Assembly (NCBI GenBank): GCA_963814585.1
Contig: CAWFDF010000003.1
Location: 128,001 to 192,000, forward strand
Source: an uncultured delta proteobacterium
GTDB lineage: Bacteria; Myxococcota; Myxococcia; Myxococcales; Anaeromyxobacteraceae
Length of the DNA stretch: 64,000 nucleotides
Direction: 5' to 3'
Every line of letters starts with the position of its first letter. The stretch's first letter is position 1. The notes beneath the pieces are model-generated. The model had not been told where the DNA came from. It searched no databases and saw only the letters and a program-made list of their open reading frames with translations. Both the position numbers and the translations under genes were made by a program. Shown piece by piece: positions 1 through 64,000 of the stretch.

Positions 1-862
1 TGCTGCGGCTGCCCGGCACCTCGCGGTCGCTGGCCGACGCGCAGGGGGACGGCGGGCGGGTCGACGTCGTCTACTCGGTGGACCAGGCGGTCGAGCTGGC
101 GCGGGCGCACCCCGCCGAGGAGGTGGTGTTCTTCGCCTCCGGCTTCGAGACCACCGCGGTGGCCACCGCCGCCGTGGCGCTGACGCCGCTGCCGCCGAAC
201 TTCTCGATCCTCTCGGTGCACAAGTACGTGCCGGCGGCCATGGACCTGGTGGCCGGGTCGAAGGAGAGCCGGATCGAGGGGTTCATCGCCGCCGGCCACG
301 CCGCCATCATCACCGGCTGGGGGATCTTCGAGCCCTTCGCCGGAGAAGACCGGCACCCCGGTGGTGGTGGCCGGCTTCGAGCCGCTCGACGTCCTGGCCG
401 CCGTCGTCAAGCTCACCGACCTCATCCGCGGGAGGAGGGCCGAGGTCTTCAACGCCTACCCGCGCTGCGTGACCCGGGAGGGGAACCAGCCGGCCCAGCG
501 GACGCTCTGGAAGGTCTTCGAGGCCGCGGACCGGGACCTGGCGCGGCATCGCCGCCGTGCCCCGCGGCAACCTCGACCTGCGCCCCGAGTTCGCCCACCT
601 CGACGCCCGGAAGCGGTTCCGCATCGACACCGCGCCGGTCCGCGACGAGACCGCCTCGGGGCTGGAGCGGGAGTGCCTCTGCGGCACCATCATGATGGGG
701 CTGGCCACGCCACGCGACTGCACGCTCTTCGGGAAGGCCTGCGTGCCCGAGTCGCCGGTGGGCGCCTGCATGGTCTCGTCGGAGGGCACCTGCCGCATCT
801 GGCACACCTACGGCGGCGCCCCGGATCTCCGCGGGGTCGGCGCGCCGGCGCCGGGCAGGTAG
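1..862 (+). CDS. hypD: Hydrogenase maturation protein HypD (5' truncated by window edge; two apparent frameshifts near 342 and 540)
   Basis: GFETTA motif, GFIAAGH, VVAGFEPLD and C-terminal CLCG...C..FGKAC.PESPVGACMVSSEGTC are spread over three frames (ORFs 78, 361, 557); hypE follows. Confidence 0.92.
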
Positions 863-877
863 GGAGGAAGGCGCACC

Positions 878-1900
878 ATGGAGAAGGTGGTCCAGAAGAT
901 CGGCCTGAAGCACGGCTCGGGCGGGCGCGCCATGCGGCAGCTCATCGAGGAGGTCTTCCTGGAGCTGGCCTCGCCGGTGGACGGCGTCGGGCTCGCCGCC
1001 CTCGACGACGGCGCCGCCCTTCGCCTCGGCGACCAGTGGCTGGTGGTGACCACCGACTCCCACGTGGTCCACCCCATCTTCTTCCCGGGCGGCGACATCG
1101 GCCGGATCGGCGTCTGCGGCACGGTCAACGACCTGGCCATGATGGGCGCCACCGAGCCCATGGCCCTGACCTGCGCCGTCATCCTCGAGGACGGCTTTCC
1201 CCGGGCGGACCTCGAGCGCATCCGCGACTCGATGAAGGCCGCCGCCGCGGAGGCCGGCGCGCCCTTCGTCACCGGCGACACCAAGGTGGTGGGCCGGGGA
1301 GACTGCGACGGCATCTTCGTCAACACCACCGGGGTGGCGCTGACCAGGCGGGTGGTCACCGACGCCGGGCTGCGCCCCGGCGACCTGCTCATCGTCACCG
1401 GGCACGTCGGCGACCACGGCATGGCCATCATGTCGAGGCGGCACGACCTCGGGCTGCAGGGCGACCTGCGCTCCGACGTGGCCCCGCTGAACGGCCTGGT
1501 CCGGGCCGCCCTGGCGGCCGGCGGCGACGACGTGGTGGCCATGAAGGACCCGACCCGCGGTGGCGTGGCCGCCTCGCTCCACGAGATGGCCGCCAAGGGG
1601 AAGGTGGGCGTGGTCATCGAGGAGCAGGCGGTCCCGGTGCGCGACGAGGTGCGGGCCGCCGCCGACATGCTGGGCATCGATCCGCTGCTGGTGGCCAACG
1701 AGGGCAAGGCGATCATCGGGGTGCGGGCCGCCTCGGCCGGCCGGGTGCTGGCGGCGCTGCGCGCCCACCCGCTCGGCCGCGACGCCGCCGTCTTCGCGCG
1801 GGCCATCGCCGAGCGGCCCGGCTCGGTGATCCTCGACACCGGCCTGGGGAAGCGGCTGCTGGCCGAGCCCGAGGGCGAGCTCCTGCCCAGGATCTGCTGA
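878..1900 (+). CDS. hypE: Carbamoyl dehydratase HypE
   Basis: HGSGG, TTDSHVV.PIFFPGGDIG, GTVNDLAM, TGDTKVV, KDPTRGG and the invariant C-terminal PRIC. Confidence 0.97.
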   Translation: MEKVVQKIGLKHGSGGRAMRQLIEEVFLELASPVDGVGLAALDDGAALRLGDQWLVVTTDSHVVHPIFFPGGDIGRIGVCGTVNDLAMMGATEPMALTCAVILEDGFPRADLERIRDSMKAAAAEAGAPFVTGDTKVVGRGDCDGIFVNTTGVALTRRVVTDAGLRPGDLLIVTGHVGDHGMAIMSRRHDLGLQGDLRSDVAPLNGLVRAALAAGGDDVVAMKDPTRGGVAASLHEMAAKGKVGVVIEEQAVPVRDEVRAAADMLGIDPLLVANEGKAIIGVRAASAGRVLAALRAHPLGRDAAVFARAIAERPGSVILDTGLGKRLLAEPEGELLPRIC

Positions 1901-1914
1901 TGGAGGGGCACTAG

Positions 1915-2259
1915 GTGCACGAGTACTCCCTGGTCGAGGCGCTCATCTCCCGCGTCGAGGCCGAGGCCCGGCGGCGCGGGGCGCTCAAGGTCCACGGCCT
2001 CTCGGTGCGCCTCGGCGAGCTGGCCGGCGTCGACCCCGGGCTGTTCCAGACCGCCTACGACACCTTCCGGGCCGGCACCGTGTGCGCCGAGGTGCCGCTG
2101 ACCCTCCGCCAGGTCCCGGCCAGCTGGTCCTGCCCGGCCTGCCACGCCGCCATCCCGCGCGGCGAGATCCTCCGCTGCGCCCCCTGCGGCGAGCCGGCCC
2201 GCCTCGACGACGGCGGCGACGCCCTCACCCTGGACGGCATCGACCTGGAGGTGCCTTGA
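1915..2259 (+). CDS. hypA: Hydrogenase nickel metallochaperone HypA
   Basis: N-terminal MHEYSL, GELAGVDP, two CxxC zinc motifs (CPAC, CAPC). Confidence 0.95.
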   Translation: MHEYSLVEALISRVEAEARRRGALKVHGLSVRLGELAGVDPGLFQTAYDTFRAGTVCAEVPLTLRQVPASWSCPACHAAIPRGEILRCAPCGEPARLDDGGDALTLDGIDLEVP

Positions 2260-2293
2260 TGCGCACCATCACCTGGCGTGGGGAGGAGCCCTG

Positions 2294-3043
2294 ATGTGCA
2301 CGACCTGTGGTTGCGGCGACACCTCGCTGGTCCCGGTGGAGCTGCACGAGAAGATCCTGGCCGGCAACGACCGCGCCGCCCGGCACAACCGCGAGCACTT
2401 CCTCGAGGCCGGCGTGCTGGCCCTCAACCTGATGGGCTCGCCGGGCTCCGGCAAGACCGCCGTGCTCGAGGCCACCGCCCGCGCCGCCGCCGGGAAGGGC
2501 TGGCGGCTCGGCGCGGTCTCGGCCGACCTGGCCACCGACCACGACGCCGTGCGGCTCTCCCGGGCCGGCATCCCCTCGCGCGCCATCACCACCGGGCAGG
2601 CCTGCCACCTGGACGCCGAGCTGGTCCACCGCTCGCTCCACGACGTCGCCTGGCGGGAGACCGACGTCTTCTTCATCGAGAACGTCGGCAACCTGGTCTG
2701 CCCGGCCATCTACGACCTGGGCCAGGCCGCCAACGTGGTGGTCCTCTCCGTCACCGAGGGGGAGGACAAGCCGCTCAAGTACCCGGTGATGTTCAAGGCC
2801 GCCGACCTGGTCCTCGTCAGCAAGGCCGACCTGATCCCGCACCTCGACGTCGACCTGGGGAAGCTGGAGGACGCGCTGTCCCGGGTCATGCCGCGCCCCG
2901 AGCACCTCCTCCTCTCGGCCCGCACCGGCGAGGGACTCGACCAGTGGGTGGCGTGGCTGGCCAGGCGCAGGCTCGAGCACGGCCTGGTCGGTCGCGTGGC
3001 CGGCCTGGCCGGCCACACCCACCCGGCCGCGAAGACCTCGTGA
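2294..3043 (+). CDS. hypB: Hydrogenase nickel incorporation GTPase HypB
   Basis: MCTTCGC metal site, GSPGSGKT P-loop, ACHLDA, ENVGNLVCP, SVTEGEDKPLKYP. Confidence 0.96.
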   Translation: MCTTCGCGDTSLVPVELHEKILAGNDRAARHNREHFLEAGVLALNLMGSPGSGKTAVLEATARAAAGKGWRLGAVSADLATDHDAVRLSRAGIPSRAITTGQACHLDAELVHRSLHDVAWRETDVFFIENVGNLVCPAIYDLGQAANVVVLSVTEGEDKPLKYPVMFKAADLVLVSKADLIPHLDVDLGKLEDALSRVMPRPEHLLLSARTGEGLDQWVAWLARRRLEHGLVGRVAGLAGHTHPAAKTS

Positions 3044-3055
3044 CCCGGCCCGCGG

Positions 3056-3958
3056 CTACCCCACCAGCCGCGCCAGCGCCAGCTCGTAGCCCTCGAAGTC
3101 GTCGAAGATCTCGACGCCGGCCGCCGCCAGCGTGGCGCGGGCCGCCTGGGCCCCGGCGCCTCCCACCCAGCAGGCCGTGCCGGCCGGCAGCGCGCGCGCC
3201 AGCTCGACGATCGCCGCCGGGCCCTGCGGGCGGGCGTCGGCGCCCGACATGGAGAGGACCACGGCGCGCGGGTGGATGCGCCTGGCCGCCGCCACCAGCT
3301 CCGCCCGGGGAAGCCCGGGGCCGAAGTAGAACGGCGCGGCGCCGGCGCCGGACGCCAGCAGCGCCGCCACCAGGGCCCCCAACTCGTGCGGCTCCCCCTC
3401 CGCGGTGGCGATCAGCAGGCGGGGCGCGCCCGGCGGCGGCTCGCGCAGCCGGGCCAGCGCCCCCACCAGGCTGCGGATCTCGGCGGTGACCAGGTGCTCC
3501 TGGCCGACGCTGAGCTTCCCCTCGTGCCACGCCTCGCCGACCGCGCGCATCAGCGGCAGGGCCACCTCGAGCGCCAGCTGGCGCGGGGTGAGCACCACCG
3601 CCAGCCGCGTCAGCTCCCGGCGCAGCGCCTCGAAGTCGAACCGATCGACCGCGCCGAGCAGGTCGGCGAGCGCGGCCACCGCGACGCCCGGCGTGGCCGC
3701 GGGCGAGGTCGGCGGGCGGCCGACCAGCGCCCGCAGCTCCTCGACGCCGAGCGGCGCGACGCGGCCGATCGGGTGACCCCCCTCGACGGCCCGGCGCAGC
3801 AGCGTGAGCCGATCCACGTCGGCCTCGGAGTAGACCCGGCCGCGCTCGTCCCGCTCCGGCTCGACCACGGCGTGGCGACGCTCCCAGGCGCGCAGCGTGT
3901 CGACCGAGATGCCGGTCAGCTTGGCGACGGCGCGGATGGGATAGGTGGGTGGCCTCAT
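3056..3958 (-). CDS. MerR-family cobalamin-binding transcriptional regulator (CarH/LitR-like)
   Basis: MerR HTH (IRAVAKLTGISVDTLRAWERR), Wx9EH motif (WHEGKLSVGQEH), ExHxxG (EPHELG), downstream LSMS and VGG. Start taken at ATG 3958. Confidence 0.88.
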   Translation of the reverse strand: MRPPTYPIRAVAKLTGISVDTLRAWERRHAVVEPERDERGRVYSEADVDRLTLLRRAVEGGHPIGRVAPLGVEELRALVGRPPTSPAATPGVAVAALADLLGAVDRFDFEALRRELTRLAVVLTPRQLALEVALPLMRAVGEAWHEGKLSVGQEHLVTAEIRSLVGALARLREPPPGAPRLLIATAEGEPHELGALVAALLASGAGAAPFYFGPGLPRAELVAAARRIHPRAVVLSMSGADARPQGPAAIVELARALPAGTACWVGGAGAQAARATLAAAGVEIFDDFEGYELALARLVG

Positions 3959-4211
3959 GTGGTGCTCCAGCGGACCATGGCGTCCTGCCTCTGACCACAA
4001 TATGTCCCCTGTATATCCATGTCGCCACCGAACCGTGCCGGTCTTCGATCCCGACCGAGAGTCGTTGACGAGCCAATCCGAACGGGCTCACCCGAACGAA
4101 GCGTCTGACCCGTCCCCCCTGCACCGAGCGGAGCGCCAGGCGCCCGTCCGCCCACCCCGGGCCCTGGACCCTGGGAGCCGGCCGGCCCGGCGTCGCAGGC
4201 CGCGTCGGCGG

Positions 4212-5396
4212 CTACCCGGTGGGCACCGGGACCGGCACCAGGTCCCCGGCGTCTGGCATCACCAGCACCCGGCCCCGCCCGCCGACGAGTCGCGCCGCCT
4301 CCGCCACCGCCGCCTCGAGCGACGGCGCGTGGCGCGCGTAGGTCTGGCTCACCGTGGCCTCGTCCATCCCCGAGACCAGGAGGAGCGTGTACCGCTCCGG
4401 CAGGAACCGCCGGACACCCAGAGTGAATATGGCCTCGTTGACGGTCTTGAGCGGACCGGTCCCCTCGGGGCACTCGGCCGCCACGATCACCACGCCGCCG
4501 TCCTGCAGCAGCAGCCCGGCCGGGGGCACCAGCTTCGACGCCTGGTAGAGGCTCCCCGAGACCGGCAGGGGCGCCGACACCACCACCACCGGCGCCGGCG
4601 CGGCCCGCACCTCCACCCAGCGCCGGAGCAGGCGGACCCCCTCGCGGTGGGCCGCCACCAGGTCGCCCGCCACCGCGCCGGTGATGACGCCGCCCGCCTC
4701 CACCACGTTGAGCATGAAGGTCTCGCGCCCCAGCCGCCGGGCCGCATCCTCCAGGTCGTCGCGGCACGGGTTCAGGTCGACGCGCCCCAGCGAGCTGCCC
4801 GGGTCGGCCTTGAGCAGGTGGTTCTGCCGGATGTCGGCCTCCGCCCCCAGCCCCGGGAAGATCCCCTTGGTCCCCCCGCCGTAGCCGGCGAAGTAGTGCG
4901 GCTTGACGCGTCCGGTGGTGACGATCAGGTCGGCCTCGACGAGGCACCGGTTGACCCGCAACCGCGTGCCTCGCGCCGTCCGCCCCACCTCCACCAGCTG
5001 CGCCTCGTCCCGCGCGTCGTGGTTCACCACCCGGTGGCGCCGCAGCGCCCCCTCCGGCAGCCCGAGCCGCTCCACCGGCCCGGGCTGGTGCGTGCCGTTG
5101 GCCACCGCCAGCGTGATCTGCCGGTCGGGGAGCGCCGCCAGCTCGGCCCGCACCGCCTCGAACAGCTCGGCGCGCGGCTCGTCGCGCGAGGCGTCGGAGA
5201 CGATCACCACCGCCCGCGTCCGCGACGTCGCCAGCTCGCCGAGCCGCCGGGCCCCGACGGGCCGGGCCAGGGCGCCGGCCAGCGCGATCCGGAGATCCGC
5301 CACCGGCGGCGGCGCCGGCGCCGGCAGCACCTCCGCCTCCAGCCCGGGCGGCAGCGTGAGCCGGAGCGGCCGCGCGCCGTAGCCGAGCTCGATCAC
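4212..5396 (-). CDS. larA: LarA-family nickel-pincer-dependent racemase/epimerase (DUF2088)
   Basis: C-terminal part of ORF 4212..7889: VIVSDASR, ANGTH, VVNHDA, PHYFAGYGGGTKGIFPG, QNH, AAECPEG. GTG start overlaps the plsC stop. Confidence 0.82.
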   Translation of the reverse strand: MIELGYGARPLRLTLPPGLEAEVLPAPAPPPVADLRIALAGALARPVGARRLGELATSRTRAVVIVSDASRDEPRAELFEAVRAELAALPDRQITLAVANGTHQPGPVERLGLPEGALRRHRVVNHDARDEAQLVEVGRTARGTRLRVNRCLVEADLIVTTGRVKPHYFAGYGGGTKGIFPGLGAEADIRQNHLLKADPGSSLGRVDLNPCRDDLEDAARRLGRETFMLNVVEAGGVITGAVAGDLVAAHREGVRLLRRWVEVRAAPAPVVVVSAPLPVSGSLYQASKLVPPAGLLLQDGGVVIVAAECPEGTGPLKTVNEAIFTLGVRRFLPERYTLLLVSGMDEATVSQTYARHAPSLEAAVAEAARLVGGRGRVLVMPDAGDLVPVPVPTG

Positions 5397-6151
5397 GCGG
5401 CCTCCGGCGGCTCCGCCGTCACCGGCGCCACCGCCTCGGCCGGAAGCGCCGCCACGAAGGCGGCGCGAACCCGGTCCCGCAGCGCGCCGGCGTCGGACTG
5501 GGTGAGCCCCCGGGTCGGCACCGGCGGGAGGAGGCGGGCGACCGCGTCGCACGGGCCGACCTTGGCCCCGCCCTTCTGGAAGCCGGCCGCCGTGCCCGAG
5601 ACCACCACCGGCACGACCGGCACGCCCGCCTCGATGGCCAGCCGGAAGGCCCCCTTCTTGAACGGCAGCAGCCGCGCGTCCCTGGATCGGGTCCCCTCCG
5701 GGAAGATCATCACGTTCATGCCGCGCTGCAGGTAGGCCCTGGCCCTGGCGACCGCCTCGCCGCCGCTCTCCGGGTCGCCGCGCCGCACCGCCATGTCGCC
5801 GGTGAGCCGGAGCATCCAGCCGACCCAGGGGATCCTGAAGAGCTCCTCCTTGACCATCCACTTCATCTCGTGCGGCAGCCGGCAGAGCAGCACGATGTCG
5901 AGCATCGACTGGTGGTTGGCCACCACCACGAACGGCCCGCCCCCGGCCGGCCACGTTCCCTCCAGGCGGAACCTCCAGGGGGGATAGGTGAGGCTGAGCA
6001 GGATCCCGACGAAGCGGAGGAACTTCCCCGGCACCACCAGGTTGCGATCGAAGGGACGCGTCACCGCCCAGAGCACCAGCTGGATGGGCAGGCCGACCAG
6101 GAGGATGACGGCCGCGGCGGTCCAGCCCAGGTACTCGATGAGCTTGTTCAC
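5393..6151 (-). CDS. plsC: 1-acyl-sn-glycerol-3-phosphate acyltransferase family protein
   Basis: NHQSMLD (HxxxxD) and FPEGTRS motifs; N-terminal hydrophobic helix. Confidence 0.9.
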   Translation of the reverse strand: MNKLIEYLGWTAAAVILLVGLPIQLVLWAVTRPFDRNLVVPGKFLRFVGILLSLTYPPWRFRLEGTWPAGGGPFVVVANHQSMLDIVLLCRLPHEMKWMVKEELFRIPWVGWMLRLTGDMAVRRGDPESGGEAVARARAYLQRGMNVMIFPEGTRSRDARLLPFKKGAFRLAIEAGVPVVPVVVSGTAAGFQKGGAKVGPCDAVARLLPPVPTRGLTQSDAGALRDRVRAAFVAALPAEAVAPVTAEPPEAA

Positions 6152-6160
6152 CCCGCCAAT

Positions 6161-7576
6161 TTACAGCGGTGGCCGGGCCAGGTGGTAGTCGGTGCGGCGC
6201 TGCAGCCAGGCCCCGGCCGAGAGCAGCCGCGCCTCGGTCAGCGGCGGGCCCACCAGCTGCAGCGAGACCGGCAGCCCCTGGACGAACCCCATGGGCAGCG
6301 CCAGCGCCGGCAGGCCGCAGAGGTTCCCGGCGGCGCCGAGCGGATCGGGGAAGTCGAAGGCGTCGTCGAAGTTCTCCTCCACCCGCGGCGGCGCCAGCGG
6401 CAGGTTGGGCGCCAGCACCAGGTCGAAGCGCTCGAAGAAGCCGGCCATGGCGCGCTGGGCCTCCCCCCGCAGCCGCATGGCGCGGACGTAGTCCGCCGAC
6501 GAGGCGCGCGGGAGGTAGTCCTGCGGAGCGCGGGTCCGGTGGGAGGCGTCGGCCAGCTCCCGGGTGCGCCCGCTGCGGATCAGCTCCTCGAAGACGCTGG
6601 CCGCCTCGGCCTCCAGGAAGACCAGGGTGAGCGGCTCCCACGGCAGGTCGGGCAGGGTCGCCGGCTCGAGGAGCGCCCCGCCCTCCCGCAGCAGGGCCTG
6701 GGCCCGCTGGAAGGCCGCGACCGTCTCCGGCGAGAGCGCGGCCGCCGGCATCCCCTCGAAGCCGAGCACCGCCACCCGCAGGCCCGGCGTCAGCTCGGCG
6801 CGGACCCGGGGCAGGCCGGGCGGCGGCTGGATCGAGGAGGCGTCGCGCGGGTCCTCCCCGGCCAGGGCCGAGAGCACCAGGGCGGCGTCGAGCGCGCTCC
6901 GCGTGAAGGTCCCCAGCTTGTCGAGCGTGAAGGAGAGCGGCATGGCGCCGAAGCGGGAGAGGACGCCGTAGGTGGGGCGCAGCCCGGTGACGCCGCAGAA
7001 CGCGGCCGGGCAGGTGATCGAGCCCCAGGTCTCCGAGCCGATGGCGAGCGGCACCAGCCCTGCCGCCACCGCCGAGGCCGAGCCGGACGACGAGCCCCCG
7101 GCCCAGCGGGCGAGGTCCCACGGCGTGCGACACGGGCCGGTGAGGGCGGCCTCGCCGGTGTGATAGCCGAGCCCCCCGGCCAGCTCGATCATCGAGAGCT
7201 TGGCGCAGAGCACGGCGCCGGCGGCGTCGAGCCGCGTCACCACGGTGGCGTCCTCGGTGGGGACCCTCCCGGCGAAGGGCCTCGCGCCCCAGGTGGTGGT
7301 GATCCCCCGGGTGTCGACGAGGTCCTTGAGGCCGTACGGGATGCCGTGCAGCGGGCCGCGCCACGCCCCGCGGGCCAGCTCCGCCTCGGCGGCGCGCGCC
7401 TGGCCGAGCGCCCGGTCGGGCGTGATCGTGACCACCGCGCCGAGCCTCGGCCCGAGCCGCTGCAGCCGCGCCAGGACGCTCTCGGCGAGCGCCACCGGCG
7501 AGAGCGCCCGCGTCCGGAGCTGCTCGGAGAGCGAGGCGACGCCGGAGAAGAGGACGTCGTCGGAGAGGAGCGTCAC
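6161..7576 (-). CDS. Amidase signature family protein (GatA/AtzE-like)
   Basis: GPLHGIPYGLKDL, GGSSSGS, GSETWGSI, CGVTGLRPTYG. GTG start at 7576 overlaps the upstream TGA. Confidence 0.92.
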   Translation of the reverse strand: MTLLSDDVLFSGVASLSEQLRTRALSPVALAESVLARLQRLGPRLGAVVTITPDRALGQARAAEAELARGAWRGPLHGIPYGLKDLVDTRGITTTWGARPFAGRVPTEDATVVTRLDAAGAVLCAKLSMIELAGGLGYHTGEAALTGPCRTPWDLARWAGGSSSGSASAVAAGLVPLAIGSETWGSITCPAAFCGVTGLRPTYGVLSRFGAMPLSFTLDKLGTFTRSALDAALVLSALAGEDPRDASSIQPPPGLPRVRAELTPGLRVAVLGFEGMPAAALSPETVAAFQRAQALLREGGALLEPATLPDLPWEPLTLVFLEAEAASVFEELIRSGRTRELADASHRTRAPQDYLPRASSADYVRAMRLRGEAQRAMAGFFERFDLVLAPNLPLAPPRVEENFDDAFDFPDPLGAAGNLCGLPALALPMGFVQGLPVSLQLVGPPLTEARLLSAGAWLQRRTDYHLARPPL

Positions 7577-7815
7577 CCGCAGCTCCCGCGGCCGCCCAGG
7601 ACCCGGAAGACCAGCGCCGGCTCCGCCGAGAACGGAAGGGGCACGGCGCGGAGCGCCGCCAGCGGATCGGTGGCGGCGGAGGTGGACGGGCCGGCCGGGG
7701 CCTGGCTGGCCGGCCCGACGCGCAGCGTGGCGCACCCCGCGGCGGCCAGCGGGACGACGGCGGCGAGCCGGAGGAAGGACCGGCGCGACGAGGCAGGCGT
7801 TGACGGATCGGGCAT
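7573..7815 (-). CDS. Small Tat-signal (lipo)protein, probable amidase partner subunit
   Basis: SRRSFL twin-arginine motif, hydrophobic stretch ending AAGC, C-terminal LRAVPLPFSAEPALVFR; GTGA overlap with the amidase. Confidence 0.7.
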   Translation of the reverse strand: MPDPSTPASSRRSFLRLAAVVPLAAAGCATLRVGPASQAPAGPSTSAATDPLAALRAVPLPFSAEPALVFRVLGGRGSCG

Positions 7816-7904
7816 GGCGGGATCCTAGCGCGCCTCGGGCGGCGTGGAGGATGGAATGCGCCCTGGACGGCCGGTCGGGCGGCGCGCACCGCCCCGGCGG
7901 AGGC

Positions 7905-9197
7905 TCATCGCTCCTGGGGGGCCAGGCCGCGCAGCAGGTCGGCCCGATCCACGATGCCGACCAGGGCGCCGCCGGCGTCGGTCACGGCCAGGATCTTGTT
8001 CCGGTCCCTCAGCATGAGGGCGATGGCGTCGGCGAGCGTGGTGTCCTCCCGCGCCACCGGCACGCTCCGGGACATGAGCCCGCCGGCGGTGTGCGCCCGG
8101 GCGCGGACGGCCGCCTCGGCCTCCACCGGCCTGGCGTGGGTGAACGGGAGACGCTGCATGAGCGATCGCAGGACCCCGCCCTGGAGCTCCGGGGTGATCC
8201 GCTCGAGCAGCGCCCCGTCCGTCACCAGCCCGACGACTCGCCGCTGCTGGTCCACGACCACGGCGAGGTTGAGCCGGGTCGAGACCACGGCCTGCAGCGT
8301 CTCCGGCAGCGGCGTGTCGGGATGGACCGCCGGCACGTCGCGCCGCATGACGCTCGAGAGTGGCGCCTCGGCCGTCAGCCCGAGCGCCACCGGCTCCGCG
8401 TCCCTGGCCTGGGAGCCGCCGGCGACGCTCCGCAGCAGGTCGTACCGGCTCACCATGCCCACCAGCCGCCCGAAGTCGACCACCGGCAGGCGCTTCAGGC
8501 GGTGGCGCGCCAGCAGTCGCGCCACCTCGGGGAGCGTCGTCGACGGGACGACACAGACCGGGCGAGGCGTCATGACGTCCTCCGCCGTGGCGGCCCGGCC
8601 GCCCAGCGACTCCAGCTCCCGCCTGAGCTCGGGCTGGGCCAGCCTGGGCAGGAGCTCGAGCCGGACGCCCAGGCCGCCGCGCTCGACCAGGTCGGAGCCG
8701 GTGATGATGCCGACCACGCGGCCCCCGTCGATGACCGGCACGGCGCGATAGGACTGGCCGAGGACCTTCTCGACCACCTGGCGCACCGGGGTCTCCAGGT
8801 CGACGGAGGTGACCTGCCGGCTCATCACCTCGCCCACCGTCACGACATCGGTGAGCGGGCGGACCGGGTGCGGCTGGTGGAGCACGATCTCGGTGTCGTC
8901 GGCGGTGATGAAGCCGTGCCGGACGAGCTCGAGGAGCCCTGGCATCAGTCGATCGACCTGGCCAACCCGGTCGATCCACTCGACCACCAGCGGCAGCTTC
9001 CCGGCGACCTCCACCAGGTGGCTGACGTGGACCTCACCGGAGGCGCCGAACCCCTCGACGCCGCGGAAGACCGTGGTGCCCTGGGCGCCTTCCCGCCGGA
9101 GGAACTGCAGGATGGCGACATGGGCCGGCAGGTGGCCCACCCGATCGCCCTCGTTGACGTAGATCCGGACCCGCCTGGCACGCCCGAAGGACTCCAT
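7905..9197 (-). CDS. DUF190 (PII-like) plus tandem CBS-domain protein
   Basis: N-terminal RVRIYVNEGD...GTTVFRGVEGFGASG...LPLVVEWID is DUF190-like; repeated CBS motifs follow (VGEVMSR, AEDVMTP, SSVMRR, GGLMSR). GGAGG RBS precedes ATG 9197. Confidence 0.88.
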   Translation of the reverse strand: MESFGRARRVRIYVNEGDRVGHLPAHVAILQFLRREGAQGTTVFRGVEGFGASGEVHVSHLVEVAGKLPLVVEWIDRVGQVDRLMPGLLELVRHGFITADDTEIVLHQPHPVRPLTDVVTVGEVMSRQVTSVDLETPVRQVVEKVLGQSYRAVPVIDGGRVVGIITGSDLVERGGLGVRLELLPRLAQPELRRELESLGGRAATAEDVMTPRPVCVVPSTTLPEVARLLARHRLKRLPVVDFGRLVGMVSRYDLLRSVAGGSQARDAEPVALGLTAEAPLSSVMRRDVPAVHPDTPLPETLQAVVSTRLNLAVVVDQQRRVVGLVTDGALLERITPELQGGVLRSLMQRLPFTHARPVEAEAAVRARAHTAGGLMSRSVPVAREDTTLADAIALMLRDRNKILAVTDAGGALVGIVDRADLLRGLAPQER

Positions 9198-9390
9198 GGG
9201 CCACCTCCGGCCGCCAGCGCCCCGGGCGCGGCGGCCAACGATTCGCCGGCCCTCATCATAGGCACCCCGGGGAAGCGTGAAGCGACGACCCACTTGGGAG
9301 CGTGACCTTCGGTGATCGGTGCTCGGTGGCCGGTCTCCCGGTGGCCGGTTGTCGGCGCCCTAGCGCCACGCTACAGTCCGGCCACATCGA

Positions 9391-9443
9391 CGGCGGTGGA
9401 GTCCGCCACGACCGCCGCCCCCGGGCGGCCAATGACTCCTGCA
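9391..9443 (+). ncRNA. Fluoride (crcB) riboswitch
   Basis: GGCGGTGGAGTCCGCC...ACCGCC...GGCGGCCAATGACTCCTGC matches the crcB motif (GGCG/CGCC stem, GGAGT/ACTCC pseudoknot); lies about 65 nt upstream of crcB. Confidence 0.88.
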
Positions 9444-9509
9444 GCGGCGCCAGGCGCCCGGCAGGAGCTCCCTGACAAGAGCTCTTCCGGCGCCTCCGGG
9501 GAGGACGCG

Positions 9510-9923
9510 GTGGAGAGGTTCCTGCTGGTGTGTGTCGGCGGTGCGCTCGGCTCGGGGGCGAGGTACCTGGTCGCGTCCTGGGCCGCGAGCGCCTGGCCGT
9601 CGACGCTGCCGGTCGGCACCGCCCTGGTCAACGTCGTCGGCTCCTGGTTCATCGCCGTGGTCATGGATCTCTCGCTGCGGGCCGGCGCCCTCTCTCCCGA
9701 CCTGCGCCTCTTCCTCGTCACCGGGGTGGCGGGCGGCTTCACCACCTACTCGGCCTTCAACCACGAGACGCTCCAGCTCCTCGAAGAGCGCGCCTACCTC
9801 CTCGCCGGCGCCTACGTGTCCGGGATGGTCGTGCTCTGCCTGGGCGCCGGGCTGCTGGGCCTCGCCACGGCGAGGCTGATCGGCAGCGCCGTGGCCGCGC
9901 TCATCACCGGGTCCTGGCGGTGA
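9510..9923 (+). CDS. crcB: Fluoride channel Fluc/CrcB
   Basis: GGALGSGARY, GTALVNVVGS, TGVAGGFTTYSAF; four TM segments; GGAGG RBS before GTG 9510. Confidence 0.93.
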   Translation: MERFLLVCVGGALGSGARYLVASWAASAWPSTLPVGTALVNVVGSWFIAVVMDLSLRAGALSPDLRLFLVTGVAGGFTTYSAFNHETLQLLEERAYLLAGAYVSGMVVLCLGAGLLGLATARLIGSAVAALITGSWR

Positions 9924-10105
9924 GCTCCGCGGTGAGCCGACCTCGGCCGTGTCGCGCGCTTCGCGCTCCTGCGGTCCGGGCGACGCGGCGAGAGCGGCGC
10001 CCGCGGAGGTAGCGCCACGCGTCAACCGAGTCCGGACCGAGGATTGGCCCGGCAGCGCGCGCTACCGCGCAGCCAGCGCATGGCTTCGCCGAGCGATGGC
10101 GTCGG

Positions 10106-10146
10106 CTTTTGCAAAAGGCGTGCCCCTGTCCGATGACCGCTTGACA
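10106..10146. promoter_or_regulatory. Putative regulatory region upstream of maeB: palindrome CTTTTGCAAAAG, TTGACA (-35-like, + strand) and sigma54-like GGCACG-N4-TTGCA (- strand)
   Basis: Direct reading: palindrome 10106-10117, TTGACA 10141-10146, minus-strand GGCACGCCTTTTGCA at 10124-10110. Confidence 0.4.
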
Positions 10147-10222
10147 GCCCTTCGCGTTGGCGCTCTTCTCCCCGCCCTGCAAACACGAGCGAGCCTCCAA
10201 CCCAACGTCACGAGGACGAGCG

Positions 10223-12538
<2,316 letters not shown>

Positions 12539-12540
12539 CC

Positions 12541-12610
12541 GCGCCGGCTTCAGCCGGCGCAATCCGGAGACATGAAGACCGGGTCGCCTCACGGCGGCCC
12601 GGTCTCTTCA
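12541..12610. terminator. Hairpins between convergent maeB and the DUF302 operon (probable bidirectional terminator)
   Basis: GCGCCGGCT-TC-AGCCGGCGC (12541-12560) and GACCGGGTCGCC-TCAC-GGCGGCCCGGTC followed by TCTT. Confidence 0.6.
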
Positions 12611-12762
12611 CGTCTGGACCACGCGACCTGATGGCAGCGGCATCAGTCCAGGCGGGGCCCGGTTTGCTCACGAGGCGACTCGGTCCTGGTCGTTTCGGGT
12701 TGCGCGGCGCAGAGCGCCGCGCGATCAGGGGCCGCCCCGTCACGGGGGCGGTAGGGGACGCC

Positions 12763-12852
12763 TCAGGTGGGCACGCCCAGCCTGGGGAGCACCCAGGTCT
12801 GGAGCACGAACCAGCCGACGATGAAGAGGGCCAGCTGCAGCAGGTCGCTCAT
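12763..12852 (-). CDS. Small membrane peptide MSDLLQLALFIVGWFVLQTWVLPRLGVPT; possible UGA readthrough (Sec) to 12643
   Basis: ATGA overlap with the DUF302 stop, GC3-rich codons, one TM helix, hairpin just after the TGA. Confidence 0.65.
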   Translation of the reverse strand: MSDLLQLALFIVGWFVLQTWVLPRLGVPT

Positions 12853-13241
12853 CCCTTCAGCCCGGAGAGGGCGCGGGAGAGCTTCTCGCGGACCTCGGCG
12901 ATCAGCGGCACGAAGCGGGGATCCTGGGCGGCCAGCGTCTGCATGGGGTCGACGGCGGTGACCACGGTGGAGCCGTCGTCGGCCTCGTAGACCAGCACGT
13001 TGCAGGGCAGCATCACCCCGGCGCCCAGGTCCAGGCCGAGCGCCCGGTGGGCGAAGCTGGGGTTGCAGGCGCCGAGGATCTGGTAGCGCCGGAAGTCGAC
13101 GCCCAGCTTCTCCTTCATGGTCGCCTTCATGTCGATGCGGGTGAGGACCCCGAACCCCTCGCCCTTGAGCCGCTCCGGCACCTGCGCCAGCACGTCGTCG
13201 TACTTCGCCTTCAGCGTCCACTTCATCCCGAACTCGGTCAT
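12849..13241 (-). CDS. DUF302 domain protein
   Basis: EGFGVLTRIDMKATMKEKLG...YQILGACNP...GVMLPCNVLVYE; GGAGG RBS upstream of ATG 13241. Confidence 0.9.
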   Translation of the reverse strand: MTEFGMKWTLKAKYDDVLAQVPERLKGEGFGVLTRIDMKATMKEKLGVDFRRYQILGACNPSFAHRALGLDLGAGVMLPCNVLVYEADDGSTVVTAVDPMQTLAAQDPRFVPLIAEVREKLSRALSGLKG

Positions 13242-13333
13242 CTCGGCCTCCCCTGCCTGAGAGCCTGCGCCGGCGCGCGGGGTTCGCGCCTGCTCCCTTC
13301 CGGGGGTCCCCGCCAGGAGGAGGCGGCGAGGTC

Positions 13334-14880
13334 CTAGAGCGTCACCCGGAGCGCCACGCCCAGGTCGAGCACGGGCACCGGCACGCTGACCGTCACCGGG
13401 GGCAGCCCGGGGCCGCCCGCGTCGGCCTCGATGGTGCCGCCGAAGCGGAACTCGCCCCACTGGTGGCCGACGTGGCCGGACACGAAGGTCTCGATCCTCA
13501 GGTAGGTGTTGACCAGCACCGAGTGGTCGAGCCGGATCACCGCCGAGGCGTCGGTGAGGCTGGCCAGCGCCGTGAGCGTGAAGAGGGTGTCGTTCCAGGA
13601 GCCGGGAGCCGGCAGGTAGCCGTAGAGGCCGGCGTACTGCCTGGCCAGGTAGAAGGGCGAGAAGGCCGGCCGCTGGTCGGGCGTGCCCGGCAGGTAGGGG
13701 AAGGCGAGGAGGTACGGGTAGATGTCGGCGGTGCCGTACCCGGAGGCGTCGTAGCCGTACTCGCCGCCGACGGTGATGGTGTCCTGATCGGAGTACTTCC
13801 AGGTCCACTCGGCACCCACCACCGCAGCGGGCGTCAGCCCCTCGAACTCCTTGACCCGGTAGCGGGTGAAGACCGGATCGGCGGCGGTGGTCCCCGGCGC
13901 CTCCTCCCACCGCGGCAGGTCCCGCCCTCGCCGCAGCGCCACCTCGAACCGGAGGTCCAGCTCCCAGAGCGGGAACGAGCCGTCGATCCCGAAGCGGGGC
14001 TGGTGCCCCTGCTGCGCCATGCCGTCGAAGCCGAGCTCGACGCTGCCGAGGACCACCTCGGCGCGGCCGCCGTACCCGACCTGCCCCAGCGTCGACACCG
14101 TCTTCACCGTGCCGTCGGGCTGCAGGCCGCCGGAGAGGTCCTCCAGCAGGGCGATGCCGTAGAGGTTCCAGCCGCGCTTCTCCCACGGGACGTGGACCTT
14201 CACCATGGTGACCCCGCTCCGGGCGTCGAACTGCGAGAGCGGATCGCGGCGGATGGGGTGGAGGTAGTCGGTCGGGTTCCAGAACCGGCCGGTCCCCCAC
14301 TTCACGTGCTGCTTCCCGGCGGTGATGAAGGCGATCCGGCCGAGGTCGAAGTTGACCCACAGCTGGTCGAGGGTGGCGCGATCGACCGCGGCCGCCAGGC
14401 CCGGCGCCACCAGGCTGGCCATCCCTGCCGAGCCCCGCCGGCCGACGGGGTGTGGATGAGCCGGCCCAGCGCGAAGGCCCGGACCCGGTCGTTGGGCCGG
14501 GCGTCGAGGTAGACGTCCAGCAGCAGCGGGTCGGAGAAGGCCCAGTCGGCCGGGGCCTGGCCGCGGCCCCAGGTGGTGATGGCCCGCAGGTAGGCGAGGC
14601 CGCCCAGCCGGAGCCAGTCCTCGCGCTCGCCGCTGATGAGCCCGGCGGCGCGCGGGCCGATCGACTCGCCCAGCAGCTCGTCACCCCGGGCGTCACCGCT
14701 GGCCGGGGCGGCGGGCTGGACGGCGGGCGGCTCCGCGGCCGGGGCCGCCGGAGCCGGGGCCGGGGCCGGGGCCGGAGCGCCGAACAGGTCGGCCTCGCTG
14801 GGCCGCTCCTGCGCCCGCGCCGGGAGGGCCAGCCCCCCGGCCAGCAGCAGGAGCGCAGCGGTCCAGGAGCGCGCGCTCAC
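13334..14880 (-). CDS. Putative outer-membrane beta-barrel protein (apparent frameshift near 14430)
   Basis: Signal peptide MSARSWTAALLLLAGGLALPARA in ORF 14302..15201 continues into ORF 13334..14422; GKQHVKWGTGRFWNPTD motif; amphipathic strands ending DLGVALRVTL. Confidence 0.72.
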
Positions 14881-15656
14881 CGGCTCCTCGCCTCCAGCCA
14901 GGCCTTGGTGAAGAGGTTGGCCTCGAGCGGGCGCAGGTCGATCTCCTTGATGAGCACCAGCGTGGAGTTGCCCTTCTCGATCTCGTCGAAGAAGCGCATC
15001 TCCTCCGGGTACCAGACCTCGCCCCCCTTCGACGGCGAGGTGACCTTCTTCCAGCGCGGGTAGTAGGCGGTCCGCATCAGCCGGCCGGAGAGGGCCAGCT
15101 CCTGCCGCTTCAGGACGTTCTGGGTGGCCTGGTCGACCCAGAGCTCCACCTGCGGGAAGGCGACGTCCACGCCGGCCTTCACCTTGAGCGAGACGTGCCA
15201 CGCCTGGTACTTGCCGAGCGGCTCGGCGCCCAGGTAGGTGGCGTCGTACTCCTCGGCCAGCCTCGACTCGTCGAGGTCGCCGCGCCGCGTGTCGGTGCCG
15301 CCGATCCGCTCCCGCTCGGTGCGCCGCTCCCAGCGACCGGTCGATGGATCGTACATCCAGAGGTTCTTCTCGATCCGCAGGTAGCCCTTGCCGGCCTCGG
15401 CCTTGGGCTTGGTGAAGAGGAACATCTGCTTGTCGTCGGCGTCGCGCCGGAAGACCAGCAGCTCGGAGACCACGTCGGTCTTCCCCTTCTCCTTGGCCTC
15501 CATGTAGCAGAGCGCCTTCCAGTCGCCCTGGTTGCGCTGCCGGTCGTCGATGAGCTTGACCAGATCGGCCAGGCCGGCGGGCGTGGCGGGATCGAGCGCG
15601 GCGCGGGCCGGAACGGCCCCGGCGGCGAGCAGCAGGATGGCGAGCAGTCGGAGCAT
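14877..15656 (-). CDS. Outer membrane lipoprotein-sorting protein (LolA-like)
   Basis: Signal peptide; FTKPKAEAGKGYL, NLWMYDP, GGTD..RGDL, FTKAWLE; operonic with Lol-like ABC genes. Confidence 0.8.
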   Translation of the reverse strand: MLRLLAILLLAAGAVPARAALDPATPAGLADLVKLIDDRQRNQGDWKALCYMEAKEKGKTDVVSELLVFRRDADDKQMFLFTKPKAEAGKGYLRIEKNLWMYDPSTGRWERRTERERIGGTDTRRGDLDESRLAEEYDATYLGAEPLGKYQAWHVSLKVKAGVDVAFPQVELWVDQATQNVLKRQELALSGRLMRTAYYPRWKKVTSPSKGGEVWYPEEMRFFDEIEKGNSTLVLIKEIDLRPLEANLFTKAWLEARSR

Positions 15657-15661
15657 GGCGT

Positions 15662-16969
15662 TCACCCGATGTGGTGCATGGCGGTGACGGGCTTGAGGCG
15701 GGCGGCGCGCAGGGCCGGGGCCAGCGAGGCCGCCACGGTGACCAGCGTGAGCAGGAGCACGTCCTGGGTGGCGGCCCAGCCGCGCAGCTGGAAGGTGAGG
15801 TGCTCCTGGGAGAGGAAGAGCTGCACGGCCTCCGGCACCTGGATGGCGGCGGCGTTCAGGCCCGCGGCCAGCGCGGAGGCCGCCAGCGCCCCGGAGGCGC
15901 ACCCCGCCAGGCCGAGCAGCGTGGACTCCAGCATGAAGAGCCAGAGCACCTTGCGGCGCTGCATCCCGATGGCGCGCAGCGTGCCGATCTCCCGGGTCCG
16001 CTCGCGGATGGCGATGGCCAGCGTGTTGAGGATGCCGATGACGATCACCACCATGAGGATGAAGACCAGGAGGCCGGTGAAGACCTTGATGCCCCAGATG
16101 AACTGCTTGAACTGCCCCAGCTCGTCCTCCCAGGTGGTGACGTCGAGCTTCTGGCCGGTCCAGTCCTCGCTGGGCACCGACTGGAAGAGCTTCATGTAGT
16201 AGGGCTGCGGATCCGGCTCCATGACCCGCCAGCCCTGCTTCTGGAACTCGTCCCGCAGCCGGGCCGCCACCAGGCCGGACTGCTCCCGGTCCTGGAGGAA
16301 CAGGTGGATGGCGCCGGTGGCGTCCGGCGAGAGGCCGTAGAGGCCGCGGAGGGTGTCGGCCTGCATGAAGGCGGAGAAGGCCGACATGATGCCGACGTTC
16401 TTCACCACCACCACCACCCGGAGGTCGACGGTGTTGTTGACGCCGCGCTCGGTGGGGGCCGAGAGCGTGACGACGTCCCCCACGCCCACCTTGAGCCGCT
16501 CCGCCTGCCCCTGGAAGAGGAGCAGGGTGTTGGGCCTGGCGAGCTCGTCGAGGCTGCCGCCCAGGGGCTGCAGCACCCGCCGCACCGCCGGCTCGTTCGC
16601 GATGTCGACACCGCCCAGGACCAGGTCCATGGAGGCGCTGTCCGAGACCGCCTTGGCCCAGCCCCGGCCCCGGACCGTGAAGTAGTCGAGCTCCGGGACG
16701 CTGGCCCTGGTGACCTCCAGCACCCGGTGGTAGCCGGAGACCAGCGGCGCGGCCGACCCGCTGGTGACCTTGAAGAAGCCGCCGACGTTGACGTCGCCGG
16801 TCATCAGGGTGGTGGCCGACTCCATCATGGCCGCCTCGATGCCGGCGGTGAGGGCGCCGAGCAGGACCAGCAGGCCGGTGACCATGGCCAGGGCGGCGCC
16901 GAGGAAGAGGTTGCGGCGGGTGTGACGGGTCAGGTTCCGGGCCGCCACCTGCAGGTCGACGAGGAGCAT
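15662..16969 (-). CDS. ABC transporter permease, FtsX/LolC-E family
   Basis: ARNLTRHTRR, periplasmic domain, GILNTL..AIRERTREIGTLRAIG, ARLKPVTAM. Confidence 0.92.
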   Translation of the reverse strand: MLLVDLQVAARNLTRHTRRNLFLGAALAMVTGLLVLLGALTAGIEAAMMESATTLMTGDVNVGGFFKVTSGSAAPLVSGYHRVLEVTRASVPELDYFTVRGRGWAKAVSDSASMDLVLGGVDIANEPAVRRVLQPLGGSLDELARPNTLLLFQGQAERLKVGVGDVVTLSAPTERGVNNTVDLRVVVVVKNVGIMSAFSAFMQADTLRGLYGLSPDATGAIHLFLQDREQSGLVAARLRDEFQKQGWRVMEPDPQPYYMKLFQSVPSEDWTGQKLDVTTWEDELGQFKQFIWGIKVFTGLLVFILMVVIVIGILNTLAIAIRERTREIGTLRAIGMQRRKVLWLFMLESTLLGLAGCASGALAASALAAGLNAAAIQVPEAVQLFLSQEHLTFQLRGWAATQDVLLLTLVTVAASLAPALRAARLKPVTAMHHIG

Positions 16970-16971
16970 GG

Positions 16972-19116
16972 TCAGTCCTCCGTGGACATCGCCTCGACGG
17001 GCGTGACCCGCATGGCGATCCAGGCCGGGTAGAGGGCCGAGGCGATGGCGACGCCCAGCACCAGGATGAGCGAGGCCGCGACGCTGGCCCCGCCCAGGCG
17101 CGGCAGCAGGGCCGGCCCGGAGAAGAGGAAGAAGAGCAGGTCGGTGGTGGCGGGGATGCCGCCGGTGGCGCGGACGATGGCCACCACGCCGCCCCCCAGG
17201 GCCGCTCCGGCCAGGCCGAAGAGCACGCTGACGGCGATGATCTCGACGAGCAGCATGGCGACCACGAAGCGCCGCTGCGCGCCGATGGCCCGCATGGTGC
17301 CCACCTCCTTCACCCGCTGCAGCGCCGCCATCACCATGGCATTGTTGATGATCACCAGCGCCACCCCGAAGAAGATGATGAGCGCGAAGATCAGGATGCC
17401 GCGCAGCAGCAGCACGAACTGCCCGACCATCCCCGAGGCCGCCTCCCAGTCGATGACCTTGAGCTTCAGCCCGGCCGCGTCGGCCGCCGCCTGCACGGCC
17501 ACCTGCGCCTCGCGGATCCGGGCCGGGTCCTCGAGCAGGATGGCGGCGTTGAGCGCCACGCCGTCGTCGATCTCCGCCTGGGTGTAGGCCCGCGTCTCCT
17601 CGGCCAGCGCCGCCTTCCGCTTCTCGCCCACGCCGGCCAGCAGCGACCTCTCGTCGATGGCTGCGGTGCGCGCCGACTCGACCAGCGGCGACGTCGCCCC
17701 GCCGCCGAAGAGCGCCGCCTCGGCGTCCTCGCGCGAGACCGTGGTGACCCCCATCTGCGCCCGGATCCCGGCCAGCTCCTCGGCCTTGTCCCTGGAGACG
17801 TAGCCGTAGAGGTCGCGGAACGACTGCAGGTCCATCACGCTGGTGGTGCCGGCGATGCCCGACTTCTCGATCCCCTTGAACTGGATGAAGCCGTAGACCT
17901 TGACGTTGACGGCGTTGAAGGCCCCGGTCTTGCCGGGCGCCTTGATGGTGATCGTGTCACCCACGCTGATCTGGTAGAGGCGCAGGAGCGGCGCCAGCTG
18001 GTCGTAGAAGATCCGGTAGTGGGCGTCGAAGTTCTCGTCGGAGAGGTCGAAGAGCCGCGCCAGCAGCTCCGGCAGCGCCTCGCCTTCGGGCGCCTTCAGC
18101 GCCGGCCGCAGCCGCCGCTCGGCCTCGGCCGCCTGCAGCGGGTCGAGCTGGACGAGGATCTCCCGCGCCCGGCTCCGGGTGTCCTTGACCCAGCGCTGCA
18201 GCTCCTCCTCCTTGGCGATGCGGGCGTGGAAGCGGTCACGCTTGTCCTTGATCTGGTCGAGCCGGCGCGCGTTCTTCAGCTTGAGCCACTCCTCGGCGTA
18301 CTGCTTGCCCAGCAGGATGCCGCGCTGGCCGGGCGGGATGGGGTTGCCCTCCGCCACCTCGGCCAGGTCGAAGGCCTTCATGAAGGCCTCCACGTCGGTG
18401 CCGACGTAGCGGATGAAGGTGAAGCCGGAGTCGAGCGCCAGCGGCGCGATCCGGTTCTCGAGGAACTCCAGGCCGGCCAGCCGGTCGCGCTCGAACTCCT
18501 TCCAGAAGGCGGGCGCGGCGGCCCGATCGAGGTCGGCCCGCTGCGCGGCGCGGGTCCCGGCGTCCCGGCCATTGGGGTCCACCAGGACCCGGGCCTGGGC
18601 CCGGTCCTCGCTGAGCAGGGCGATGAGGCGGCGCACGTGGGCCTGCCGCGCCTCGAGGCCCCGCCTGGCCTCCTCGTCCTTCGGGTCGACCTGGAGCTTC
18701 CGCACGTCGCCGCGGAGCTTCTCCAGCGCCACGTCGAAGGCGTTGCCGGTGGCCACCAGCGCCTGGTCAATCCCCATGGGCACGATGGTCTTCACGTTGG
18801 GGACCTTGGACAGCACCTCCTTCACCCGGGCGAAGTCGGGGATGGGATCGAGCAGCGACTCGCCGCGCAGCCCGCCGTAGAGCTCCAGCTGCCCCTCGGA
18901 GGTGGACTGGTAGACCTGGAGCTGCCCGCCCAGGCTCCCCTGGATCGAGGTGCGCATGCCGCGGTCGATGCTGTCCATGAGCGAGGCGCCCACCACCACG
19001 ATGAGGGCGCCGACCAGGACGATGAGGCCGATGATCACCGTGCGCACCCGGGCGGCCACCAGGTTGCGGAAGGCGATGCGGAGGAGGACGCGGGTGGCGT
19101 CGAGGCGGGCCGTCAT
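16972..19116 (-). CDS. ABC transporter permease, FtsX/LolC-E family with enlarged periplasmic domain
   Basis: IAFRNL, IINNAMVMAALQRVKEVGTMRAIG, YPAWIAMRVTPVEAM; more than 500 aa between TM1 and TM2. Confidence 0.9.
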   Translation of the reverse strand: MTARLDATRVLLRIAFRNLVAARVRTVIIGLIVLVGALIVVVGASLMDSIDRGMRTSIQGSLGGQLQVYQSTSEGQLELYGGLRGESLLDPIPDFARVKEVLSKVPNVKTIVPMGIDQALVATGNAFDVALEKLRGDVRKLQVDPKDEEARRGLEARQAHVRRLIALLSEDRAQARVLVDPNGRDAGTRAAQRADLDRAAAPAFWKEFERDRLAGLEFLENRIAPLALDSGFTFIRYVGTDVEAFMKAFDLAEVAEGNPIPPGQRGILLGKQYAEEWLKLKNARRLDQIKDKRDRFHARIAKEEELQRWVKDTRSRAREILVQLDPLQAAEAERRLRPALKAPEGEALPELLARLFDLSDENFDAHYRIFYDQLAPLLRLYQISVGDTITIKAPGKTGAFNAVNVKVYGFIQFKGIEKSGIAGTTSVMDLQSFRDLYGYVSRDKAEELAGIRAQMGVTTVSREDAEAALFGGGATSPLVESARTAAIDERSLLAGVGEKRKAALAEETRAYTQAEIDDGVALNAAILLEDPARIREAQVAVQAAADAAGLKLKVIDWEAASGMVGQFVLLLRGILIFALIIFFGVALVIINNAMVMAALQRVKEVGTMRAIGAQRRFVVAMLLVEIIAVSVLFGLAGAALGGGVVAIVRATGGIPATTDLLFFLFSGPALLPRLGGASVAASLILVLGVAIASALYPAWIAMRVTPVEAMSTED

Positions 19117-19126
19117 GGGGGCCCCC

Positions 19127-19825
19127 TCACGCCGCCGCGCCGGCCGGCTCGCGCCCGGTCACCACGCCGTCGGCGATGCGGATGATGGCGTTGGCGTGGG
19201 CCATCACCTTGGGGTCGTGGGTGGAGAAGACGAAGGTGGTGCCGTCCTTCCGGTTCATGTCGCGCATCAGGTCGATGATGTTCTGGCCGGTCAGCGAGTC
19301 GAGGTTGGCGGTCGGCTCGTCGGCCAGCACCAGCGCCGGGCGGGTCACCAGGGCCCGCGCCACCGCCACCCGCTGCCGCTGGCCGCCGGAGAGCTCGTTG
19401 GGCCGGTGGCGGGCGTACTCGGGGATGCCGACCGCCTCGAGCAGCCCCAGCACGCGCCCGGCGCGCTCCGCCCGGGTGAGCCCGCCCTGCAGCAGCAGCG
19501 GGAACTCGATGTTCTGGAAGACCGACAGCACCTGGACCAGGTTGAAGCTCTGGAAGATGAAGCCGATCTGGTGGAGCCGCAGGTCGGTGAGCGCCCGCTC
19601 GGTCAGCCTGGAGGTGTCCTGCCCGGCCACCTCCACCACCCCGGTGGTCGGGGTGTCGACGCAGCCGATCAGGTTGAGCAGCGTGGTCTTGCCCGAGCCC
19701 GACGGGCCGGCCATCGAGAGGAACTCGCCCTTGTCGACGGAGAGCGTCACGCCGCGCAGGGCGTGGACGTGGGTCTTGCCCAGCAGGTAGTCCTTGGTGA
19801 CGTCGCGAACCTGGATGATCGACAT
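19127..19825 (-). CDS. ABC transporter ATP-binding protein (LolD/MacB-like)
   Basis: GPSGSGKT, LSGGQRQR, LADEPTANLD, STHD. Confidence 0.95.
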   Translation of the reverse strand: MSIIQVRDVTKDYLLGKTHVHALRGVTLSVDKGEFLSMAGPSGSGKTTLLNLIGCVDTPTTGVVEVAGQDTSRLTERALTDLRLHQIGFIFQSFNLVQVLSVFQNIEFPLLLQGGLTRAERAGRVLGLLEAVGIPEYARHRPNELSGGQRQRVAVARALVTRPALVLADEPTANLDSLTGQNIIDLMRDMNRKDGTTFVFSTHDPKVMAHANAIIRIADGVVTGREPAGAAA

Positions 19826-19913
19826 GCCGTGGCTCCGGTCTGTCCGTCCGCCGCCGGGACTCGCCCGGGCCGGACATGAAGGCGTCACTAAACCACGCGG
19901 CGAGCGCCCCGTG

Positions 19914-20096
19914 TCACCCCTCCCGGGGCACCACGCCGATCGCGAACCCGCCTGGCTCCTCCTCCACGGCCACCACCCGCCAGGTCTCGCCGCACTCCGG
20001 GCACGACTCCTCGAGCTCCTGCCGCTCGCCGCCCCGGGGGTCGACGAAGCAGGTCAGCCAGGCGCCGCAGCGCGGACACTCCACGTCGTAGTCCAC
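19914..20096 (-). CDS. Small CPXCG-type zinc-ribbon protein
   Basis: MDYDVECPRCG...ESCPECG; GTG start at 20096. Confidence 0.65.
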   Translation of the reverse strand: MDYDVECPRCGAWLTCFVDPRGGERQELEESCPECGETWRVVAVEEEPGGFAIGVVPREG

Positions 20097-20140
20097 CTCG
20101 TGTCTCGCCCCCGGTTGTCGTCCGCGGTTATAGTCCGGAC

Positions 20141-20805
20141 GTGAGGAAGAAGCCGTTCCACGCCCCATTCGAGAGGCTGGCGGGGCTGAAGAGGGGAGGG
20201 CCCGGTCCGCCCCCCCGAGGAGCGTCCCGGCGACGCCCCCGGCCCCGCCACCACCCCGGGAGCTCACCGAGGAGGAGCTCTGGGCCCGGGCCACGGCCGG
20301 GACCACGCCGGTCGAGGCCGGCGCCGGCCTGGTCCCGCCTCCGCGGCCAGGCCCCCCGCCCCCGCGCGCCTGGCACGCCGATCTCGAGGCCATCGACGAG
20401 CTGCAGGCGATGTCGGCCGGCCAGCCCCGCTTCGAGCTCGCCACCAGCGACTCGCTGCTCGAGGGGTCGGTGGCCGGCCTCGATCCGGACGTGGTTCGCC
20501 GGCTGAAGCGCGGCGACTATGCCGTCGAGGCGCGGCTCGACCTGCACGGGTTCACTCGCGACGAGGCGCGCGGGGCGGTGGAGCGGTTCCTGCGCGGGTC
20601 CCGCCTGGGCGGCAGGCGCTGCGTCCTGCTGGTCCACGGCCGGGGCCGCCACTCCGAGACCCGGCTCCCCGTCCTCAAGGAGGAGCTGGGCAGCTGGCTC
20701 GCCGCGGGCCGCTTCGGGCGCCAGGTCCTCGCCTTCGCCTCGGCGCGTCCGGCCGACGGCGGCGCCGGGGCGCTCTACGTCCTGTTGCGCCGCGCCGGCC
20801 GTTGA
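20141..20805 (+). CDS. Smr/MutS2-domain protein (apparent frameshift near the C7 run 20210-20216)
   Basis: KKPFHAPF start, then ELTEEELWARATAG in the other frame, LDLHG, VHGRG, GGAGALYVLLR. Confidence 0.85.
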
Positions 20806-20887
20806 CGCGGTGCCGGACCGCCCCCCCCTGTCACGTTTCCCGGTGACGCCGGTCCAATCAGGCAAGCCCCAGCCGGATCCGTCAGCC

Positions 20888-21802
20888 ATGCCCGCAGAGC
20901 GGCCCACATCACGGCAGACCCCGATCCCTCCGGGCACCTCCGACTCGGTGAGCGATCTCCTGGCGCAGCTCGTCCACGCGCCCGAGGTGGACCTCACGGG
21001 TGGGCTCGGCCTGCGGCTGGTCCCCGGGGCCCGGCTCGGCCGCTTCCTGCTCGCCCATGAGCTGGGCCGTGGCCGGAGCGGCGTCGTCTACCAGGCCCTC
21101 GACCTGGAGCGGGAGCGGCCGGTGGCGCTGAAGGTGTTCCTGCCGGGTCCGACGGGGGTGCCGCGTGGCGCCGCATGGGCCCAGCGCGAGGCCGCCGACT
21201 TCAAGCGGCTCGACCACCCCAACATCGTGGAGCTGCACGGCGTCGGCTCGAGCCCTGCCGGCGCGTACCTGGTCTTCGAGCTCCTGCAGGGCCGGACGCT
21301 CCAGCGGCGCCTGGAGGACGGGCCGCTCGACCTCGACGGCTCCCTGCGGATCGCCGGCGACGTGGGCCGGGCGCTGGCCCACGCTCACGCGGTGGGCGTG
21401 GTCCACCGCGCCCTCACCGCCGCCAAGGTCTTCGTCTGCGACGACGGCGCGGTGAAGGTGCTCGACTTCTCGCCGGGGCGCCGGCTCCCTTCCGGCGCCG
21501 AGGCCGGGTCCGGCCCGGAGCTCTCCCCGGAGCAGCAGGCCGGCTGGCCGGGCGACGAGCGGAGCGACCTGTACGCCCTGTCGGCGCTCCTCCAGAGGAT
21601 GCTCACGGTCTTCGCTGGCGCTGGCCGGGAGGCCAATCCCGGCGGAGTCACCTTGCCGCGGCGTCTTCGCCGGCTCCTCACCTCGGGGCTGGCGTCCGAC
21701 CCTTTTGGGCGACCTCAGTCGGCGGGTGAGTGGCTGGATGAGCTCACCGCGGTCCGGAGCGGGCTGGGCGGCCGCTGGCCGTGGCGAGGCCTGTTCGCCT
21801 GA
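20888..21802 (+). CDS. Hanks-type Ser/Thr kinase-like protein, predicted pseudokinase
   Basis: LGRGRSGVVY, VALK and LDHPNIV are present, but the catalytic loop reads HRALTAAKV and DFG reads DFS. Confidence 0.82.
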   Translation: MPAERPTSRQTPIPPGTSDSVSDLLAQLVHAPEVDLTGGLGLRLVPGARLGRFLLAHELGRGRSGVVYQALDLERERPVALKVFLPGPTGVPRGAAWAQREAADFKRLDHPNIVELHGVGSSPAGAYLVFELLQGRTLQRRLEDGPLDLDGSLRIAGDVGRALAHAHAVGVVHRALTAAKVFVCDDGAVKVLDFSPGRRLPSGAEAGSGPELSPEQQAGWPGDERSDLYALSALLQRMLTVFAGAGREANPGGVTLPRRLRRLLTSGLASDPFGRPQSAGEWLDELTAVRSGLGGRWPWRGLFA

Positions 21803-22027
21803 GGCCCAAGGACCAATCAGCACGATGACTCGAGATTTCCCGTCACATCGGGATCCGGGCCGGGTCTGCAGGTGTAGAGCCGGGGGGCTCTGGGCTCACC
21901 GCTTTCCAGGCGGGGGGCCGCCGTGAGCGCGAGGGTCCGGGTCCGCCTCCGGACGCCCGGGCCCTCGCCGCTCGCATTCCGGGCGGTTCCGCTCGATCGA
22001 CGTCCCGTCCGCGACTACCATGTGGGG

Positions 22028-22597
22028 ATGTCCGTCGAGGAGAAGGTCCAGGAGTCGCTCGCTGCCGGCGACCTGCGCAGCGCGGCCACCGAGGCCATCC
22101 AGGGATACGGTCCCAAGGTGCTCGGCTACCTGCGCTCCATCCTGCGCGACGACAACGACGCCGCCGACGCCTTCTCCAACTTCGCCGAGGACCTCTGGCG
22201 AGGCATCGGCAGCTACCGCGGCGAGGCGTCGTTCAAGACCTGGGCGTACAAGCTGGCCTGGTGCGCCGCGATGCACGTCCGCTCCGACACCTACCGGCGG
22301 CTGGGGCGCCGCCTGGAGTCCGGCGAGGCCTCGGGGCTGGCGGCGGAGATCCGGACCAGGTCGGTGGTGCGCGACGAGGTGCAGCGCCGCGGCCTCGACA
22401 AGCTGCGGTCCACGCTGACGCCCGAGGAGCAGACCCTCCTCTTCCTCCGGCTGGACCAGCAGCTCGCCTGGGAGGACGTGGCCGAGGTGCTCTCCGGCAG
22501 CGGGGAGCCGGTGGAGGCGGCCACGGTGCGCAAGCGGTACGAGCGGCTCAAGGCCGATCTGGCGCGCCTGGTCCGGGAGCAGGGGCTGGCCGAGTAG
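22028..22597 (+). CDS. ECF RNA polymerase sigma factor
   Basis: Region 2 (DAADAF...YRGEASFKTWAYKLA) and region 4 (LTPEEQTLLFLR...WEDVAEVL...VRKRYERLK). Confidence 0.88.
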   Translation: MSVEEKVQESLAAGDLRSAATEAIQGYGPKVLGYLRSILRDDNDAADAFSNFAEDLWRGIGSYRGEASFKTWAYKLAWCAAMHVRSDTYRRLGRRLESGEASGLAAEIRTRSVVRDEVQRRGLDKLRSTLTPEEQTLLFLRLDQQLAWEDVAEVLSGSGEPVEAATVRKRYERLKADLARLVREQGLAE

Positions 22598-22622
22598 CCC
22601 CGGGCGGCCCGGCCCTGGGGCG

Positions 22623-23198
22623 CTACTCGACCATCCCCCGGGAGCGCGCCAGCCTGGCCAGCCGCTCCTTGAGCCGCTCGAAGCGCTTGCGGAGCATGGC
22701 CGGCTCCGGCCTCGACGCGGGCGTCTCCAGGACCTCGGCGATCTCCTCCCACGCCAGCGCCTGGTCGATGCGGAGCACCAGCAGGGTCTGCTCCTCGTCG
22801 CTGAGCTCGGCGCGCAGCGCCGCGAGCTGGGCCCGCTGCCGCTCCACCCTCACCACCGTCCGGGTGCGGATCTCGTCGGCCAGCGCCGAGGCCTCGCTCG
22901 GGTGGAACGGACGCCCGCGACGGCGCCAGGCGTCGTCGCGGAGGTTGAGCGCGGCGTTCCAGGCCAGCTTGTAGGCCCAGGTGCGGAGCGAGGCCTCGCC
23001 GCGCCAGCCTTCCAGGCCGCGCCAGAGGTTCTCGGCGAAGGTGGAGAAGGCGTCGGCGGCGTCCGACTCGTCGCGCAGGGTCACCTGCAGGTACCCGAGG
23101 ATCTTGGGACCGTACTCGCGCAGCGCCAGCGTGGCGGCGCCCCGCCGATCACCGGCGGACAGCAGCTCCTTGACCCGGTCCTCGGGCGTGGCGGACAT
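22623..23198 (-). CDS. ECF RNA polymerase sigma factor (paralog of 22028..22597)
   Basis: Same motifs; aligns without gaps to the convergent neighbour. Confidence 0.88.
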   Translation of the reverse strand: MSATPEDRVKELLSAGDRRGAATLALREYGPKILGYLQVTLRDESDAADAFSTFAENLWRGLEGWRGEASLRTWAYKLAWNAALNLRDDAWRRRGRPFHPSEASALADEIRTRTVVRVERQRAQLAALRAELSDEEQTLLVLRIDQALAWEEIAEVLETPASRPEPAMLRKRFERLKERLARLARSRGMVE

Positions 23199-23267
23199 GC
23201 CGGCATGGTAGCCGCCCGGCCGCGCCGGGTCGATCGGCGGCGAGGCGCGCGCCGCGCCGGTCGGGGC

Positions 23268-23452
23268 GTCAGCCCGGGGTGCTGGCGGCCGGCCTCCCCT
23301 CCTCCACCCGGCTGCGGCCCCTGGGTGTCGAGCCGCATGGTGACCACGAAGGCGATGAGGAAGGCCAGGAACAGGAGGACCACCGGAAGTCCGCGCAGCA
23401 GCGGGTGGCGATTGTGGACGCGAAACACCGGGTGGTTCAGCGTGGTCGGCAT
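23268..23452 (-). CDS. Possible small single-TM protein (3' end uncertain)
   Basis: GGGAG RBS then MPTTLNHPVFRVHNRHPLLRGLPVVLLFLAFLIAFVVTM; a clean stop at 23268 needs a frameshift, otherwise the ORF runs into the sigma gene. Confidence 0.4.
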
Positions 23453-23631
23453 GTTCGACTCCCGTCGCGAGAGGCTCGATCGATTCCCCTTCCCGCTAAC
23501 CATGCAGAGGCGAGCGTGCGCCCTAAGCGACCTCTGGCGCCCATCGGCGCCGGGCGCAGCGCGTCAAGGACGGCGACCCCGGGTGAGCCACGCCCCGCTC
23601 GAAGGGAGGGGGCCGGGGCTCCGGCGGGTCG

Positions 23632-24114
23632 TCAACCGTCGATGGCGGCGTCGACCGGCGTCGCCGCCAGCAGCGCCGCCAGCGCCCTCGGCGCCACGCC
23701 GACGAGGAAGCCGCGCGAGCCGCCGTTGACGTAGATGGTGGGCAGGTCGAGCACGGTGCGCTCGACGTAGACGGGCATCGCCTTGCGCGTGCCGAGCGGG
23801 CTGGTCCCGCCCACCAGGTAGCCGGAGTGGCGCTGCGCCACCTCGGGCCGGCACGGCGAGATGCTCCGCCGGCCGAGCTGCCGGGCCAGCGCCTTCACCG
23901 AGACCTCGCGGTCGCCGTGCTGGAGCACGACCAGCGGCGCGCCGGCCTCGTCCTCCATCACCAGCGTCTTCACCACGGCGTGCTCGTCGACGCCCAGCTG
24001 GCTGGCGCTCACCGCCGTGCCGCCGCGCTCCTGGTAGCGGTAGAGGTGCTCGGTGTAGGCGATCTTCCTCTCACGCAGCAGCCGCGTGGCGGGTGTGGAC
24101 GGGGCCTTGCTCAC
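23632..24114 (-). CDS. ybaK: Cys-tRNA(Pro) deacylase YbaK
   Basis: STPATRLL, VVKTLV, SGYLVGGTSPLG, YVNGGSRG. Confidence 0.92.
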   Translation of the reverse strand: MSKAPSTPATRLLRERKIAYTEHLYRYQERGGTAVSASQLGVDEHAVVKTLVMEDEAGAPLVVLQHGDREVSVKALARQLGRRSISPCRPEVAQRHSGYLVGGTSPLGTRKAMPVYVERTVLDLPTIYVNGGSRGFLVGVAPRALAALLAATPVDAAIDG

Positions 24115-24147
24115 GGCGTCACGCCTCCAGCGGCCGGGGGATGTGGT

Positions 24148-24867
24148 TCAGGACAGCTCGGCGGCGATGGCGCGGGCGGCGGCCACCGGGTCGGGCGCGT
24201 CGCGGAGCGGCCGGCCGACCACGATGACGTCGGCGCCGGCGCGCACGGCGTCTCCCGGCGTGGCCACCCGGGCCTGGTCGCCCCTGGGGCTGCCGGCCGG
24301 GCGGACCCCCGGGACCACCAGCAGCGGCCCCGGACCGACGGCGGCGCGGACCGCCGCCACCTCGTGCGGCGAGCAGACCAGCCCTCCGGCGCCGGCCTCG
24401 ATCGCCAGCCTCGCCAGCCGGACCACCGCCGCCTGCGGTGGGCCGGCCAGGCCGACGGCGTCCAGCGCCGCGTCGTCGAGGCTGGTGAGGACGGTGACGG
24501 CGAGGATGCGGACGCGCCCGCCGGCGCCGCGCACCGCGGCCTGGATCATCCCGGACCCGCCGCTGGCGTGGACGGTGAGGAGCGACGCGCCGGTGACGGC
24601 GGCGCTTCGCGCCGCCCCCTCCACGGTGGCTGGGATGTCGTGGAGCTTGAGGTCGAGGAAGACCGGCCGTCCCATGGCCACGGCGGCGCGGACCGCCTGC
24701 GGCCCCTCGGCGGTGAAGAGCTCCAGCCCGATCTTGAGCATCCCCACCTCCGGGGCGATGGCGCGGGCGAAGGGCTCGGCCTCGGACCAGGCGGCGAAGT
24801 CGAGGGCGGCGCAGATCCGGTCGCCCCGGCCCATCCCGTGATCCCCGCCGTCACGAGGCGAGCTCAT
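24148..24867 (-). CDS. pyrF: Orotidine-5'-phosphate decarboxylase
   Basis: [54 protein letters not shown]. Confidence 0.96.
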
Positions 24868-26076
24868 GCCTTCCCCACCTGCATCCTCCCCACCTCGCGG
24901 AGGAGCTGCTCGGCCGCCGGCCTGGGCAGCACGTTCTTCACCTCGAAGAGCGCGAAGGTGAGGAGGTCCTCCAGCCCCTCCAGCGAGCGGGCCCTGGCCG
25001 CGGCGCCCCGGTAGGCGCCGGTGGCGGTGACGTTGGCCAGCACCCGGGTCACGTCGAGGTCGCCGTCGGCGCCGAAGCGGACCCCCTCGAAGACGAAGCG
25101 CCTGGTCTCCGGCACCCGCTCGAAGTAGCTGTCGAGCCGCCGCTCCGCGCCGGGGCGCGCCGCGGCCAGCGCGGCGTGGACCCGGAGGAAGATGCGCCGG
25201 TAGAGCTCGAAGGGGCCGGACGAGCGGACCGGGAGCGGCGCGGAGGGCGCGGCCTGGGCCGCCTCCACGGCCACCTCGATCTCCGGCTCGGCGGCCGCCT
25301 GGCCGGCCCGGGCCAGCACCCCGGCCTCGAGCAGGCCCGCTGCCTCCCGGAGGGCGAGGAGGAGCCCGAGCCGGCTCTCGTCGGCCGCCTCGCCGAAGCT
25401 GGTGCTCCCCTCCAGCGCCTCGAGGAGCCGGAGCGTGAACTCGCTGGCCCCGGGGGGCAGCGCCCCGGCCCGGGCCAGCCGGGCGCCCCGTCCGCCCACC
25501 ACCGCGAGCAGGTGCTCGGTCTCGTCGACGCGCTTCAGCCCCTCCAGCAGCAGCTCGCGCGTCCGCTCCGGAAGCCGGACCTCGTTGAGCTCGCCGTGCG
25601 GCCCCTCCACGAAGAGGAACTCCCCCTCGGTGTCGAGGAAGGCACCGAAGAGGATCTCCCGGACCTGCGCGGCGACGCCGGCGTAGAGGATCCGCCGCCG
25701 TGATGACGCCCTGGTCCACCAGAACCTGGCCGAGCGGCCGGCCCGGCCCCACCTCGGCGCTGCAGCGCTGCAGGGCCTCCCAGCCGAGCTGCCCGCCGCG
25801 CCACAGGACCGGACCGAGCCAATCGCACGGCTCGGAGGAGGCGGCGAAGACCAGCTGCCCCTCGCGGAAGTAGAGGCTGCGCAGGTGAGGGCGCTCGCCC
25901 GTGGAGGCGCCGCCGGGGCCGGCGAAGGTGAGCCGGAGCACGCCGCTCTTCAGCGACGAGAAGACCAGCTGCACGACCTCGATGATGGAGAGCGCCGTGA
26001 GCGTCCCGGCCAGCCACGGGCGGCCGTCGCGCGGCGCCTCCAGCTCGCCGTCCCCGCTGCCGATCCTCGTCGCCAT
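24864..26076 (-). CDS. DUF4388 domain protein (apparent frameshift near 25690)
   Basis: [17 protein letters not shown]...SGVL...[13 protein letters not shown]...LGQVLVDQG continues in the frame of ORF 24864..25610. Confidence 0.75.
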
Positions 26077-26097
26077 CGGCACGCTCCTCTCCGCCCG

Positions 26098-27822
26098 TCA
26101 GCGACCGGCCGCCTCGACCAGCGCCGCGGCCCTGGCGGCCACCTCGCCGATCGGCACCAGGGTCACGTCCTTGCCGCCGCGCAGCTTCCACTCCACCTTG
26201 CCCTCGGCCAGCCCCTTCTTGCCGACGGCGATCCGGACGGGGTGGCCGATCAGGTCGGCGTCCTTGAACTTCACGCCCGGCCGCTCGTCGCGGTCGTCGA
26301 GGAGCACCTCGACGCCGGCCGCGGTCAGCCCGGCCACCACCTGCTCGGCCGCCTCGACCAGCTCCGGCTCCTTTCCGAGCGGCAGCACCGCCACGTGGAA
26401 CGGGGCGATGGCGAGAGGGAAGACGATGCCGTCGGCGTCGTGGTGCAGCTCGATGGCGGCGGCCAGGATGCGCTCCACGCCGATGCCGTAGCTGCCCATC
26501 ACGATGGGCACCTGCGCGCCGGCGGCGTCGAGGACGCTGGCCCTGAGCGACTCCGAGTACTTGGTGCCGAGCTTGAAGATGTGCCCGACCTCGAGCGCCT
26601 TGAAGACGTCGAGCGTGCCGTCGCAGCGCACGCAGCCCTCGCCGGCCTTGACGCTGCGCAGGTCGGCCAGCGTGCCGTGGCCCAGCAGGTCGCGCCGCAC
26701 GTCGACGCCCCGCCAGTGGAAGCCGTCCTGGTTGGCGCCGGTGACCATGTTGGTGCGATCGGCCACCGAGAGGTCGACGAAGACCGGCGCGCCGGTGAAG
26801 TGGACGGCGCCGAGCGAGCCGGCGCTGGCGCCCATGAGCGGCGGGATCTCGTCGGCCCGGGCCGGGCGGACCTCGACGGCGCCGGTGGCGGTCTGCAGCT
26901 TGGCCTCGTTGAGGTCCTGGTCGCCGCGCACCACCGCCACCACCGGCTTGCCGTCGGCGACGTAGATGAGTGACTTGAGCTGGCGGCGGGCGCCCACGCC
27001 GTAGGGCTGGCGCTGCAGCGCCTCGATGGTCACCACGCCCGGCGTGGGGAACTTCTCCAGGGCGGGGGGGCCCGGCTGGTCGGGGACCTGGTCGAGGCGC
27101 GAGGTGGCGGTCTCGGTGTTGGCCGCGTAGCGGCACTTCGGGCAGGCGGCGACGAGGTCCTCGCCGGCGTCGGTGCGGACCATGAACTCGGAGGACTCGG
27201 AGCCGCCCATGGAGCCGGAGTGGGCCTGCACCGCCACGAAGTCGAGGCCGCAGCGGCTGAAGATCCGCTCGTAGGCCCGACGCTGGTCCTCGTAGCTGCG
27301 GTCGAGGCCGGCCCGGTCGACGTCGAAGGAGTAGGCGTCCTTCATGGTGAACTGCCGGACGCGCAGGAGGCCGGACTTGGGGCGCGGCTCGTCGCGGAAC
27401 TTCGCCTGGATCTGGTACCAGACCTGCGGCAGCTGCCGGTAGGAGCGCAGCTCGTCGCGGGCGATGGCGGTGAAGATCTCCTCGTGGGTCATTCCCAGGC
27501 AGTAGTCGCCGCCCTTGCGGTCCTTCAGCCGGAACATGTTGTCGCCCATCACCTCCCAGCGCCCCGACTCCTTCCAGAGGTCGGCGGGGTGGAGGGCGGG
27601 AAGGAGGAACTCCTGGCCGCCGATGGCCTCCATCTCCTCGCGGATGATCCGCTCGATCTTGGCCAGCGACCGCCTGGCCAGCGGGAGGTAGTCGTAGAGG
27701 CCGGCGCCGAGCTGCCGCACGAAGCCGGCGCGGACCAGCAGCTTGTGGGAGGCGACCTGGGCGTCGGTCGGTGCCTCCTTGAGGGTGGGGATGAAGGCCT
27801 TGGAGGCGCGGACGACGGGCAT
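26098..27822 (-). CDS. proS: Proline--tRNA ligase (bacterial type with editing domain)
   Basis: [72 protein letters not shown]. Confidence 0.98.
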
Positions 27823-27920
27823 GGTCCGCGCGTTATACACCGGCGCCGGGGCCTCCCGAAGCGCCGCGACGACGGGCCGGCGCGCTTTCCTTGCGGCCCC
27901 GTCGGGGTTAGGAATCGACC

Positions 27921-28271
27921 GTGCCCGCCCGCCTCTGGATCGCCCTCGCCGTCGGCGCCGTCATCGTGTCCGTCGGGCTGGCGTGGGACGCGGGGCTCTT
28001 CGCGCCCCCGCCGCCGCTCCTGCTCGAGTCGCCGGAGGCGGTGGCGGCCGGCCGGGCCGTCTTCGCCTCCCGCTGCACCTCCTGCCACCGGGACGTGCCG
28101 CTGCAGCGCCGCGTCTCCGGCTGGACCGCGGAGCGCGCCTACGAGGTCATCGGCCGGCTCCCCACCGTCCCGCGAGCCGGCATGCCGCCCTTCGCGGGGA
28201 CCGAGGCCGAGCGGCGGGTGCTGGCCGCCTTCCTCGCCGCGCTCGGCGCCGGTCGCGCCAGCCAGCCCTGA
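27921..28271 (+). CDS. Small monoheme c-type cytochrome
   Basis: N-terminal TM anchor, CTSCH, distal GMPPF. Confidence 0.8.
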
Positions 28272-28379
28272 CGGCGCGTGCGCCCGGCTCGGTCCCGGCG
28301 GCGGCGCGCGCCGGCTGGCCGTGACGTGACCGCGGCAGGCCAGCGGCGCCGGGAGGGCGGCCGCCATCCGGCCCCGGGA

Positions 28380-29495
28380 TCACCGCGATCCGGGCGTCCG
28401 CTCCGCCGCGATCCGGAGCGCCTCGCCCACCAGGGCCTCCTCCAGCTCCTCGGCCTTCATCCGCTTCACCACCTGGCCGGCCTTGAAGAGCAGCCCCACG
28501 CCCCCGTGGCCGTAGGCGACGCCCACGTCCGCCGCCGCCGCCTCGCCCGGCCCGTTCACCTCGCACCCCATCACCGCCACCGAGACCTCGCCCTTCACGG
28601 TCGAGAGCCGCTGCTCCACCCGCTCGGCGATGGGGATCATGGCCACCGAGCAGCGCCCGCAGGTCGGGCAGGAGGTCAGCGACGCCCCCCCGAACTTCAG
28701 GCCCAGCGACTTGAGGAGCAGGCGGGCCACCCGCACCTCCTCCACCGGGTCGGCCGTCAGGGAGATGCGGATGGTGTCGCCGATCCCGTCCGCCAGCAGG
28801 ATCCCCAGCCCGGCCGACGACTTGACGGTGCCGGCCAGCAGCGTCCCGGCCTCGGTCACGCCCAGGTGCAGCGGGTAGTCGAAGCGCTTCGAGAAGAGCC
28901 GGTTGGCGGCCACCGTCATCGCCACGTCGTGCGCCTTCAGGGAGACCTTGATCTCCCGGTACCCCTCGTCCTCGAGGAAGCGGATGTGGCGCTCCGCGCT
29001 CTCCACCATCCCCTCGGCGGTGGGCCAGCCGTGCTTGTCGACGATGTCCTGCTCCAGCGACCCGGCGTTGACGCCGATCCGGATCGGCACCATCCGCTCG
29101 CGCGCCGCCCTGACCACCTCGCGCACCCGCTCCCGGGCGCCGATGTTGCCCGGGTTGAGCCGGATGGCGTGGATGCCGGCGTCGAGCGCGCGCAGGGCCA
29201 GGCGGTAGTCGAAGTGGATGTCGGCCACCAGCGGGATGGGGGTGGCCTTGCAGATGGCCGGCAGCGCGTCGGCCGCCTCGCTCCCCGGCACCGCCACCCG
29301 GACGATGTCCGCCCCGGCCTCGGCCAGGGCGCGGATCTGCGCCAGCGTCGCCGCCGCGTCGGCGGTGTCGGTGGTGGTCATGGACTGCACGGAGACGGGC
29401 GCGCCGCCGCCGATGGCGACGCCGCCCACCCTCACCTGCCGCGTCGGGCGCCTGGCCCCCAGCGCCGACGCCTCCCCCTGACCGTATCCGCCCAT
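28380..29495 (-). CDS. ispG: (E)-4-hydroxy-3-methylbut-2-enyl-diphosphate synthase
   Basis: VQSMTTT, ADIHF, RLNPGNIG, RIGVNAGSL, HLGVTEAG, GIGDTIRISL, CPTCGR, MGCEVNGPGE. Confidence 0.97.
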   Translation of the reverse strand: MGGYGQGEASALGARRPTRQVRVGGVAIGGGAPVSVQSMTTTDTADAAATLAQIRALAEAGADIVRVAVPGSEAADALPAICKATPIPLVADIHFDYRLALRALDAGIHAIRLNPGNIGARERVREVVRAARERMVPIRIGVNAGSLEQDIVDKHGWPTAEGMVESAERHIRFLEDEGYREIKVSLKAHDVAMTVAANRLFSKRFDYPLHLGVTEAGTLLAGTVKSSAGLGILLADGIGDTIRISLTADPVEEVRVARLLLKSLGLKFGGASLTSCPTCGRCSVAMIPIAERVEQRLSTVKGEVSVAVMGCEVNGPGEAAAADVGVAYGHGGVGLLFKAGQVVKRMKAEELEEALVGEALRIAAERTPGSR

Positions 29496-29560
29496 GTGAA
29501 CCTCCCGGCGGCCCGGATCCTAATGGCCGGACCGCCGGGCGACCACCTCGCGTGCGGGAC

Positions 29561-30607
29561 CTACTTCCTGGCCGCCAGCTCGGCGTCGATGAGGGCGGTG
29601 AAGGCCTCGAGCTTCTGGGCGCCGGAGATGAGGCGGCCGTTGACGAAGAAGGCCGGGGTGCCGCGCACGCCGGCGTCGTTGCCGGCCTTGAAGTGGTCGG
29701 CCACCACCTTGGCCTTCTCCCCCGAGTCGAGGCACTTCACGAAGCGCCCCTCGTCGAGCTTCAGGTCACGGGCGTAGGCCTTGAGGTCGGTGACCTCCAG
29801 CTTGGGCGCCGCGGCGAAGAGCCGGTCGTGCATCTCCCAGTACTTGCCCTGGTCACCGGCGCAGTGGGCCGCCTCGGCCGCCTTGGGGGCGAGGTTGTGG
29901 TTGGGGAGCGGGTAGTCCCGGTAGACCAGCCGCAGCTTGCCCTTGTACTTCTCCAGCTCGAGCAGGTCCTTGACCGTGGCCTCGGCCTTGACGCAGTAGG
30001 GGCACTGGAAGTCGGAGAACTCGATGATGGTGACTGGCGCCGCGTCCGGTCCCTTCGACGGCCCGGTGGCCGCCACCTCGACCTTGGAGGGGAGGTAGGG
30101 CGGCAGCAGCAGCTCCACCTTGGCCTCGGCTCGGATCTGCTCCAGGTACTGGGCCAGCACCGCCTCGCTCTTCTGGCGGCGCAGGAACTGGACGATCTGC
30201 GGCTTGACCTGGTCGAAGGGCTCCTTCACCTGGCCGGCCGCCTTGGCCCGCTCGTAGAGGGCCCGCGACTCCTCGTCGGTGGGCTCGCCGACCTTGGGCG
30301 CCAGCTCGAGGCGGAGGAACTCGTCGACCGGCTTGCCCGCGGCCTTGGCCTTGGCCTCCACCAGCTTCTGGTTGACGAGCTGGTCGAGCGCCGACTTGCG
30401 CAGGTCGTAGGTGCGCTGCTCCATGTCGTTGAGCTCGCCGCGGATCGACTTGTCGAGATCCCCGGCGGTGATCACCTCGGCGCCGATCCTGGCGACCGGT
30501 GCGTTGGGCCCGGCGGTCGCCGAGTCGGTGGCCTGGGCAGGACGGGTGGACTGGCAGGCGATGGCGGCCATGACCAGCACGCCGACGAGGATGGGACGGA
30601 TTCGCAT
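29561..30607 (-). CDS. DsbA-family thioredoxin-fold lipoprotein with SurA-like N-terminal region
   Basis: Lipobox IAC, EFSDFQCPYC, AAEAAHCA..QGKYWEMHD.LF, GVRGTPAFFVNG. Confidence 0.9.
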   Translation of the reverse strand: MRIRPILVGVLVMAAIACQSTRPAQATDSATAGPNAPVARIGAEVITAGDLDKSIRGELNDMEQRTYDLRKSALDQLVNQKLVEAKAKAAGKPVDEFLRLELAPKVGEPTDEESRALYERAKAAGQVKEPFDQVKPQIVQFLRRQKSEAVLAQYLEQIRAEAKVELLLPPYLPSKVEVAATGPSKGPDAAPVTIIEFSDFQCPYCVKAEATVKDLLELEKYKGKLRLVYRDYPLPNHNLAPKAAEAAHCAGDQGKYWEMHDRLFAAAPKLEVTDLKAYARDLKLDEGRFVKCLDSGEKAKVVADHFKAGNDAGVRGTPAFFVNGRLISGAQKLEAFTALIDAELAARK

Positions 30608-30764
30608 GTGGCTCCAAAGGGGGATGAGGATGGGACGGGGCAATTTGCATCGTCCCGCACCCCGAGGTCAATCGGCGGGAGGCCGCCTCCATTCCGCCGC
30701 GCGGCGAGGTGCCCCGGGACCTCTCGGAATCCCGGGCCAGCGGTACTAGACTCCGCCTCCCGCC

Positions 30765-31541
30765 ATGACGAACCCCGACGCCTGGAACCCGGATCGCTAC
30801 GCCCGCTTCGCCGCGGAGCGCCGGCAGCCGTGGGATGACCTGGTCGCGCTGCTCTCGCCGGCCGACCGGCCTCGCGTCCTCGACCTCGGCTGCGGCGACG
30901 GGGCCCTCACCGCCGAGCTCCACGCCCGGCTGCGGGCCAGCCAGACCGTGGGGGTCGACAGCTCGCCCGCCATGCTGGCGAGGGCCACCGCCCGCACCGC
31001 CGGGGGGCTCCGCTTCGAGGCCGGCGACGCCGCGACCTGGAGCGGCGGGCCGTTCGACCTGGTCCTCTCCAACGCCGCGCTCCACTGGGTGCCCGACCAC
31101 GCCGCGCTCCTGCCGCGCCTGGCGGCGCTGGTGGCCCCCGGTGGCCAGCTGGCGGTGCAAGTGCCGATGAACGAGCGCCACCCGTCGCACCTCGAGGCCT
31201 CGGCGACCGCGGCCGAGCCGCCCTTCGCCGAGGCGCTCGGCGGCTACCGGTCGGTGAGCCCGGTGCTCGCGCCCGAGTGGTACGCCGAGGCGCTCTTCGG
31301 GCTGGGCTTCGAGGCGCGCCGCGTCCGGCTCGAGATCTACGGCCACCCGCTGGCCTCGCGCGACGAGGTCGTCGAGTGGGTGCGCGGCACGCTGCTCACC
31401 GACTACGAGCGGCGACTCCCGGCGCCGCTCTGGCCCGCCTTCCTCGACCGCTACCGGCAGCGCCTGGCCGCGGCGCTCCCCGACCGGCGCCCCTTCCTCT
31501 TCACCTACCGGCGGCTCCTGCTCTGGGCGCGTCGAGGATGA
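30765..31541 (+). CDS. tam: Trans-aconitate 2-methyltransferase-like SAM methyltransferase
   Basis: WNPDRY..F..ERRQP, DLGCGDG, GVDSSPAML, SNAALHWVPDH, WVRGT.L. Confidence 0.85.
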   Translation: MTNPDAWNPDRYARFAAERRQPWDDLVALLSPADRPRVLDLGCGDGALTAELHARLRASQTVGVDSSPAMLARATARTAGGLRFEAGDAATWSGGPFDLVLSNAALHWVPDHAALLPRLAALVAPGGQLAVQVPMNERHPSHLEASATAAEPPFAEALGGYRSVSPVLAPEWYAEALFGLGFEARRVRLEIYGHPLASRDEVVEWVRGTLLTDYERRLPAPLWPAFLDRYRQRLAAALPDRRPFLFTYRRLLLWARRG

Positions 31542-34500
31542 CCCGCTTCGTCGGCATCGACCTCGGCGCCGAGACCATCAAGGTGGTGGAGCTGGCCGGG
31601 GTCCCGGGGGAGCTCCGCTGGACCCGGCGCGCCGCGGTCGAGCACCGCGGGCAGCCCGCCGCGGCGCTGGCCGGGGTGCTGGCCGGATTCGACTGGCCCG
31701 GGGTCGCCGCGGCCGCGGTCACCGGCCGGCTCGGCGCCCGCGTGGCGCTGCCGCGGATCCCGCAGAAGCAGGCGCAGGCGGCGGGGGCCCGCCACCTGCT
31801 CGGCGACGACCCGCTCACCGTGGTGTCCATCGGCGCCCACGGCTTCACCGTGCTGGAGCTGCGCGGGGGCGGCGTCGAGATCTTCCGCGAGAACTCCCGC
31901 TGCTCCCAGGGGACCGGCAACTTCCTTCGCCAGCTGGTGCGAGCGCTTCGGGCTCGAGGTGGAGGCCGCCGCGGCGCTGGCGCGAGGGCGTCCAGGATCC
32001 GGCGCCGCTCAGCGGCCGCTGCCCGGTGATCCTCAAGACCGACATGACCCACCTGGCCAACAAGGGCGAGGGGCGCGAGCGGATCCTGGCCGGGCTGCTC
32101 GACGCCGTCGCCGAGAACGTCGCAGGTGCTGATCAAGCCACGCCGCGGCCCGGCGCGGCTGGCGCTGGCCGGCGGCGTGGCCCGCGCCTCGCGGGTCCGC
32201 GACCACTTCGACCGCTTCGCCCGCCGCCACGGCATGGTCCTCGACGGCTCGAGCGCCGACGACGGCCTCTACCTCGACGCGCTGGGCGCGGCCCTGGCCG
32301 CCGTCGCCGGCGCGCGCCCGGCCGCCGCCGCTCGCCAGCCTCTTCCAGCCGGCGCCGGAGGGCCCCCTGGAGCGGCTGCCGCCGCTGTCGGCCTCGCTGG
32401 CCCGCGTCCGCCGCCTGCCCCGAGCCCGCCGCGGGTGGCCCTCCGGCCGGGCGGCGCGACGCCGTGCTCGGCTTCGACATCGGCTCGACCGGCTCCAAGG
32501 CGGTGCTCCTCGACGCCGAGACCCGCCAGCCGCTCTGGGAGGGCTACCTCCGCACCGACGGCGATCCGGTGGGCGCCGCCCAGCGCCTGGTGGAGCGGCT
32601 GCTGCGCAGCGAGGCCGCCGCGCCACCGCGTGCTCGGCTTCGGCGCCACCGGCTCGCGGGCGCGAGATCGTCGGCTCGCTGCTGGCCACCTGCTACGGCG
32701 GCGAGCGCGGTCTACGTGCTCAACGAGATCGCCGCCCACGCCGCCGGCGCGCTCCACGTCGACCCGCGCGTCGACACCATCTTCGAGATCGGCGGCCAGG
32801 ACGCCAAGTACATCCGGCTGGACGGGCGGGCGCGTCGTCGACGCCGCCATGAACGAGGCCTGCTCGCGCCGGCACCGGCTCCTTCATCGAGGAGCAGGGC
32901 GAGCCGCTTCCAGGGCGTCGAGACGTGACCCAGCTGGGCGAGGAGGCGCTGGCCGCCGCCGAGGGCGTGTCGCTCGGCCAGCACTGCTCGGTCTTCATGG
33001 CCGAGGTCATCGACGAGGCGGTGGCCGCGGGGCGTGGCGCGCGGCGCCGATCATGGCCGGGCATCTACGACTCGGTGATGGCCAGAACTACCTGAACCGC
33101 GTCAAGGGCACGCGCTCGGTCGGGCAGGTCATCTTCTGCCAGGGCATGCCCTTCGCCTCCGACGCGCTGGCCGCCGCGGTGGCGCGCCAGACCGGCGCCG
33201 AGGTGATCGTGCCGCCGCGCCCCGGGCTACAGTGGGCGCCATCGGCATCGCGCTGCTGGCGGCGGCCGAGCTGCCGCTGGCGGGGCGCGGCGCCCGCCGA
33301 CCTGGCGCGCCTTCCTCGCGGCGCGGGTCGACGCGCAAGGACCAGCTTCGTCTGCAAGTCGACGCAGGGCTGCGGCGGCGCCGGCAACAAGTGCCGCATC
33401 GACCGGCTGCACACCGACGTCGGGGGCGAGGCCAGGCGCTTCACCTGGGGTGGCGGCTGCTCGCTCTACGACCAGGGGACCCGGCCAGCGCAAGCTCCCC
33501 GACCTGGCGCCCGACCCGTTCCGCGAGCGGCGACGCCCTGGTGGCGGAGGTGGTGGACGGGCTGCCGCCGCCGCGGCGGGCGGCGGCGTGGTGGCGCTCA
33601 CCGACGAGTTCCAGCTCAAGGGGCTGCTTCCCCTTCTTCGCCACCTTCCTCCACGGGCTCGGGCTCGACGTGGCCGTGCGCGCCGGGCGCGCGACCAGGC
33701 CGCGCTCAAGCGCGGCATCGAGGAGGCGCAACGTCCCCTTCTGCGCGCCCATGCAGCAGTACCACGGCCTGGTCGCCGGCCTGGCCGAGCGCGGCCACGA
33801 CCTCCTCTTCGTGCCCGCTGCTGCGCGACCTGCCCCGGGTCGCCGGCGAGCGCACCTCCGCGGCTCTGCCCGATCGTGCAGGCGAGCGCCGGACATGCTG
33901 CGGCTCGGACCTCGGCCGGCCGAGGCGTCGGCGCGGCTGCTCTCGCCGGTGATCGACATCGGGCCGGAGGGCCTGGATCGAGCGAGTTCCTCGAGCGCTC
34001 CTGCCGGCGCGCTGGCCGCGTCGCTCGGCGTCGACCGGCGAGGCGGCCGTGGCCGGCGGCCTCTCGGCGGCGCCGCGCCGCGCCAGGCCGGCTTCGACGC
34101 GCGGCTGCCTGGCGCTCGGGCAGCGCGCGCTCGACTTCTGCCGGGCGCACGGCGTCACGCCGGTGGTGGTGCTCGGGCGCAGCTACACCATCCACAACGA
34201 CGTGCTCAACTCCAACGTGCCGGCCATCCTGCGCGAGCAGGGGGCCATCGGCATCCCGCTCGACTGCTACCCGGTGGCCGACGACGCGCCGGTCTTCGAC
34301 GACGTCTTCTGGGGCCACGGCCAGCGGATCCTGCGCGCCGCCCGGCAGGTCCGCCGCACCCCCGGCGTCTACGGCCTCTTCTGCTCCAACTACTCCTGCG
34401 GCCCCGACAGCTTCACCTCGCACTTCTGCGCCTACCTCATGGAGGGCAAGCCGTTCGCGGTCATCGAGACCGACGGCCACTCCGGCGACGCCGGCACCAC

Positions 34501-35870
34501 GACCCGCGTCGAGGCCTTCCTCCACTGCGTGCGGGAGGACCTGCGCCAGGGGCGCGGCGCCGAGCCCAACGACCCGGCCCGGCTGAACGTGCCGCGCCGG
34601 ACCCTCGGCGACGTGGCCGCGCGCGGCGAGCGGGTGCTGGTGCCGCCCATGGGGCCCGAGGCCGAGGCGCTGGTGGCCGGGCTGCGCGGGCTGGGGGTGG
34701 CGGCCGAGCTGCTGCCGCGCCCGACCCGCCAGACGCTCTCGCTGGGGCGGCGGCAGACCTCCGGCAAGGAGTGCCTGCCGCTGACCATCACGCTGGGCAG
34801 CCTGCTGGAGCGGCTGGAGCGGGCCGGACCCGGGGACCGGGCGCTTCGCCTTCTTCATGCCGGGCTCCGACGGCCCGTGCCGCTTCGGCGCCTACCGGCA
34901 GCTGCAGCAGCTGGTGCTCGACCGGCTCGGCTGGCGGGAGCGGGTCGCCATCTGGTCGCCGCCGCTGGGCGACTACTTCCGCGGCCTGCCGCCGGGCTTC
35001 GCCGCCATCGTCTACGCCGGCTTCTGCGCCTACGGGGCGCTGGAGGAGGCGCTCCACGACGTGCGGCCGGTCGAGGCCAGCCCGGGGGCCGCCGAGGCCA
35101 TCCACGCCGGCGCCTCGGCGCGCCTCTCCGCGCTGGTCGAGACCGCGGTGCGCGGCGACCTCTCGGCGGCGGCGGTGCTGCGCGAGGTCTCCACCGGGCG
35201 GGTCTGGTCCATCCCGCGGCTGGTGAACGAGGCGGCGCTGGCGCTGGCCGCCGTCAAGTCGCCGCGCCGCGTCCCCAGCGTGCTCCTCTCCGGCGAGATC
35301 TACGTGCGCTGCGACCCCTTCGCCAACGGCGAGGTGGCGCGGGCGCTGGAGCGGCGCGGGCTGCGCGTCAGGCTGGAGCCGCTCTCCGAGTTCATCCAGT
35401 ACACCGACTGGGTGGCGTGGAAGCGCGGCTGGAAGAGCGGGCTGCTGGCGCGGCTGGACCGCTGGCTGCGCGACCGGATCCTCCACCGCTGCCACGCCGC
35501 CGCGGCCGGGCCGCTCGGCCTGCCGCCGCCGCCGCCCATCGGCGACGCGGTGACCGCGGCCGGCGACTACCTGGACCACCACGTCGAGGTGGAGACCCTG
35601 CTCACCATCGGGGTGCCGGTGCGGGCCTGGCGCCGGGGCGAGGTCGACGCGGTGGTGAGCGTCGGGCCGCTGGAGTGCATGCCCAACAAGCTGGCCGAGG
35701 CGCAGCTCCACCACGTCGCCGAGCGCGAGGGGCTGCTCTCGCTCACCCTCTCCCTCAACGGGGACCCCCTCGACGAGGCGGCGCTCGACGGCTTCGCCTT
35801 CGAGGTGCACCGGCGGTTCGGCACGCCGGACGTGGTAGGGGTGGAGCCATGTCAGCCCCCGCCCCGCTGA
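31538..35870 (+). pseudogene. Large CoA-substrate-specific enzyme activase (two BadF/BcrAD ATPase domains plus DUF2229/2-hydroxyacyl-CoA dehydratase-like regions), broken by many indels; may be intact in vivo
   Basis: GIDLGAETIK, NSRCSQGTG, CPVILKTDMTHLANKG, GFDIGSTGSK, FEIGGQDAKY, MNEAC, NYSCGPDSF, SGKECLP, GPCRFG, GEIYVR and GPLECMP occur in successive frames. Confidence 0.85.
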
Positions 35871-36718
35871 GCTTCGAGCGGCCGCCCGCAGTCTGGCCGT
35901 GGCTGGCCAGGGCGGTCCTCTCCAGGCGGCCATCCCTGCTCGCCCCCGGTGAGACCATCCCGGCGCTGGAGGCCCGCCTGGCGCCGGCGGTGCCCGACAC
36001 CGCCCACCTCGAGGCCTACCGCGAGCTGTGCGGCTTCGAGCCCGACGAGCGGCTGCCCATCACCTACCCGCACGTGCTGGCCGGCTCGATCCACCTCGCC
36101 CTGCTCACCAGCGAGCGCTTCCCGCTCAAGGTGCTGGGGCTGGTCCACCTGCGCAGCCGCATCGAGGCCCGCCGCGCCATCGGCCAGCTCGAGCCCATCG
36201 ACCTGCGCTGCCGGGTCGACGGCCACCGCGAGACCGACCGCGGGCAGGAGTTCGACCTCCTCACCGAGGCCCGCGCCGGCGGCCAGGTGGCCTGGACCGA
36301 GACCTCGACGCTGCTGGCGCGCCGCCCCGGCTCCCGACCGCCTCGCCCGCCGCCCGGCCCGCTGGCGCCCCCCGGGGCCCGCGCCGCCGAGTGGATCCTG
36401 GGCGCCGACCTGGGGCGCCGCTACGCCAGGGTCTCCGGCGACTACAACCCCATCCACCTGAGCGGCGCCACCGCCCGCCTCTTCGGCTTTCGGCGCGCCA
36501 TCGCCCACGGCATGTGGACGCTGGCCCGGGCGGCGGCCGAGCTCCAGCCGCGGGTGGCCGGCGGCGCCACCGTGCTCGACGTGGCCTTCAAGCTGCCGGT
36601 GCTGCTCCCCGGCCGCGTCTGGTTCCGCGAGTGGCCGGAGGCGCGCGGCTTCGGCTTCGCGCTGCTCGACGCCGCCGGCGAGCGGCCCCACGCGGTGGGG
36701 ACGTTCGGGGCGGCGTAG
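35849..36718 (+). CDS. MaoC-family (R)-specific enoyl-CoA hydratase/dehydratase
   Basis: YARVSGDYNPIHL, AIAHGMW, FKLPVLLPG; double hot-dog length. Confidence 0.9.
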   Translation: MSAPAPLSFERPPAVWPWLARAVLSRRPSLLAPGETIPALEARLAPAVPDTAHLEAYRELCGFEPDERLPITYPHVLAGSIHLALLTSERFPLKVLGLVHLRSRIEARRAIGQLEPIDLRCRVDGHRETDRGQEFDLLTEARAGGQVAWTETSTLLARRPGSRPPRPPPGPLAPPGARAAEWILGADLGRRYARVSGDYNPIHLSGATARLFGFRRAIAHGMWTLARAAAELQPRVAGGATVLDVAFKLPVLLPGRVWFREWPEARGFGFALLDAAGERPHAVGTFGAA

Positions 36719-36865
36719 GGGCGGCGGGGCGCCGGGCGCGTGGAGACTGCCGGGGCGCCGTCGAGGACGTACGCCATCCGCGACCATGGCGTCTTCGCCC
36801 GGCGCGCCGGAGCCGGCCTGGTCCCCGAATCGGCGCCCAGGCCCGGCCGGCGTTAGCTTCCCCCC

Positions 36866-37564
36866 ATGTCCAAGCCCGAGCGCCCCTGGATCGTCACCCC
36901 CCACCGACCCATCGTGAAGCACGAGACCAACCTCTGGACCGTGGACGGGCGGCTGCCGGGGACGTCCGTCCCGCGTCGCATGGCCATGGTGCGGCGCCAG
37001 GACGGGACGCTGGTCTTCTATCACGCCATCCCGCTCGCCGAGGCGGCCCTGGCCGAGGTGCTGGCCTGGGGCCGGCCGGCCGAGCTGGTGGTGGGAAACG
37101 CCAGCCACGGCGCCGACGCCGACGCCTTCGCCAGGAAGCTGGGGGTGAAGATCTACGGCCCGCGCGCCGACGCCCCGCGGATGCGGGCCCGCTGGGAGCT
37201 GGCCGGCGCGCTGGAGGACCTGCCGGTCGATCCCACCGTCACCTTCGAGTCGGTGGCCGGCACCAAGGCCGGCGAGCCGGTCGAGCTGGTGCGGAGCGGC
37301 GACCGGCTCAGCCTGGTCTTCTGTGACGCCCTGCAGAACCATGGTGAGGACGGGCCGCTCATCACCCGGCTCCTCGGCTTCCGCGGTGGGCCGCGGGTGG
37401 TGCCGATCTTCAAGCTCCTCTTCACCAGCGACCGGGCGGCCCTCAAGGCCCACCTGCTCCGGCTCGCGGACCTCCCCGGGCTGGCACGGCTCATCCCCTG
37501 CCACGGCGCCATCGTCGAGCGCGACGCGCCGGCGGTGCTGCGCCAGGTGGCGGCGGGGCTCTGA
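36866..37564 (+). CDS. Hypothetical protein, DUF4336/metallo-beta-lactamase-like fold
   Basis: NLWTV, RRMAMVR..DGTLV, NASH, FCDAL, LIPCHG. Confidence 0.65.
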   Translation: MSKPERPWIVTPHRPIVKHETNLWTVDGRLPGTSVPRRMAMVRRQDGTLVFYHAIPLAEAALAEVLAWGRPAELVVGNASHGADADAFARKLGVKIYGPRADAPRMRARWELAGALEDLPVDPTVTFESVAGTKAGEPVELVRSGDRLSLVFCDALQNHGEDGPLITRLLGFRGGPRVVPIFKLLFTSDRAALKAHLLRLADLPGLARLIPCHGAIVERDAPAVLRQVAAGL

Positions 37565-37582
37565 CCGCGCGGAGGGGAGGCC

Positions 37583-37850
37583 TTGCCGATCTGGTTCGTC
37601 AGCGTGCTGGTCGACGGCCAGGAGGAGGCGCTGCGCCTCGACACCGGGGGGCTCGGCTTCACGAAGATGGCCGGCCTGCTCCTCGGCCAGGGCCAAGTCC
37701 TCCGCGGCGACGACGGGTTCGGTCCCGCAGTGGCGGGCGCCAGCAGGAACTCGAACCACGACGCCGACGTCATCGTCATCGGCTCCGGCATGGGAGGGCT
37801 GACCACCGCCGCACCCCACGACGGGTGCGGCACCGTGTCGCAATATACGC
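37583..37850 (+). pseudogene. Probable degenerate gene remnant (VOC/glyoxalase-like)
   Basis: VSVLVDGQEEAL...GLGFTK and MGGLTTAAPHDGCG resemble the N- and C-terminal motifs of VOC proteins, with the middle missing. Confidence 0.35.
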
Positions 37851-37966
37851 TGGAATTTCCTGTACTTGGACGCCACGGAGGTGTCGATTCGACTTGCGGT
37901 TCCATAGGGCCCGATTACCTGAGGTGGATGTTCCGTTGGCTTCAGCGGTGCGGGCGTTCCAGGGGC

Positions 37967-38641
37967 ATGGTGCTGGCGGTCCTCGCCGCGGCCATGGTCG
38001 GCCTCGTTCCCTCCAGCGCCACGGCCGACGCCGGCGGGCTGGCCTTGCGCCTCGACCCGACGATGGCCTCCGACCCCGCCAGGCCGGCCCCTCCTCCCGG
38101 CGCCCTCCGGGGCGCCCTGGAGGCGGCGCCACCGGACGCCGGCGCGCTCGACTTCGATCTGCTGGGCGAGGCCCCGGCGCCCACCGCCGGCCCGGACGCC
38201 GGTGCGCTCAGGACCCGCCGCACCATTCTCACGCTCCACCAGGGGCTCGGCATCGGACTGGTCGGCCTCTCGGTGGCGACCGTGGCCGTCGGCCAGCTCG
38301 ACTACAACGACAAGTTCAACGGTGGGCCGAACACTGGCAAGTACCGCGCGCCGCACGCGGTGCTCGCCTACACCACGGCCGGCGTCTTCGCCGTCACCGG
38401 CCTCACCGCGCTCCTGGCCCCGTCGCCGGTCGAGGCCCCGGCGACCCTGGATTGGGTCATGGTGCACCGCATCGCCCTCTTCACGGCCACCGCGGCCATG
38501 GCCGCCCAGGTGGGGCTGGGGATCTACACGGCCTCGCGCGAGGGCTACGTCGACCAGGCCGGCGTCGCCAAGGTCCACCTCGTCCTCGGCTACGTCACGC
38601 TGGCCGCCATCGCCGCCGGCGTCGGCGCGCTGGTCTTCTAG
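37967..38641 (+). CDS. Four-TM membrane protein with four helix-associated His residues (cytochrome b561-like)
   Basis: LTLHQGLG, APHAVLA, MVHRIAL and KVHLVLG each begin a hydrophobic helix; adjacent to yceI. Start may be 37928. Confidence 0.6.
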   Translation: MVLAVLAAAMVGLVPSSATADAGGLALRLDPTMASDPARPAPPPGALRGALEAAPPDAGALDFDLLGEAPAPTAGPDAGALRTRRTILTLHQGLGIGLVGLSVATVAVGQLDYNDKFNGGPNTGKYRAPHAVLAYTTAGVFAVTGLTALLAPSPVEAPATLDWVMVHRIALFTATAAMAAQVGLGIYTASREGYVDQAGVAKVHLVLGYVTLAAIAAGVGALVF

Positions 38642-38649
38642 GAGAACTG

Positions 38650-39216
38650 GTGACCTCCCTCCTGCTCGCCCTGACGCTCGCCACCGGTGGCCCGGCCACG
38701 ACCAGCTGGGTGGTCGACCCGGCGGCCAGCACGGTCCGCTACCGGGTGGTCCACAAGCTCCACCAGGTCGACGGCGCCTCGAGCCGAATCGAGGGCAAGG
38801 CGTCGGTGCAGGCCAACGGGCACGTCATCACCATGCTCCGTGCACCCATCGACTCCTTCGACTCCGGGGATCGGAACCGGGACTCGCACCTGCTGGAGGT
38901 CATGGAATCGGCCACCCATCCCTTCGTGGTGGTCAAGGCTGCCGGGGCGCTGCCCCCGGGGACGGCGACGGTCGGTGCCCCGGCCTCGACGGCGCTGCTC
39001 CAGCTCGACGGGGCGGTCGAGTTGCACGGGGTCAAGCAGCCCATCTCGGTGCCGGTCGAGCTCGAGGTCCGCGGGGACGGCTCGGCACGGGCCCGGGGCG
39101 GCTTCGACGTCAGCCTGGAGGCGCATCGCGTCGAGAGACCCTCGCTGCTCTTCGTGAAGGTCGAAGATCGCTGCCGGATCGAGTTCGACCTGGCGCTCCA
39201 GGTGGCCTCGCCGTGA
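38650..39216 (+). CDS. YceI-family protein
   Basis: WVVDPAASTVRY, FDSGDRNRDSHL, G.VELHGVKQ; GGAG RBS before GTG 38650. Confidence 0.85.
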   Translation: MTSLLLALTLATGGPATTSWVVDPAASTVRYRVVHKLHQVDGASSRIEGKASVQANGHVITMLRAPIDSFDSGDRNRDSHLLEVMESATHPFVVVKAAGALPPGTATVGAPASTALLQLDGAVELHGVKQPISVPVELEVRGDGSARARGGFDVSLEAHRVERPSLLFVKVEDRCRIEFDLALQVASP

Positions 39217-39641
39217 ACTGGATCGCCGCCACCGGGTTCTTGCTCCTGGCCGGCTGCATCCCGGAAGAGGGTCCGATGATGTCGCCCGGGGAGGACTGCC
39301 TCACCTGCCACCAGGGCGGCGAGGCCAGCCGGTGGAGCGTGGCCGGGACCGTCTACCCCGGCCTCGACTCGCCCTCGTTTGACGGCCTCCACGGGGCCAC
39401 CGTCACCGTCACCGACGCCACCGGGCGGACCATCTCGCTGCTGACCAACCTGGCCGGGAACTTCTACCTGGCCGACCCGCTCACCTTCCCGCTCAGCACC
39501 TCGGTGGCGGCGGGTGGCCAGACCCGGACCATGGGGGTGGCCGTCGCCTACGGGGGCTGCAACAGCTGCCACCGCCGGCCGGGGCGGGGGTGGGTTACGC
39601 CGTTTGCCCCGCCGTCGGCCGCGCTCGGGCCGGACGGCTAG
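39213..39641 (+). CDS. Diheme c-type cytochrome lipoprotein
   Basis: Lipobox LAGC; CLTCH and CNSCH flank a beta-rich segment (GATVTVTDATG...TNLAGNFY); GTGA overlap with yceI. Confidence 0.8.
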   Translation: MNWIAATGFLLLAGCIPEEGPMMSPGEDCLTCHQGGEASRWSVAGTVYPGLDSPSFDGLHGATVTVTDATGRTISLLTNLAGNFYLADPLTFPLSTSVAAGGQTRTMGVAVAYGGCNSCHRRPGRGWVTPFAPPSAALGPDG

Positions 39642-39727
39642 CCCCGCGGCCCGGTCCCGCCGTCCACCGTCGCCGAGTTCCCTCCGCTTCACCCGCAGCC
39701 AACCATCACCCGCATCGAGGTGCTCAC

Positions 39728-40426
39728 GTGAACCACCAGCCTGCCGCCGCCACCGCCTCCCGCCGTGCCGCGCCCTCCCCGTCGCTACCCTCCACCCGCT
39801 TGCTCTCCTCCGCCCTGGTGGGCGTGGTCGGGGCCGGCGGCCTGGCCGGCTGCACCAAGTCGGCCAATCCGGTCGACTGCGCGGCACCGACCTACAACAA
39901 CACCATCACCGGGACCCCCACCAACCCCATCCCCGCCGACCTCGCGGAGTTCACCGCCAGGTGCGACGCCCGGGGTGGCTTCGTCCAGACCCACGCCTGG
40001 TGCGCGGGCGCCAACAGCTGCAAGGGGCTCTCCCTGAGCTTCGGCGTGCTCACCGACCACTCCTGCAAGGGCATGAACACCTGCGAGGGGTTCAGCTGCG
40101 TCGACGGCGTCACCGACAAGGGCCTGACCGGCGCCTCCATCTACGCCACCTCCTGCAAGGGCTGCCACGGCGACGGGAAGTTCGTGGTCCTGGCCAGGGC
40201 CGGCAGTGCCGCAGAGCGGCTGGCGGCCTTCCAGGCCACCACGCCCGAGAACGCGCTCCGCCTCCTCTCGGTCGTCGCCTTCGGCACCCAGGGCCAGAAC
40301 GCCAACGGGACCGGGTACGCCAACATGCCCATCTTCAGGCAGCAGCTCTCCCGCCCCGAGCTCCAGCGGGTGGTGGACTACGCGCGAGCCCTCCCCGCCG
40401 AAGCCGCCGAGTACGTGGCCTGGTAG
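39728..40426 (+). CDS. Lipoprotein with bufferin-like Cys repeats fused to a cytochrome c domain; putative MNIO substrate
   Basis: GAGG RBS; lipobox LAGC; CAGANSCKG and CKGMNTCEG; GASIYATSCKGCHG heme motif; NMP distal Met and LS..EL..VV.Y helix. Confidence 0.75.
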   Translation: MNHQPAAATASRRAAPSPSLPSTRLLSSALVGVVGAGGLAGCTKSANPVDCAAPTYNNTITGTPTNPIPADLAEFTARCDARGGFVQTHAWCAGANSCKGLSLSFGVLTDHSCKGMNTCEGFSCVDGVTDKGLTGASIYATSCKGCHGDGKFVVLARAGSAAERLAAFQATTPENALRLLSVVAFGTQGQNANGTGYANMPIFRQQLSRPELQRVVDYARALPAEAAEYVAW

Positions 40427-40436
40427 GCGCGGGGCG

Positions 40437-41318
40437 ATGGGGGCCCCGTCACCTGGTCCGACGGGGCCGTTGACCTCGCCGGGTCGCCAGCTCGATCCCC
40501 TGGCGCGCCGCGTGGCCCGCGACGCGCTCGGGATCGGCCTGCGACCGCAGCACTACCCCGAGTTCTTCGAGCAGTGGCCGGAGCTCGGCTACCTGGAGAT
40601 CATCAGCGACAACTTCATGGGGGCCGCGGCCCTCCCGCTCCGGCACCTGGAGCGGTTCCGGGAGCGCTACCCGATCGTGCTCCACGGCGTCGGCCTCAAC
40701 CTCCTGGGCGAGGCGCCCCTCGACGAGGCCTACCTCGACCGGCTGGCGCGGCTGGCCGACCGCGTCGACGCCCCGTTCGTCACCGATCACCTCTGCTGGA
40801 CCGGCGCCCACGGCATCTCGCACCACGACCTGCTCCCCGCCCCGTACCTCCCCGAGCTGGTCGAGCTGGCGGCCGAGCGGGCCGCGGCGGTCCAGCGGCG
40901 GCTTGGGCGGCCCTTCGGCATCGAGAACCTCTCCACCTACCTGGAGTTCACCACCTCGACGATGACCGAGTGGGAGTTCTACACCTCGGTGGTGAAGGCC
41001 TCGGGCTGCTGGTTCATGCTCGACGTCAACAACGTCTACGTCTCCAGCGTCAACCACGGCTTCGATCCCCGCGCCTACCTGCGCGCCATCGACCCCTCGA
41101 GGGTGCTGCAGGTCCACCTGGCCGGGCACTCGGTGGAGGCCGACGGCACCATCGTCGACACCCACGACCACCCGGTCTGCGACGAGGTCTGGCGCCTCTA
41201 CGCCGAGACCTGGCGCGCCGGCGGGCCATTCCCCACCCTGCTCGAGTGGGACGGCCGAATCCCGCCGCTGCGGGAGGTGGTTGGCGAACTCGAGAAGGCG
41301 CTGGAGGTCCGCCGGTGA
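40437..41318 (+). CDS. DUF692 multinuclear non-heme iron oxidative enzyme (MNIO, BufB/MbnB-like)
   Basis: GIGLRPQHY, LHGVGL, TDHLCW, DLLP.PY, IENLSTY, LDVNNVYVSSVNHG, VHLAGH, DTH, LLEWD. Confidence 0.95.
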   Translation: MGAPSPGPTGPLTSPGRQLDPLARRVARDALGIGLRPQHYPEFFEQWPELGYLEIISDNFMGAAALPLRHLERFRERYPIVLHGVGLNLLGEAPLDEAYLDRLARLADRVDAPFVTDHLCWTGAHGISHHDLLPAPYLPELVELAAERAAAVQRRLGRPFGIENLSTYLEFTTSTMTEWEFYTSVVKASGCWFMLDVNNVYVSSVNHGFDPRAYLRAIDPSRVLQVHLAGHSVEADGTIVDTHDHPVCDEVWRLYAETWRAGGPFPTLLEWDGRIPPLREVVGELEKALEVRR

Positions 41319-42193
41319 CGGCCCGGGTAGCCCCTCCCTGGCTCTCCGAGCTGCAGGCGGCCTTCGGCGCGCTGCTGCAGAGACCCCTCGACAGGTCCAC
41401 CGGGACGCTGCGGGCCCGCACCGAGGACTACCGGCACGGGCTGGTCGCGCTGGTCAAGCCCGGCTCTGGCCTCGACGCCGGGGGGCGGCTGGCCGTCTAC
41501 CACCGCCAGTACTGGTTCCGGCTGCTCACCGCCTTGCAGGACGACTTCCCGCTGCTGGCCCGCCTGCTCGGCTTCTGGGAGTTCAACGGCTGGGCGGCGC
41601 GGTACCTGGTCGAGGCTCCCCCCGGTGGTTCGAACCTGCAGCGCGCCGGCGACGCCTTCCCCGCTTTCCTCCAGGCCGTCACCGGCCCGGGGTGGGTGGG
41701 CGGAGCGGGCGGCGACCAGATCCCGCGCGCCGCCCTGCTGGAGGCCGCGGCCATCGACGGGGCCTGGCGGGCGGTGCTGGCGGCGCCCGCCGAGCCGCCC
41801 CTCGAGCCGGCCGGGATCGAGGCGTCCAGCTGGCCCTCGCTCCGGCTGCGCCCCCGGGCCTGCTTCGCCGTCGTCGAGGAGCACTGGCCGCTCTGCGAGC
41901 TCCGGCGGCGGCTGGCCGGGCTGCCGGTCGAGCGGGCGGCGCCGCTGCCGCCGCGCCACGGCTCGGCGCGCTGGTTCCTGGTGGGCTGCACCGGGGCCTC
42001 GGTGCTGGAGCGGGAGCTCGGGCCGCTCCAGGCCCGGCTGCTGCGCCTGCTGGGCGAGCTCCCGGTCGGGCAGGCCCTCGCCAGGCTGGAAGCCGGGTGT
42101 GACGAGGCGGCGCGGCGCGACCTGCCCGGGCTGGTGGAGCGCTGGCTGGCCGAGGCGGTCGGCCTCGGCTACTTCGCCGGGGAGGCACGTTGA
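41315..42193 (+). CDS. DUF2063 (HvfC/BufC-like) MNIO partner protein
   Basis: LSELQAAFGALL...RLAVYHRQYWFRLLTALQDDFP.L..LLG...F...A.RY...P; GTGA overlap with DUF692. Confidence 0.88.
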   Translation: MTARVAPPWLSELQAAFGALLQRPLDRSTGTLRARTEDYRHGLVALVKPGSGLDAGGRLAVYHRQYWFRLLTALQDDFPLLARLLGFWEFNGWAARYLVEAPPGGSNLQRAGDAFPAFLQAVTGPGWVGGAGGDQIPRAALLEAAAIDGAWRAVLAAPAEPPLEPAGIEASSWPSLRLRPRACFAVVEEHWPLCELRRRLAGLPVERAAPLPPRHGSARWFLVGCTGASVLERELGPLQARLLRLLGELPVGQALARLEAGCDEAARRDLPGLVERWLAEAVGLGYFAGEAR

Positions 42194-43776
42194 CCCCCTC
42201 GCCGGCACCGGCGACCGGCGAGCCGCCGCTCGGGACGGCCGTACCGGTGCGACGCCTCCTCCTCGCGCTCGACGGCTTCGAGCCGACCGGAGGCGGACTC
42301 TCCCCCTTCGTCGAATTCCTCCTCCGGATCAGGACCGGGCTCACGGCCTCGGACCAGGCGGCGGTGCGCCAGGCTGCCGGCGAGGTGCTGGCCCACCCCG
42401 GCGCCGCGACCAGCGGTCCGTGGGCCATCGCGTTCGCGCTGCTCCTGGCCGCACCGGCACCGGCCTCCGCCCTGGCCCGCTGGCGCCGGGAGCGCTGCGC
42501 CGACCCGGGCCCGCTCCGCGCCGCCGCCGGCCTGCTCGACGCCGTGGTCGCGGAGCTGGCCACCTCGTCACGCCCCTTGCTGCAGATCGACACCGGGACC
42601 ACGCTGGCCGATCCCTGGCGTCGCTGGCTCGGCGAACGACTGGAGGCGGACCCACGGGTCGCGCCGGCCCACACCCGTGACGGCGCCGGGCCCGGCCAGG
42701 CCCTCGTGGCCGGATGGCCGGAGCAGCCGCTGCTGCGGAGGTTCCTCCTCGCCGCCGCCATGTGCGGCGAGGCGTCCCCCGCCCACCCCCTCCTCTCGGC
42801 CATCGGGGTCGGCCCGGACGACCTCGACGGCGCCGTCGACCTGATCGACCAGCGGCTCTGCGGCGAGGGGGGCGAGGACGGCGGCGTGTTCCTCGACGAC
42901 CTGGGCTACCAGCACCCCGGCTTCCCGGGCCTCCTCACGTATCGCTTCGTCGACCCGGCGCTGCGCCAGGGGATCCTGGCGGGTGAGGCCCCAGGGGCCG
43001 TGGCCGGTGAGGCGCGGCGGCTGCGCATCGCCGTGCGGTCCCGCCTGGAGGTCACCACCCGGGCCATCGCCCAGCTCTACGCCAACCTGGGCGGGCTGGA
43101 GGGTCCGCCGGCTGGGGACGGCCCCCGACGGCGGCTTCGCCTCTGGGTCGGCGAAGCCGACGAGGCCAGCCTCGCCGAGACCCTGGCCGAGGAGCTGCGC
43201 CGCGGCGCCGCCGCCCCGCGTGCCCTCCTCGCCACCGCCCTCCGCGACGGCGCGCTTGCCACCCCTCAGCGGCTCGCGCTGCTGGCCGCGGCGCAGGACC
43301 GGGCCGAGGCGGCGGAGCCGGAGCTGGCCCTCGCCATCCACGTGGCCCGGACCCGGCTGCTCCACGAGGCCGGTCGCCTGGACGATGCCGGGCGCAGCGC
43401 CGCCGAGGGACTCCGCTGGGCCGAGGTCCACGGGGAGGCCGGCGACGGCGCCCTCCTCTTCCTCGCGGCCCGCTGCCACCGTGAGCAGCGGCGGCTGGAG
43501 GCTGCGGCGCAGGCCTTCACCGACGCCGCCGGCGTGGCCTCGCTACCGGATCCGGCCGGGAGGGTCAACTGGCACGACCTGGGGGTCTGCCTCGCCGAGG
43601 CCGGGCGCTGCCACGCCGAGCGCGGCGACTGGACCGCGGCGATCCAGCTTCTCGGCGAGGCGGCCATCCACCTGCGGCGCGGCGACCTGGGCGGCACCGT
43701 CCACCGGGATCAGCTGGATCTGGTCCTGAGAAACTTGGCCTCGTGCACGGCCCAGCGCCTGGGGCTCCGGCGGTAG
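42190..43776 (+). CDS. Hypothetical protein with TPR-like C-terminus
   Basis: Long ORF coupled by a TTGA overlap; helical repeats (LFLAARCH...AAQAF; LAEAGRCH...AAIQLL). Confidence 0.6.
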   Translation: MTPSPAPATGEPPLGTAVPVRRLLLALDGFEPTGGGLSPFVEFLLRIRTGLTASDQAAVRQAAGEVLAHPGAATSGPWAIAFALLLAAPAPASALARWRRERCADPGPLRAAAGLLDAVVAELATSSRPLLQIDTGTTLADPWRRWLGERLEADPRVAPAHTRDGAGPGQALVAGWPEQPLLRRFLLAAAMCGEASPAHPLLSAIGVGPDDLDGAVDLIDQRLCGEGGEDGGVFLDDLGYQHPGFPGLLTYRFVDPALRQGILAGEAPGAVAGEARRLRIAVRSRLEVTTRAIAQLYANLGGLEGPPAGDGPRRRLRLWVGEADEASLAETLAEELRRGAAAPRALLATALRDGALATPQRLALLAAAQDRAEAAEPELALAIHVARTRLLHEAGRLDDAGRSAAEGLRWAEVHGEAGDGALLFLAARCHREQRRLEAAAQAFTDAAGVASLPDPAGRVNWHDLGVCLAEAGRCHAERGDWTAAIQLLGEAAIHLRRGDLGGTVHRDQLDLVLRNLASCTAQRLGLRR

Positions 43777-44328
43777 CGCTCCCGGGCCGGCCTGCCGCGG
43801 AACCAGTAGAGCCGAGTCTCCGAAGTCCGCGCTATCGGACTCGATCGGCGGATTGAATGACCTTCCCCCGTTGCGGGACAAGGGCCTTGGCGGCCTGCAT
43901 GAACTGACTGTCGAGCCTGGCACCCCGAGCGCCCACCAGGGTCAGCACTGGCTCGGGAAACGCGGCAATCGCCGCGGCGTGCTCTCGGAGCGTGGCCAGG
44001 CACTCCTCCGAGCCGAGGTTTCGCGAGTCAATCTACGTGGTGCTGTGACCCCGGCGCTCGACCCAGCTCACGTCCACGGAGGGCCCCGGGACCCGAACCT
44101 CGCACCTCAGGTGAAGGCGCGTCCGGTCCCGCGTACGTCAGACGTCGGCGGAACGACTTGCGAGAGGACAGGCCGGGATCTCCAGCGGCGCCCGGATCCC
44201 GGGGGCCATGAGGGCGCCGCCGAGCAGGAACGGCCGCCACCGCAGCGCTGCTCCGGAGCGGGCCGCGCCCCCTCGATGCGCGTCAAGGCGAGGTCGCAGG
44301 GGAGCGCCAGGGTGGACACCAGGACCCG

Positions 44329-45639
44329 CTACTCCCGTCTGCTGCCGTGGCGCCACGCACCCATGGTGAAGCTGGCGACGCCGATGGCGACCAGGATTGC
44401 GCACGGGAGCGCCACCTGGGCCGGGGTGAAGCCGCGCCAGACGGCCCCCTCCAGCGCCAGGATGGCCCACTTCACCGGCGAGACCGTCCCGGCTGCCTGC
44501 ATCCAGGCTGGCATGGCGAGGAGCGGCACCATACCGCCGCCCAGCATGGTGAGCGGCATCATGATGGCCCAGCCCAGCCCGCTGGCCGCCTGCTCGGTCT
44601 TCCCCATCGCCGCCACCAGCATCATGATCCCAACGAAGCAGGCGGCCACCGAGAGCGCCGCCGCCGCGGCCAGCCCCCACGACGACGGGCGCACGCCGAA
44701 GCCGAGCCCTCCCACGGCGAACAGCAGCGCCTCGACCGCGACGATGGCCGTGAAGCAGGCCAGCGCCTTGCCTGCCAGGACGTGGCCGGCCGAGAGCGGC
44801 GAGGCCCGCAGCCGGGTGAGCGTGCCGCGAGTCCGCTCCTGCACCAGCGAGAGCGCGAACCCGAGCGAGCAGCCGATGACGCCCCAGATCATCCCCTGCG
44901 GAAAGGTGACGTCGAAGGCGCTGGCCGGCCCGGCCCGATCGGCTCTCAGCTCCCGCCTCCGGATCTCCAGTGGCTTCCAGCCACCGACCGCCGACGCGTC
45001 GCCACCCGCGGCGCCACCCGACGACGCCGGCTGGCCGTCGATGAAGGTCCGCACCTCGCCGAGGAACCGCTCCGTGGCCGTTCGCTGAGGGCCTGCTGGA
45101 GCGTCGGCGAGGTCGGCGAGCGCGGTGCTCACCATCCGCCGCGAGTTCTCGCCGCCGGCGAAGAGCGCCTGCAACGACTGCATGGCGGCGCCCGTGAGGA
45201 TCCCTTCCAGCATGGCGGCCTCGGCAGCGCGCGCTGGGTCGACGGCCAGCTCGAGCGTGCGAGGCGCTCCGTGGAAGAGCCGCCCCTCGGCCTCCTCATA
45301 CCCTCTCGGCACGATCACCGCCGCGGTGAGCTTCCCGGCGCGGACCCGGGCCTCGGCCTCGGCGCGCGGGAGCAGCGTCACCTGCACGCCCTCGGTGGCC
45401 GAGAGCCGGGCGACCAGGGCCAGCGCGGCCGGGGAGCCGTCCTCGTCGACCGCGCCCACCTGGATCCGGCCGCGCTGCCCGCCGCCCCCGAAGATCAGGC
45501 CGAAGAACAGGGCGATCAGCACCGGCCAGCCCAGCGAGAAGAAGAGCGCGGCGCGGTTGTGGAGCAGCAGGCGCAGGTCCTTCACGGCCAGCGCCACTAC
45601 CGGCCGCAGCACCGACGAGATGGGGAGGGGGCCGATCAT
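44329..45639 (-). CDS. ABC-2 type transporter permease
   Basis: KDLRLLL, ERTRGTL.RL..SPL, LGGGMVPL..MP.W, SPVKWA. Confidence 0.9.
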   Translation of the reverse strand: MIGPLPISSVLRPVVALAVKDLRLLLHNRAALFFSLGWPVLIALFFGLIFGGGGQRGRIQVGAVDEDGSPAALALVARLSATEGVQVTLLPRAEAEARVRAGKLTAAVIVPRGYEEAEGRLFHGAPRTLELAVDPARAAEAAMLEGILTGAAMQSLQALFAGGENSRRMVSTALADLADAPAGPQRTATERFLGEVRTFIDGQPASSGGAAGGDASAVGGWKPLEIRRRELRADRAGPASAFDVTFPQGMIWGVIGCSLGFALSLVQERTRGTLTRLRASPLSAGHVLAGKALACFTAIVAVEALLFAVGGLGFGVRPSSWGLAAAAALSVAACFVGIMMLVAAMGKTEQAASGLGWAIMMPLTMLGGGMVPLLAMPAWMQAAGTVSPVKWAILALEGAVWRGFTPAQVALPCAILVAIGVASFTMGAWRHGSRRE

Positions 45640-46484
45640 TCGTCGCGCAGCCTCCGCCCGGTCAGCTTGAGGAACACCTGCTCCAGGCTCGGCCGCTCCA
45701 CGTGGAAGTCGTCGACCCGGGCCTCGGCCGCCAGCCGCAGCAACGCGCCGGCCGGATCCGCGGTGGGGAACCGCCGCACCTCGCCGCCCACCTTGGCCAC
45801 CAGCACCGGCGCATCGCCGTGGAGCCGGATCAGGCTGGGGACCGTGTCGAGCGCCAGCACCCGGCCCTGGTCGACGATGGCCACCCGATCGCAGAGTCGC
45901 TCCGCCTCCTCCATGTAGTGGGTGGTGTAGACCACCGTGAGCCCGGACCGCCTCAGCTCCACGATCCGGTCGAGGATGGCATGGCGCGACTGCGGATCGA
46001 CGCCGGCGGTCGGCTCGTCGAGCAGCACCAGGCGCGGCTCATGGAGCAGCGCCGCGGCCAGGTTGAGCCGGCGCTGCATGCCGCCGGAGTAGCCGCCGAC
46101 CCGGTCGCGGCGCCGGTCGCGCAGGGCGGCGAAGTCGAGCGCCCAGTCGATGCGGGCCTCCAGGGCCACGCCGGCCAGGCCGTAGACCCGGCCGAAGAAG
46201 CGCAGGTTCTCCTCGCCGGTGAGCTCGGCATAGAGGGCCACCGCCTGGGGCGCCAGCCCGAGGTGGCGCCGCACCGCCGGGTCGGTCGGTGCGCCCAACC
46301 CGTCGATGGCGACGGTGCCGGCGTCCGGGGCCAGCAGCCCGAGGGCGAGGTGGACGGTGGTCGACTTGCCGGCGCCATTGGGGCCGAGCAGCCCGAGGAC
46401 CTCCCCGCGCTGGACCCGCAGGGAGAGGCCGTCCACGGCGACGGTGGCGCCGTAGGCCTTGCGCAGGTCGGTGAGCGCGAGCAC
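45636..46484 (-). CDS. ABC transporter ATP-binding protein (drug-exporter type)
   Basis: GPNGAGKST, YSGGMQRR, LDEPTAGVDPQSR, TTHYMEEAE, SLEQVFL.LTG; ATGA overlap with the permease. Confidence 0.94.
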   Translation of the reverse strand: MLALTDLRKAYGATVAVDGLSLRVQRGEVLGLLGPNGAGKSTTVHLALGLLAPDAGTVAIDGLGAPTDPAVRRHLGLAPQAVALYAELTGEENLRFFGRVYGLAGVALEARIDWALDFAALRDRRRDRVGGYSGGMQRRLNLAAALLHEPRLVLLDEPTAGVDPQSRHAILDRIVELRRSGLTVVYTTHYMEEAERLCDRVAIVDQGRVLALDTVPSLIRLHGDAPVLVAKVGGEVRRFPTADPAGALLRLAAEARVDDFHVERPSLEQVFLKLTGRRLRDE

Positions 46485-46599
46485 GCCTTGGGACTGTAGC
46501 GTCCAGGCCGTGCGGCTGCCACCGCGAGTGATGGGGGGAAGGCGGCGGTGAGCCCTGGACCCGCGAGAAGTGGCCGCAGGTGAAGAAGCCCCTCCACGC

Positions 46600-46815
46600 G
46601 ATGCCATGCCACCGGGTTCCATGGCGCAGGGGAAGCGGGCCATCGTACGCCTCACCGACTCGCTCGCACTGGTGGGTTCGGGGTGGAGCATGACCATGGG
46701 CTCCAGGAAGGTCTCGGGGACGAGCGGCCTGGTCCTCGTGCGCAAGGGCGGCGAGTGGAAGGCCAAGGCGATGGTCGATGGGGGCTGGGGTGACCTGCCC
46801 ATGGCAACGGCGGCG
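46600..46815 (+). pseudogene. Possible 3' fragment of an NTF2/SnoaL-like gene
   Basis: LTDSLALV...LVLVRKGGEWKAKAMVDGGWGD reads like a coding C-terminus with GC3 bias, but has no credible 5' part. Confidence 0.35.
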
Positions 46816-46823
46816 CCGGTCGG

Positions 46824-47894
46824 TCACCCGACGACCCGGGGCCCGCCGGCGCCTCCCTGGAACAGGTCCAGCTGGGCGCCGCGCCCCGGGCGCCGGAACG
46901 TGGACGGCTCGTGCCCCACCTCCTCGAACCGGGACTCGGCGTAGCCCAGCCGCCTGCAGGTGGCCCGGAACAGGTCGGCCATGGTGGCCGCGTAGGGGCC
47001 CGTACCGCGCCCTCGACGTCCCACCCGGTCGTCGGTGATCGCGCCGCCACGGGTCTCGCGGATCAGGTGCAGGATGCGCTCGGCCCGCTCCGGCAGGGCT
47101 TCCTTGATCCTCTCCTCGAAGACCCGGGCCACCGGCCCGGGCAGGCGCAGGAGCTGCCACCCCGCCGTCGCCGCGCCGGCGTCTCGCGCCGCCGCCAGGA
47201 CGCGGGGGAGCTCGTCATCCAGCCCGGGGATGACCGGCGCCACCAGCACCGTGGGCGCGAGCCCGGCCTCGGCCAGGCGGGCGATGAGCCGGAGCCGGCG
47301 CGCCGGCGAGGGGGCTCCCGGCTCGAGCCTCCGGGCCAGCACCTCGTCGACGTACGGCAGGCTGACCGCCACGCTCACCCGCGCCTCGTCGCGCAGCCGG
47401 ACCAGGAGGTCCAGGTCGCGCTCGAGCAGCGCCCCCTTGGTCACGATGCCCACCGGGTTCCGGTACTCGATGCAGACCTCCAGGCAGCGGCGGGCCAGGC
47501 GGTAGGCGGCCTCCAGCGGCTGCCAGGCGTCGGTCCCGCCGGAGAAGGCCACCGTCTCTCCCTTCCAGCCCGGCCTCTCGAAGGCGGCGCGGAGCAGCTC
47601 CGGGGCGCGCTGCTTCACCACCAGCCGGGTCTCGAAGTCGGTGCCGGCGCCCCAGCCCAGGTACTCGTGGTAGGCGCGCGCGTAGCAGTAGGCGCAGGCG
47701 TGGAGGCAGCCGCGGTAGGGGTTGACGCTCCAGGTGAACCCGACGTCGGGGCTGTCGTTGCGGGACAGGATCTCGAGCGTGGCGTCGGCGAGGATCTCCA
47801 GCCGGGCGGGCCGGGGCTCGAGCCACTCGACGTCGGCGGAGAGCCACGGGTTGGGCGGGTTGGAGACGATCCGGGGCTTCACGCCGCACAGCAT
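46824..47894 (-). CDS. PA0069/Rv2578c-family radical SAM protein (spore photoproduct lyase-like)
   Basis: NDSPDVGF..SVNPYRGCLHACAYCYAR (CxxxCxxC), GTDFET, TD.WQP.E, LLRLP. Confidence 0.9.
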   Translation of the reverse strand: MLCGVKPRIVSNPPNPWLSADVEWLEPRPARLEILADATLEILSRNDSPDVGFTWSVNPYRGCLHACAYCYARAYHEYLGWGAGTDFETRLVVKQRAPELLRAAFERPGWKGETVAFSGGTDAWQPLEAAYRLARRCLEVCIEYRNPVGIVTKGALLERDLDLLVRLRDEARVSVAVSLPYVDEVLARRLEPGAPSPARRLRLIARLAEAGLAPTVLVAPVIPGLDDELPRVLAAARDAGAATAGWQLLRLPGPVARVFEERIKEALPERAERILHLIRETRGGAITDDRVGRRGRGTGPYAATMADLFRATCRRLGYAESRFEEVGHEPSTFRRPGRGAQLDLFQGGAGGPRVVG

Positions 47895-48014
47895 GACGGA
47901 ACGCCCGTTCAGGTCAAGGGCCGGCCCTCGAGAGGCCCGGGATCGGGCCGGCCGGGACGGTCGAGAGGCCGCCCCCGGTGGCCGGTCCGGCGCCGGGGCT
48001 CGGGGCGTGGACCT

Positions 48015-49019
48015 TCAGCGGAACTCGAGGATCGCCCCGTCGGCCAGGGTGGCGAGGTGGAGCCGGCCGTCGCGCACCAGCCAGGAGCGGACGAAGCCGA
48101 GCTGCTGCAGGTACTTGTCGGAGAGTGAACCGGGCGGGCAGGCGGCGCGGGTGGAGGCCAGCGGGCCGAAGCCGAGGCGCGGCCCGTCGAGGGTGTAGCT
48201 CCCCGCGGCCCGGTTGCAGTCGGCGAGAACCTCGGCCCGGCCCGCGGGATCCAGCCGGAGCGTGTACCGCGCCGGCTCCGGCGGGGTGAGCACGGCGTCG
48301 TCCCCGAACCGGATGCGGACCAGCTCCCAGGTCCGGCCCTGGAGCCCGGCCGGGGACGGCGTTGCGGCGCCCGCCGCGGGGCCGGGGCGGTGCGGGGCGG
48401 CTGGCCCTGCGGCGGGCCAGGCGACCGGTGCCGTGGCCGCCGTGGCGGCGACCAGCCGCAGGCCGGAGGCGACCCGCTCCACCGTGTAGGTCGCCGCCGA
48501 GGTGCGCGACGGGCAGCAGAGCGGGTCGGACGGCGCGTAGCGGGCGAAGCTCGCCGCCACCGCGCCGGCACCGACGAGCCGGAGCTCCCGCGCCGAGCCC
48601 TCGGTGCGGGAGTCCATGGGCGCCGGTGAGATGGTGCCGGCGAACCGCCCTTCGACGAAGACGAAGCCCTGGAAGGCGAGCGGCCGGCACATCCCGTCGA
48701 CGCCGGCGTGGCCCTCCACCAGCTCGGTGGCGCCGAAGCGCTGGAGCGGGCCGTGCAGCCTCCACCCCGCGGCCACCACCGCCTGGTCCGCCCGGGAGGC
48801 CTGGTCCGCCGGCCGCTCGGCGTCCCGGCAACGGTCCCGGAGCCCGCCATCCGACGCCGTTGCCGGGGCTCCCGGGACGGCGGCGCCGGCCCGGTTCCAC
48901 GGGGCGGGGCGATCGGCGTCGAGCCAGCTCGCCGCGGGACCCGGCGGCGGATCGGCCGTTCCGGCCGGCTCCCTGGCGGAGAGGAGCGCGAGGAGGGCGA
49001 CGAGCTGGGCAGCGGCCAT
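48015..49019 (-). CDS. Secreted protein with LppP/LprE-like region and C-terminal META domain
   Basis: Signal peptide; DGMCRP, Y..SDPLCCPS; META-like ADCNR..GSY...FGPLASTRAACPPGS. Confidence 0.75.
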   Translation of the reverse strand: MAAAQLVALLALLSAREPAGTADPPPGPAASWLDADRPAPWNRAGAAVPGAPATASDGGLRDRCRDAERPADQASRADQAVVAAGWRLHGPLQRFGATELVEGHAGVDGMCRPLAFQGFVFVEGRFAGTISPAPMDSRTEGSARELRLVGAGAVAASFARYAPSDPLCCPSRTSAATYTVERVASGLRLVAATAATAPVAWPAAGPAAPHRPGPAAGAATPSPAGLQGRTWELVRIRFGDDAVLTPPEPARYTLRLDPAGRAEVLADCNRAAGSYTLDGPRLGFGPLASTRAACPPGSLSDKYLQQLGFVRSWLVRDGRLHLATLADGAILEFR

Positions 49020-49295
49020 GGTGGACTCCTGGCCCCGGGACGGTGACCTGCGAGGAGGGCTCCCCGGCCTTGCGCCGGGGCGGCCATGTTAGACGAAGCA
49101 GGGCCTGGGCACGGTCGTCACGCCCACCTGGGACGAAGACTTCACGTGCGCTGACCTCCGGCTGGTGGCGACGGCGACGTGCGGGGACGGGGTGGCGTCC
49201 GCTGCGGGATCGGGGGCCAGCTCACCGCCGCAGTCGCCTGGTCCACCTGCCGGGATCCCGTGCGCCGCGGCCGGGCTCGTGTTACTCGGCTGGGG

Positions 49296-50420
49296 ATGCC
49301 GGATCGGGCCGCACGGCGCGTCTTCGCGGCGGGCGCCCTGGCGCTCGCCTGCGGCGCCCTGGCCGAGGCCGGCCCGGAGGTCTTCGTGCAGCCGCGCGAC
49401 CAGGACGAGCGCTTCGCCAACCTGGATGGGGAGGGGCCGCTCGGCTTCTCCTCGGTGCTGCGCTGGAAGGTGTGGGACGGGTGGATCCTCGGCAAGAACC
49501 GGAAGTCGCCCGACCGCGCGCCGATGCCCCGCGTCGAGCCGGACTGGGAGGCGATCGCGATGCCGCCCGGGCCGGGCGAGGGGGCCCGGCTCACCTGGAT
49601 CGGGCACGCCACCTGGCTGGTGCAGCTCGACGGCAAGAGCTTCCTCACCGACCCGGTGCTGGGCGACTCCATCACCGGCTTCATCAGCCGCAACGTGCCG
49701 CCCGGCGTCCCCTTCGAGCGCCTGCCGAGGATCGACGCGGTCCTGGTCTCGCACAGCCACTACGACCACCTGGACCTGCCCACCCTGGAGCGGCTGGGCG
49801 CGCCGGTGGTGGCCGGCCTGGGGATGGCGGCCATCCTCCGGGACGAGGAGCTGGCCGGCACCGACCTGGGGTGGTGGCAGTCCACCGAGGTGGGCGGGGT
49901 GCGGGTCACCTTCGTGCCCGCCCAGCACTTCAGCCAGCGCGGGCTGGGCGACCGGAACGAGACGCTCTGGGGTGGCTTCGTGATCGAGGGTTCGTCGGCC
50001 ACCGTCTACCACGCCGGGGACACCGCCTACTTCCAGGGCTTCAGGCAGATCGGCGAGCGCTTCGCCATCGACGCCGCCCTGCTCCCCATCGGCGCCTACG
50101 ACCCGCGCTGGTTCATGAAGGCGGCCCACGTCGATCCCTCGGAGGCGCTGCAGGCCTTCGTCGATCTCGGGGCCCAGACCCTCCTGGCCATGCACTGGGG
50201 CACCTTCAAGCTGGCCGACGAGCCGCTCGACGAGCCGCCTCGCCTGCTCGAGGAGGGGCGGGTGCAGCGTGGGCTCCCGCCCGAGCGGGTGCGGGCTCCG
50301 GCCATCGGCGAGACCGTGCTGGTGCGCCGCGCCGCGGCGCCATCGGCAGCCACATCGCCATCGGCAGCGGCGGCGGAGCTGCCGCCCGCCGGAGATGGAG
50401 CCTTGCCGCTGAAGCCGTAG
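49296..50420 (+). CDS. MBL-fold metallo-hydrolase (RomA/NAPE-PLD-like)
   Basis: TWIGHAT, LTDPV, SHSHYDHLD, PAQHFS.R, AGDTAY, PIGAY.P, MHWGTF. Confidence 0.92.
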   Translation: MPDRAARRVFAAGALALACGALAEAGPEVFVQPRDQDERFANLDGEGPLGFSSVLRWKVWDGWILGKNRKSPDRAPMPRVEPDWEAIAMPPGPGEGARLTWIGHATWLVQLDGKSFLTDPVLGDSITGFISRNVPPGVPFERLPRIDAVLVSHSHYDHLDLPTLERLGAPVVAGLGMAAILRDEELAGTDLGWWQSTEVGGVRVTFVPAQHFSQRGLGDRNETLWGGFVIEGSSATVYHAGDTAYFQGFRQIGERFAIDAALLPIGAYDPRWFMKAAHVDPSEALQAFVDLGAQTLLAMHWGTFKLADEPLDEPPRLLEEGRVQRGLPPERVRAPAIGETVLVRRAAAPSAATSPSAAAAELPPAGDGALPLKP

Positions 50421-50547
50421 CCCGCTTCGCCGGCAGGCGCCTCCGGCTCACCGGACGGTGCCCCGACCCGGGCTGGCAGGTGCACCCGCGCCGCCGACGG
50501 GCGGCCGCGGCGGGGCCCGGCGCGCGCCAGGTCGGGCCGGCCCGGCC

Positions 50548-51012
50548 CTACCGGAACGGCCCGGTCATGGCGAAGAAGCCCTGGATCTTCTCGTTGGTCT
50601 CGCGCAGCCGCTCCGAGAGCGTCCGCACGAAGGCCCAGAGCACCACCGTCGCGAGGTCCTTGTCGACGAACATCAGCTGCTCCAGCTCCTCCCGCCTCAG
50701 CACCGCCAGGGCGCAGCTGGTGTGGGCCAGCGCGTCGGCGCTGCGCGGCGAGTCGTCGATCATCGCCATCTCGCCGAACCAGGCGCCCGGCTCGAGGATG
50801 GCCAGCGCCTCCTCGCCGACCCCGGGCAGCCGCTTGGAGATGCGGACTCGCCCGGAGAGCACCACGTACATCTCGTCCCCCACCGCGCCCTCGGCGAAGA
50901 TGGTGGCCCCACCCGGGAGCTCGCGCCGCGAGGTGATCGAGGCCACCCGGGCCAGCTGCTCGGTGGAGAGGGTCTGGAAGAGCGGGCAGGCGCGGAGGCT
51001 GGCGGCGTCCAT
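50548..51012 (-). CDS. Stand-alone cyclic nucleotide-binding domain protein
   Basis: IFAEGAVGDEMYVVLSG.V, FGEMAMID..PRSA; no HTH follows. Confidence 0.88.
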   Translation of the reverse strand: MDAASLRACPLFQTLSTEQLARVASITSRRELPGGATIFAEGAVGDEMYVVLSGRVRISKRLPGVGEEALAILEPGAWFGEMAMIDDSPRSADALAHTSCALAVLRREELEQLMFVDKDLATVVLWAFVRTLSERLRETNEKIQGFFAMTGPFR

Positions 51013-51122
51013 GGGTGGCGACGATACCAGACCGGGGGTGGGCCGAACCGCCACGGTGACAGCCCGGCTCACAGGGGCTACAACCAGTCGCCGCGTCGCC
51101 CGCGGGAGGGGAGCCCAACGTC

Positions 51123-52049
51123 ATGGCCCAGCACGAGAAGGTCGTCATCATCGGATCCGGTCCGGCCGGCTACACCGCCGCCATCTACGCGGCGCGCGCC
51201 ACCCTCCAGCCCCTCATGATCGAGGGCTTCCAGCCGGGTGGGCAGCTCACCATCACCACCGACGTGGAGAACTTCCCCGGCTTCCCCGACGGCATCATGG
51301 GGCCGGCGCTGATGGAGGAGATGAAGAAGCAGGCCACCCGCTTCGGCACCCGCTTCGTCAGCGCCGAGGTGACCCGCGTCGACCTGTCGCAGCACCCCTT
51401 CCGGCTCTGGGTCGAGCAGGAGGAGTACACCGCCCACGCGTTGATCGTCGCCACCGGCGCCACCGCCAAGTGGCTGGGCATCCCCTCGGAGAAGCAGTAC
51501 CAGGGGCGCGGCGTCTCGGCCTGCGCCACCTGCGACGGCTTCTTCTTCAAGAACGTCGAGGTGGCGGTGGTGGGGGGCGGCGACACCGCCATCGAGGAGG
51601 CCACCTTCCTCACCAAGTTCGCCAGCAAGGTCCACCTCATCCACCGGCGCTCCGAGCTGCGGGCCTCCAAGATCATGCAGCAGAGGGCGCTCGCGAACCC
51701 CAAGCTGGTGTTCCAGTGGCACTCGGTCGTCGACGAGGTGCTGGGCGACGGCAAGGCGGTGACCGGCCTGCGGCTCAAGAGCACCAAGGACGGCTCGACC
51801 CGCGAGCTCAAGGTCCAGGGGCTCTTCATGGGGATCGGCCACGAGCCCAACACCGCCCTCTTCAAGGGGCAGCTCGACATGAACGAGGTCGGCTACCTGA
51901 CGGTGAGGCCGCCCTCCACCGCGACCAGCGTCCCGGGGGTCTTCGCCTGCGGCGACGTGGCCGACCCGAACTACCGTCAGGCCATCTCGGCGGCCGGCAC
52001 CGGCTGCATGGCCGCCATCGACGCCGAGCGGTTCCTCGCCGGCCACTGA
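51123..52049 (+). CDS. trxB: Thioredoxin-disulfide reductase
   Basis: IIGSGPAG, GGQL, VENFPGF, SACATCDG, GGGDTA.EEA, HRR, GDVAD..YRQA. Confidence 0.97.
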   Translation: MAQHEKVVIIGSGPAGYTAAIYAARATLQPLMIEGFQPGGQLTITTDVENFPGFPDGIMGPALMEEMKKQATRFGTRFVSAEVTRVDLSQHPFRLWVEQEEYTAHALIVATGATAKWLGIPSEKQYQGRGVSACATCDGFFFKNVEVAVVGGGDTAIEEATFLTKFASKVHLIHRRSELRASKIMQQRALANPKLVFQWHSVVDEVLGDGKAVTGLRLKSTKDGSTRELKVQGLFMGIGHEPNTALFKGQLDMNEVGYLTVRPPSTATSVPGVFACGDVADPNYRQAISAAGTGCMAAIDAERFLAGH

Positions 52050-52061
52050 TCGGAGCGCCGC

Positions 52062-52538
52062 GTGAGGATGATCGACGTGGGGAACAAGCCCCCCACCGAG
52101 CGGGTGGCGGTGGCTCGCGCCCGGCTGCGCATGTCGAGGGCCACCAGGGCGCGGGTGGCGGCCGGCGAGGTGGAGAAGGGCGACGTGCTGGCGGCGGCGC
52201 GGCTGGCCGGCGTGATGGCCGCCAAGCGGACGCCGGAGCTCATCCCGCTCTGCCACCCCATCGCCCTGTCGGCGGTGGAGATGGAGGTGCGGCTCACGGC
52301 CCGCGGCCTCGAGGCGGTGGCCACCGTCCACACCGTGGACCGGACCGGCGTGGAGATGGAGGCGCTCACCGCCGCCACCGCCGCCTGCCTCACCGCCTAC
52401 GACATGCTGAAGCGCTACGAGCAGGGGATGGTGCTGGAGACGGTCGAGCTGCTGGAGAAGCGGGGCGGCCGCACCGGGACCTGGCGCGCCGCCGCCGCTC
52501 GTCGTGGCCCGCCCCGCAGCAGGTCGCCGCGGCGCTGA
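52062..52538 (+). CDS. moaC: Cyclic pyranopterin monophosphate synthase
   Basis: MIDVG.K, KGDVL, AAKRT.ELIPLCHP, TGVEMEALT, YDM.K, EK.GG. Confidence 0.95.
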   Translation: MRMIDVGNKPPTERVAVARARLRMSRATRARVAAGEVEKGDVLAAARLAGVMAAKRTPELIPLCHPIALSAVEMEVRLTARGLEAVATVHTVDRTGVEMEALTAATAACLTAYDMLKRYEQGMVLETVELLEKRGGRTGTWRAAAARRGPPRSRSPRR

Positions 52539-52623
52539 CCGCGCCCTTCGCCTGGCCGGTCCCGGCGCGGCCTGGCAGCGCCCACCGAGGCAGGGATCGG
52601 GACCGGCGCGGGGCGCTGGGCCC

Positions 52624-54528
52624 CTACTTCTTCCCCGCCTTGGCCTGCCGCGCCAGGATCGCCTCCATCTGGTCCATGGTGGCGTTCATCTCCTTCATGG
52701 CGGCGTCGAAGGGGGCCGGGCTGGTCATGTCCACGCCGGCCGACCTGAGCAGGTCCATGGGGAACTTCGAGCCGCCCGCCGAGAGCATGGCCAGGAAGCC
52801 ATCGCGCGCCGAGGTCTTCCCCTGCTTCGCCTCGGCGAGGATGCGGGCGGCGATGGAGGAGGAGGCCACCAGGCTGGTGGCGTACTGGAAGACGTAGAAG
52901 TCGTAATAGAAGTGCGGGATGAAGGCCCACTCGATGCCGATCAGGTCGTCCACCTGGCAGATCCCCTGCCCGTGGCCGTAGTAGTCGCGGACGATCTTCA
53001 GGTAGAGCGCCGTCAGCGTCTCGCCGGTGACCGGCTCGCCCTTCTCGGCCGCCTCGTGGACCTTGAGCTCGAACTCGGCGAACTGGGTCTGGCGGAAGAG
53101 CGTGGTCCTCAGCCCGTCGAGCCGGTTGCCCAGCAGCGCCAGCCGGGTGGAGTCGTCCTTGGCCTTCCCCACCATGTGGTCGAGCAGCAGCGCCTCGTTG
53201 AGCGTCGAGGCCACCTCGGCCACGAAGATGGGGTAGTCGGAGGTCGGGTAGGGCTGCGCCCTGTTGGCGAGCCAGGTGTGCATCGAGTGGCCCGACTCGT
53301 GGGCCAGCGTCGAGAGGTCGTCGTACTGCCCGTTGAAGTTGAGCAGCTGGAACGGGTGCACGCCGTAGACCCCGGTGGAGTAGGCGCCGGAGCGCTTCCC
53401 GGTGGAGGGGAGGTAGTCGGTCCAGCGGCTCTGGTATCCGGTCTTCAGGCCTGCGACGTAGTCCTTGCCGAGCGGGGCGAAGGCCTCCAGGGTCAGCGCC
53501 TGGGCCTGGGCCGGCGTGTAGGTGAGCTCGACCTTCCCGACCAGCGGCACGTAGAGGTCCTGGTAGCGGAGCTGCTGGAGGCCCATCATCCTCTGGCGCA
53601 GCTTCAGGTAGCGGTGGAGCGTCGGCAGCGAGCGGCGCACGTCGGCCACCAGCTGGGTGTAGACGGTGGTGGGGACGTTGGCCCGGAAGAGCGACGACTC
53701 CAGGGCGCTGCCGAACTTGCGGTTCCGCGCCGTGAAGAGATGCGCCTTCAGCTGGGCGTCGAGGGTGGTGCCGAAGGTCCGCTCGTAGGTCTTGAGGGCC
53801 CCGAAGAACTTCTCGAAGGCGAGATCGCGATCGGCCTTCACCGGCGAGGCGCGGTGGAGCGCGAAGCCCTGGGAGTCGAGGCGGACCTGCTGCCCGGTGG
53901 AGAGCGCCACGGTCGGGTAGGGCAGGTCGGCGTCCTTGAGGATCGAGTAGGCGGCCGCCCCGGCGTTGGCCAGGTCGTCGGCCCGGGCCATGAGCTGCTC
54001 CTCACCCGCCCCCAGGGTGTGGGGCTGCCAGCGGAGCACCTCCTCCAGGTAGACCTTCCACGGCGCCAGCCTGGGCTCGGCGGCCAGGAAGCCGCGCAGC
54101 TTCCCGGCGTCGATGGCGAGCAGCTCGGGACGCACCCAGCTCACCGCCGTCCCCAGCTCCACGGCCAGGCGCTGGGCGGCCTGCTTCAGCTCGCGCGGCC
54201 GGGCCGCCCGGGTGTCCTCGTCGGAGCTGGCCGAGGCGTAGACGTAGAGCCGGGTGAGCGCCAGCTCGGCGGCGGAGTTGGCGGCGAGCGCCTTCCAGAG
54301 CGCCTCGGCCGAGTCGCCGAGGTGGCCCTTGCTGGCCGGGAGGGCGGCGATCTGCGCCGCCAGCTGGTCCTTGGCCTTCACCCAGTCGGCCTCGCTGGCG
54401 AACAGGTCGGCCAGGTTCCAGGTCAGCGGCTGCGGGATCTCGGCGCGCTCGAGCGCGGTGGCCGGGACGGCCAGCGCCACGGTGAGCGCGAGCGCGGTGA
54501 GGCGGGGGAGCAGACGGGCCAGCGGCAT
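52624..54528 (-). CDS. pepF: Oligoendopeptidase F (M3B) with signal peptide
   Basis: WNLADLF, GKRSGAYS, HESGHSMH, FVAEVAST.NE, FRQTQFAEFE, IPHFY, YVFQYAT. Confidence 0.93.
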   Translation of the reverse strand: MPLARLLPRLTALALTVALAVPATALERAEIPQPLTWNLADLFASEADWVKAKDQLAAQIAALPASKGHLGDSAEALWKALAANSAAELALTRLYVYASASSDEDTRAARPRELKQAAQRLAVELGTAVSWVRPELLAIDAGKLRGFLAAEPRLAPWKVYLEEVLRWQPHTLGAGEEQLMARADDLANAGAAAYSILKDADLPYPTVALSTGQQVRLDSQGFALHRASPVKADRDLAFEKFFGALKTYERTFGTTLDAQLKAHLFTARNRKFGSALESSLFRANVPTTVYTQLVADVRRSLPTLHRYLKLRQRMMGLQQLRYQDLYVPLVGKVELTYTPAQAQALTLEAFAPLGKDYVAGLKTGYQSRWTDYLPSTGKRSGAYSTGVYGVHPFQLLNFNGQYDDLSTLAHESGHSMHTWLANRAQPYPTSDYPIFVAEVASTLNEALLLDHMVGKAKDDSTRLALLGNRLDGLRTTLFRQTQFAEFELKVHEAAEKGEPVTGETLTALYLKIVRDYYGHGQGICQVDDLIGIEWAFIPHFYYDFYVFQYATSLVASSSIAARILAEAKQGKTSARDGFLAMLSAGGSKFPMDLLRSAGVDMTSPAPFDAAMKEMNATMDQMEAILARQAKAGKK

Positions 54529-54678
54529 GGTGGACCTCCAGGGGACGGGGCGGCGCGTGCGTCCCACCCATGAGGCGCGAGCCGGGCCGACGTGACAGCA
54601 CGGGCGGGGTCGCGGCAGCGGCCGGAGGACCCGCGGCCGGCGCTGGAACCCCGTCGCCGTTCGTGCTTTCTTCTCCCC

Positions 54679-55056
54679 GTGCCAACCAACGCCTCGGGCA
54701 GGGCCCTCCTCTGGGTCGTGGTGATCCTCCTCCTCGCCGCCGGCCTCCTCGGCGCCTACACCTGGGGCGCGCTCACCTGGAGCTACGCGGAGGGCGAGCG
54801 AGTCGGTTACGTCCAGAAGCTCTCCAAGAAGGGCTGGGTCTGCAAGACCTGGGAGGGCGAGCTGGCGATGGTCACCATGCCCGGCGCCATCCCGGAGAAG
54901 TTCCTCTTCTCCATCCGCTCCGACGCGGTGGCCGCCCAGCTCAACAGGACCCTGGGGAAGCGCGTCGGGCTCAGGTACACGCAGCACCTCGGCCTGCCCA
55001 CCAGCTGCTTCGGCGAGACCGAGTACTTCGTCAACGAGGCCGTCGTCGTCGAGTAG
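54679..55056 (+). CDS. Conserved hypothetical single-TM protein
   Basis: TM helix then YAEGERVGYVQKLSKKGWVCKTWEGEL...CFGETEYFV; strong GC3 bias. Confidence 0.75.
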   Translation: MPTNASGRALLWVVVILLLAAGLLGAYTWGALTWSYAEGERVGYVQKLSKKGWVCKTWEGELAMVTMPGAIPEKFLFSIRSDAVAAQLNRTLGKRVGLRYTQHLGLPTSCFGETEYFVNEAVVVE

Positions 55057-55142
55057 TCGCCGGTCGTGCCCGGGCGGCGAGGCCGCCTGCCGCAGCGAGA
55101 GGATCGGCTCTCGCAGCAGGCTGCTTGCCTGGGTCGGGGCTT

Positions 55143-55973
55143 CTAGGCAGGAGCGGCGGGTGGCCGCCGCAGCAGCGTGGCGCCGCCGCGCTCCACCCAC
55201 TCGAAGTCCAGCCCGCCGGCCAGCGGCAGCTCCACCGGCCCCAGCAGCAGCCAGCCTCCGGGGGCCACCGCACCTGCCAGCCGCGCCAGCGCCGAGGCCG
55301 CCACCTCGGCGTCGAAGTAGATGAGGACGTTGCGGCAGGCCACGGCGTCGAAGCGCTCGCCCGGTGGCCGGTCGAGCAGGTTGTGGCGCTCGAAGCGGAG
55401 CAGGCGCGCCAGGCGCGGGCCGACCCGGACGCCCTCCCCGGCGGCGTGGAACCAGCGCGCCGCCAGCGCCGGGGGCAGGTTGCGGACGGCCCTCGCCCCG
55501 TAGAGGCCCGCCTCGGCCCGGGCCAGCGCCCGGGCCGAGACGTCGGTCCCCAGGATCAGATCCTCCTCGCAGTCCCGCCCGGCGTCGAGGAGCGCCAGGG
55601 CCAGGCTGCAGGACTCCTCGCCGGTGGCGCAGCCCGCGCTCCAGATCCGGAGCGGCCGCCCGGCGGCCGCCAGCTCGGCCGCCAGCGCCGCCAGCCCCTC
55701 GGCGTGGCGCCAGAGCGAGGTCTCGCCGACCAGGGCGTGCTCGGCCAGCACCTCCAGCGCGACCGGCTCGCCGGCCACGACGGCGGCCGCCAGCGCGGAG
55801 GGCGCCAGCCCCAGCTCCCGCGCCGCACCGCCCACCGCGAGTCCGAGCGGCCCGCGCAGCCCCGCGGCCAGCGAGAGGCCGACCGCCTTCGCCAGCGCCG
55901 CCGCCACCGCGGCCAGCCAATCGTCGGAGAGGCCGTCGTCTCGCCCCGGGTCGCTCCCGGATGCACGCCACAT
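55143..55973 (-). CDS. CheR-family SAM-dependent methyltransferase
   Basis: VGETSLWR, RIWSAGCATGEE, ILGTDVS, HNLL, FD.V.CRNVLIYF. Start uncertain. Confidence 0.85.
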   Translation of the reverse strand: MWRASGSDPGRDDGLSDDWLAAVAAALAKAVGLSLAAGLRGPLGLAVGGAARELGLAPSALAAAVVAGEPVALEVLAEHALVGETSLWRHAEGLAALAAELAAAGRPLRIWSAGCATGEESCSLALALLDAGRDCEEDLILGTDVSARALARAEAGLYGARAVRNLPPALAARWFHAAGEGVRVGPRLARLLRFERHNLLDRPPGERFDAVACRNVLIYFDAEVAASALARLAGAVAPGGWLLLGPVELPLAGGLDFEWVERGGATLLRRPPAAPA

Positions 55974-55986
55974 ACCGGGCAGGCTA

Positions 55987-58900
55987 TCAGGAACCGCGAC
56001 CCCCGCGAATCCCCCGACGCCCCGGCCAGAGCGCGGCCAGCAGGAGCAGGAGGAGCGACGAGCCGCTGGCGGCACCGGCACCCTGGCCGCAGCCGCAGCC
56101 ACCGCCGCTCGCGTTCCGTGGCGAGGAGGGATCGCCGGCGGCGGCCACCACGAAGCCGACCTGCGCCGGCGGCGAGCCGTTGCCGGCGGCGTCGCTGGCC
56201 ACGGCGATGGCCGACCAGGCGCCGGCGGCCAGGGTGAAGGTGGCCTCGAAGGCCCCGGCCCCGCTGGCCGTGACCCTGGCGGCCAGCGTGCCCACCGTGA
56301 CAGCTACGCTGGCGCCCGGCTCGGCGGTCCCGGCGATCCGGACCGGCCCGACCGGCAGGCTGGCCCCCTCGGCCGGAGAGAGGATCACCGGCGCGGAGGG
56401 CGCCAGGGTGTCGAGCCGGAAGGCGACGGCCGCGGGCCCCGAGGCGTTGCCGGCGGCGTCGGCCGCGGTCAGCGAGGCCTGGTGATCGCCGTCGGCGAGG
56501 AGCAGCGACGCCGTGAAGGCGCCGCCCGCGCCGGCCAGCGCCGTGGCCGAGGCCAGGCCGACGGTGACGGTGACGGTGGCGCCCGGCTCGGCCGCGCCGG
56601 TGAAGGCGACCAGGCCGGCCGGCGCCAGCGCCCCGCCCAGCAGCTGGCCGGCGACCGGCGCCGAGACCTGCGGCGCCGCCGGCGGCGCCACGTCCAGGTC
56701 GAAGGCGACGGTGAGCACGGTCTGGAGCCCGGCCGCGTCGGTGGCGGTCACCACCGCCACGTGGTGGCCATCGGCCAGCGTCGCCGCCGCGCTGAAGGCG
56801 GCGCCCGACCGGGTCACCGGGACGGACGCGCCGTCGACCGCCAGCACCACGCCGGCGCCGCTCTCGGCGGTGCCGGAGAAGGGGACCCGACCGAGCGGCG
56901 CCTCGGCGCCGCCGAGCAGCGCACTCGGCGCGGGCGATGCCAGCTGGAGCGCGGGCGGCAGGTCGACCAGGAAGGGCCGCGATGCGGACTGATCGCTGGC
57001 CACCCCGCCGGCGGTCTGGACCGCCACCAGCGCGTGGGCCCCCTCGGCCAGCGGGGCGGCGACCGGGACGGCGGCCGTGAACCGGCCCGCGCCGTCGGCG
57101 GTCACCGGCGCCAGCGCCGACCCGTCGATGGTCACCACCACGCTGGCCCCCGGCAGCGCGGCGCCGGTGACGGTGGGCGTGGCGGTGGTCACCACCGCGC
57201 CTGCGACCGGCGAGGTGACGACCGGCGCCGGCGGCGCGACCTCGAAGCCGATCCGTCTCTCCGGCGAGCCATTGCCGGCGGCATCGGTGGCCACGGCGCT
57301 GACCGACCAGGCGCCGGCGCCGAGGGTGAGGACGGCCTCGAAGGCGCCGGTCCCGCCGGCCGTCACGGTGGCGCCGAGCGCGCCCGCCGCGACCCGGACG
57401 CTGGAGCCCGGCTCGGCCGTGCCGGTGAACCGGATGGACCCGGCCGCCAATCGGGCCCCGGCCGACGGGGAGAGGATCACCGGCGCAGAGGGCGCCAGGG
57501 TGTCGAGCCGGAAGGCGACGGCCGCGGGCACCGAGACGTTGCCGGCGGCGTCGGCCGCGGTCAGCGAGGCGTGGTGGTCGCCGTCGGCGAGGAGCAGCGA
57601 GGCGGTGAAGGCGCCGCCGGCCCCGGCCAGCGCCGTGGCCGAGGCCAGGCCGACCGTGACGGTGACGGTGGCGTCCGGCTCGGCCGCGCCGGCGAAGGCG
57701 ACCAGGCCGGCCGGCGCCAGCGCCCCGCCCAGCAGCTGGCCGGCGACCGGCGCCGAGACCTGCGGCGCCGCCGGCGGCGCCACGTCCAGGTCGAAGGCGA
57801 CGGTGAGCACGGTCTGGAGCCCTGCCGCGTCGGTGGCGGTCACCACCGCCACGTGGTGGCCATCGGCCAGCGTCGCCGCCGCGCTGAAGGCGGCGCCCGA
57901 CCGGGTCACCGGGACGGACGCGCCGTCGACCGCCAGCACCACGCCGGCGCCGCTCTCGGCGGTGCCGGAGAAGGGGACCCGACCGAGCGGCGCCTCGGCG
58001 CCGCCGAGCAGCGCACCCGGCGCGGGCGACGCCAGCTGGAGCGCGGGCGGCACCGAGTCGGTCGAGAAGCCGCGCGGCGGGCTCGCGTCGCTGGCCACCC
58101 CGCCGGCCGTCTGGACCGCCACCAGCGCGTGGGCCCCCTCGGCCAGCGGGGCGGCGGCCGGGACGGCGGCCGTGAACCGGCCCGCGCCGTCGGCGGTCAC
58201 CGGCGCCAGCGCCGACCCGTCGATGGTCACCACCACGCTGGCCCCCGGCAGCGCGGCGCCGGTGACGGTGGGTGTGGCGGAGGCGACCAGCGCGCCCACG
58301 GCCGGGGTGGCCACCACGGGCGGCGGCGGCGCCACGTCGACGTCGGCGCCGCCCTCGGCCAGCACCGGCGCGACGGCGCAGGAGAGCTGCCACGCCGCAC
58401 CGACGTGGTAGCGCCCCGGGGCGGGCCAGGCCGGCGTGGCGGAGAAGGTGCTGGAGACGGTCGCGCCCGGCGCGACGTCGAGCCCGGCCAGCAGGCGCGC
58501 CGTGGCCGGAGGCGACAAGAAGGCGCCGGCGCCGTCCATGGCCAGCCCGCCGCCGCTCACCGTCCAGGCCAGGCGCGTGTCACGGTGGGTGATCCGAGGC
58601 GCGCCGGAGCGGAAGCTGGCGCTGGCGGAGATCGGCTGGCCCGTGGTGACGCGGGAAGGCGCCAGGAGCCCGAGGATGGCGCCGCCCCGCTCCACGCCGA
58701 GCGGGAGGGTGTCGAGCACGGTGGGGGTGGCGCCACTCCACCTCACCAGCAGGACGGTGATGGCGTCGGGCGTCCCGGCCGGCAGCGGGTAGGCGTCGGT
58801 GGCGCTCCCGCCGGTGACCGGCCAGGGGTCGACGGCGCGGAATGGCAGGTCGGTGCCGCGGACCGGTGCGCTCCCGGCGTACCACTCCAGGGCGTAGCGA

Positions 58901-61602
58901 TCGGCCACCTCCAGCTTCCGCGCCCGGACGTGGACGGTCTGGCACGGCGCGAAGACCTGGCTGGTGGTGGCGAAGGCCGGGTCCGCCGCGGGGGCGATCC
59001 AGCCCACGTGGGCCTGGCCCCGCTGCGTCGCGCTGCCCCCGCCGACGCTGGCCGTGGCCGTGGCCTGCACGTGCAGCAGCGTGCCGTTGGCCAGCGGGCC
59101 GCCGGCGGCGGTGCTGGCCGTGACCACCAGCACCACCGGGACGGCGCCGCCGAACGGCGCCACCAATCCGAGGGCGGTGATGGGCGCGCCGTCGACCGGG
59201 TTACCGTCGCCGTCGGGATCCGACCAGAACCGGGCGGCGGCCAGCGCGCCGGCCGGGGGCGTGGCGGTGACGGTGGCGGCCAGCGTGAAGCTGGCCGCGG
59301 CGGCGCCGTTGTTCTGGACCACGCCAGAGAAGGCGACCGTGCCGCCGGTGACGGCGGTGAGGGCGTCGGCGCCGGTCCGGTCGGGCGTGAAGGCGACGAG
59401 CGGGGCGGCGCGCACGGCGATCTCGGCCGGTGCAGCCGCACCCGTGGTGAATCCCGTGGCCGCCACGGTCGCCCGGCAGCGGTCGCCGGCGGCGGCGCCG
59501 GCCGCCTGGGTGAGCCGGAGGGTGAAGGGGACGTTCCCCTGGGCCGGGGCGGCCAGCTCGGGCCGGCCGTTCCCGTTGGAGTCGTTCCCGGCCACGATGG
59601 TCCAGCTCCCCGAGGAGTTCCGGGTGGCCAGCACCTGCCCGGCGCCGTTGCGCAGCTCGACGGCCGCGGCGCAGCCGCCGTCCTGCACCTCGAGGTCGTA
59701 GCGCTCGGCCACCGAGAGGGCGCTCTGCAGCCGCAGCTCGAAGGGGACGGCCAGCCCGGTGACCGCAGGCTTCTCCTGCGCCACCGGCAGCACCGCGGTG
59801 CGCTGCACGCAGGCGTGGCTGGGGAGATCGCAGACCGGCGTCGTCCCACCGCAGTGGGCGCTGGCGGTGCAGGCCACGCAGGCGCGCGGCGTCGGCGCCG
59901 CGTCGCAGGCCGGCGCGAGGCCGCCGCAGTTCGCGTCGGAGAGGCAGGCGTCGACCACCATGGAGGTGGGCCCGGCCCCGGACGGCGGCCGCGAGGGGAA
60001 GGTGGCCACCAGCTGGCCGCTCTGGCCGGCCGCCGTCACCAGGGCCTGGTTGTCGACGGTCCCGCTGACGCCGAGGTCGACGGTGACGCGGAAGACCACC
60101 GCGGTCGACTCCCCGATGGCCAGGCTGCCGCCAACGGCGGCGGTGGCGCCGGCGCCCATCCGCACCGTCAGCGTGCGGGTGACGGCGTCGTAGTCGGCCT
60201 GGTCGTCGCCGGCCGCCTCGGTCTTGGCACCGGCGTTGGAGCCGCTGGCGATGCGGATCGAACCGGGCACCAGCGTCACGCCCGGCGGCAGCGCGTCCAC
60301 CAGCACGGTCTGGACCGAGGGATCGTTGCCGGCGTTGCCGGCCGTGACGGTGTACTCGAGCCGGTCGCCGGCCAGCGTGGCGCCGGCCCGGTCGAGGTTG
60401 GCCACCGACTTCACCGTCCCTCCGAAGTCGGGCCTGAGCGTGGAGATGGAGGTGACGAAGCCCCCCAGCACGTAGACGCCGCCGAGCGAGGAGGCGGCGA
60501 TGGTGGCCGAGTCGTTGCCGGCGGCGATGGCCCCGGCGTTCTGGCTGGCCCTCAGGTCCACCACGTCGAGATCGAGGCCGGACGCCGAGCCGATGCCGCC
60601 GGTCAGCTGCGGCAGGTCGCCGGCCGTCGAGACGGCCACCCCCAGGTGGCTGCGGGTCCGGTTGAAGAAGTCGTTGACCGGGTTGAGCGCGTCGGAGAGA
60701 TCCACCAGCATGGCCGGGGGCGGAGCCGGGGCGGCGTACCCCTTGAACTGGAGCCGGTCGCCGGCGTTGTTGGCGTCGCCCTCCCAGGCCACCACGCCCA
60801 GCTTGGCGTCGAAGCCGCCCGCCGGGACCTGGAAACCGGCCAGCGTGGCGGCCACGGTGTTGTTGTAGACCGGCTCGAAGCCGTCGAAGAGCGTCAGGTT
60901 GCGCTGCGTGATCTCGGCCGGGTCCTCGTAGAAGACCACGACCCACCAGCCGGTGAAGGCGACGTTGCTGTAGAGGTCGGCCAGCTCCATCGAGTCGACG
61001 TCGGAGACCATGTAGGGGCCGGGAGCGGCCGGAAGCCCCTGCACCAGCCCCGTGATGTCGGCGGTGGCCTGGTACCACCAGCGGCCGGGGTAGTCGGGCG
61101 CCTCGACCATCTCGGTGGAGATGGTCCAGCCGGTGTCGGCGGCGATCCCATGGGCCACGCCGTCGGGCGTGGTGAGCGTGGCCGAGGGGTCGAAGGCATC
61201 GGCGGTGAAGTAGCCGGCCCAGTAGAGCCTGGCGTACTTCACGACCGCCCCGGCCGGAAGCTCGAGCACCGCAACCGTGCGGGCCTGCGCCGCGGTGATG
61301 CCGGTGTGGCAGGCGGCGGTGCCGGCGGCGGGTTCGGCCCGCCAGAAGACGTCGACGCCCGTCTCCTGGGTGATGTAGCCACAGTTCCCCGGCGGGATCG
61401 GGGAGACGCCGTCGTCGAGGCAGAGGGTGCCCACGATCGGGTCGGGGACGCCAAGGAGACGGTCCTGCGCCAGGGTGTTTCCGATGAGCTTGAAGTCGCC
61501 GCGCAGGTCGAGCTGCTGGCGGAGCGTCACCGCCGCACCGGCAGGCGGTCCCGGGAGCAGCACGGCCAGCAGGACGGCGGCGGCGCACGTGGTTTTACCC
61601 AT
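55987..61602 (-). CDS. Large cell-surface protein: DUF3344/DUF11-like N-terminus, Cys-rich module, about eight bacterial Ig-like repeats, MYXO-CTERM sorting signal
   Basis: Signal peptide; GDFKLIGNTL, YARLYWAG; GDRLEYTVT..N.G; CLSDANC...CTASAHC; repeated G.AEPG..V.V...TDAAGN.S; C-terminal GGGCGC plus hydrophobic stretch and RR. Confidence 0.9.
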   Translation of the reverse strand: MGKTTCAAAVLLAVLLPGPPAGAAVTLRQQLDLRGDFKLIGNTLAQDRLLGVPDPIVGTLCLDDGVSPIPPGNCGYITQETGVDVFWRAEPAAGTAACHTGITAAQARTVAVLELPAGAVVKYARLYWAGYFTADAFDPSATLTTPDGVAHGIAADTGWTISTEMVEAPDYPGRWWYQATADITGLVQGLPAAPGPYMVSDVDSMELADLYSNVAFTGWWVVVFYEDPAEITQRNLTLFDGFEPVYNNTVAATLAGFQVPAGGFDAKLGVVAWEGDANNAGDRLQFKGYAAPAPPPAMLVDLSDALNPVNDFFNRTRSHLGVAVSTAGDLPQLTGGIGSASGLDLDVVDLRASQNAGAIAAGNDSATIAASSLGGVYVLGGFVTSISTLRPDFGGTVKSVANLDRAGATLAGDRLEYTVTAGNAGNDPSVQTVLVDALPPGVTLVPGSIRIASGSNAGAKTEAAGDDQADYDAVTRTLTVRMGAGATAAVGGSLAIGESTAVVFRVTVDLGVSGTVDNQALVTAAGQSGQLVATFPSRPPSGAGPTSMVVDACLSDANCGGLAPACDAAPTPRACVACTASAHCGGTTPVCDLPSHACVQRTAVLPVAQEKPAVTGLAVPFELRLQSALSVAERYDLEVQDGGCAAAVELRNGAGQVLATRNSSGSWTIVAGNDSNGNGRPELAAPAQGNVPFTLRLTQAAGAAAGDRCRATVAATGFTTGAAAPAEIAVRAAPLVAFTPDRTGADALTAVTGGTVAFSGVVQNNGAAAASFTLAATVTATPPAGALAAARFWSDPDGDGNPVDGAPITALGLVAPFGGAVPVVLVVTASTAAGGPLANGTLLHVQATATASVGGGSATQRGQAHVGWIAPAADPAFATTSQVFAPCQTVHVRARKLEVADRYALEWYAGSAPVRGTDLPFRAVDPWPVTGGSATDAYPLPAGTPDAITVLLVRWSGATPTVLDTLPLGVERGGAILGLLAPSRVTTGQPISASASFRSGAPRITHRDTRLAWTVSGGGLAMDGAGAFLSPPATARLLAGLDVAPGATVSSTFSATPAWPAPGRYHVGAAWQLSCAVAPVLAEGGADVDVAPPPPVVATPAVGALVASATPTVTGAALPGASVVVTIDGSALAPVTADGAGRFTAAVPAAAPLAEGAHALVAVQTAGGVASDASPPRGFSTDSVPPALQLASPAPGALLGGAEAPLGRVPFSGTAESGAGVVLAVDGASVPVTRSGAAFSAAATLADGHHVAVVTATDAAGLQTVLTVAFDLDVAPPAAPQVSAPVAGQLLGGALAPAGLVAFAGAAEPDATVTVTVGLASATALAGAGGAFTASLLLADGDHHASLTAADAAGNVSVPAAVAFRLDTLAPSAPVILSPSAGARLAAGSIRFTGTAEPGSSVRVAAGALGATVTAGGTGAFEAVLTLGAGAWSVSAVATDAAGNGSPERRIGFEVAPPAPVVTSPVAGAVVTTATPTVTGAALPGASVVVTIDGSALAPVTADGAGRFTAAVPVAAPLAEGAHALVAVQTAGGVASDQSASRPFLVDLPPALQLASPAPSALLGGAEAPLGRVPFSGTAESGAGVVLAVDGASVPVTRSGAAFSAAATLADGHHVAVVTATDAAGLQTVLTVAFDLDVAPPAAPQVSAPVAGQLLGGALAPAGLVAFTGAAEPGATVTVTVGLASATALAGAGGAFTASLLLADGDHQASLTAADAAGNASGPAAVAFRLDTLAPSAPVILSPAEGASLPVGPVRIAGTAEPGASVAVTVGTLAARVTASGAGAFEATFTLAAGAWSAIAVASDAAGNGSPPAQVGFVVAAAGDPSSPRNASGGGCGCGQGAGAASGSSLLLLLLAALWPGRRGIRGGRGS
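56150..58335. repeat. Tandem direct duplication, unit about 1092-1095 bp (four Ig-like domains)
   Basis: Matching strings recur at offset 1092 (56761 vs 57853) and 1095 (56994 vs 58089); near-identical over about 850 bp. Confidence 0.92.
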
Positions 61603-61807
61603 TGTGAAGTGGCGGACTCCCGACACCTGGCTCCCCTGGAGACGACCAGAATCCTCGTCATTTTACCATGCTGCACCGCGGCCATCCCCGGCCGCATCGA
61701 GTCGTTGACGCAGGGGACACGGACCGGCGGTGCGCCGGGGAGCCCACCGCCCGGCAGGGGACCGATCGACTTGCCGCCGCCACCCTCTTGGTCGAGACTC
61801 CGCCGTC

Positions 61808-63232
61808 ATGGCTCCTCCCTCGACCCGCCCCCCGCTCGCCGCCGTGGTCCTCGCCGCCGGCAAGGGGACCCGCATGAAGTCCCGCACCGCCAAGGTGCTC
61901 CACGAGCTCTCCGGCAGGCCGCTGGCCTGGTTCCCCGTCCGCGCGGCGCTGGAAGCCGGCGCCTCCCCGGTGGTGGTGGTGGTGGGCCACCAGGCCGCGG
62001 CGGTCGAGGCGGCGCTGCGGGCCGCCCTCCCCGGCGCCCCGCTCCGGTTCGCCGTGCAGGCCGAGCAGCGCGGCACCGCCCACGCGGTGCTGGCGGCGCG
62101 TCGCGCGCTGCGCGGCGTGGCCGGGCCGATCGCCATCCTCTCCGGCGACACGCCCCTCCTCTCCTCCGCCACGCTGAGGCGGGTGGTCCAGGCCCGGGCC
62201 CGCGCCAGGGCCCCGCTGGCCTTCGCCACCATGAACCTGGCCGAGCCACGCGGGTATGGCCGGGTGCTGCGCGACGGGCGCGGGCGCCCGGCCCGCATCG
62301 TGGAGGAGAAGGACGCCTCGGCCGATCAGCGGGTCATCGGCGAGGTGAACGCCGGCCTCTACTGCGCCGAGGCCGGCTTCCTCTGGAAGGCGCTGGCCCG
62401 GGTGGGCTCGAGGAACGCCCAGGGGGAGTTCTACCTGACCGACCTGGTGGCCCTGGCCGCCCGGCGCGCGCCGGCGGTGGCCGTCGAGGTGGAGCCGCTC
62501 GAGGCCTCGGGCGTCAACGACCGCGCCGAGCTGGCCCGCGCCGGCCAGGTGCTGCAGCGGCGACGCGCCTCGGCGCTGATGAGGGCCGGGGTGACGCTGG
62601 AGGACCCGGACCACTTCCTCTGCGACGAGGGCGTGGTCGTGGCCGCCGACGTGACCGTCGAGCCCGGGGTGCGCCTGCGCGGCGCCACGCGCATCGGCCC
62701 GGGCTGCCGCATCGGGCAGGGCTCGGTGCTCACCGACGCGGTGCTGGCCGCCGGCGTGACGGTGAGGCCCTACACGGTGATCGAGGGGCCGGCCACCGTC
62801 GGCGCCCGGGCCATGCTCGGCCCCTTCTCCCGCGTCCGCCCCGGCACCGAGCTCGGCGAGGACGTCCACCTCGGCAACTTCGTCGAGACCAAGAAGGCCA
62901 CGCTCGGCAAGGGCTCCAAGGCCAACCACCTGGCCTACCTCGGCGACGCGGTGATCGGCGCCGGCGTCAACGTCGGCTGCGGCACCATCACCTGCAACTA
63001 CGACGGCGAGAAGAAGCACCAGACCCGCATCGGCGACGGCGCCTTCATCGGCTCCGACTCGATCCTGGTGGCGCCCGTCGAGGTGGGCGCCGGGGCCTAC
63101 ACCGCCGCCGGCTCGACCGTCACCGAGGACGTGCCGCCCGGCGCGCTGGCGCTGGGACGGGCCAAGCAGGTGAACAAGGAGGGCTGGGTGGCGAGGCTGA
63201 AGGCGGCGCGGGCGGCCCGCACCAGCAAGTAG
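61808..63232 (+). CDS. glmU: Bifunctional UDP-GlcNAc pyrophosphorylase/glucosamine-1-phosphate acetyltransferase
   Basis: [59 protein letters not shown]. Confidence 0.97.
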
Positions 63233-63402
63233 TCGCACCGCGTCAACCGGACGGGTCGTGGGGCAGGTGATCCGGCCCACGGCCCGGGTCGGGGCACTCG
63301 CCGCAGCGCCTCGCCGGATCGATCGGCACGCCCCGTGGTCCGGCCCACGGGCCGGGTGCTAGGGTGTCGCCCAGACCCTGTCGCCCAGACCCGGAGTCCA
63401 CC

Positions 63403-64000
63403 ATGCGCGCCCAGGCCATGGCATCGCTCCTCCTCCTGCTCGGCTGCGCCACGCCGCGTCCGTCGGCGCGGGTGGCGCCGCCCGCGGACCCGGCCGAGGC
63501 CTCGACCAAGGTCCTGGCGCAGGCCGACGAGTACCTGGCCCGGTACTTCGCGACCTACCCGGAGGCCGCCACGCTCGAGGACTGGCCGGCCGCCGATCAC
63601 GGGGCGGTGGACGACGTCTCGCCGGCCGCGATCAAGCGCTGGCACGCCTACCTGGACGAGGTGTCGTCCCGCCTGCACGCGGCGGATCCCGCGGTGCTCA
63701 CCGAGCCGGCCCGGCTGAGCCGGGCCGTGGTCCTCGAGGAGGTGGACGGCGCGCGCCAGGCCCGGGTCTGCCGGGGGGAGCTGTGGGAGGTCCGGGCCAA
63801 CTCGTCCTGGCCGTCCCGGGCCGCCCAGCTGGCGGCGGTCCAGCCGGTGGGGACGCCGGCGGCCCGCGTCCAGGCGCTGGCCCGCCTCCGCGGCCTGGCC
63901 CGGATGGTGGACGTGCGCATCGCCAACCTGCGCGAGGGGCTCCGGCTCGGGTACGCGGCCAACCGGGAGAACGTCGAGGCGGCGATCGCCCAGCTGGACG
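63403..64000 (+). CDS. DUF885-like lipoprotein (3' truncated by window edge)
   Basis: GGAG RBS; MRAQAMASLLLLLGC lipobox; ADEYL...YPEAAT...DDVSPAA...IANLREGLRLGY; frame open to the end of the window. Confidence 0.72.
   Translation, partial: MRAQAMASLLLLLGCATPRPSARVAPPADPAEASTKVLAQADEYLARYFATYPEAATLEDWPAADHGAVDDVSPAAIKRWHAYLDEVSSRLHAADPAVLTEPARLSRAVVLEEVDGARQARVCRGELWEVRANSSWPSRAAQLAAVQPVGTPAARVQALARLRGLARMVDVRIANLREGLRLGYAANRENVEAAIAQLD

Follow-up and report, generated by a model that had tools for sequence, protein, structure and literature searches.

A Predicted Lipoprotein Family Joining a Bufferin-Like Cysteine Domain to Cytochrome c Beside an MNIO–DUF2063 Gene Pair

Introduction

To our knowledge, the MNIO products characterized so far are peptides that have been treated as passive copper chelators. 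The locus described here, in a window of 64,000 nucleotides (the whole stretch that was analyzed, from an uncultured member of the Anaeromyxobacteraceae), raises the question of whether such an enzyme may act on a genuine redox protein; whether MNIOs modify real proteins is left open in the accessible text of PMC12452194. An earlier note on this DNA had read the gene in front of a DUF692–DUF2063 pair as encoding a 232-aa protein with a lipobox, two Cys repeats and a cytochrome c, and the translation of 39728..40426 bore this out, with LAGC at residues 39–42, CAGANSCKG at 92–100, CKGMNTCEG at 113–121, CKGCH at 143–147 and NMP at 199–201.

Organization of the Locus

The GTG start of the fusion gene has GAGG in front of it, and its stop codon is followed after 10 nt by the ATG of the MNIO gene (40437), whose TGA overlaps the GTG of the DUF2063 gene at 41315, i.e., the gene lies directly before a coupled pair, as had been proposed. 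The features are:

37967..38641, + strand: membrane protein without a Pfam family, accessory, opening the upstream run
38650..39216, + strand: YceI-like secreted protein, overlapping the di-heme lipoprotein gene, accessory
39213..39641, + strand: lipoprotein with two CXXCH motifs, 86 nt upstream of the fusion gene, accessory, not core
39728..40426, + strand: fusion gene in the precursor position, 232 aa, six-Cys/two-His bufferin-like domain plus class I cytochrome c, predicted lipoprotein
39728..39853, + strand: signal peptide, residues 1–41, ending at lipobox Cys42, from a motif alignment
39941..40102, + strand: Cys6-His2 domain, residues 72–125, predicted MNIO substrate and putative copper site
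40115..40414, + strand: class I cytochrome c domain, residues 130–229, with CXXCH at 40154–40168 and distal Met200 at 40325–40327
40437..41318, + strand: MNIO (DUF692), BufB equivalog that retains catalytic Asp272 and the putative Fe ligands
41315..42193, + strand: DUF2063 partner of PME type 1, 292 aa, PF09836

Homologues of the three upstream genes were found at 4 of 45 fusion loci (di-CXXCH lipoprotein), at locus L001 (YceI-like protein) and at L001, L026 and L074 (membrane protein), and precomputed Pfam hits placed a DUF2063 domain in none of 30 longer homologues of the di-heme lipoprotein. The TPR-like ORF that follows the DUF2063 gene (42190–43776) did not recur among the neighbours of fusion loci. 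The window shows no other candidate for a Cys-rich secreted precursor ahead of the MNIO, a comparison of the locus with plasmids gave no match, and a search for a sigma-70 promoter at the locus found none. Cytochrome c assembly genes are encoded in the source genome.

A Conserved Fusion and Its Gene Neighbourhood

Searches for relatives yielded 101 fusions and 44 heme-less proteins. The fusions span about 100 sequence clusters at 26–70% identity with invariant heme ligands, and the three-gene operon is conserved in myxobacteria and Oligoflexus, the start/stop overlaps recurring in Cystobacter and Oligoflexus. Among cultured carriers are Cystobacter fuscus DSM 2262 (WP_002626552.1) and Oligoflexus tunisiensis (WP_141734387.1), whose proteins are currently annotated just as cytochrome c or hypothetical. 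The MNIO lies directly downstream at 31 of 45 fusion loci (16/16 among those from genome contigs), and 5 more have it a few kb upstream in the same orientation, which places the fusion beside MNIO/DUF2063 at 36/45, counts that overstate independence because the loci include near-duplicates. At the other 9, which include L028 and L037/L038 with several kb of flank, the fetched DNA held no MNIO; an MNIO is also missing nearby at some heme-less loci, and in one Cystobacter strain (L009) it is split into two frames. The heme-less relatives keep the six Cys and often adjoin MNIOs of the same group as the fusions.

The four repeat Cys on which the earlier note had relied are conserved, but the domain was found to comprise six conserved Cys (79, 92, 98, 113, 119 and 124) and two conserved His (89 and 111), laid out as a helix with C79-x3-GG, two C-x-G-x-N-x-C loops and a terminal C124. 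All six Cys are present in 95 of the 101 fusions, with C98 missing by itself in several family sequences; C92, C113, C119, C124, C143, C146 and H147 are kept in every one, M200 in 100, H111 in 97 and H89 in 77. A Lys or Arg follows C98 in 72/97 and C113 in 66/101, as against 8/101 for heme Cys143, and the window protein’s own heme motif is C-K-G, resembling a substrate site. The lipobox Cys, in a lipoprotein signal judged by sequence pattern alone, is found in all 92 fusions whose sequence spans that region. Within the signal peptide a motif, S-x-x-L-L-x-A-A-L-x-G-L-L at residues 22–34, is conserved across the family (among 128 aligned proteins, L25 in 115, A29 in 117, G32 in 117 and L33 in 112), and G32 stands 4–14 residues from the lipobox Cys in 127 of the 128. 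A chance or frameshift fusion was ruled out because 101 full-length fusions keep every named feature. Of the findings that the earlier note would have counted against its reading, the two open to computation, homologues mostly away from DUF692/DUF2063 and Cys repeats lacking conservation, did not turn up.

Relationship to Bufferins and Other MNIO Substrates

The Cys domain, which the earlier note had likened to BufA2-type precursors, falls outside BufA2 by the curated model. This model, NF050166, gave the window protein 21.2 bits against a cut-off of 60, which was reached by 0/17 family members and 3/3 canonical controls, and the order of the Cys differs. By hhalign, the two loops do match Cys I/II and IV/V of BufA2 (probability 96); relative to BufA2, Cys III is absent, C124 is extra and the two His are added. 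The helix-C-x3-GG element is N-terminal here and C-terminal in bufferin 2, and its own alignment is weak (hhalign probability 2–19). The domain is thus apparently a circularly permuted bufferin relative. Foldseek with the Cys domain alone returned no match at E 0.001, a PDB sequence search with the Cys-domain alignment returned cytochrome matches only, and the ESM Atlas, queried with homologue P0009, gave nothing beyond generic cytochrome c clusters, at 0.87.

Among the closest known systems is bufferin 2 of Caulobacter vibrioides buf2ABC (families Buf_6/12Cys, NCBIfam NF050166/NF050167; PMC11626156, PMC12452194), with which the fusion family shares the order precursor–MNIO–DUF2063 with no doxX, a BufB-type MNIO above cut-off, a Sec-type signal, six Cys and the two loops. 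According to the accessible parts of these papers, modification in Buf2 affects the four central Cys, with the outer two likely joined in a disulfide (PMC11626156), and about 16% of Buf2 carry lipoprotein signals (PMC12452194). Unlike bufferin 2, the fusion family has a fused His/Met cytochrome c on a long tether, and its MNIOs form a separate group.

Bufferin-type domains joined to class I cytochromes c have been printed before, as Buf1/Cytochrom_C (WP_017136223.1) and Buf1/Cytochrom_C/FGE-sulfatase (WP_160059411.1), described as few, uncharacterized instances in the accessible text of PMC12452194, where MerC/Buf2 is the sole Buf2 fusion type given. Those proteins have, by their description, a four-Cys DUF2282 domain. 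The captophorins (fontiphorin, oxazolin/HvfA and gonophorin; PMC13097082), whose MNIO–PME1 clusters make 5-thiooxazoles, share the MNIO, a PME of type 1, a Cys-rich precursor with Cys-Lys dyads and the conserved catalytic Asp, and here too a Cys-rich precursor with a Sec/lipoprotein signal precedes the MNIO; the characterized captophorins are, however, heme-free peptides (PMC13097082), and the MNIOs of the fusion family hold less strictly to the Asp tied to Cys-Lys substrates (present in 17/36). Lipidated MNIO products also exist, e.g., NedA (PMC12636315). As far as the accessible text of PMC12636315 and PMC13056109 goes, DybA and NedA are RiPP–lipoprotein hybrids in which the MNIO spares a lipobox Cys that is then lipidated, but they are short peptides without a redox cofactor, and the survey that found them missed fusions of the 232-aa type because of its 50–160 aa cut-off. 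C119-x4-C124 matches the “CxxxxC” precursor pattern, described in the parts at hand of PMC12452194 and PMC13056109 (there cluster X) as signal peptide, conserved CxxxxC, DoxX and often Lactamase_B_2, a comparison by published description; neither DoxX nor Lactamase_B_2 was seen among the annotated recurrent neighbours, and the heme-less form may overlap with that precursor family.

The note had held the architecture to be undescribed. This stands for the family itself, which was not found described in the literature, with the supplementary alignments of PMC12452194 and PMC13056109 as places that could list it, but not for bufferin–cytochrome c fusions as such; the published Buf1 fusions and the lipoprotein bufferins lower the surprise. 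In published MNIO tables no Buf2 precursor accompanies the Cystobacter MNIO, so the family fills the gap of orphan MNIO–DUF2063 pairs in myxobacteria.

The Probable Modifying Enzymes

The window MNIO matches Pfam PF05114 (E 1.9e-96) and passes the NCBIfam BufB model NF050167 with 317.5 bits (cut-off 310), and its partner matches PF09836 (E 6.1e-15) and fits, by predicted domains, PME type 1 (DUF2063 plus an RRE-type domain). The His/Asp/Glu/Asn active-site positions are invariant in 38/38 family MNIOs. Asp272, which from its E-W/R-D motif would be the equivalent of FonB Asp249, is present in all 36 with a residue at that position; the window MNIO has Gly in place of the Asp linked to Cys-Lys substrates. 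A preset test of an acid at MNIO position 273 against at least two Cys-Lys/Arg dyads in the precursor gave 11/9 versus 9/7 (p=1.0). Post hoc, 5/5 precursors without such a dyad pair with Ala at position 273, a lead only, since the five amount to about three independent cases. A quick tree, in which long branches meet at the root, put 40 family MNIOs on one side of a branch (SH-aLRT 100) and 7 canonical MNIOs on the other.

The Cytochrome c Domain and Its Predicted Packing

Residues 134–218 match PF13442 with 29.3 bits (cut-off 27), and the heme motif is found in 101/101 fusions and the distal Met in 100/101, so that the complete class I cytochrome c of the earlier note was upheld. The best structural match of the domain had Z 8.0 and rmsd 2.6 over 71 aligned residues, and the best 50 matches were heme c proteins; a His/Met electron-transfer heme in a class I fold is supported by these matches and the conserved ligands.

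The AlphaFold model, built with unmodified Cys, reached pLDDT 88.9 and pTM 0.80, and domains placed independently would hardly score so. Among the top covarying pairs (shallow MI-APC, 134 sequences) are the cross-domain pairs T88–N191 and F85–L180. In most fusions position 85 holds an aromatic or aliphatic residue, and in the heme-less relatives it is more often polar; the fusion-specific residues 85, 87, 90 and 91 suggest a domain interface. Model and weak covariation together suggest that the two domains pack together.

Proposed Mechanism and Alternatives

The preferred explanation, held tentatively, is a predicted tethered, permuted-bufferin lipoprotein in which a likely MNIO-made copper site would pack on the heme, and the heme would reduce captured Cu(II), leaving it tightly bound as Cu(I). 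Very probably, the cytoplasmic MNIO–DUF2063 pair would bind the unfolded precursor, possibly through the signal-peptide motif, and oxidize up to four Cys to 5-thiooxazoles with a loss of about 4 Da each, the best-supported targets being C98 and C113 with their Cys-Lys/Arg-Gly signature; C79 may form a disulfide with either C124 or C92, and Cys42 and the CXXCH would need to be spared. By standard pathways, Sec export and lipidation at Cys42 would follow, with heme attached at C143/C146 and ligated by H147 and M200. Copper would then probably be bound by the thiooxazoles, perhaps with H89/H111, and, on balance, electrons would be exchanged between the heme and this copper, giving a self-reducing copper trap or a Cu(I) loader in the periplasm.

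Family loci have YtkA, MbnP/MbnH, a Csp1-like protein, TonB receptors, RegAB-like regulators and DUF3570 as neighbours, and the copper-related ones are an indirect pointer to copper. Of the two copper states, bufferin 1 holds Cu(I) the more tightly (PMC11626156, accessible text), so that the bound copper couple would lie above that of free copper. This reasoning, which is thermodynamic and carried over from another bufferin, favours flow from heme to copper. Counted against this explanation were the relaxed Cys-Lys Asp, the null dyad test, the heme C-K-G motif, the nine fusion loci lacking an MNIO and the heme-less relatives, in which the Cys domain works without a heme.

A typical His/Met heme is poorly suited to oxidize tightly held Cu(I). 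This weighs on an unlikely but substantial alternative, that the same copper–heme protein passes electrons from copper to heme, as an O2-independent Cu(I) oxidase feeding the respiratory chain, or uses heme-fed copper catalytically on NO, nitrite or peroxide, for the Buf1-like tightness of thiooxazole Cu(I) binding would disfavour oxidation. It shares the genomic and structural evidence above and draws on the conserved His89/His111, which could make the site unlike a pure chelator, on RegAB-like regulators near up to 8 fusion loci and on the protection by bufferins from copper excess (PMC11626156, accessible text). Among annotated neighbours, the operon has no conserved companion gene for an oxidase or reductase, and nitrite reductase matches (E 0.024) were generic cytochrome c matches. 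The catalytic variant has been likened to three-domain heme–copper nitrite reductases.

With a smaller chance of being right, the Cys domain would be an ordinary modified chelator and the cytochrome c a module of its own, serving as scaffold, docking handle or carrier and exchanging no electrons with the metal. The heme-less relatives, with their six Cys and often beside the same MNIO group, would fit, as would the variable C124–C143 linker (17–36 residues) and the fusion of bufferins to several unrelated domains noted in the accessible text of PMC12452194; that linker is nevertheless 18–19 residues in 67/104, the fusion is kept over about 100 clusters with invariant heme ligands, the inspected cytochrome-only matches look like fragments that start where the Cys domain ends or shortly beyond, and the fusion-specific residues suggest an interface.

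That the Cys stay unmodified, in three disulfides or a thiolate/His metal site, beside an inherited MNIO pair that has decayed or serves another substrate, is very improbable: the failed BufA2 cut-off, the even pairing of six Cys, the loci without a nearby MNIO and the split L009 frame would suit it, but the gene order equals bufABC at 31/45 loci, the MNIO active site is invariant in 38/38, the lone loss of C98 would be ill tolerated by a three-disulfide fold, and the signal-peptide motif is position-specific independently of lipobox spacing.

Significance

The heme of the proposed copper–heme lipoprotein would offer a built-in spectroscopic reporter of redox at a thiooxazole–copper site, and the protein poses a question of selectivity, as the MNIO has to leave the lipobox Cys and the CXXCH untouched. 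Put at its broadest, and with confidence nearing but short of even, the family of about 100 clusters may consist of true redox proteins that descend from a circularly permuted bufferin and have their metal centre made by an MNIO, either as heme–copper enzymes or as electron-fed copper loaders. If so, a single chain would receive its thiooxazole/His copper ligands, its covalently bound heme and its lipid anchor across three compartments.

The Fusion Operon

All the motifs that the earlier note had described in the precursor were present in its translation, and the cytochrome c domain was recognized by Pfam (PF13442, 29.3 bits against a cut-off of 27). The MNIO gene (PF05114) begins 10 nt downstream of the precursor, and its stop overlaps the start of the DUF2063 gene (PF09836; both Pfam matches).

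39213–39641, plus strand: di-CXXCH lipoprotein of no assigned family
39728–40426, plus strand: precursor, 232 aa by translation
40437–41318, plus strand: MNIO (DUF692)
41315–42193, plus strand: DUF2063 partner
42190–43776, plus strand: 528-aa ORF that overlaps the stop of DUF2063 and matches TPR weakly

The last of these did not recur in related loci; homologues of the first were found near 4 of 45 fusion loci, and its longer relatives often have additional cytochrome c domains.

In HMM searches the MNIO scored above the BufB equivalog cut-off (NF050167; 317.5 bits, cut-off 310) and the precursor below that of BufA2 (NF050166; 21.2 bits, cut-off 60). None of 17 family members reached the BufA2 cut-off, which 3 of 3 canonical controls did, and membership of the fusion family in BufA2 is ruled out by this curated HMM. 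The same genome carries a separate, canonical buf2 operon (contig C12, about 15800–17900, minus strand; locus L073, 3010–6555), the MNIO of which is 47% identical to that of the window. A YceI-like gene, named from sequence with no Pfam match, lies upstream of it, and a secreted peroxiredoxin-like (AhpC/TSA) protein is encoded downstream.

A Conserved Family

Searching with the one sequence identified 11 proteins, and the profile built from them matched 921 cluster representatives at E 0.001 (96 at 1e-30), of which the best 150 were considered. Of 157 proteins aligned, a filter classed 103 as fusions, 44 as heme-less and 10 as other. Two supposed fusions were removed, P0134 being a tandem repeat and P0145 a multi-heme protein, and the counts below refer to the remaining 101. 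The Cys repeats proved to be conserved among homologues, all six domain Cys being kept in 95 of the 101; C92, C113, C119, C124, C143, C146 and H147 are kept in every one, M200 in 100, H111 in 97 and H89 in 77, and the lipobox Cys in all 92 whose sequence covers that region. Expanded heme motifs occur in 10/101 (CX3CH in eight, CX4CH and CX5CH in one each; e.g., P0011, P0016, P0048, L009 and L016), and in the fusions P0017 and P0052 the tether that joins the lipobox to the Cys domain contains a PF11617 (Cu-binding_MopE) motif. Among the 44 heme-less forms, P0111 resembles a truncated fusion and two others are tandem repeats; P0103, P0110, P0134 and P0152 are heme-free lipoproteins with two to four tandem copies of a permuted six-Cys unit.

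The named carriers are Myxococcota and Oligoflexus. The system is patchy, because few of 40 relatives of the window's genome carry any form (a full fusion, a heme-less form and a cytochrome-only match, in one each).

The family is real and conserved, and apparently undescribed as such: no published account was found in a search of largely open-access literature, judged mainly by titles and the openings of abstracts. The earlier remark that this architecture was not known to have been described needs correcting for bufferin–cytochrome c in general: Buf1–cytochrome c fusions are on record in PMC12452194, as is lipoprotein Buf2, and no Buf2-type cytochrome fusion was found in the sections consulted. 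The seed set of that paper was limited to precursors with a signal and a length below 200 aa, and in its genome table the Cystobacter genome with this MNIO has zero Buf_6-12Cys hits.

Genomic Neighbourhood

As the neighbourhood check proposed earlier revealed, homologues mostly stand beside an MNIO gene, which is directly downstream in 31 of 45 fusion loci (several of them near-duplicates), including 16/16 on genome contigs, upstream on the same strand in five, and not seen in nine. DUF2063 follows the MNIO in 24 of the 31, and the other seven loci run out in less than 1 kb. The majority of the nine are contig ends; L028 and L037/L038 are true local negatives. A DUF3570 neighbour is found in six of these nine and in all five upstream-type loci.

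Recurrent neighbours are DUF3570 (13 loci), TonB receptors, a RegB-like kinase family (8) and a RegA-like regulator (6), the RegAB-like scores, like the Csp1-like one, being below their cut-offs; YtkA genes recur as two clusters (4 and 3 loci) and at L016. In PMC8238504, DUF3570 clusters are presented as extracytosolic redox systems. In locus L043 (6628–9329) a Csp1-like copper storage gene comes after the fusion, and MbnP and MbnH genes lie convergently.

Heme-less genes are convergent or divergent to MNIO–DUF2063 in 5 of 8 genome loci. At L017–L024, L050 and L053–L060 they are so oriented, not upstream within the operon, and often have an extra His (H-x-H-C) and a long low-complexity tether. 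L030 (8944–9405) and L041 (9194–9679) each have, downstream of the fusion, a heme-less copy in which the C98 equivalent has been lost. The MNIO of L009 (6672–7513, Cystobacter fuscus NCWS) is split across two frames and the DUF2063 match of L040 (7621–8721) is interrupted, by sequencing error or decay.

The Cys Domain and the Neighbouring MNIO

Profile comparison with eight canonical BufA2 sequences aligned C92/C98/C113/C119 with Cys I/II/IV/V (probability 96), and, weakly, the N-terminal C79-x3-GG with the canonical C-terminal helix Cys (probability 2–19). Unlike canonical BufA2, the domain has a hairpin in place of Cys III, and C124 is new. We read it as a probable circular permutation; natural tandem repeats of the permuted unit exist. 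In Buf2, shifts of −4.03 Da fall on the central four Cys, while a disulfide probably links the outer pair (PMC11626156). Lys/Arg follows C98 in 72/97 fusions, C113 in 66/101 and the heme Cys in only 8/101; C98 is the single Cys lost alone. Within the signal peptide, a position-specific motif stands at differing distances from the lipobox; its conservation may be somewhat biased, as the motif lay within the search profile. Preliminary results place the signal peptide in the recognition sequence (PMC12452194), whereas under overexpression it was dispensable (PMC11626156).

Across an alignment of 38 family MNIOs the putative metal-binding positions do not vary, and 36/36 have the Asp equivalent to the catalytic base proposed in PMC13097082. 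In Cys-Lys-type MNIOs a second Asp follows it, as in 7/7 complete canonical enzymes, whereas only 17/36 family MNIOs keep it; in a test set beforehand, this residue did not track precursor Lys content (p = 1.0). A quick tree separated 40 family from 7 canonical MNIOs (SH-aLRT 100), with a small outgroup and long branches meeting there.

Structure Prediction

AlphaFold2 modelled residues 42–232 (134 sequences) with pLDDT 88.9 and pTM 0.80, the C-terminal part matching class I cytochromes c (71 aligned in the best match, with Z 8.0 and rmsd 2.6). Modelled by itself, the Cys domain reached pLDDT 77.9, and Foldseek found no match to it. The high pTM, covarying cross-domain pairs (T88–N191, z 5.4; F85–L180, z 4.8), a short modal linker and fusion-specific residues at 85, 87, 90 and 91 suggest that the domains share a fixed interface near the hairpin preceding the distal Met. 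Position 91 is His in 33/44 heme-less forms and mostly a small residue in fusions.

Proposed Mechanism

Beyond the observed gene order and conservation, we infer a modification and the steps that would follow it. Most likely, the MNIO/DUF2063 pair would install thiooxazoles on the precursor in the cytoplasm; Sec export, lipidation and heme attachment would follow (5 of 6 PF01578 cytochrome c assembly matches in the genome are above cut-off). The modified site would then bind copper, to which the hexacoordinate heme would hand an electron. By standard thermodynamics, tighter binding of Cu(I) than of Cu(II) raises the bound couple. Bufferin 1 has such a preference (PMC11626156), and for this reason heme-to-copper flow would be favoured; reverse or catalytic electron flow is less probable, though a fair-sized minority chance is left to it. 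A heme uncoupled from the copper site seems unlikely, slightly more so than reverse or catalytic flow. That the Cys domain stays unmodified is improbable. The fusion cluster would work like a captophorin/bufferin cluster without being a BufA2 member and, from cysteine modification onward, would build a copper site that takes its electron from the heme.
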